Shown here: positions 1-64,000 of the stretch, piece by piece | How positions within the stretch are numbered: position 1 is the first letter of the stretch | How the letters are laid out: each line of letters starts with the position of its first letter | Source of the DNA: Eledone cirrhosa | Lineage: Eukaryota | Reading direction: 5' to 3' | DNA: 64,000 nucleotides | NCBI GenBank assembly: GCA_964016885.1 | Contig: OZ024743.1 | Coordinates: forward strand, 126,852,001-126,916,000 | Notes under the pieces: generated by a model | The model's input: only the letters and a program-made list of their open reading frames with translations | What the model was told of the DNA's origin: nothing | Database searches by the model: none | Made by a program: the position numbers and the translations under genes

Positions 1-228
1 TTCACAGCACAGGCATTGCTTTATATCAGGAGATCTCTCTGCACTTGTCATCACATGGTATCATGGGCCCAGCACTATGTGTCAATATTTGTCACAAGTG
101 TAGCGTTTGTACCAGAGTTTAAGTCGCTGGCTGGACTAAAAAGTCACACTCGTTCAGCACATCGGTAGGGGTTCTCCTACATGGATATAAAGTAGTGGCC
201 GTACTCGAAAACGAGTTGGCAGCCACCA
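1..228 (+). repeat. Interspersed repeat (probable retroelement 3' end) ending in a (ATGT)n tail; copy 1
   Basis: Near-identical reverse complement of about 4815-5038; both copies abut (CATA/TATG)n at the same end. Family not identified. Confidence 0.6.
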
Positions 229-482
229 TGTATGTATGTATGTATGTATCTGTGTATATGTATATGTGCGTGTAGATGTATGCCAATATATGTGTTTGTG
301 TGTCTATGTATGTATCTCTGTATGTGTGTATGCACAAACATGTGGGTGCCTATCTATGCATACGTACGTCTGCAACTGAATCTGTGTCAACCTCTTATAC
401 ATGTGTGTCAGAGTGTGTAATATTATACAAGCGTGTGCACAGTGGTTGATTTGGCTATCTTATTGTATAGATATGTATATAC

Positions 483-521
<39 letters not shown>

Positions 522-607
522 GCGTGTGTCTGTGCAAATGAAATGCGCAGATGTATGCCATGTGTGTGTTCGTGTAAATGTGTATGTATATGTATGTGTA
601 TTTACCA

Positions 608-707
<100 letters not shown>

Positions 708-888
708 ACAGGGTGTCCCAAAAGTGTATACACACTTCAACAGCAAGGTAATAAAAGTGTGTATATATTTTTTGTGACACCCTATATATGAAGAATTAGA
801 AATAGAAGCCAAGACTATCTATCATCAGTGGTCTACTAGCCATAATAGGTATTTCATATTTGCAACAATACAGCTCGCCATTTTTCAT

Positions 889-926
<38 letters not shown>

Positions 927-1054
927 AGAAGTTCCATTTAAATTGTTGGGATACAGCAAGCAAATATTTTTATAACTGATATAAAGCACTCAACAAATAT
1001 TTGGAGTAAAAATACGATATTAGCAAATGGAAACTATATTTATAAAACCATATT

Positions 1055-1119
1055 TATTTCATTATACATATTTCAAGGACACCAAGTTAAATTATGGTGT
1101 GCTTTCATCAGATAAAATA
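1055..1119 (-). ncRNA. Type I hammerhead ribozyme (PLE pLTR)
   Basis: Reverse-complement copy of the motif at 1269-1333. Confidence 0.75.
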
Positions 1120-1268
1120 TAATATAGAGCAGTTTTATAAATAAATATTGACATACCCTTAAAGAATGCAACCATTACTGTTGGAAGCTCCCGGATAGTG
1201 GAGTTGTAGCTTTAATTATTAGTATTTAAGGGTATGTCAATATTTATTTATAAAACTGATCTATATTA

Positions 1269-1333
1269 TATTTTATCTGATGAAAGCACACCATAATTTA
1301 ACTTGGTGTCCTTGAAATATGTATAATGAAATA
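1269..1333 (+). ncRNA. Type I hammerhead ribozyme (PLE pLTR)
   Basis: TATTTTAT-CTGATGA-AAGCACACCA(taatttaact)TGGTGTCCTT-GAAA-TATGTATA-ATGAAATA: stem I, CUGANGA core, stem II, GAAA, AUA cleavage triplet. Confidence 0.78.
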
Positions 1334-1372
1334 AATATGGTTTTATAAATATAGTTTCCATTTGTTAATATC

Positions 1373-1495
<123 letters not shown>

Positions 1496-1596
1496 TATTA
1501 AGTTGTTAAACAATATTCGATGATTATGTCAAAGAATGAGTTTTACAGTAGATTGGAAGCACTCAACGGCAAATAATTTTCAGGAGTTATTAATAT

Positions 1597-1846
1597 ATAA
1601 GTATTAATAAAATAGATGTTCTTTTGATCAATTACATTTTATTATACATATTTCGGATGTACAACAGTACGTCCTCATACTGTTGTACATCCGAAATATG
1701 TATAATTGTTTCTAATTTAGGCACAAGGCCAGCAATTACCCAGTGCATTACTGGTACTTTATTTTATCGACCCCGTAAGGATAAAAGGCAAAGTGAACCT
1801 CGATAATAAAATGTAATTGATCAAAAGAACATCTATCTTATTAATA

Positions 1847-1850
<4 letters not shown>
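1597..1850. repeat. Fold-back palindrome centred near 1674, right arm interrupted by a SINE fragment
   Basis: acatatttcggatgtacaacagta / tactgttgtacatccgaaatatgt; outer arms 1597-1646 and 1803-1850 are complementary. Confidence 0.75.
1702..1802 (-). mobile_element. tRNA-derived SINE, 3' fragment
   Basis: ataattgtttctaatttaggcacaaggccagc...ttttatcgaccccgtaaggataaaaggcaaag matches the full copies at 5261-5637. Confidence 0.8.
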
Positions 1851-1896
<46 letters not shown>

Positions 1897-2229
1897 GTGT
1901 GTGTAAATGTGTATGTGTATAAGTATGAGTAAATATATATCTATTGTATATACGTATGTGTGTTTTGGTAAAATTTAAGTTATCCAGCAGTGAGTGATTC
2001 ACCTGTTTGTGCACGTGATCTCACACATAACAGCCAGCATTACCTCCCCTGCAACCTACACGTACATACATACATACATCTATGTTAGCATACCTACACA
2101 CGTACAAATATACGCACAGGCGTGCACTTTTTATGTGTGTATATGTGTGTGTATTTGTCTGTCTGTCTGCCTGTATGTATGTATATATGTATGTGTGTGT
2201 GTGTGTATATATATATATTTATATATATA

Positions 2230-2321
<92 letters not shown>

Positions 2322-2516
2322 GTGCGTATATGTGTACATGTGTATGTAAATACGTAATACGCCCACTGGATAGTTTAAGAAAAGTAAGACAGTTGCCATG
2401 CTGAAGAAATAAACAAAAATACTGACTTCGTGGAAGGACACACACACACAAACACAAACACACACGCACACACACGAACGCACACACACGCACGCACACA
2501 CACACACACACACACA

Positions 2517-2629
<113 letters not shown>

Positions 2630-3009
2630 GCATGTATGCATTGATATAAGTATGTAAGTATGTAGTTTTTGAAAAGTATGATCTGATATATGCTTACACA
2701 TACACATATGTATATGTGACTACGTATGTAGGTAGGTATAGTTTGGTTGGGAAAAAAGGCAAAGTCATATAGCGAGAAAGTTATATGAATAGAAAGAAAG
2801 GGTGGGAAAGAGAGAATAAAGAGTGAGAGGGAGGAAGAATTTACGGAATACTGTACGAAATATTGCGTATTGTTATTTGTGGTGAGGAAAAAAGACTTAC
2901 AGACAAATTTATTACCGTAGAGAACAATAACAACACTAATAACATCAGGTTAACAAATATTAGAACAGAAACTTTTGGTAAGTGCTCCGTTTATCGTCTA
3001 TTTTATATC

Positions 3010-3312
3010 GTTTAGTTATTAAAGCAAACATACAAAGTAAACTTCATAAACTTTTCTCTTTCGCTCTACACCCCCTCTCTCTCTCTATGTTCACGCACAC
3101 ACATATGTATACATATGTATACATATATATATCTATGGAATATGTATCAAGTAAATATAGAATATACTATGTTTCCTCTACGTTATATGGTACTTTCTCT
3201 CTATATATATACATATATCTTTTTTTATTTGATTTATTATGGCTCTAGATAAAACCAAAATTCTAACATACTTGATATGTTTTAATTCATTACATTTGTG
3301 TATGTGTGTGTG

Positions 3313-3344
<32 letters not shown>

Positions 3345-3548
3345 ACGAAGGAAATGTGGTAAGGAACCAGATGGACCATAACGCACCAGAGTACTCAATA
3401 CTTAGGGTAGTAGAGGGGGTAATAGGAAAAAGTATGACCCCGACGGCAGAGCTCAAGCCGTTTCGACGGCTATTTCTGAGTCCAGAAATAGCCGTCCAGA
3501 AATAGCCGTCGAAACGGCTTGAGCTCTGCCGTCGGGATCATACTTTTT

Positions 3549-3587
<39 letters not shown>

Positions 3588-3850
3588 CAAAAAGTATGAT
3601 CCCGACGGCAGTTATTAAAGAAAACACAAAGTAAACTTCATAAACTTTTCTCTTTCGCTCTACCCCCCCCCCCCTCTCTCTATGTATCAAGTAAATATAG
3701 AATATACTATGTTTCCTCTACGTTATATGGTACTTTCTCTCTATATATACATATATCTTTTTTTATTTGATTTATTATGGCTCTAGATAAAACCCAAATT
3801 CTAACATACTTGATATGTTTTAATTCATTACATTTGTGTATGTGTGTGTA
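3010..3850. repeat. Local direct duplication (about 3010-3310 vs 3611-3850)
   Basis: Shared gttattaaag...aaacttcataaacttttctctttcgctctac and atgtatcaagtaaatatagaatatac...ttacatttgtgtatgtg. Confidence 0.75.
3343..3553. mobile_element. PLE-like terminal fragment with fold-back hammerhead 3' half
   Basis: GACGGCTATTTCTG/CAGAAATAGCCGTC-GAAACGGC(ttgagctct)GCCGTC on both strands. Homologous copy at 7738-7950; small fragments at about 3590 and 3856. Confidence 0.65.
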
Positions 3851-3884
3851 TATATGAGCTCTGCCGTCGGGGTCATACTTTTTG

Positions 3885-3959
<75 letters not shown>

Positions 3960-4038
3960 GTTGAAATTAAACGAACAAAACACAGGAGGCAATTGTACAA
4001 AGTTATATTAGGCTCACGCTTGGTGGAAGTGGCAGAGG

Positions 4039-4074
4039 TTTCGACGATTCGGACAGAAGTCCTTCATCAGGAAA
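4039..4074 (-). ncRNA. Minimal type I hammerhead, one core substitution
   Basis: Minus strand TTTC-CTGATGA-A-GGAC(TTCT)GTCC-GAATC-GTC-GAAA (GAAAC changed to GAATC). Confidence 0.6.
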
Positions 4075-4113
4075 GTTCGATAGGGGGAGAACAGAAGCTT
4101 CGAGGAGGAGCAG

Positions 4114-4208
<95 letters not shown>

Positions 4209-4228
4209 TATACATACACACACACACC

Positions 4229-4271
<43 letters not shown>

Positions 4272-4346
4272 TATTATTTTTATCTAAAAACATTTTTTCC
4301 AATTCTATCCCGCCCGTCCCCTTAATCTATTTTATTTCTCATTCTT

Positions 4347-4382
4347 TCTTCTGATGAAGGACTAGCGTCCGAAACGTTAAGA
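4347..4382 (+). ncRNA. Minimal type I hammerhead ribozyme (PLE type)
   Basis: TCTT-CTGATGA-A-GGAC(TAGC)GTCC-GAAAC-GTT-AAGA, with palindromic AACGTT in place of stem III. Confidence 0.78.
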
Positions 4383-4463
4383 CCCTCTTCCTGCTATATC
4401 AAGCGTTAACCTAATATATACCTTCCATATACTGTACCGATTGTGTTGTTATTTCTGTTTACC

Positions 4464-4580
<117 letters not shown>

Positions 4581-4814
4581 CTCATACATGCGAACACATA
4601 GACATGCAAGTGCGCGTATAATGAGAAATCAACAAATAATATGAAACTTTAAAAAAAATATTTGCATTAAATTTGACTTAGTCATGCGTTACCAGATGTT
4701 TCGTTGTAAACACATCTAACTTTTCAGATGCGTTTTGAATACATACATACATACATACATACATACATACATACATACATACATACATACATACATACAT
4801 ACATACATACATAC

Positions 4815-5113
4815 ATGGTGGTGGCTGCCAACTCGTTTTCGAGTACGGCCACTACTTTATATCCATGTAGGAGAACCCCTACCGATGCGCTGAACGAGTG
4901 TGACTTTTTAGTCCAGCCAGCGACTTGAAAACTCTGGTACAAACACTACACCTGTGACAATTATTGACACATAGTGCTGGGCCCATGGTACCATGTGACG
5001 ACAAGTGCAGAGAGATCTCCAGATATAAAGCAATGCCTTGTTGACTTGTTCTTCTTTTTGGTAAATATCATCTTGGTTGAGAGAGTGGGACTGGCTTTGT
5101 GCAGTGCCTTTGC
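4815..5113 (-). repeat. Interspersed repeat, copy 2 of the 1-228 family, embedded in (CATA)n
   Basis: Reverse complement of 1-228; 5050-5110 also resembles 6118-6190. Confidence 0.6.
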
Positions 5114-5158
5114 TCACATACATACATACATACATACATACATACATACATACATACA

Positions 5159-5189
<31 letters not shown>

Positions 5190-5260
5190 GTATATGTGTG
5201 TGTGTGTGTGTCTATGTGGGGTGATGATGTATGTATGGATGTTCTGGATGGATGTTCATT

Positions 5261-5442
5261 TGGCAGTATCGGTAGAGGGTCGGACGCCATGCTTTGACGC
5301 ATTGAGTTACGGCCCTTGCCATTCTGAGTTCAAATCCCGACGAGGTTAACTTTGCTTTTCATCCTTATGGGGTCGATAAAATAAAGTTCCAGTAATACAC
5401 TGGGTATTTGCTGGCCTTGTGCCAAAAGTAGAAACAATTATT
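5261..5442 (+). mobile_element. tRNA-derived SINE
   Basis: A-box-like TGGCAGTATCGG, B-box GAGTTCAAATCC, central ctttgcttttcatccttatggggtcgataaaataaag, tail gaaacaattatt. Confidence 0.85.
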
Positions 5443-5445
5443 ACA

Positions 5446-5637
5446 GGGCGGTAGATTGGTATTATCGGTAGAGAGTCTGACGCCATGCTTTGCAGCAAAG
5501 AGTTATGTCCCTTTATGGTCTGAGTTCAAATCCCGCCGAGGTTAACTTTGCCTTTCATCCTTACGGGGTCGATAAAATAAAGTACCAGTAATGTACTGGG
5601 TATTTGCTGGCCTTCTGCCAAAAGTAGAAACAATTAT
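5446..5637 (+). mobile_element. tRNA-derived SINE (tandem second copy)
   Basis: Same A/B boxes and body as 5261-5442. Confidence 0.85.
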
Positions 5638-5848
5638 TTTATGCATTTTAACCAATAGAGAGAGGTGGGTGTGAAACAAAACTCTTTCATTGGAATTTAG
5701 ACAACATCAACTAGGTAAATACGTGTGTATGTCTGTATATGTGTGTGTGTGTGTGTGTGCAGGTTTGGATGCTTTTTGTCTATGTGGATCTGTATGTTTT
5801 GATTTATATGTGTACTGGTGCATATGTTTCTGTCTCTCTGTATGTCTG

Positions 5849-5891
<43 letters not shown>

Positions 5892-6790
5892 GTATGTATG
5901 TATGTATGTATGTATGTATGTATGTATGTATGTATGTATGTATGTATGTATGTACGTACATACAAAGGGCGGGGGAACTCAGAAGAGTCAACGGCCATCC
6001 AAAAAAGTTTTTTTTTTGTGTGAAGCGAGAGTCCTAGTCTTCATTAAGACATCTCTCTAGGAGAAGGTCACTCTGATATAAAACCTGCGACCTGTTTACA
6101 TCCAATGATGTAGATCAGTTCTTCTTTTTGGGTAAATGTATTCGATGTTCAGAGAGTGGGAATGGCCTCGTGCAAAGCCTTTTCTCGCTTAAAATCATTT
6201 CAGACACAGGCATCGCTTGATATGTGACATTTTTTTGCGATGCATGCCATTGCTGGCTATGGGCAGGTTCCGGGTGGGACTGAAGGGCCCCGTCTATGAT
6301 GCTCATGCTTGAGTGTCAAGCGATGGCATTACTCGGAGTCGAGTTGGTGCCATTATGTACATATATACATGTTCTCCTAAAGTGGCCAGGACCTCATACG
6401 TATCAGCTTTGTCATAGTTTCCACATCTGGATGTTCTTCCTAATGACAATCACTTCACAATGTGTGGGGTGCTTTTATCATGGCACCAGTACTTAGAGAA
6501 GTTGTCATATTCTTGACAAAACAGATGAATCCGCTCAACCCTTTGTTTGGTATGGTTTCTACACGTGGGTACTGTTTCTAATGCCAGCCATTTTACAAAG
6601 TGTACTGGGTGTAGTTCATCGTAGCACCGGCACTAGTGAGGCTGTCGTGGCGTTGGCTTGTTTCAAAGGCCCTCGCTCCCCTTCAATTCAAACCATTTCA
6701 CGGAGCAGACTAAGTGCATTTTATAGTGGCCACACCATACAGTATGATGAAGATATATATTAGTTTTACTCTTTATGTAGTAGGGGAAAG

Positions 6791-6825
6791 TCTTAACGTT
6801 TCGGACGTTAGTCTTTCATAGAAGA
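6791..6825 (-). ncRNA. Decayed minimal hammerhead (family of 4347-4382)
   Basis: Minus strand TCTT-CTATGAA-AGAC(TAAC)GTCC-GAAAC-GTT-AAGA; a core G is lost. Confidence 0.5.
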
Positions 6826-6925
6826 TAGAATAAAAGGTAAAAGAAGAAATAAAAAGTTAGATGAACTTAAGATAATGAGATAATGAAGAAACGAAAAAGA
6901 GCAATCACTTAACGACCAACCGATG

Positions 6926-6972
<47 letters not shown>

Positions 6973-6990
6973 GAGAGAGAGAGAGAGAGA

Positions 6991-7047
<57 letters not shown>

Positions 7048-7448
7048 AGGGAGTGGGAGAGAGATAGAGATAGAGTGAGAGGGAGTGGGAGAGAGAGAGA
7101 TAGAGAAAGAGAGAGATAGGTAGATAAATAATATATATATATATGTATGTGTGCGTGTATATATATATATATATATATATATATGTGATTCATCAGCTAG
7201 TAATAAAGTAATTGCTCCTGTTCTCCTGATTACCGTGTGATGTTGAGGAACGACATACTAGTTTAATCCATTTATATACACTAAATTTGACATAAAAAAT
7301 TTGTAGAGTTATCTTGGCACAATAGTCTGTGTATACTAAGTACGAAGTTCGTTTCCTGCAGGCAGTAACATCACATTCTTTCTGTCAAATTTAGTTTTCG
7401 TATATAAATGTATCGTTTAATTTTACTGTATAAATCTTTATCGTTATA

Positions 7449-7574
<126 letters not shown>

Positions 7575-7688
7575 CATGTGTGTGTGTATGTACCAAAATT
7601 TGCGTGCGTATCAGTTCGAAAAATAACACGAGGGCACAAATACATATACGTTACGTAATCCGCAGATTACGTAACCTATACACACACG

Positions 7689-8049
<361 letters not shown>

Positions 8050-8867
8050 GATAGGCTGAAACTTAAGTACCTATATATGTCACTATTTTAACTAACTATA
8101 CTTAACTCGTCCTATGGACTGAGTGTTCTAAACCCTTTGATATGTATATCAAGCTTGTACTACAATATATATATATAGAGTTTTGTATTCGCTTTGTAAG
8201 ATTCTTGATGTGAAACTAGATACCAGATAATGTTAGACTTATGTGGGATGAGTATATGCTGCTAATAAAAATACACACAGAACTCGAGTTTCACTTCGGT
8301 TACAATTAAATAACCGGAATAGTTACCTGACTAATGGTAAATAAATAAATCGTTATTGTTAGTCAGGTAACTAACCCATTCAAATGTCAGTTTAGTAGCC
8401 AAATAGTTATTTAATTGTCAAAGCTCCTTCGTCACATTTTCTGTAACCTTCTCAATGGCTTGTTTGGCTTTCCACCCGGTTCGTCTTACATACATATTTA
8501 TTTATTTAATAATAAAAACTTCTAGCGTATAAGCTATGACAAGCTGCGAGAGGTATTTAGTGTCCTTACAATTTAGAAACGAAAGCTAGAGAGCGGGAGG
8601 GTGAGGAGAGAGAGAGAAGAGGAGAGAAAGTGGGGAGACAGAGAACATGAGTATAGGTGAAAACAAGGACAGCTATATAACTGTTAAATGTTCTTTTTGT
8701 TGAATCGTTTCATTGGAAAATCTTGTTTACGGTTGATAGATCATTAACAATGCAATCTATTTTTAAAGACCAGTTTTAAAATGTCCCCTCTTTCTCTCGT
8801 AGACTGGTAGCTTTTACAATGGCACAAAGTTTCTGGATTGTTTCCACAAGAACATAGAGGTGATTCT

Positions 8868-8907
<40 letters not shown>

Positions 8908-8970
8908 GTGTGTATGTATGTGTGCGTGTGCGTGTGCGCATGCTCGTCTGTGTGTGTGTGTGTGTGTGTC

Positions 8971-9002
<32 letters not shown>

Positions 9003-11349
9003 TGTGTGTGTTTGTGTGTGCGTGCATAAGAGGTTTTTTTAGAAGAATTGTTTTGCATAATGATTACATAGTTTATTTTCATTGCATCAATCTTTAAATA
9101 GGATTTGATTAAAACAACACGGCGAAAACGTTTCCGTGTAGGTTCAGTGTGTGGTCTCTCCATTCTACGTGGTTGCTAACATTACTGAGTTGTCTGTGGA
9201 TAGTAAATTCAGCCGATGTTAGTATACCTTGTCAATCAAACTGTCAAGCTGTCAGCCACGTTACATAACTAGACAGAAATTCTTTTACAGTAAAACATGA
9301 ACCAACATAAAACAAGTGTTTATTTTACTTAAAATTTCGTGAAAATTTCGTTCATAACTTTTGTCCCATGTACCGAACACATATAATTTGATAACGTCCG
9401 TTAAAATTAGCAGGACAATGTAACATGATGTATTGATTTCTTGTATTGATTCAACACCCATTGATTTGTAAAGCACAGTGAGGTATAATCGATCGATCAG
9501 CTTCGACTACATGTCTGATGTATATTTTATTGATATCAGAAGAATGCAGTGATTATTTTAGCGTACGGTTCTAAATTTAATTTTGTGCAGTAAGTTTACA
9601 TTTTGTCACATACTACATGGGTATACATGAAACGAAGTTTTGGTTGTTGTGGAAGAGGATGATAAACACGACAAATACCAATAATTCCGGTTGAATTTAT
9701 ATCTTTACTTCACTTCAGCAAAAAGGAAATATGATTACTTTGAATCATAAATATAAAGTTTGATTGTAGTATTCACAAATGAATATAGTGTTCAATAAGG
9801 CTTATGTGTTGTGCAGGAGTCTCTTTGTTTACCATGGGATGTTCCCTTAAAAAGTGACAAGTTGTAGTCAGACAGTATGTACCAACAGAGGTAGTAGTAA
9901 ACTGTATTGTGGTGAGGTTGTGCTATACAAGGAAGTAGCAAGCTGTGTTGTCTAGGAGAAGAGGCAGATGACTGAGTATTGCTGAAGTGCCAATGGATGA
10001 ATTGCTGTCGGGCCCTTGTCCAGAGGGCCAGAATGTTTGGCTAAGTACTACATCTCTCTACTTGCTAGAGCAACTCCGTGTGATGTCTCTTTTTTGAGAG
10101 ACAAGTGCCGAATGTGTGTAGAAGCTAGTTAATCTCTGATAAACTGCAAATGACTCCCTGCCCCAGACCAAGAGACGCCAGTTTTTGAAACAAAAGAAAA
10201 TGAGCAACGTATTGCCCAGAGGTCAGCATATGTGATCACACTGACCTGCTATGCTAACATCAGAACAAGAGTTCAAACACTGGGTTGCAGCATCTTCCTC
10301 AAAGATTTATGCAGTTTTAAAATTTCCTGAAAATATATCCTGGAAGGACGAAAGTAAAAGACGTTGTGTATTGGCAGAGTTGGTAGTGCGTAGGTCAAAA
10401 TGCCTTGCCGTATTTATTTCAGCACTCTGTACTCTGAGTTCGGATTCAGCTAAAGTTAACCTTGACGTTCACTCTTTCGAGATCGATAAAAAACACCGGT
10501 TCAGGGTGGTTGACTGGTGGAATTGTTTGAGCTTCGAATGAGATGAATTGCGGTATTTACTTTGGTTGTTTGTATTCTGAGATCAAATCTTACTGTTGCC
10601 TACCTGTGTGTTAGACTTAATCTGTCATCCAATTCTAACACCACCACCGGGCCCTTTGGTTACTCTAGATCACAGGTTCTCAACCCATTTAGGCCAACCG
10701 CCCTCTTTTGTCCCTCGAAATCACGAAACGCCCCCCCCCCCCTCTCCCTACCCTATTTTTCCATTTTTCAATATACTACTGATTTTGATATCAGTAGATT
10801 ACTAAAAAAATTGATTAACAATATTCCAAAGATACCATTACAGGCAGCTGAGAGTATAAATACATTCCTTGAAAGGAAATATATAAATTTCAAAAAAAGC
10901 AGCATAAATGTTCTTTTTTATGAATAAGGACCAGTTGAATTTGTTATATTCCCACTAGGCGATACCAACTATTTTGAACATTTATGCAAGAGCAACTCTG
11001 TCTATCCAAAGAGTGCTCTTATCTGGAAGAAAGTCGCAATTATATCATTTCAAAGCTTTCCAATTTTCCCTTTAATGAAACGGACAGAATAAATGTTGAT
11101 ATCTAACTTGATGACTCCTCTGCTTTGTGAGCTTAGAGACCACGGAAGAGGGTTTTCATGACCACGCTGGAGGGTATATTTATTAGTAAATGGTAAAATA
11201 TATACAACAAATGAGTAAGTGAATTGCAGTAGATGGTTTCCAGTCCAGACAGACTGCAACTACAAATAAAAAAAATTGCTAGTTTGCTTTGTAACAATAG
11301 CATATCCAAGTTTTCGGATAAATCAACTTACTTTAACTTTGACCTCATT

Positions 11350-12375
11350 TCAATGGGACCCTTGAACTTTATGGAGTCTAGCTAACTCTTTGACGTCAGG
11401 CTGGATTTTCGTAAGATGTATCCGGAGATCTCCACGTGTAATTACATTGTAGTGGTTGCGAGCCTTGTTGTGCAGTCTGGAAACAGCGCCAAACCTCCTC
11501 TTGACTAAGTATGAGCTTGGAAAAGGCAGAGCAAATCTCTTAGCCTCTGCATGTAGGTGTGGAAATCGACGCTGAATTTCCTCTTGCATCCAAAAAAGGG
11601 GTTCACCTATTTCATCTGCTTGAAGTTCAATGAATTCTTCCTGAAATATAACGTCCAAATCATCGACGTTAGCTATGAAGGGATCTGCTACCCACATTGG
11701 GATGTCCATCGGCAAAAGGTCGACAAACAGTTCTCCCATGTTGTCTTGTAGCGCACGGAGGTGAGCGGTATAAATTTGGAGTTAGTCATCGCTTACAATG
11801 TTTGAACATTGGCGACACTAGGAAAATTATAGAATTCCCGTCAACAAAGATTCCTTTCGATAACATTCAATTTGGCCAGGAATGTTTTCACAGCATTCTT
11901 TGCTTTAAGCAAAGTGATCTTCCCCTGCAAAGTCAAAATGACACTATTGCATTTGTCGACGATGTTGGTGGGGTAGGCGCAGTCTTGCCTCACATCGAGG
12001 GTTTTCTTGTACAGTTCTGTGTTGCGTCCTCGCAGAAACTCAATGATAGAGTCGAACAGTTCAAAGAAGTGAGTAAGGCACTTGCCCTTTGAAAGCCACC
12101 TCACTTCATTATGAAGGAGCAACTTGACGAATTCTTCGTTATTATCTTGGCACAGTTGCCGGAAAATTCGTTCATTGAGGGAATGCGGTTTGATAAAATT
12201 GATGACATCAAGGGCCACCTGCAAGGACTTGCTCAGCGGCTTGCTGAGTTTCTTCGCAGCCAAGTGTTGTCGATGAATGACACAATGAACAACAAATACA
12301 GATAGATTTTCTTTCTTCAGAAGAGTGACGAAACCCTTATGTTGGCCGACCATTGCTCTTGCGTCGTCCGTAGCA
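11350..12375 (-). pseudogene. hAT transposase, C-terminal half, disrupted (SCAND3/ZBED/Buster-like)
   Basis: Motifs HCVIHRQHLA, LLLHNEVRWLSKG, ALPFPSSYLVxRxF, GDLR; split over ORFs 11841-12353 and 11350-11739. Confidence 0.88.
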
Positions 12376-12384
12376 CATGATACA

Positions 12385-12790
12385 ATGTGTGTTGTATTTG
12401 GTCCTAGATGTATATATTACCTGCCTGTGTGTTGTAGGTAGTCCTAGATGTATGTATTACCTTCTTATGTATTGCATGTGGTTCCAGCTGTATGTATTAC
12501 CTGCTTGTGTGTTGTATGTAGTCCTAGATGTGTGTATTACCTCCTTATATGTTGTATGAGGTCCTAGATGTATGTATTACCTGATTATGTGTTGTATGTG
12601 GTCCTAGATGTTGTATTACCTGCTTATGTGTTGTATGTGGTCCTAAATGTATGTATTACCTGCCTGTGTGTTGTATGTGGTCCTAGATGTGCGTGCTACC
12701 TCATGTGTTGCATGTGGTCCTAGATGCGTGTATTACCTGCTTATGTGTTGTATGTGGTCCTAGATGTGTGTGCTACCCGCTTCTGTGTGT
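12385..12790. repeat. 40-bp minisatellite, about 10 copies
   Basis: Unit about tgtgtgttgtatgtggtcctagatgtatgtattacctgct; gtcctagatg recurs at 12401, 12441, 12521, 12561, 12601. Confidence 0.9.
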
Positions 12791-13433
12791 TTTTTTCTTT
12801 TTTATTTGTAATATTATTTATACAATAGGGAATAAAATAGATCTACATAGTGTTAACTCGTTACGGTTGAGCCAATAATTTCAGACATGAAATACATTGT
12901 TATCGGTGAAGGAAAGACAAGATTCTAGCTGGGTACACTCGAAGTGTCCTTGACCCAGTTGATTGTGGGTTTTTCTATTGTTAGGCTCACAGCTGCGGTC
13001 AGACCATAGTTATGCTGTCTGCATGGTCATTCAAATGCATTCACACTGGCTGTCTCAAAGACATACAAATATGGCTTATAAAACTTACCAAAGTGCCTCC
13101 CAAAGTTCCAAACGCCCCCTGGAGTTCCGAAACGCCCCCCGGGGGTGCATATGTCCCCCCCCCCCCCCCCCGTTGAGAATCTTTGCTCTAGATGAGTCTA
13201 CACTATTGCAAGTATTCAGGCTGATTGATACAAATCCGCTCATTTCACTATCTGTGTCCGACACGGTGGTTTATTTTGCATCTAACTCCGTGTGGATGAC
13301 TACTGTATATTAGTTAACAGACATGTTCATTGTTCATTGGTTCAACCCATGAAGTTAAATACCACAGAAATAATATTTTATCTCCAGAGAAAGTTGAAAC
13401 ACTGCGAGGTTCTACAAATCATATGTGGACGAA

Positions 13434-13575
13434 GCATGGCCGAATGGTTAAGAAGTTAGCTTCGCAATTATTATGTCCCGGATTCGATACCACCACGGGA
13501 TTTATTATAGCCTCGAGTCAATACATGCCTTGTGAGCAAAACTGGGTAGACGGAAACAGTTTGGAAGCCTGTCAA
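13434..13575 (+). mobile_element. tRNA-derived SINE, second family
   Basis: A-box TGGCCGAATGG, B-box GGATTCGATACC, followed by gccttgtgagc...gtagacggaaac...gaagcc. Confidence 0.6.
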
Positions 13576-14068
13576 ATGCATCTGTATTTCAAAGGGCTAG
13601 CTTTATCACACACTGTCCGGCTGAGTCTCCCTGAAAATTACGTTAAGGCTACTCGTATTTGTGGAAGGCACAGCCACTTACACATTAAATCTCATGAGCA
13701 GGCTGTCCCGTTGATCGTACATCTGAAATGCTCATCGTCAAAACCGACGAAAACCCATCTTTTATGGTTCGGTTACTGAATGTGGTGTGACGAAATTTCC
13801 TTGCCGTCTTATTTCTCACTAGACTCATATTGTAGCTCCTAATTACTTATGGTTACCTATAGTTTATTCATCGAGGATATTTGTGAGTTATACTTCGATT
13901 ATGATAAGATGAGATGTTGAGACCACGTGAACGTATTGTAGGCCCCACACACATGCATACATGTATATATGCAGACCTGTCAACTCTCCCCGCCCGATGG
14001 GGAGATCTCCCACCCACTTTGGGGTGGGTGAGAGATGTCTTCTCTTGTGAAAATGGGTATAGCTTTCA

Positions 14069-14247
14069 TGGCAGTATCGGTAGAGGGTCGGACGCCATGC
14101 TTTCCAGCATAGTTACGTCCCTTTACGATCTGAGTTCAAATCCCGCCGAGGTTGACTTTGCCTTTCATCCTTACGGGGTCGATAAAATAAAGTACCAGTA
14201 ATGCACTGGATAATTGATGGCCTTGTGCCTAAAGTAGAAACAATTAT
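14069..14247 (+). mobile_element. tRNA-derived SINE
   Basis: Same family as 5261-5637. Confidence 0.85.
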
Positions 14248-14424
14248 GTAAAATCTCCTCATTTTGCCTTATTTTTCCCCGTTTTGGGGTCCCTTTTTCA
14301 TGGTGCCTTTTTCTCTGGGCTTTTAGAGGTTGGCAGGCCTGATGTATATGTTTATGTGCACAAATATGTATGCGTGTACGTATATAAATATGTATTTGTG
14401 TACACGTACATGTATATATGTATG

Positions 14425-14496
<72 letters not shown>

Positions 14497-14700
14497 TATG
14501 TATACGTACATACATATATGTATACAGACGTACAGTAGTATGTATATATATACATACATGCACATATATATATATATATGTGTACGTATGGATTTACCGA
14601 ACATTTATTATAATGCTCAGTTTGTAAACAAACATCCCGAATTAAGCCGTACAGTGTTTAGCAACCATCGTTGCCCTTTTGTTCAACACTAACAAAGGAG

Positions 14701-14742
14701 CGATGTACTAGTTTCAAGCTTATTAGCTATCGTCAGCACCGT
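14701..14742 (-). ncRNA. Type I hammerhead ribozyme
   Basis: Minus strand ACGGTG-CTGACGA-T-AGCT(AATA)AGCT-T-GAAAC-TA-GTA-CATCG. Confidence 0.85.
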
Positions 14743-15417
14743 ATATCTTCCTGCCAGATGATTGAACGTCTGAAAGTATATACTTTCCTTATGCATATTA
14801 ACGGCTGAGCAGTCTAATTTGCATATCGAGTGAGTTAATCGGCCGGGCGCACCGAAAACGATAAATGGAAAAAATGAAACGAAATTTCATTTCTCACTCT
14901 TAGTACGGCTGATACTTAAATATAAGTATGTATACGTACATACATATATGTATACAGACGTACAGTAGTATGTATATATATACATACATGCACACATATA
15001 TATATGTACGTATGGATTTACCGAACATTTATTATAATGCGCAGTTTGTTTGTAAACAAACATCCCGAATTAAGCCGTACAGTATTTAACAACCATCGTT
15101 GCCCTTTTGTTCAACACTAACAAAGGAACGATGTACTAGTTTTAAATGTTCGGTAAATCCATACGTACATATATATATATGTGTGCATGTATGTATATAT
15201 ATATACACATTACTGTACGTCTGTATACATATATGTATGTACGTATACATACTTATATTTAAGTAACATCCGTACTAAGAGTGAGAAATGAAATTTCGTT
15301 TCATTTTTTCCATTTATCGTTTTCGGTGCGCCCGGCCGATTAACTCATTCGATATGCAAATTAGGCTGCTCAGCCGTTAATATGCATAAGACGTTCAATC
15401 ATCTGGCATGAAGGTAT

Positions 15418-15460
15418 ACGGTGCTGAGGATAGCTAATAAGCTTGAAACTAGTACATCGT
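15418..15460 (+). ncRNA. Type I hammerhead ribozyme
   Basis: ACGGTG-CTGAGGA-T-AGCT(AATA)AGCT-T-GAAAC-TA-GTA-CATCGT; palindromic ACTAGT stem III; GUA cleavage triplet. Confidence 0.85.
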
Positions 15461-15721
15461 TCCTTTGTTAGTGTTGAACAAAAGGGCAACGATGGTTGCT
15501 AAACACTGTACGGCTTAATTCGGGATGTTTGTTTACAAACAAACCGAGCTTTATAATAAATGTTCGGTAAATCCATACGTACATATATATATGTGTGCAT
15601 GTATGTATATATATACATACTACTGTACGTCTGTATACATATATGTATGTACGTATACATACTTATATTTAAGTATCAGCCGTACTAAGAGTGAGAAATG
15701 AAATTTCGTTTCATTTTTTCC

Positions 15722-15752
<31 letters not shown>

Positions 15753-15762
15753 TAAAGGAAGA

Positions 15763-15851
<89 letters not shown>

Positions 15852-15918
15852 TGGTGTTACAGCTTACACTTAGCTATAAACAAAATTTCATCATCAAAGT
15901 TTGTTTTTAGCTTAATTA

Positions 15919-15979
15919 ACAAGTCTGATGAGCAGATATGGAGATTGAGCCAATCATCTGTAAAACGTATGTAACTTGT
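15919..15979 (+). ncRNA. Type I hammerhead, probably inactivated (G12 to A)
   Basis: ACAAGT-CTGATGA-GCAGAT...ATCTGT-AAAAC-GTAT-GTA-ACTTGT; perfect 6-bp stem I; AATAAA follows near 15988. Confidence 0.65.
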
Positions 15980-16408
15980 CGCTAATCAATAAAAACATTA
16001 ATGTGAAACTTCATCTTGTTATAATTATATATATATATGTATATATACATATACATTCCAATGCTATTAGCAAATGTGGGTGGTATTGTGTTTTTACAAA
16101 ACAATTTGTACAGAGGGGAGAGGAGTATGGTGAGATAGGGTGTGTGGAAATATAATGAAATTCCTCATTAAACACACTATTTACAAGTTTTTCTTGAGAA
16201 ACAGCTCTGCATTTATAAAGAAAACTGCTTTTAACGAATAAATCATTAGCAATTTGTCATATTTTCTCTTTATATTTTCATCTTCTGCAAAATGAGGTGA
16301 AAATCTCAATATAAAAACGAACGCAAGATGGTGGATGTCTTGCTGGGATAGTGAAGAAACTTGAGTATTTTAACAGCCTGACTGATACTGATAGGTGTGT
16401 GTGCATGT

Positions 16409-16500
<92 letters not shown>

Positions 16501-17119
16501 GTGCGCTAAGCAGCCGATATATATTATAATTTACATCTGTAAATATACAATTTAAATAGGCGGCAAATTGACTGAGTGGTTAGAACGTCGGATTAAATGC
16601 TTTTGCTCTCTGAATTAAAATTCTGCCAGAAATCCTTTCGAGGTCGATACAAAAAAAAGACAAACTACCAGTCTATCACTTCCTCTTTTTTACACTCCGT
16701 CTCAGGAAGAAATCGGCTGTGTTCAGACCTAGAGAGGCGATGGGCTCCGCCAAATTTAAAATGTTCAAGACACGCCGTATGTCACTATGACACCGTCATA
16801 CAGTATAGAGGTAACCAAGATTATGTGAATGAATGCCTTTATATAATTACACATTGAGTATTTAGACACGTAAACATGCCAAATCCTCGTATTTCCCTGT
16901 AGATTGAAAACAACAACAACAACAACAACAAACAGATTATAAATACCGTTTGGAGTTCTCATAAAAAGATATACCTTTTTAACAATTCCAAGAAAATATG
17001 TATTAACTTATATACCCTATTGCTTATAAAATATAACTGAAATGGACGTAATAATTTGCGTGATATTAGCGAATTGGCTGGTAGTTAATTTTGAAATACA
17101 CACACACACACACACACTC

Positions 17120-17170
<51 letters not shown>

Positions 17171-19778
17171 GAGTGAGAGAGATTAAAATTAAACGAGAAA
17201 AAACTCTAATTACGGGAGTATCAACAAGGATGAAAATATAGATCTCCCCACCATGGTTTCATATGGGGAAGAACCATTTTGTAACTACCAATAATTCAAG
17301 ATATATATATATGTGTGTGTGTGTGTATACTCTGTCTTTGTTTTGTCTTTGAAAGCACCCTGGTAGAGTGCTTATGGCAGTCATTTTTTAAAATTTGAAT
17401 CAACACCAGCCTGTGTTCCCTGTAAATGGTCAGGCCTGGTTTACCTTCTCTTTGATGTGACCTCACGCGTCACTGAAAGTTGAGGATTACTACTACATTC
17501 ACTTGTGTCCATCAACGTGGTGTACTAGCTCATCATACGAACCTTTCCATCCCAGAGAAGCGAACTCCCGCTGAGGACGCAGTTCCTGGAAACTTACGAA
17601 ATGTATACTTACTTAATTTCTACAAATAGTGGTTCCATTCGGACCACTGCCAGTAGATCGGATTCGTAGAAACTGGTGCATCGACCCCGTAAGGATGAAA
17701 GGCAAAGCTAACCTCGATTTAATAATACAGACTTAATTAAACTATTGAGTGAGTGAGAAACGACCGAAGCTGTGTCCATTCTATTCGATAAGCGTCGTTC
17801 CATAATTATAGATATATATGTGTGTGTGAATATTAATTGAAAAGGTTTGTAGCGATGAGTGTATATGAATTTTCATAAAATTGTAGTATTCTCAGCGCGA
17901 AAGTGTAGCCGTTAACAGCTGGATATGATATGTATAGTAAAACGTCGGGTTAAGATATAACCTCATATCGAACGGAGAGTGGGAGAGAATGGAAAAAAAG
18001 AGAATCTAAAGCATGAAATGGGAAATGAGAGGGTTCTGGAGAGAGAGAAGGGAAGGGAAGAGAGGAGAAAAGCGGGAATGAGATCGATGGAGCAGGACTT
18101 ATGGAGAATTGCGAAAAAAGATTTAAAAATTGAGAAAATAAACTAACAAGAAATAGAACTTTAGAGTCATATGAATCATCAGCTCCCATCAGGACTAACA
18201 GTTTCTCGCGGGAGAGGAAGGACTATGTATAGAAGTCTTGTCCGCACAGCAGAACTTAAATTTCTGTTGTTCCAGCGTCAGAACAACAATTATTAAATTG
18301 TGCGCTAAGCATATATACTTTTATATATATGGTCCGTGGTTAAAAAGGTTCCCCCAGACAGAGGAGGGTCTGGTATTTGTAACCTCTGTCTTAGTGAGAC
18401 ACTCGAGATACTTCATGGCGGAACCAAGCTATTAAACAGAAGGGCCGACTTATTCAGTGCCTGCAGACACCTAAGGACGGGAACTTCCCTCAAGCTATAT
18501 GGATAAACCCCTGTTAAGGCCTCCCACAACCCCCCCCCCCCCCTTTAGGTCCCCTACACCCCGTACCAATGACCAATGGACAACAACAACCACCCAGAGT
18601 TTGTGGTCCCTATGGTGGATGGTCCACCGGATCCTCTACTGGTTAGGAATCATCAAAACCACGTTTTATTGAACCTGAGGACCCCCCCCCTCCTCCCGGG
18701 AGCGGCCCACACAGGAAGAACAATTATCCCAAGGTACTAACCCTATACGCATGAATGAGTGCCCGCAACCGTGCATTGTGTATGTATACTGGGACTGCGT
18801 GAATGTACACACTCATGTGAACGCAACGTAATACTAATACCCCAGGTTGGATTGATAAATGTTCGAGTGTATGCTTAAGAGTATATTTGTATATACTCTC
18901 TTGTATGCGTGCACATGTGTATATAGACATACACGCGCATGCAGAAGTATAAAAGTGTGGGTGGGTATATATGTCTGTACTAAGGGATTCGTCTAAGCTC
19001 CAAAGCCCCCAAGCTATTGCTGTGAAGATATATATCACGCTCTACCTTTGTCTAGCCTAAACAATAACTTTTCCAAACACCCACTTTACTTTTCTTTAAC
19101 AATAACACCCACCTAGTTTTATGTCTGCCTTATACTTGGATATGGGGGCCTCTGTTGTATATATATATGCACTTGTGCGTACATATATATACGCACCTGT
19201 ATGGATTTGTGTGTGTAGATGGGTGTGTCTGAGGGGGTAAGTGTGAGTGTATGTACAAGTCAACCAACATAAGCCTTTTATTTCTAAATTTCCTAAACTA
19301 TCTAAGTATTTGACTCTAACCATTATTTTAAGTATTACCACCTCACATTTATTCCTCAATTTGTATGTGTGGATGTGTGTGTGTGTCTGTGGAGAGTGTA
19401 TGTGCAAGCCAACCTACATAAGTCTTTTTATTTGTAAATTTTCTACTCTAACCATAATTTTCAGTAGCACCACTCCACATAAATTCCTCAATTTAAGAAT
19501 GACCTGTAGTATCTATTTCATACTACTGACCAGGAATGCTTTTTGTGAAAATCAGTCATATGGAACTATTGTCATCTTGCCTGACGGTTTGAACTTTACA
19601 ACACCACCTGCCTCTTTGAGGTCAAATACCAACCCTACTAACATCTACAAACTGACCAATGAGAATTAAGACTATTCCTGCTGACAACATTAAATTATTC
19701 CTAACAAGCTCATATGTCCCAAGGCTCTGATACCATCAACACTATAAACACAGAGCTGGCATATCTAAGAACTGACTA

Positions 19779-19834
19779 ACTGCCTGATGAGGTCATAGCC
19801 ATTCAATGGCTATCATCGAAATATATATAGCAGT
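19779..19834 (+). ncRNA. Type I hammerhead ribozyme (PLE 3' end)
   Basis: ACTGC-CTGATGA-GGTCATAGCCATTCAATGGCTATCATC-GAAA-TATATATA-GCAGT, then AATAAA and (TA)n; an upstream reading of PDGLN (about 19580) resembles a GIY-YIG C-terminus. Confidence 0.82.
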
Positions 19835-19875
19835 AAATAAAGGATTATGAGTTTATGCAATTGACTTATGTTTCG

Positions 19876-19955
<80 letters not shown>

Positions 19956-19957
19956 TA

Positions 19958-20041
<84 letters not shown>

Positions 20042-20043
20042 TA

Positions 20044-20085
<42 letters not shown>

Positions 20086-20166
20086 TATCTATATATATAT
20101 ATATATATATATATAAGTATATATATATATATAAGTATATATATATATATATATAAGTATATATAA

Positions 20167-20222
<56 letters not shown>

Positions 20223-20226
<4 letters not shown>

Positions 20227-20523
20227 ATGATAGAAATGATATCGTTTTCAAAGTCAGATAAAAGTTTGTTTCCTTTTTTCTCTCTTTTTCTCTCTTTCTC
20301 TCTCTCTTTCTTTCTCTCTGTGTACAATTTTGTCACTACCAAATCAACCTTCTCAAATGCAAGTAGATGTTGTTACGGTATGTCGAATCTATTTATCTAT
20401 AAAACTGTTTATATTGTATTTTGTCTGAGGAAGGCATAGCATATTGTTAATATGATATCCCTGAAATATATATAATGAAATAAATATGGTTTTATAAATA
20501 TAGTTTCCATTTATTTAATATTG
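20223..20523 (-). repeat. Inverted duplicate of the PLE 5' junction (reverse complement of 20943-21243)
   Basis: Near-identical; ORF-track translations 20227-20439(+) and 21028-21360(-) match over the shared part. Confidence 0.9.
20417..20482 (+). ncRNA. Type I hammerhead ribozyme (pLTR copy)
   Basis: TATTTTGT-CTGAGGA-AGG..CATATT(GTT)AATATG..CCT-GAAA-TATATATA-ATGAAATA. Confidence 0.72.
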
Positions 20524-20545
20524 TATATATATATATATATATATA

Positions 20546-20626
<81 letters not shown>

Positions 20627-20664
20627 TTATATATATATATATCTATATATATATATATATATAA

Positions 20665-20740
<76 letters not shown>

Positions 20741-20776
20741 TTATATATATATATCTATATATATATATATATATAA

Positions 20777-20947
<171 letters not shown>

Positions 20948-20984
20948 ATTAAATAAATGGAAACTATATTTATAAAACCATATT

Positions 20985-21050
20985 TATTTCATTATATATA
21001 TTTCAGGGATATCATATTAACAATATGCTATGCCTTCCTCAGACAAAATA
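20985..21050 (-). ncRNA. Type I hammerhead ribozyme (inverted pLTR copy)
   Basis: Reverse complement of 24584-24649. Confidence 0.72.
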
Positions 21051-21124
21051 CAATATAAACAGTTTTATAGATAAATAGATTCGACATACCGAAACAACAT
21101 CTACTTGCATTTGAGAAGGTTGAT

Positions 21125-23209
21125 TTGGTAGTGACAAAATTGTACACAGAGAGAAAGAAAGAGAGAGAGAAAGAGAGAAAAAGAGAGAAAAAAGGAAACA
21201 AACTTTTATCTGACTTTGAAAACGATATAATTTCTATCATACAAGGGGTCAAATTCAAGAGAAACTTCAAAGGCCAGGAATATCTGAAAGGCATTAAGGA
21301 TAACATTGAGAGCTTAGAGAAAACTGAGAAGATCTTGGTGAAATCTGACAAGTCCAACAACCTCTATGGAGTGCAGAAAGACATGTATAATGGCCTCATA
21401 CTGAAAGAGCTGAGGAAAAAGTACAAGGTAGCAGATAAGGCCGAGCTTGAGAAAATGAATGTCAAAGCATCTTGTATAATGCACGAGTTGGAAATTGAGA
21501 ACAGAACACAACCTTTCGTGCCCAGGAAACCGAAGATCAATATGAAAGATCACAAGCGGAATTTTGAAAATGACCTGCCAGTTAGATTGATCGCACCATC
21601 AAAATCGGACCTGGGCAAATTAAGCAAAAACATTCTTGACAGGGTGATACAGCAAATTAAGAACTTGGATTGTTTATCTAACCTGAACTTGTGGAAGGGA
21701 ACTGGAGAGGTCGTTGAGTGGTTTAAGCAAATTAAATATAACAATAATAATAAGTTTATTCAACTTGATATAGCTAACTATTATTCTTCTATTACCCCTA
21801 ATCTACTAAATAAGGCACTAAATTACGCATTCAAACATACTGACCTAACTAGCAATGAAATGCATATTATATTATCGGCTAGGAAAACTTTGATAGAATT
21901 TAATGACCAACTATGGACCAGAGCAGATAGAGATAGCAATTTTGACATTACTATGGGATCATCCGACTCAGCCCAGGTAACTGACCTTGTGGGTTTATTT
22001 TTAATCAATTCGCTACATAGGAAAATACCCGGTACTACCGGAGGTTTATATAGAGACGACATGCTTTTACTTATTGATAATAATAACTCTGAACTAAATA
22101 GAAAATGTAAACAAATTACACAATTTTTTAATTACTTTAATCTTAAAATAGAAATTGAAAACAACCATAGAATAGTCAATTTCCTAGATATAACATTAAA
22201 TCTCAACACATGTCTTCACTATCCTTTTCACAAGTTGAATGAAAACTTAAACTATGTAAACTTTAACTCTAACCACCCCAGATCTGTCAAAAACACTATA
22301 GTAAACTCTGTCCAAAAACGTATCTCTAGGATCTCGTCGAATAGAAAGATTTTCGACGAAAAAGCCCAATACTACAATGAAGCATTAGCTAGAGCAGGAT
22401 ATGCTGATAAGATTGTGTACATAGATAATGATAGACAAACTAAACAAAGTAACAACTTTTTTAATTACGGCAACATCCTTAACAACTATAATAGAAAGCG
22501 TTACAATAATTCCAAAGGCCAAAAAAGAAATAGAACTAGGAACATAATTTGGTTTGCCCCCCCTTTCTCACTAAACATTAAAACCCACATCGCTAAACTA
22601 TTTTTTAAAGCTCTTGATAATCGCTTCCCTAGAACACATAGATATCACTCAATTTTCAATAGACATACAATTAAATTAACCTACTCATCCACCAAAAATT
22701 TAGCACAAAATATCAATAGAATAAATAATAGGAACTTAAAACCTAATGATAACAGCATAAATAATATACAAGTTAACAAATGTAACTGTAGAGATAGATC
22801 TAAATGTCCGTTAAATAACAACTGCTTAGTTAAAAATATAGTATACAATTGTAATGTTAATACTGACTCTAATTATTTTAACTACGTCGGTTCCACATCG
22901 ACGGAATTTAAACTTCGCTATAATAACCACAAGAATTCTTTCACAGATCCAAGTAAAAAATCTTCAACGGCACTATCAGGCGTACTATGGCAACTTAAGC
23001 TAGATAACGTTAGATATTCGACGGCTTGGAATATAGTCTCAAGAGGGATTCCTTTTAATTCATCCTCTGAGACATGTGACCTCTGCGCAGAGGAGATATT
23101 CTTTATACTAAAATCTAAAAATTCCCTTAATCTACGGACAAATTTATTCAGTTGTTGCAAACATAGATTAAACTCAACGTTTAAATATAAATTTAAATTT
23201 AAAATGTAG
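21125..23209 (+). CDS. Penelope-like reverse transcriptase + C-terminal GIY-YIG endonuclease (Hydra-clade-like)
   Basis: 694-aa ORF: KSDKS, QLDIANYYSSI, ITMGSSDSA, LYRDD, FLDITL, SNHP; linker CNCRDRSKC (CxCx5C); IVY...YVG, RYNNH, CDLCAEE, LN. The first ~25 aa derive from the inverted pLTR, so the true N-terminus is missing. Confidence 0.93.
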   Translation: MVVTKLYTERKKEREKERKREKKGNKLLSDFENDIISIIQGVKFKRNFKGQEYLKGIKDNIESLEKTEKILVKSDKSNNLYGVQKDMYNGLILKELRKKYKVADKAELEKMNVKASCIMHELEIENRTQPFVPRKPKINMKDHKRNFENDLPVRLIAPSKSDLGKLSKNILDRVIQQIKNLDCLSNLNLWKGTGEVVEWFKQIKYNNNNKFIQLDIANYYSSITPNLLNKALNYAFKHTDLTSNEMHIILSARKTLIEFNDQLWTRADRDSNFDITMGSSDSAQVTDLVGLFLINSLHRKIPGTTGGLYRDDMLLLIDNNNSELNRKCKQITQFFNYFNLKIEIENNHRIVNFLDITLNLNTCLHYPFHKLNENLNYVNFNSNHPRSVKNTIVNSVQKRISRISSNRKIFDEKAQYYNEALARAGYADKIVYIDNDRQTKQSNNFFNYGNILNNYNRKRYNNSKGQKRNRTRNIIWFAPPFSLNIKTHIAKLFFKALDNRFPRTHRYHSIFNRHTIKLTYSSTKNLAQNINRINNRNLKPNDNSINNIQVNKCNCRDRSKCPLNNNCLVKNIVYNCNVNTDSNYFNYVGSTSTEFKLRYNNHKNSFTDPSKKSSTALSGVLWQLKLDNVRYSTAWNIVSRGIPFNSSSETCDLCAEEIFFILKSKNSLNLRTNLFSCCKHRLNSTFKYKFKFKM

Positions 23210-24583
23210 TATATTTAGTTTGATTTATAATTATATGGGAAACTAGCCGATAAATCTTTGATTCTCTTTTTATTCTTTTTATTTTTATTTTATTTATTTA
23301 AACATTCTTCATGAAAAATTAAGCTACCCTAAAAGTTGATGCTCCAAATATTTCGAATAAACGTTACACTAGATAAACTTCTATATTAAATATAAGAACA
23401 CATGTAGACCAAATTGGGCATCCTATACTTTTTGAAATGATCTTTGCTAGATGCGATTTGATAGATAATTTTTTGGCTTTATCTGTTTTTCGACTCTGAT
23501 GTTTATAATGAACTTGGCAATATATTGTCAATTAATTTTGAAGGGTTGATCTTTGTGGTTTATTTTATTTTATTATTGTAGTATTTCCTAATATTTTTAT
23601 TTTTAATATTTTTAATATGTAAATTTTTTAATATGTAATATTTTTAATATGTAATATTCTTTCGTAATATTTCTTAGTTTTCTATTTTATTATTACTTAT
23701 TATTATTATTGTTATTTTTAGTTTTGTTTCCGATATATTTTTATTTTTATTAGTATATTGAAATCTGCTCTATCTTTGCTTGATAGATAATCTTGTAAAG
23801 TAGAGACAGAAATAGTAATATTGACTCTATATACACATATATGTATACTTAAATTTTTTATACCGCATTGAGAATACTTTCCGTGAACTTAGGGTTTGCA
23901 GAATTGATCATGTACATTCACATAGATGTTTGTAATTATCACATAAACATATGAATTTTTTAAAAAACTAAACATAAGATCATTAATTTTCACACATTGT
24001 GGATACATATCTCATTCAGGAATACTGATATTTACAATGTAGAGGCTGGTTTTGTAAATACTAATACCTCTACATTAAAACAGAGGTTTTTACGCCTCGC
24101 CTGTGTCTGGATATTTTTGAATTTTTTCTCTCTCTTTTTTTCTGTCTCTATATTTTTTCTCTCCCTATATAACAGCTGGTTTTCCCTCCATATATCCCCC
24201 TTACATTAATACTAGAGCTAAATAAATAAATAAATAAATGTATCATTGATACGTTATTCAACAGACGTCCCACTACCTAGCTTTCTATATATATGTATCT
24301 ATCTCTATTTGCTCTCTCTCTATATATATATCTTTCTGTTTCTTTACATGAAGTTCTTCTCTTTATCTATCTTTCCATCTCTCTATTTTGTTCCATGCAT
24401 TTCTTCTTTTTCTTTTTCTTCGTTTTCTGTCTTTCTTTCCTTTTTTCTCTCTTTTTCTCTCTTTCTCTCTCTCTTTCTTTCTCTCTGTGTACAATTTTGT
24501 CACTACCAAATCAACCTTCTCAAATGCAAGTAGATGTTGTTACGGTATGTCGAATCTATTTATCTATAAAACTGTTTATATTG

Positions 24584-24649
24584 TATTTTGTCTGAGGAAG
24601 GCATAGCATATTGTTAATATGATATCCCTGAAATATATATAATGAAATA
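24584..24649 (+). ncRNA. Type I hammerhead ribozyme in the 3' pLTR of the PLE
   Basis: Same motif as 20417-20482; stem II differs compensatorily from the 1269-1333 copy. Confidence 0.75.
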
Positions 24650-24957
24650 AATATGGTTTTATAAATATAGTTTCCATTTATTTAATATTGTAAATATACT
24701 CCAAATATTTGTCGAGTGCTTTTATATCAGTTATAAATATTTACTAGTTGTAACCCAACAATTTAAATATAACTTTCCATATATATATATATATATATAT
24801 TGGATTAAATGCTCTGAAATAGCGATATATATGTGAAGATAGACATAGAATATTCGAAAATATTCTGTATGTTTATAATAAACATTTTGAAGACCTAATC
24901 GCTATAGAATAGAATACGTCACGTATTACAATTAGATTCTCGACAAAAGCAAGGGAA

Positions 24958-25000
24958 GTAACCTACGCGTTTCATTCTTATTAGAAATCTTCAGGATTAC
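24958..25000 (-). ncRNA. Type I hammerhead ribozyme (310-bp monomer)
   Basis: Reverse complement of 25436-25478. Confidence 0.85.
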
Positions 25001-25267
25001 ATATCCAGTGCTTTTATCGAGAATGACACAGCTAGAGACTTATAGAATACTTAGCTGTGTACAGGAACTGGTTTGAAAGAGCGGTTGCCGGTCCGGCAGA
25101 AATTAGAAATTGGATTAAATGCTCTGAAATAGCGATATATATGTGAAGATAGACATAGAATATTCGAAAATATTCTGTATGTTTATAATAAACATTTTGA
25201 AGACCTAATCGCTATAGAATAGAATACGTCACGTATTACAATTAGATTCTCGACAAAAGCAAGGGAA

Positions 25268-25310
25268 GTAACCTACGCGTTTCATTCTTATTAGAAATCT
25301 TCAGGATTAC
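25268..25310 (-). ncRNA. Type I hammerhead ribozyme (310-bp monomer)
   Basis: Reverse complement of 25436-25478. Confidence 0.85.
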
Positions 25311-25435
25311 ATATCCAGTGCTTTTATCGAGAATGACACAGCTAGAGACTTATAGAATACTTAGCTGTGTATAGAATACTTAGCTGTATTCTATAAGTCT
25401 CTAGCTGTGTCATTCTCGATAAAAGCACTGGATAT

Positions 25436-25478
25436 GTAATCCTGAAGATTTCTAATAAGAATGAAACGCGTAGGTTAC
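25436..25478 (+). ncRNA. Type I hammerhead ribozyme (310-bp monomer)
   Basis: GTAATC-CTGAAGA-T-TTCT(AATA)AGAA-T-GAAAC-GC-GTA-GGTTAC; palindromic ACGCGT stem III. Confidence 0.87.
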
Positions 25479-25745
25479 TTCCCTTGCTTTTGTCGAGAAT
25501 CTAATTGTAATACGTGACGTATTCTATTCTATAGCGATTAGGTCTTCAAAATGTTTATTATAAACATACAGAATATTTTCGAATATTCTATGTCTATCTT
25601 CACATATATATCGCTATTTCAGAGCATTTAATCCAATTTCTAATTTCTGCCGGACCGGCAACCGCTCTTTCAAACCAGTTCCTGTACACAGCTAAGTATT
25701 CTATAAGTCTCTAGCTGTGTCATTCTCGATAAAAGCACTGGATAT

Positions 25746-25788
25746 GTAATCCTGAAGATTTCTAATAAGAATGAAACGCGTAGGTTAC
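25746..25788 (+). ncRNA. Type I hammerhead ribozyme (310-bp monomer)
   Basis: Identical to 25436-25478. Confidence 0.87.
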
Positions 25789-26055
25789 TTCCCTTGCTTT
25801 TGTCGAGAATCTAATTGTAATACGTGACGTATTCTATTCTATAGCGATTAGGTCTTCAAAATGTTTATTATAAACATACAGAATATTTTCGAATATTCTA
25901 TGTCTATCTTCACATATATATCGCTATTTCAGAGCATTTAATCCAATTTCTAATTTCTGCCGGACCGGCAACCGCTCTTTCAAACCAGTTCCTGTACACA
26001 GCTAAGTATTCTATAAGTCTCTAGCTGTGTCATTCTCGATAAAAGCACTGGATAT

Positions 26056-26098
26056 GTAATCCTGAAGATTTCTAATAAGAATGAAACGCGTAGGTTAC
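26056..26098 (+). ncRNA. Type I hammerhead ribozyme (310-bp monomer)
   Basis: Identical to 25436-25478. Confidence 0.87.
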
Positions 26099-26220
26099 TT
26101 CCCTTGCTTTTGTCGAGAATCTAATTGTAATACGTGACGTATTCTATTCTATAGCGATTAGGTCTTCAAAATGTTTATTATAAACATACAGAATATTTTC
26201 GAATATTCTATGTCTATCTT

Positions 26221-26251
<31 letters not shown>

Positions 26252-26359
26252 GTATATATATATATATATAAGTATATATATATATATAAGTATATATATA
26301 TACTTATATATATATATAAGTATATATATATATATAAGTATATATATATATATATATAA

Positions 26360-26444
<85 letters not shown>

Positions 26445-26469
26445 TGTATATATATATATATATATATAA

Positions 26470-26565
<96 letters not shown>

Positions 26566-27583
26566 TTATATATATACACGTATTTCTCTTTTGGAAATCG
26601 ATTCACAATATTTATAATATTTTCAAATTACAAGGAAATACGTGAATTTAGCATCTTTTCATGTCAAAATACTCAATATGTAAATATATATATATATTCA
26701 CTCTTCCTCACACACACACTCTCACACCAAATCTGTCTTTCCCTCATACTCACACACTCATAATACTCTCTCTCTCTCTCTCTCTCAGAAACACACACAC
26801 CCACATACACACATTCCTTCACATACAATCTCTCTCTTTCTCTCTCTGTCTCTCTCTCTCTCACCCACATGCACTCTATCTCACACATACGCATGTACAC
26901 TTTCTCCCTCTTTCTCTCCCACACACACACACACACACATACACACTGCACTCTTTCCTCTCAACTACCTCTGAGAAATCGTGCAATTGACTGAGCACAA
27001 TTACACAGGTGAATAATCATATAAAATACAATAAAATAAAAATCCAACTTGTTTTTCTCTGCCATCCACGTTCTGTTAATAATTGAAAATTTTAACTAAT
27101 AAAACTTGGTGAACGGAAAATATTCTTCAATGGAAATATATTGAAATAATTTCTCCTCCTCTCCTTCTTCCTATTGCTTTCTCTTTTTTTTCTAAGACGG
27201 TTTAGTGGCCAATTAAAGTCATTTACTAAAGTCTAAGTGGTAGAAGAGAATAATTTCTCAGATATAAGGAGGTAATTACGACTCGGGGTTCCGTATACGA
27301 TGAATGGAATAAATGACTTTTCTTTAAATATTAGTGTATGTGAAAGAGAGAGTGGGAATGTTCTTTTTAATAATTCTACTACATTTTAATATCATAAAAA
27401 AGGAGCTGTATTTTAAAAAGACAAAAAACATCAACAAAAATAAAAACGTTCTCATTTAAATGTAAACTACAACAATAGATTAAAGTTACGTCAGAAACTT
27501 TAGAAACATCTTGCATATTTTCACTGTTTCACTTACATATTAATTTGGGGATTACACGTTGACATTGATTGAAAGCTCTAGAG

Positions 27584-27790
27584 CAGTGTTTCCCAACCCA
27601 TGGGCCATGGCAAATTTCAGGTGGGCCACAGAATTGTGTGTGTCCCCAAAATAGACATAGTTGTATCTTGATTGGATACATTCTATGTAAAATGTAAGTC
27701 ATTTCTTTTACACGATAATAATTCCATGGGCTCCAGAAAAACTCTGGGTTCAAAGTGGGCCATGAGCTAAAAAAATGTTAGTAACCACTG
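27584..27790. mobile_element. hAT MITE
   Basis: Ends CAGTGTTTCCCAAC / GTTAGTAACCACTG; flanks CTCTAGAG and TCGTAGAG (degenerate 8-bp TSD). Confidence 0.7.
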
Positions 27791-28623
27791 TCGTAGAGTA
27801 TTACTTTAAAACTTAATAACTCTAAGCATTTGAAGGAAATAAAAGGGTGAACAGCCAGTAGAACTGAAAAGCTTGTCCAAACACGTTGGATTTGTTAACA
27901 TACATTATGATATGTTGCACGTTATACATCCCTATTTATTTTGAAAACTCTGTCAAATTTCAATAAGAATAATAAGTCACCGGAGAAACAAACGAACTGA
28001 GGGCAAGTCACCACAAGTTACTTCTGTTACTTTTGTCTGTAAACCTTTGTGTACTTCGAATTCTCTTTCAACAAATTCTGCTATGAATCAAGCATTAGGC
28101 AATGATGAGTATACTCTTCGGAGTATACGATAGATGGGTGTTGCATAGAATGGAATGGCTAGATACAAGCCTGGGCAATGTGATTTGGAGGACAGGATGT
28201 TGCCCATGCAGCATGCCCCCCCCCCTCCACAACGCTGCTGGATCCAAAGTAATAGCGAAGCTGTTACAGTTTGGCAGCAGCGCTGTCGCAGGAGCTGCCA
28301 GAACAAAGTTGTAATCAGCGACGACTGCCTTAGGGGCTACGACTCCGGATTTTTCCACAAAGTTTACTCCTGAAGCCTTCCCATGATTGAATATCGCCGC
28401 AAGGCAGTGGAGGTTTGGATTCAGAGTTTTGCTTCTCCTAGATGGACTACCTGCCAAGGATAACAATCTCCATCTGGCCAAATGTGGCAGGGTTACATAG
28501 TAGCCAGTAGCAAGACAATCCAGGGAAACCAGAACAATCTGACCTGACTGCAAACCACATATGTACATGTTAACTCACACGAGTTCCTCCGCCCTTTGAC
28601 AGGTTTTGTTTTTCGTCCAATAA

Positions 28624-30367
28624 CACCGTGTAACATAGTTTATGTTCCCCGGTTCTAAATGTCATTTCCTGGTTTGTTATATCCTATTATTATAAAAAAC
28701 ACTATTATTTAATCGGAAATTTGGGTTTGTGGTCAGGAGTTTGATATTTCGAAATTTTCATATTTTTCAAGAAAAAACACATTTTTTTTTTAATTTATCA
28801 GTTCATATAATTAAATCAACAGAGTATATATTTATTTTATTACACAAGCTTATCAAAAGCAAACAAGTAAAAACAAATAACACTTATAAAGCAACTTATA
28901 CACGTCAGAAATGACTGGATTTCCTGGATTTGCGGTTGTAGTCCAGGTTGCATTCCCGCACTAACCCCCAGATATAGTCCCCTATCATTTTTTCATTGTA
29001 GTGGCCCTGGTACCTCCGTTCTATCTCTCTCACATCTTGGTGGAATTGTTCGCCTTGTTCTTCTGAGTTGGCGCCCATATTGTCCTTGAATTTTTCCAGG
29101 TGAGCGTCCAGCATATGGAGTTTAAGCGACATCCTGCATCCCATGGCGCCAAAAGCCTTTATCAGATCCTGCACCAGTTGCTGGTAGTTTTCAGCTCTGT
29201 AGTTGCCTAGGAAGCCCTTAACAACTGCCTTGAAACAGTTCCATGCTGTTCTCTCAATCCTATTGAGCTTATTGGAGAACTCGGTAGACTCAAACACCCT
29301 CTTTATCTGAGGTCCAACAAAAATTCCACCTTTGATTTTGGCCTCAGATAATTTGGGGAACAACTCAAGAAGGTACTTAAAAACAGCTGATTCTTGGTTG
29401 AGAGCCTTCACAAACTGCTTCATCAACCCCAACTTAATGTGCAGTGGCGGCATGAGCACAATCCTGGGATCAACCAGTGGCTCCCACATGACGTTCCGGG
29501 TCCCAACTACAAATTCTGTTCGCTGCTCCCAGTTCTTTCTTTTTTAGTGGTCAGAGGTGGCTCTGCTGTCCCAAAGGCAGAGGAAGCATTGAAATTTGAT
29601 AAAGCCTCCTTGGAGTCCAAGCAGGAAAGCCACCATCTTGAAGTCCCCAATGATTTCCCAATTGTACTGGTTGTATTGCAGAGCTTCCAAGAGGACTTTC
29701 ACACTGTAGTAATCTTCCTTCAGGCAGACTGAATGAGCTAGGGGCAGTGTCGGGAACTTGTTTCCATTGTGGAGGAGGACAGCCTTCAAACTTGTGGTGG
29801 AGCTGTCTATAAATAGTCGCTACTCCTTGGGCACATACGGCACCCCAATAACGTCAAACAGTCCAGGCAAGTCATGGCAGAAGCAGAGGCCATCCTTAAG
29901 AGTGTAAAAGCCTGAGAAAGGTTCGTGTCGACTTCTCTGACTTGTCACCTGCACTTCCTCCTTGACCAAGGTCCACTGCTTCATCCTGGAAACGAATGCT
30001 TAAAACACAACTTACTCTTTATTCAGGGTGCGAAAATCCAGTATCAATAAATCACTTTAATCCACTTTTTAACAATTTTATACTTTATTGCACTTTTATA
30101 ATTTTCTTTAGGTATTACTCTTTATTTTATAATTTTAATTTAACCTGAAACATATATAAAGAAATCATTTAACATAAGCAAATTAAACTTACATACAACG
30201 TAAAATACAGCATACAAATAATTCTAGTGAATAGCTTAGAATTTTAAAAAACACAAACTTTTAACTGTTTAATAGCACTTTTTTTTTATTTATTTGAGAC
30301 CTAAGCAACACAAAAAAGTGATTACAAGCCAGGAACAGAGAAATTTTTTTTTTTTGTTTACACGGTG
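28624..30367 (-). mobile_element. Chapaev3-type DNA transposon, internally deleted
   Basis: TIRs CACCGTGTAACA / TGTTTACACGGTG; 3-bp TAA TSD on both sides; transposase inside. Confidence 0.82.
28905..29995 (-). pseudogene. Chapaev3 DDE transposase, C-terminal part with two in-frame stops
   Basis: LFIDSS, LKAVLLHNGN, GDFK..LLGLQGG..CFLCLWDSR, PPLHIKLGLMKQFVKAL, SLKLHMLDAH, EEQGEQFHQD; stops near 29822 and 29545 in the same frame. Confidence 0.85.
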
Positions 30368-30869
30368 TAATCACCCTCCTCGCCAAGCAAGCCTGGTGGG
30401 GGTGCCGATTTAGTCGCCGACGACCCGACCTTGGAACAGGTTGTACTGGGTTACATTTTTCCAGTAGCAGCCAGGAGTGACCTGCCACTATACAACAGAT
30501 ACAACAAGCGAATCAAGAGCCAGTTACATAGAGGATCTTGATGTTGAGTAAATTAAACTGAGAGGAGAAGGTATGTGGAATACAATTAAATAGCAAGTCA
30601 CCGAACTTATTGGGGAATGAGAAAAATTGACACAGTATATTAAGAACTTGGTTGTGAGTGAGATCGTTAAAAGCAGGCCAACAAGTAGTGGAGATCCTTT
30701 TACCGTAGTCTTTGAAATGTAATCTGCTTTGTTAAGGATGTGTGTTCATGTAATATGTTCAGTAATGATGAGGCCTAGTATCTGTAACCATCTTCCGAGT
30801 TCTAGTCGTGTACTACTCAAGTTTAAGTGGGGTCAGGTGCAATGATGTTTCCTTGATATGGACTGTGAT

Positions 30870-30907
<38 letters not shown>

Positions 30908-31182
30908 GGGGGAGGGGGGGGGGGTCCGCTGAAGGAGACACGATAGAAATTGCATGAGATGTCTAGGGTTGCATGTGGTTAATGTTTGGGTAGAACAGTT
31001 TAGGGCGGAATGAAGGGTGGTATCAACTTTGCAGGAGTGTATGTTGTTGGAGGAGGCAGCAAGTAGCTCGTTGAAGTACACGAGGAAGTATGTGTATAGG
31101 AGGGGTCAGATCCCAAACATGGAACACATCATAGATGAGAGAAAGAGGGTATATATGTTTGTGTGTATATGTATATGTGCGT

Positions 31183-31232
<50 letters not shown>

Positions 31233-31441
31233 GCGTGTGTGTGTGTATGTGGCTGTGTGTGATATTACAGCACAGGTTATATGTGACTTAATTGGTTAAC
31301 TGGAAGCTGCCCATCCTAGAGTTGAGAGGTGGACAGAATCCATGTGGTGAGTAGTTTTGACAAGAGATTCGCCTGCCCAATATCGTTGACAGTTTTTATA
31401 GCAACCAACCACATTCACTAAATTTCTTTCTTGGTCTACAG

Positions 31442-31620
31442 CAGGCATGCCAAACATGCGGCCCTTTACAAGCACACCTGCGGCCCGCACAAAGGTTTTT
31501 ACAGTGCAAGCATCTTGATAAAATTAGTTGTAATGTGCGCAATTAGTTGTCGTGTGTGGCCCTCAGACAAGACATATGTGATCCATGTGGCCCGCGGGGA
31601 CCCTCAGTTTGACATGCCTG
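31442..31620. mobile_element. hAT MITE
   Basis: TIRs CAGGCATGCCAAAC / GTTTGACATGCCTG; TSD GTCTACAG / GTCTACAA. Confidence 0.82.
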
Positions 31621-31865
31621 GTCTACAACTCTCTCCAAAACGTCAGCAGATTTTAAATAAATAAATGAATAAATAAAATAAAAAATAAAAATAAAAAATA
31701 TAAAAATAACAACAGCAACAAACAAACACAAAAAAAAGAAAAATCACGAAAAGCATTTCTTTATAATCTATAAATATTTAAGGTGCTTTCTGAGCAAAGT
31801 ATTTATAGAATTTGATAAAAAAAAACAACAAATTAAATAAGTAAATAAATAAATAGATAGATATA

Positions 31866-32325
31866 TTTCTTTATTAGCCACAAGGGCGCACAAGAAAAGG
31901 GGACAATACAAAGACATGCTGGGGATTTTACATACAGTCGTGTAAAAAATATAAAAACAAACAATTACAACAATCGAAATCCCCAATAGGGGGGAGGCGT
32001 CACAAATGGGTTGTTTAATACCCCGTCGATAGAACAACCCTCAACTCCAGGAGCGTGTTGTGCAAGTGCTCCTTTCTTCCTTTTGCTCTCTTCTTCAACC
32101 TACAGGCTTATAAACAGAGAAGGCCCAATCACTCGGGCCATTTTCGCTTCATTCACCCACCTTTCAGTAAATTTACTGGGGTGCAGTGCCTCTCTCTCCA
32201 CCCTGATTCTCCTTCTAAAGTGATACTTAAAGAAGAGAATCAATTGTTGTCCGGAGACAAAGGCATCTGTCCTCAGTCCTCTCAACCTCGTCCACCATAT
32301 AACTTCTTTCACCATAGCCACCGTA
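31866..32325 (-). mobile_element. Tx1/L1-like LINE 3' fragment (related subfamily)
   Basis: ORF 32100-32354 (VAMVKEVIWWTRLRG...GPSLFISL) is paralogous to the C-terminus of ORF 32579-34429; same ...gtggctaataaag end. Confidence 0.85.
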
Positions 32326-32338
32326 CAGAAAATAGATG

Positions 32339-34459
32339 TTTCTTTATTAGCCACAAGGGCACAAAAGAAGGGGACAAATACAAAGGGGGAAGTTTACATA
32401 CAATAAAAACGTGTAAAATATTATCACAAATGCAATTTAAAAATTAGTCGATTTTCCCCCAATAGGGGGAGACATTACATATGGGTAACACATACCCTCG
32501 AAAAAAAAATGTGCAACCCTCATCTCCAGGAGTACGAAGAGTTTGTACTCCTTTCCTCTCCTCCTCTTTTTCCTCAACCTACAGGCTGATATAGAGAGAA
32601 GGCCCATTCACTTGGGCCATTCTCGCCACTTTCACCCACCTTTCATAAAACTTGCTGGGGTACAGCACCTCTCTCTCCATCCTGACTCTTCTTCCAAAGT
32701 GGTATTTGAAAAAAAGAATCAGTTGTTGGCCGCAGAGAAAGGTGTCTGATCTCAGCCCTTTCAACCTTGTCCACCATACAACCTCTTTCGCCATAGCTAT
32801 CACACAAAGGAAAACCGCCTCTCCTTCGTTTTTGAAGGAGGGTGGCGGTTTGATCATGACAATGGACTCGGTGGTCAACCGGATTGGTCCCACACGCGAC
32901 AATAGTCGTTCTACATAGCCCCACAGGTCGGTGACGCCCGGGCAGTGTATGAATGCGTGCGCGACGGTTTCTTCGTCTCGCACGCACCTCGGACAGATCT
33001 TTTTTGCAGGGTCCCTGCCCGGGCGCCCATGTCTGTAGAGCTTGTCTCGAACTGGTAAAGCTCCTCGGTAGCACTGCCAGGCCAGGGACTTTTGGAAGTT
33101 GTCCATCGGTCCCGGGCGGAAGGTCCTACCGAACAGACTGGCCAGTTCGTCTTCCTCTGCGCCTAGAGTTTCACCGAGCACGTCGTCGCACTTGCTGCGG
33201 ATCAACCCTCTATAGAATGACAAAGTGGAGTCTTCACTGATCGCTGGGTCCGCCTGCCAGAGGGCTGTGAGCGTCTGAACACATTCGATGTGCCAGTCGC
33301 CCATTTTCCTCGGTCTTTGCTTGACCCAGGACTGCAGCTCGATCAGAGAGACGAGTCGTGGGAAGGCTCGCCTCACGAACGGGGCCCACACCGGTTGTCC
33401 GGTGAGAAATACGTAGAGATGCCGCAGCCTGAGCGCGTGTTTGCGCATCGTCAGCCACGGCATCCCCAGCCCTCCGTTGGAAGGGTGTTGGCAGCAGATG
33501 GATCTTCTCACCAAAGGATCCCGCCTCTTCCAAAGGAATTGGAAGAGCGCGCGCTCCATTTTGGCGAGCGTTTTGGCTGGACAAGGCACGACGGTCAAGC
33601 GGTAGTAGATGGCGGACGCTATAAAAGTGTTCGCCACCTCCGCTCGACCTTTCAAGGATAGTTTGCACTCGGCCCACTTCTGGGTGAGTGCAAACACCAT
33701 GGCCGACACCTCGTTCCAGTTCTTCTCCACCTGGAGGTCCGGACCAAACCAGACCCCGAGCAGCTTTACTGGTCCTTCCGTCCAGCGTCCGACGACGCCA
33801 TCGGAAGGCATCGGTTTGCCTCTCCACGATCCGAGTTGCAAACCGATGGACTTGTCCCGGTTCAGCTTCGCTCCTGTGAACCTTTCGTATTTCTTCAGTA
33901 AGGTGCCGACTTCCTCGATTTGCAAGGCGCTCGACACCATTATTATCACGTCGTCGGCGTAGGCCGACGCCGCTTTCCGCAGTCCCGGTTCCAGAGGGAT
34001 GCCCTGCAATAGCTCCAACTTCCGCAGTAGTGACTCGAGAGTCAATACGTACAGAAGGGAGGAGAGGGGGCATCCCTGTCGAATGGATCGCGTGATATGG
34101 AACGGCTCTGAGAGGTAGCCTTTCACCTTAACCCTTGAGCAGATGTTGCTGTTGTGCATTGCAGCAATCCAGCCCCCGAACACGGGTGCGAAGCCTGCCG
34201 CCTCGAGCACCGCATCCAGGTAACGATGGTCAACCCTATCGAAAGCCTTAGACTGATCCAAGTTGATCAGGGCCCCATCGAAGCCGGGTTTACATCCTAC
34301 CTTCTCTATGATGTATCGCATGAGGTGGGGGTTGTCGTGTATGGACCTGGTCGGGATTGCACATGTCTGCGCTTCTCCCACCAGGTTCTCGACGACAAGC
34401 GCCAGCCTCTTTGCCAACACCTTGGCCAAAATCTGTAACTCTATGTTTAGCAGAGTTAT
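32339..34459 (-). mobile_element. Tx1/L1-like non-LTR retrotransposon, 5'-truncated
   Basis: GC-rich; begins abruptly within the RT (ITLLN); 3' UTR ends in AATAAAGAAA. Confidence 0.88.
32579..34429 (-). CDS. LINE ORF2 fragment: reverse transcriptase + zf-RVT zinc finger
   Basis: LDQSKAFDRVDH, IRQGCPLS, AYADD, KLLGVWF, GGLG, CPRC..ETVAHAFIHC. Confidence 0.9.
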   Translation of the reverse strand: MAKVLAKRLALVVENLVGEAQTCAIPTRSIHDNPHLMRYIIEKVGCKPGFDGALINLDQSKAFDRVDHRYLDAVLEAAGFAPVFGGWIAAMHNSNICSRVKVKGYLSEPFHITRSIRQGCPLSSLLYVLTLESLLRKLELLQGIPLEPGLRKAASAYADDVIIMVSSALQIEEVGTLLKKYERFTGAKLNRDKSIGLQLGSWRGKPMPSDGVVGRWTEGPVKLLGVWFGPDLQVEKNWNEVSAMVFALTQKWAECKLSLKGRAEVANTFIASAIYYRLTVVPCPAKTLAKMERALFQFLWKRRDPLVRRSICCQHPSNGGLGMPWLTMRKHALRLRHLYVFLTGQPVWAPFVRRAFPRLVSLIELQSWVKQRPRKMGDWHIECVQTLTALWQADPAISEDSTLSFYRGLIRSKCDDVLGETLGAEEDELASLFGRTFRPGPMDNFQKSLAWQCYRGALPVRDKLYRHGRPGRDPAKKICPRCVRDEETVAHAFIHCPGVTDLWGYVERLLSRVGPIRLTTESIVMIKPPPSFKNEGEAVFLCVIAMAKEVVWWTRLKGLRSDTFLCGQQLILFFKYHFGRRVRMEREVLYPSKFYERWVKVARMAQVNGPSLYISL

Positions 34460-34814
34460 GGTAGATAGATAAATAGATAAATAAGCAAAGTAATTAGATA
34501 ATTCAGTATTGTGTACTTTTATTGCAGTGTCTAGTTATTGTCTTGTATAGTTGGAGGAACAGCTGGGTAGGTATGTAATTGAAAGAAAGGGAAGTTTAAA
34601 ACGCCTTAACACAAGAGAGAACAATATCAATATGAGCAGCAGAACATACTTGGAGCAACAAAGGAACGACGTGGGGGGGGGGTCAATGGTGGTGGTGGTA
34701 ATGGTGGCGATGGTGGTGGTGGTGATGGTGGTGGAAGTGGTGGAATATAGATTGATAATAATAATTCTTTCTTTATTGGCTGCAAGGGCCTACACATAGG
34801 AGACAATACAACAA

Positions 34815-35017
34815 TAATGATTTCTAGTAAAGGCACAAGGCCAGTAATTTGGGGGAAGGGGAAAGTCGATTAAATCGATCCCAGTACGTTACTGGTGCTT
34901 TATTTTATCGACCCCGTAAGGATGAAAGGTAAAGTTAACCTCAGCGGGATTTGAACTCAGAACGTAAAGGGCCATAACTCTATGCTGCAAAGCATGGTGT
35001 CTGACGCTCTACCGATA
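34815..35017 (-). mobile_element. tRNA-derived SINE
   Basis: Reverse complement of the 5261 family; ggatttgaactc B-box. Confidence 0.8.
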
Positions 35018-36674
35018 AAGTAATGATAATAATAATTATTATTATTACTTTAGTGGCTACTCGGACCGAAAACATTAAAGACAATACAATAAATACCGAA
35101 CTGAAGATTTACATATAAACATCTAAAGAGAGAAAGAAAAAAACAGGTAATGAATGAATAACAGCAGAATTTCCTGAGTAGTGGGGATCCCCATCCAGAG
35201 GGAATTAAGAGATCTCACTGATCTGAAATCATCTCGATCACCAAAGTACCATAGGAAAGTGAGCGCCACTCTACATAATCAAGTCTACAGGCGCATATAT
35301 TGAGTAGGTCCATTCATTCGGGTCATTTTCGTTACGTTCACCCACCTTTTTAATAAACACACCGAGGGAGGGAAGTAGCACTTGCTTCTCCACCTTTACC
35401 TTCCTTTCCAAGTGGAATTTGAATGAAAGAAAAATAAGAATAAAAATAAAAATAATCATTTTAGTAATAATAGTAATAAAAGGATTATTGATTTCTATTC
35501 TTAAATGATACTTCCGTGGCAATGGTTTAGTTTGTAGTGGTTCATTGTAGTAAGAAGTTCAATGGCAAATCATGGCTGTGTACTAGCTTTTCACTGTTGT
35601 ATTAGTAGCTTCCTTCTCTCATTCTCTCTCTCCCCTCTCACATCTCTTTGCTATATCCTTCTCATTGTCTCTCTTTCTTTCTTTGTTATCTCTCTCATCC
35701 TCCCCCTCTCTCTAATTCTATTACAGTTTAAATCCTCTTTCTCTCTACATAACCGGTTGCTGCTTACACACTCATTCTCTCTCTCTCTCTTTTTCACTTA
35801 CGTCTCCTTCCTCTCTCACTCTCGCCGCTTCTCTCTTTCTACCTCTGTTGCTTTGCTCTCGCTATTCTTTCTCTTTACAGCCGGTTGCTTTTTACATTCT
35901 TTCAATCTCTCTCAGTTCTCACTGTTCTCTCTCTCATTTCATACTCCTCTATGCCTATCTACTTTCCAGCCGTTCTCTCTATTTTCCCACAACCTTAATC
36001 CTTTCTTTATTTTTTATTCATTCATTTATTTATCCAATTAGTAATTCTTTATTTTCCTCCTCCTCCTCCTTCTACTACTACTACTACTACTTCTTATTAT
36101 TATTTATATTTCACAATCTCTCTCTCCCACTCCCTTGTATTTATTAATCTCTCACCATTTCTCTCCTTATATTCACCTTTCTTTTACCATCTTTTTCTTT
36201 CCCATTCATACACCTTTCTTTCAGCACCCCCTCACGCTATCTTTTACTCTCTCCCTACCACCTCGAGTATTCACGTCGCACTACCACCTCGGTAATTCAC
36301 TATAATCCTTTCTTTCAGCATACTTCCTCCCTTCACTTCACTCCATCTCCTCCTCTCTCCCTCCCACCCCGGTAATCCCATATAGCCCCTTTCGTTTCCA
36401 CACTACCTCTTGCTACCCCTCCACAACTAAGTCTCTGGCTAGCAGACGGTCGGAGGCAAGAACCCGGATGTAAGCTATAACAACATGGCAGACGAACGGA
36501 CGGAATTGAAGATATTGTGAACGATTTTCCACTATTACACAGTAAACTACCTGCTGTGGACGCCCAATCTTTATACAAAAATTTTACATTTGTATAAATA
36601 AATACAAGAGAAAAACATCAGATATATTCGTACAATATAAATATATATACATACATATATACACCTTCATACAC

Positions 36675-36709
<35 letters not shown>

Positions 36710-37220
36710 CATACTATATATATACATACATATACACACATCAGCCAAGCAAACAAAACCGTCAAAATTACTGGATATTTTATATATACATATATACATT
36801 GGTAAGTGGTTATTCTATCTTTTCTATATACAATACTACTAAGTTATAACTTAATATTTTTTCACTCTCTCACTATTACTGAGTAAATTATCAACATTGT
36901 AAACCATATTATATGCAACAGTAAACTACCATAGCACTTAAAAAATTCATGCATTAACTGAATGAGCTCTCAATACCTGTAAGTAGAGCGTAAATTTCAT
37001 TTTCTGAGAAGGGAAATGATAGTGATTTCAAAGTTTAAGCTTGATCGCACCATCATATAACCTATTTAAAGAGGCACTATCGACGAAACTTCGAAGCCAC
37101 TGCCACCTTTTGCTTCGGAAAATAAAACTACGCACACACACACACACGTCAGTCAAGCTAATCTGTCAAATTCCTAGATAGTTTATCTACATTAGTAAGA
37201 GGCCATTCCAGCTGTACTAT

Positions 37221-37263
<43 letters not shown>

Positions 37264-37546
37264 CATAAATAGTCGGGACTCGGCGGCTGAGCTCTTGCCG
37301 TTTCAACAGCTTGGTCCAAAGTACACACACACACACATATATACTGAGGTATATGTGAACTATTTCAAGTATTTCTTCAGAGATAGTGAAACTGTAAACT
37401 ACGTAGTGTGACCAACAAAACATGAGTTTTCATGTGTCACTGCATCCGCCGCTTATTGCCCAGCCCCCTTCCTTCCATACACTACATATCTTTTTACACA
37501 CACACACACACACTGTGTGTATGTATATATATATATAAATATATAT

Positions 37547-37651
37547 AATAATTGTTTCTACTTTTTGGCACAAGGCCAGCAATTATTCAGTGTATTACTG
37601 GTACTTTATTTTATCGACCCCGTAAGGATGGAAGGCAAAGTTAACCTCGGC
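37547..37651 (-). mobile_element. SINE 3' fragment
   Basis: Same family as 5261. Confidence 0.75.
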
Positions 37652-37778
37652 ATATAATAATAAAGGGCGAATTGTTATGTCTTCCTTACGTTTACTGAGT
37701 AGGGACGCGCGTTTCGCTATTGATCAGCTCAAGGTTCGATCTATATTTCTGGAACCCACAGTAACTGCACGTTACACT

Positions 37779-37840
<62 letters not shown>

Positions 37841-38199
37841 GTGTGTGTATGTGTAATATATTCGTTACATTTCGTATCTTTAGAGATCAGAATCTACTGG
37901 AAAGACGAAATAAACAATGAGTTGTTGTAGTGGTGGTCATGCCTTTCACCGTGGTTGTTGATTGTAAACCTAAAATGATTAGAATCACCGAAAAATCGAA
38001 ACCGCATTATTTATTACTCATTCTGCAATGCTTCTCCCTCTCTCTCTATCTCTTATATATATATATATGCATGTGTGTGTTGATAATATATTTGTATCAT
38101 GCCGTCTTGTAGCTCTTATTAAGTAATTCATCTATATCTAAAATGCTAGAAAAGAATTATAGGTGATAGGCTGTTCTTCTTAGGGACGACAAAAATATT

Positions 38200-56235: not shown

Positions 56236-58439
56236 ATTTCTTTATTTATAATAATGATTTCTATTTATAATAATAATAATATTAACAATTAAGAATGAAT
56301 TAGTGGTGATATTGATTGCTATAAAATGTTCAATTTATTTCAAACAGGAAGATATTTACAATTTAATTAATTAATATTTATTATCAGTCTTAATTATCGT
56401 CATGTTTCATTAATAACTTCATGAATGTTTTAAGGATTGTGTTATTTGTTTGGTTGTTATTTTTCTCTGTAATTTTGATGCCAATAATTTTGTTTGTTTT
56501 TTGTGATAACTGCAGCTATATTTTAGTCAACTAACTATACAATTGTTAGTCAACTAACTACACAGCTATATTTTAGTCAATTAACCATACAACAAATAAC
56601 CATTCAATTACAATTTATTCTAACAATTTTACTCATCATTTTGTAATGTCAAATGATTTTTTTGCTTTTGGAATTTCAAAACTTATGTAATATGAGAAAA
56701 AAGCTTTACTTTTGAATATTTTAGTTCTTTCAAAGAGAAAGTTTTGAGTTAATGAAACTTTTAATTATTTTCAAATAATTGTTTCATTCATCAAAATTTG
56801 ATTTTCTCATTTCATCAAATGATATGGATTTTGTAAATTTTTTGATGTCATATTTTTATCTTTGACACAACAGAAATTCATTGTAATAATTATATTTATG
56901 TATTTGAGTCATTTATTTGCATATTGAAAGTTAACTGTTGCAAGTTTTGTAATAATGAAAGTTTATAGGCAAGTGTTCGCTACAAATCACATTTCCCCAG
57001 CCAACGATGTCTTGACACATCAATGAAAAGCTGGCAATAAACCCAGGACAGATGTGATATATAGCCCTCGCAGAGCTGGTAATAAGCCCAGATCAGATGT
57101 CAAGTTTAGGCCCTATTCCAGACTACTGATTAAGTATTTTAGTGACCAGTGCTAAGTATATATGAGTTATGTATAGGTTACAAGTATACACATATTTACT
57201 GTATATGATGTACATACATGTAGCAGAACAGAATAAAAGAACTTAAATTTGAGAGAAGTAGGCTGCTTTAGAATTGTAGGCCCCTGCCTACTGGCCTGCT
57301 TACCTTTCTGTTCTTATCTGTTTATATCACATAGTATAATGTTTATGCATTCTTATCTGGAGGAATGTTATGTACTAAATGTTTTAGTGGCATAATCTAA
57401 AGGATTGTCCCCTCAAGATAGTTGACAACAAGATGTTTAGTCGTCCTGATATTAACATGATTATTAAACATACATTTAAAATATCTACCTATACGTTGAA
57501 CATACTGTTAAAATGACCCATAGATATATGTAAAAGCCAGAATCTAGATGAAATCTTATTTATCTACACATTCCTGTCTCTGTTAAGAATTTTTAGATTG
57601 TTTCTAATTTAAACTTGGACACTTAACCTGATCTTCCTTGGTTAGTCCAGAAACCACTGGTGAGGAAGATGAAAGTTGAATGATTGCCCTTATCTCTACT
57701 GTAACCACACTAAACCCTACTTAGTCCTACAGTAGTCACACATAGTCATACTGAAAGATTACAAGTGTTACACCGCCTTTCATAAACAATATAAGATTTT
57801 CACTGAAATAATAAGACGACAGGAAATATTTGAAGAGACTATCCTTGTTTAATGGGTGGAATTCAGCCAAAACAAACCTCTTAGAAATAATCTAAAAATA
57901 AATTGTCAGTTGTTTTTTTCAATTCAACATCTTGTTTTATAACGAACCGTCTACAGTGGTACATAACCTCTTTTTTTTTTTTTTTTTTTTGTTCAACTAT
58001 TTATAGTGATCGAGTATTATTATAATCATTTGCATAGGGTGACTACATCTTGTTTGATGGTACTTTTGTTTTATAACACGGAAGATATATCAAAGCAGCT
58101 GAGAGCAAAATTTAGAAAATGATGAGTTGTTGTTTTTTATTACTGCTAAAACTTACTTTAGTAGAATGTGCTTCTGTTTGTTTTTGCTTATTTAATGTGT
58201 ATGTAGTAATTGTAACATATTTTAATATCAATTAATATTTTAATGTAAATTTGTGTATAGTAATTGTGACATATTCCATATTATTTAATTAATTGCCTTC
58301 TGTGATATTTTTATTTTTGCTTGTTAAAATATTCACCTAATTATTTCCTGTAAGTTTTAATATTCCCCCTACAATTCTTGCCACAGTTCTCTCTCTCTCT
58401 CTCACACACACTTCTCCATCATAATCTTCCAAAGTTGAC

Positions 58440-58722
58440 AATGATGTTACTCTTCATGCAAGCTGGCAATGTGCATGTTCATAAGTGTAAAATCCAACAC
58501 TGCACTCCCTGGCTCAATTGCAGATGTTGCACATGGTCACAGCTGTTGCTATACCATGCACTTGTCTCTGCTCACAGATATCTGGTAAAAGTGAAGCTTA
58601 AGCAGTTCAAGAAGATGCTGAAGAATAAGAGAGCACCAGCTTGTCAGTCTTTTGCTGCATCTTTCCAGCTGGACTATGTTATTTTGCAATGTTTCAGGGT
58701 CTGGTGAAAATCGTCCTTGAAA
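58440..58722 (-). pseudogene. Decayed RTE-like LINE 3' end
   Basis: Minus strand LKHCKI..SWKDAAKD, followed by a CNIC..REC...H C2H2-like remnant; contains stops. Confidence 0.45.
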
Positions 58723-60191
58723 TACTTTTTCTACCTAGGTAGTACTCTTGCTCCGCACACACACATACATTTTTGTGGGACCTTTAACTGTATCTTAGCT
58801 TTATTCTCATTTTATTATTGGGATAATTGTAGCTATGTTATTTAACTTTAGATTATCATCTATTCAGCCACAACATTCTTCATCAAACTTAGAATATTAA
58901 TATCAATCAAGTGGGGAGTCTGATACTCTGTTACTTAACACTAACTACATATTGTAATGTAATATAAATTGTATATTTAGGGTTTAGAAAACTGCGAAAC
59001 ACAATTAGGCTATCTGTGCATTATATGTATCTGTGTAGCATGTCCCTTAGAAATTCAGTTCAGTTCTAAAGTATGTTTGGGATCTAGAGAAAATGGTCTT
59101 CCTATTTGTTACTGTGGTACTAATATGATTTGGTTAATATACCATGGAGCACTGGTTGACTCCCTTGAAACCTGTGATCCTTCCTTCATAACCCTCAAAT
59201 TCTTATTGGGTTGTTTTAAGTTGTTTATTTTTTCCATTTTAAAACAAACACTGGGTCAGTTTCTCCCCATTGTTTGTTTTGCTCTAAATTCTTCATTGCG
59301 GAATGGCACACAGACTGCTGATACTTTTCTCAGAACTCTCTGTTCCATTCTAGATGAAGGCCAACTCATTATTAGTATTTAAAGAAAATTGCAATAATTT
59401 TAACAGTTTTCGATCTAAGAAAACAATTGTTTATGGTAAAAAAAATGAATGGAATTTCATATATAATGAAAACAGAAATTTTATGACCTTTCTTTGGATA
59501 AACCAGAACATAATTTGAAAAATTAATTCCTTAAACATTAATCCAGTCATTGCTGCCTTTTTACCAAAATTTTGCCTATTTTAATTCCTTTAGCCTTGAG
59601 GAGTTATATGTAACTCTTATATAATTTATCAAATTCTGTCTTTAGAAATTCCAAGAACTCTTGATTCATTTTCCAGGATAGTTCTTGGTTAACTAGAATT
59701 TTTAAAAAAAAGCCAAAAATATTTTCATTTTCCTGTATAGAATGCACATTTAAATATGTTTAGTTCTACTACTACCTTGCCACCATTTCCTATCAGAACA
59801 GATAATGCTTCAGATAGCCATTTAGATATGTTTAGTTCTAGTAAAAGACTTCAATGTTAACCCCTGTGACTAACTTCACTGTTAATTCTTATTTCAATTC
59901 CTACCACAACAGATAATGGTTTTACACCCAATTTGTATATTTTTTAAATATCAAAAGATAAATTCTTCTTAAAATGTTTTCATTTGAAAAGTTAGTCTTG
60001 ATGGTGATCGGTCTTATATTTAATTAACAAATTCTTACAATATAACTTTCAGTTACGTTGTCGATGTTCATTAATAAAATTAGATAAATCTGTAAAAATA
60101 TATGTATTATGTTTAAATTGATTATATATCTTTATATATTTCATATATATTACAGATTGCATTTAATTATTATTTTACAAAAATTAATCAC

Positions 60192-60227
<36 letters not shown>

Positions 60228-60872
60228 CATTTGCTTTATATTTTTGGTGCTTAACTGCCATATCAATTTATAATTAAAAAAAAGACAGAGTATTAAATAT
60301 ATAAACAGTTATTTTATCATGATTTTGTCTTGAATACACATGACAAAAAGGATTAAGGGATTTTTTCTCTAAGAGAGAAACTGTTATGGAATTGTCTGTA
60401 AGGTAGAAATAGTACACTGATTGCCTGTAAGGTAGAAATAGTCTGTAAGATAAGACAGAAATTATAGAGGGATTGTGGGGATGGTAAATTCATTAGCTTT
60501 GATATTAGTTTCTTTATTGTAAAGGTATCTTAGAGGGTGCTTCCTGTAAACAGTAAGATAGTGAGATATTTCACAAGATGTTGTTAGATTGAGCTTAGCC
60601 ACATATTTTAAAATTAAACAGACACACACACTAAGACAACTAAAAATAACAGAAGATAAAACTAGTGACTAAAAGTATGTGGAAAGGAAAACAGAATTCT
60701 CTCTCATTCCCCCGTCTCTCTCTATATATATCACAAAGTAAGAAGTAACTATAAGGTTGTATTAAATACATACAGTCACATAGGTATCTGTAGATTTATA
60801 CAGACATAAAATGCATATACATACATACACATATATGCACATTTACATACATATACACTCACATGTATATAT

Positions 60873-60954
<82 letters not shown>

Positions 60955-61930
60955 ATAATGAAGTATTTCTGTCGGAAAGGTACAGGAAAAAAGAGTGCTC
61001 TATGTAGGCTACAGAGCTTTAAATAAATAAATAAATAAATATATATATATATATTTATTGTCATACATACATGCATAAATACGTATATTAAAAAAGATAA
61101 TTTAAAGGTTTAGTTAATTTTAATATTTAAAGTATGAGATTGTGATGTGATTTCTTCAGTGTTTGCCTATATCTTTTTATTTATTTAACTTTGTTTTCTG
61201 TTCAAATGTAACAACTAAAGCATATATCATTTCTTTCTGCCCTTGTTGATGTTGAAGTAGTAGAAATTACAGCTGATTTCCTCAATGGCTAAGAAGTTAC
61301 TAAAATAGTTGCAGTTATCACATTGCGATTAAAGTCAGTTTTCTGAAATAAATTATTTACTGCATGACATTCTGTGAAGTTTGGTTTTATTTTGTCTCGC
61401 TTTCTGCTCTTTCTCCCAGCTTCCAGTTACTGTAACTATTAACCCTTTTGTGACCATATTTCTAATAGAAAACAATGCTTGTAATTTTTAAATTATTTTG
61501 AAAATAATCAAGAATTTGGAGTGATTTAATTATATAACTGTATTTTTCATTATTAAGCTGGTGTTTGAATCATAACATAACATGTTCTTACATAAAATCA
61601 CGATTGAAAGTTTTTAGATAAATATAAGCACTTTAAGATAAACAGCTTTGTATTGTAGAACCAAGGCTGATTTCAGGCAGTTTAGTATCGAAACTTATGT
61701 CTTCTTTCTAATACAATCTTCCTCACAACTGAGATAATCCCATATGACAGACTAATCATCATCCTTTTTATGGCTACTTTCCAAGCTGGCATTGATTGCA
61801 CATGTCATCACAAAGACTGAATGAGTTGGGGAACCATGTCTTGTTCATACTTTGGATGTCCTTCTTAATGCCAACAACTTTATTGAGTGTGATGGATGTA
61901 TTTTATCATGACACCGGCACTACCAATTTT

Positions 61931-62440
61931 CAGGGACTAAAAGGACGAAAAAACGGTTCAGTACTATACGAACATGCCAGACAACAACACGACGGTAACA
62001 TAGACAACACAGAAATTAAAATATCTAAACATAGAAATGACCCAGCAGATAGGCAAATCAGAGAAACCAGTGAAATAGAACTTAGAAGGCCAAGGCTAAA
62101 CAGAAAAAATGAATGGAATAACAACACCACCCAAACAAACAATACTGACCTAAGAGAAGTATAAATAAATAAATTAAAAAAAAATAAATAAATACATACA
62201 CAAGCACAATAACAACAAACACATATAAACACACACTAGTAAACTAAGATAGAATACAATAACCAATACAGTCACCCAAACACTATACACACACGCAAAC
62301 GCATGCGCAGAGAAGAAGACAAAAATAAATAAATAAACAGACTAAATAAAGATGGTGTAGGCATATAATACAACAGGAGGAAACATAATACCACCACTGA
62401 CGATGTTGCAGATGTGCAACAAAAGAACTTTGTTAGACTA
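61931..62440 (+). mobile_element. Penelope-like 3' fragment (GIY-YIG tail + decayed hammerhead)
   Basis: SVLYEHARQQHDG...RQIRE.SEI....PRLNRKNEW; CTGACGA-T-GTTGCA(GATG)TGCAAC-AAAA at 62397-62424. Confidence 0.6.
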
Positions 62441-62630
62441 TATATATCTGTTTGTGTCTATATTATATCTGTATTTTTTACCGTTGGTCAGTCAATGGTA
62501 TATATTGAGGACCGAATAAATTAAATTAACCAATATAAAAGACACAGAAGCGAAAACCAACCAAACAGTGAGTGTGTTCTGTTATTAATTCTGGCAATAT
62601 TATTACACAAATATGACCCTCCCCAAGTAT

Positions 62631-62667
<37 letters not shown>

Positions 62668-62669
<2 letters not shown>

Positions 62670-62945
62670 CATCATCATCACCGTTTTACGTCCATTCTTC
62701 CACGCTAGCATGGGTTAGATGGGTTGTCCTGCTGTGGGCAGTGCCCGGTCGCCAGACCTTATCTTGCTCATACAAGAACTGATTTTGGCTCGATTTCTAC
62801 AGCTGGATGCCCTCCCTAACACCAACCTCGTTTACAATGAGTGGTGGGTGCTTTTTTTCTGTGGCGCCTACACGACCACTTTACAGTGTGGGCTGGGTGC
62901 TTTTTTGCTGTGGCACCTCCACGACCACTTTGCAGTGTGAGGGAT
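62668..62945 (-). mobile_element. RTE-related short repeat with (ATG)n tail
   Basis: catcatcaccgttttacgtcc...gctagcatgggtt...tttctacagctggatgccctccctaac; related pieces near 6540-6640, 43355, 61755-61925 and 63890-63940. Confidence 0.6.
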
Positions 62946-63634
62946 ATTGTCAATATGCTTCAGCTTCGGCTTGTACCTGTGGGAAGTTGGGTCTTCTGTA
63001 TTACTGCATGATGCCAGAGGTCACGGTCCTGCATCATCGCCTTTGAGAGGTGCAATTGGGTAAGGTCGGCTTTTATCACCTCATCCCAGGTCTTCTTGGG
63101 TCTCCCCACTCCGCGATCTCCATCAACATATACATAACTTGGTTTTTACACTTCAGCAACATGCTAAAATCTTCTATCAGTAGGCAGGGTCTCCTTAGTG
63201 TAATGGCTAATGCACTTGTCTGGCATCTGAGTGATGTAGGGTTTGATTCCTCCTCACAAGTGCCATTGTCCACTTCTTATTGTCTCCAGGAGTTCTTGAT
63301 TTTTTTTTCAATTATTATTATAGTTATTTGCGTTGGGATAACTACATTTCAAATATATATATATATATATATATAAAATATACAAATATATTACACAAAT
63401 AGAAGTGTGTTACACAGTGAAATGTGTGTGTAAAGGATTATTACAAGTGATCCTTGTATATATATATATATCAACTAGAAATAGATTGACATATATATAT
63501 ATATAAAATAAATACATGGAACAATTACAGGGAATAATTTGTAAAGAATGTAAGCATACATAGCAGTGTGATACACATCTACAGTGGATATGGCGCATGT
63601 CTCTCAGACATGACAACCCTTAATTTAATTTTGG

Positions 63635-63672
<38 letters not shown>

Positions 63673-63937
63673 TGGTGATATATACAATATATGCACTCAG
63701 TACATGCTGTAAAGTAGTCAGTGATAGGAAGGGTCTCCAGCCAGAGAAAGCTTGTAAAACGAAGAGTTAAGAGGACCCTCAGTTGTGGCAAAGACATAGC
63801 CTTACCTGTGCATGACCATACAGAAGCAAGATGACAGATCCCTGGCTTGCCTGAGAGATCATTAGCCACCGCTTCAGTACTGACTTGGTCTATGTAGACC
63901 TGTCCAACCCTTGCTAGCAGGGAAAGCAGATGTTAAA

Positions 63938-64000
63938 ATAATTTTCTACTTTTTGGCACAAGGCCAGCAATAACCCAGTGCATTACTGGTACTTTATTTT
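63938..64000 (-). mobile_element. SINE 3' end (runs off window)
   Basis: ttctactttttggcacaaggccagc...ctggtactttatttt. Confidence 0.75.

Follow-up and report, generated by a model that had tools for sequence, protein, structure and literature searches.

A head-to-head hammerhead retrozyme of Eledone cirrhosa with the insertion structure of Penelope-like elements

In a 64,000-nucleotide stretch of the Eledone cirrhosa genome (hereafter the window), the element at 14490–15723 is a head-to-head insertion of a non-coding 428-nt unit in (AT)n. It belongs, as a new family, to a known class, the non-LTR retrozymes, i.e., non-autonomous Penelope-like elements (PLEs), and was likely copied by a PLE reverse transcriptase (RT), probably of the Hydra clade, with two likely starts on one RNA. 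The initial annotation had missed the feature that tells most about it, an insertion structure of PLE type; the ~430-bp monomer, first tandem and then inverted, and the hammerhead in each arm that the annotation had described were both found. The features of the element and its relatives in the window are the following:

14430–14494, no strand: (AT)n target microsatellite, left flank, its last bases overlapping the arm end
14490–15142, minus strand: left arm, 653 nt, consisting of 9 nt left from a hammerhead, a complete 428-nt unit and 216 nt, and ending at the short 3′ site
14696–14748, minus strand: type I hammerhead, left copy, with core 14736–14706, predicted cut between 14706 and 14705, and an A·C mismatch at 14700
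14706–15133, minus strand: full monomer of 428 nt, from one cut site to the next, with a GC content of 35% and a folding z of −6.2
15134–15142, minus strand: 5′-truncated remnant of the next hammerhead, 9 nt, where the left arm reads through the cut site
15142–15143, no strand: blunt head-to-head junction of the two 5′-truncated arms
15143–15723, plus strand: right arm, 581 nt, from nt 103 of the unit to the long 3′ site, with an 18-nt deletion at 15389/15390
15412–15464, plus strand: type I hammerhead, right copy, with core 15424–15454 and predicted cut after 15454
15509–15515, plus strand: 5′ strand of a 7-bp long-range helix in which the subfamilies show compensatory changes (alignment columns 59–65)
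15669–15723, plus strand: 55-nt tail, from the short to the long 3′ end, containing the 3′ strand (15678–15684) of the long-range helix
15722–15754, no strand: (AT)n target microsatellite, right flank
20943–24782, plus strand: autonomous-type PLE, 5′-truncated, with an inverted short arm and a long 3′ end; candidate driver
24800–26231, no strand: 310-nt sister retrozyme, head to head with long and short ends, inserted in (AT)n behind the PLE

In the coordinates of the unit, the short 3′ end lies at nt 217 and the long one at nt 273. As in other retrozymes, the unit is low in GC (35%) and has neither a coding frame nor LTR-type direct repeats; the open reading frames of at least 110 aa that touch the element are microsatellite frames only. 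Each 428-nt unit carries one type I hammerhead, and the tandem arms of the family reach 4–8 units. The RNA outside the hammerhead is also structured (z −6.2), and the long-range helix with its compensatory changes extends into the tail. As annotated initially, the hammerhead of the second left unit is cut short, at 15142, with 9 nt kept and a blunt join to the right arm. The difference in the core at N7 was likewise confirmed, with C in the left copy and G in the right, and the copies differ outside the core too: the left one carries the A·C mismatch where stem I ends (14700) and its outer stem is broken, and the 18-nt deletion of the right arm lies upstream of its hammerhead, relative to the left copy.

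The family (hereafter 430) is dispersed and of high copy number in the 3.0-Gb genome, where PLEs co-occur with it, and its copies differ by a median of 4.7% from the majority base. We found 23,741 exact matches to the 430-type hammerhead core, 9,171 sites for the core of the 310-nt family and 10,764 sites for a class with a G–C pair in place of the U·U mismatch in stem II, each against 0 in the control; these numbers count hammerheads, not insertions. Since units of 420–434, 466–502 and 467–469 nt can be aligned over their full length, the 430 unit is part of a superfamily, in the 467 branch of which the U·U position is G–C. Outside the hammerhead, no similarity to the 310 unit was detectable (blastn E 0.04–0.06 over 26 nt; nhmmer E 0.029). 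The 467–469-nt family (L010:2106–3340, L227, L171–L190, L265–L267), which holds the 10,764 cores with G–C at 10.1/11.1, has a GUU or GUC cut triplet and forms arrays of up to ~31 units. Subfamilies with an AACA loop have units of 466–538 nt (L236, L238, L241), with loop 1 UAA as in the 467 family, or of 420–426 nt (L237, L245, L247).

Across 83 loci of the 430 family, two fixed sites, ~55 nt apart and with (AT)n behind them, account for the 3′ ends, and the arms are truncated at random at their 5′ ends, which are scattered evenly over the unit. Two of 98 5′ ends lay near the cut site, compared with 2.5 expected, so there was no pile-up there in these loci, which were chosen because their hammerhead was intact or their similarity highest and are thereby biased in one arm. 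The loci contained 49 head-to-head junctions, of which 34 joined a long to a short end, none joined two long ends, 2 were scored as short with short and 13 were unclassifiable; long with short thus made up 34 of the 36 classed junctions (binomial p 2e-8), and on inspection the two exceptions were explained by a split long arm and by an arm cut inside the tail. Single arms ended at the long site in 22 cases, at the short site in 15 and elsewhere in 5. Overlapping loci were dropped before counting, and L010 and L015 were left out as duplicates of L009. Additional long-with-short pairs came from the 430 family (n = 2), the 480/422 subfamilies (n = 8), the 467 family (n = 12) and the 310 family (n = 10), with none long with long and about six unclassifiable. 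The autonomous PLE showed the same pairing at all five loci with both terminal ends visible, these having been selected for a long arm. In total, 71 such pairs were found in four retrozyme families and the autonomous PLE, and none with two long ends within a family. The tail measures ~55 nt in the 430 family, 27 nt in the 310 family, ~70 nt in the 467 family and ~90 nt in the PLE. The combination of 5′ truncation, inverted adjacent copy, one-ended tail and microsatellite target is that of a non-autonomous PLE, and we regard mobilization of the retrozyme by a PLE as highly probable.

Because the arms of the 430 family read through the hammerhead cut site and their 5′ ends do not pile up, we infer that the template RNA was a circle or an uncut multimer, and we lean slightly toward the circle. 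Neighboring opposite arms share subfamily-diagnostic bases in 558 of 673 comparisons, against 54% between loci. In one locus of the 310 family, each of the 20 full units, in both arms alike, has a private 2-nt deletion, and one locus of the 467 family has 12 identical units across both arms. Subfamilies active at different times would likewise make arms share haplotypes, and the two arms have rare alleles in common in only 9 of 215 cases (0.4% between loci); locus-private variants fixed in every unit of both arms, in turn, imply a monomer bottleneck followed by re-amplification. A less probable, still substantial alternative is that a PLE mobilized an uncut linear multimer, with the hammerhead a passenger or a processor of transcripts only and the arrays growing later by unequal exchange. 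The flat 5′ ends are equally compatible with this, and the lizard PLE PAc is reported to accept unprocessed RNA in vitro (PMC11167929). It would also fit the long arrays. Two long 467 arrays contain interspersed variants common to several units, which argues against a pure origin from a single circle or template, and in a 310-family array (L257, G000:C1:43586500–43596499) variants of units +5/+6 recur in units +12/+13; this 7-unit repeat suggests a later block duplication. Against an uncut multimer stand the monomer bottleneck, the selection on the hammerhead fold discussed below and the circles reported for coral, mussel and axolotl retrozymes (PMC7229834).

Given a circle or a multimer as template, the two arms could come from two primings or from one. 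We consider two separate primings likely. Alternatively, a single cDNA could have folded back or primed itself to give the inverted arm, its tail being trimmed by the endonuclease. Such a route has been proposed for Penelope inverted junctions (PMC3846280, PMC8557442) and requires that one arm be contained in the other. Containment was possible for 24 of the 34 long-with-short pairs, and at five loci (L027, L040, L115, L237, L240) both arms start at the same position with an overlap of 10–20 nt. In the remaining 10 pairs, the insertion at 14490–15723 included (reference count: long 601, short 661), neither arm contains the other, which argues against fold-back; L002 and L033 were omitted from this count. 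Moreover, arm lengths are uncorrelated and neither the long nor the short class is longer. Fold-back, already disfavored as a general route, thus appears unlikely, and the non-contained arms, the shared haplotypes and the read-through of the cut site without a 5′ pile-up together point to two primings, one per cut end.

The hammerhead of the right arm consists of an outer helix, a UAU/U loop, a 6-bp stem I (15418–15423/15455–15460), a stem II of U·U and three base pairs under a UAAUAA loop, and a palindromic stem III. With its intact core, 6-bp helix I, four-position helix II and palindromic helix III of 1–2 bp, it has the canonical metazoan type I form, except that the R10.1–Y11.1 pair is replaced by U·U in the 430 and 310 families; the 467 homologue has G–C there. 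The geometry annotated initially missed that stem I runs on across the UAU/U internal loop into an additional 3-bp helix. Among 14 variants, stem II is capped by a six-base UAAYAA loop, which is conserved in all of them together with a UAW/U internal loop, the possible partners of a loop 1–loop 2 tertiary contact. Our identification was based on a descriptor scan and on covariation. Besides the two cores of the element, the window contains five of the 310-nt family, and the pattern shared by the families had 7 matches in the window and none in 100 shuffles. No Rfam hammerhead model matched 15270–15560 at E ≤ 10, and across the window Rfam gave microsatellite-driven miRNA noise only, among the matches listed (150 of 379). 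The isolated 430 hammerhead folded no better than shuffled sequences (z −1.1 and −0.3).

Covariation between the families had been taken to affect all paired bases. It is real and smaller than that: when the 430 and 310 hammerheads of the window were aligned, 6 of 12 pairs had changed on both sides and 2 on one side, and 4 were identical. In the 14 variants, 95% of the cells were paired and 10 of 15 pairs showed two-sided changes, compared with at most 51% pairing in slid controls, all of them lower; the rows represent a few related lineages, not independent events. Within the 430 family, one pair of stem I occurs as U·G (33), G·U (28) and A–U (21) and is paired in 85 of 92 loci, against ~51% if the two sides were independent. 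Contigs of the run X1 vary at the same stem I, N7 and loop columns, and the runs X4–X6, with 9–12 contigs each, were excluded as evidence of distribution. Within the family, conservation of the core was only weakly higher (7/482 vs. 493/16,616), in a test disturbed by a 2-nt overlap in the reference. Judged from the sequences compared, the compensatory changes show selection acting on the hammerhead fold, and the claim stands that these elements form a retrozyme family whose type I hammerhead, with 23,741 cores, is conserved and covaries.

The idea that both families inherited a new, lineage-specific hammerhead variant, defined by U·U and an AAUA loop, fared worse. Both the 430 and the 310 family are fixed for U·U (their common pattern has 16,969 matches), and they also have loop 1 and loop 2 letters in common. 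However, a 6-bp helix I, a 4-bp helix II and a palindromic helix III are described as the norm for canonical animal type I hammerheads (PMC4209133), U10.1·U11.1 is reported as a tolerated exception (PMC3088659), and the axolotl HHR_Amex2, with U·U at the base of stem II, is reported to cleave well as a dimer and weakly on its own (PMC7229834). In addition, the true homologue, the 467 family, has G–C at its 10,764 sites, and the loop, supposedly fixed, varies, with AACA common besides AAUA. A search for further U·U families with G/C beside the mismatch gave 0. A lineage-specific variant is refuted as a novelty and very improbable as an explanation; the hammerhead itself is ordinary and the variant is not new. 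A DNA-level repeat, a satellite or a foldback/MITE-like element with a chance hammerhead match, could account for the outer inverted repeats, the tandem units and the missing Rfam match, but is contradicted by the unequal fixed ends, the random inner truncations and the strand-specific G·U covariation, and the same structure in an RT-encoding PLE leaves it next to no credibility.

That PLE lies downstream in the window. Its frame (21071–23209) encodes an RT and a GIY-YIG domain, and its layout is that of the 430 element. Pfam had no family for the protein, which has a DKT motif, a CxCX5C linker, CxxC and CxH motifs, as well as GIY-YIG at the C terminus, with RWR replacing RWK; together with a (TA)n target and a hammerhead, these motifs place it provisionally in the Hydra clade. 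The family gave 38,923 first-look candidates, all 150 scored matches were 97–100% identical, many 745-codon frames are intact, and the family is very young. The Hydra-type family of 20943–24782 is of high copy number and may be active. Its long end and that of the 430 unit share the last bases TTCCAT. A comparison of the 430 unit with the end of the PLE in the window and with two older PLE families revealed no other sequence similarity and no pLTR homology, and 430 copies (median 4.7%) are older than the youngest Hydra-type copies. We accordingly name this family as the driver of the 430 retrozyme only tentatively, with some doubt.

At some loci, the 430 unit directly abuts PLE endonuclease sequence (L014:1–1960 with L216; L099:2385–3860; L117:1062–1974) or other hammerhead repeats (L124, L026, L016, L098). 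We rejected both kinds as decisive proof of a partner because the elements nest in each other's (AT)n, the PLE families differ and L014 joins two long ends, being with L216 the sole head-to-head chimera of PLE and retrozyme with readable ends. These chimeras are possibly template switches or deletions between neighbors. At four other loci (L022, L023, L040, L112), PLE fragments are nearby and do not form chimeras.

Under the mechanism that we propose, the hammerhead would cut read-through transcripts of tandem copies, probably as a dimer via the palindromic stem III, and a host ligase would circularize the released monomer. A dimer of the PLE protein would bind the RNA near the tail and cut both (AT)n strands, and one cDNA would be primed at each cut end, one at the short start and the other ~55 nt further 3′ at the long start. 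Both enzymes would pass the hammerhead site, on a circle or an uncut multimer, and then stop at random, after which the two cDNA ends would be joined nearly blunt. A more ambitious reading, which we hold to be possible and somewhat speculative, is that retrozymes record Penelope integration in vivo: a Hydra-type RT–endonuclease dimer uses two fixed starts on a single circular RNA, gives every two-armed insertion one tailed and one tail-less end, and makes arrays by rolling reverse transcription. If true, the Hydra-type element would be a ready in vitro system for the inverted repeats and the tail of PLEs and for retrozyme mobilization. Together, the three retrozyme groups hold over 40,000 copies of the canonical hammerhead (23,741 + 10,764 + 9,171). 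The signature that these bear can be counted and tells models of two primings apart from fold-back, and the same genome contains a candidate enzyme whose frames are intact.

The window is rich in other repeats. Further hammerhead repeats at 903–1376, 4271–4467, 19779–19834 and 20265–20622 comprise a long and a short pLTR in inverted arrangement, a type with a short stem III and two arms standing alone, giving at least five hammerhead types within 64 kb. Another inverted repeat family that nests in (AT)n (3141–3849 and 7708–7971; flanks of L012, L032, L094 and L161) often adjoins these elements, and a hammerhead scan found none in it. An interspersed repeat of ~180–195 nt, SINE-like by appearance and also present as tandem pairs, occurs at 14069–14247, 5260–5640, 39486–39877 and 1702–1802. 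A LINE frame of 651 aa with RVT_1 and zf-RVT lies at 32579–34534 (minus strand), and two fragments are transposase-like by appearance, without Pfam support (11350–12416 and 28905–29543, both minus strand).

The 430 family resembles the metazoan non-LTR retrozymes described by Cervera and de la Peña in 2020 (PMC7229834), with tandem units of 150–450 bp, one type I hammerhead each, low GC, no coding sequence and co-occurring PLEs. It differs from those reported there in forming mostly dispersed insertions of 1–2 units whose arms stand head to head and whose 3′ ends are fixed at two sites, and is known here from genome sequence; the word "inverted" is absent from the text of that paper. In the literature searched, we found no report of cephalopod retrozymes, and no match for hammerhead or ribozyme in the main text of an octopus repeat annotation (PMC13282606); neither did we find the long-with-short rule or non-contained arms. 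Subscription papers, Repbase and supplements may hold any of these. PMC11167929, PMC8557442 and a 2026 preprint (bioRxiv 10.64898/2026.07.22.740005) name as open questions how tandem and inverted PLE insertions form, what the tail is and what mobilizes the retrozymes of animals. The preprint describes animal retrozymes as non-autonomous PLEs and so reaches the same conclusion on their origin and mobilization. Its evidence, as far as the available text goes, is co-occurrence and pLTR homology in vertebrates, whereas ours is the insertion signature, with pLTR homology not found; "tail" and "mollus" are absent from that text, which reports no in vitro cleavage for eight of nine dimers of Xenopus retrozymes.

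The window's PLE has in common with the Hydra clade as described (PMC8557442) the DKT motif, the CxCX5C linker, CxxC, CxH, the C-terminal GIY-YIG and (TA)n targets, and departs from it in RWR for RWK and in its very high copy number and youth, the assignment being by motifs. More generally, inverted pLTRs with a tail at one end have been reported (PMC3846280, PMC8557442). In the lizard PAc (PMC11167929), the tail is described as the interval between two internal RT starts, with both strands extended and a dimer predicted; in vitro, and counting against our mechanism, RT reportedly starts without a strand difference and hammerhead cleavage is unnecessary. According to these three sources, the 430 element shares with EN+ PLEs the 5′ truncation, partial tandems, inverted adjacent copy and one-ended tail, as well as the AT-rich target, a hammerhead upstream of the end and, probably, two RT starts. 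Unlike them, it is non-coding and has a tail of ~55 nt compared with 30–40. The one-ended tail was thus already known qualitatively, and what is new here, relative to the literature searched, is the quantified long-with-short rule and the non-contained arms: in the published EN+ PLEs, as reported, the tail is optional, whereas in our data the pairing of one long with one short end is nearly strict.
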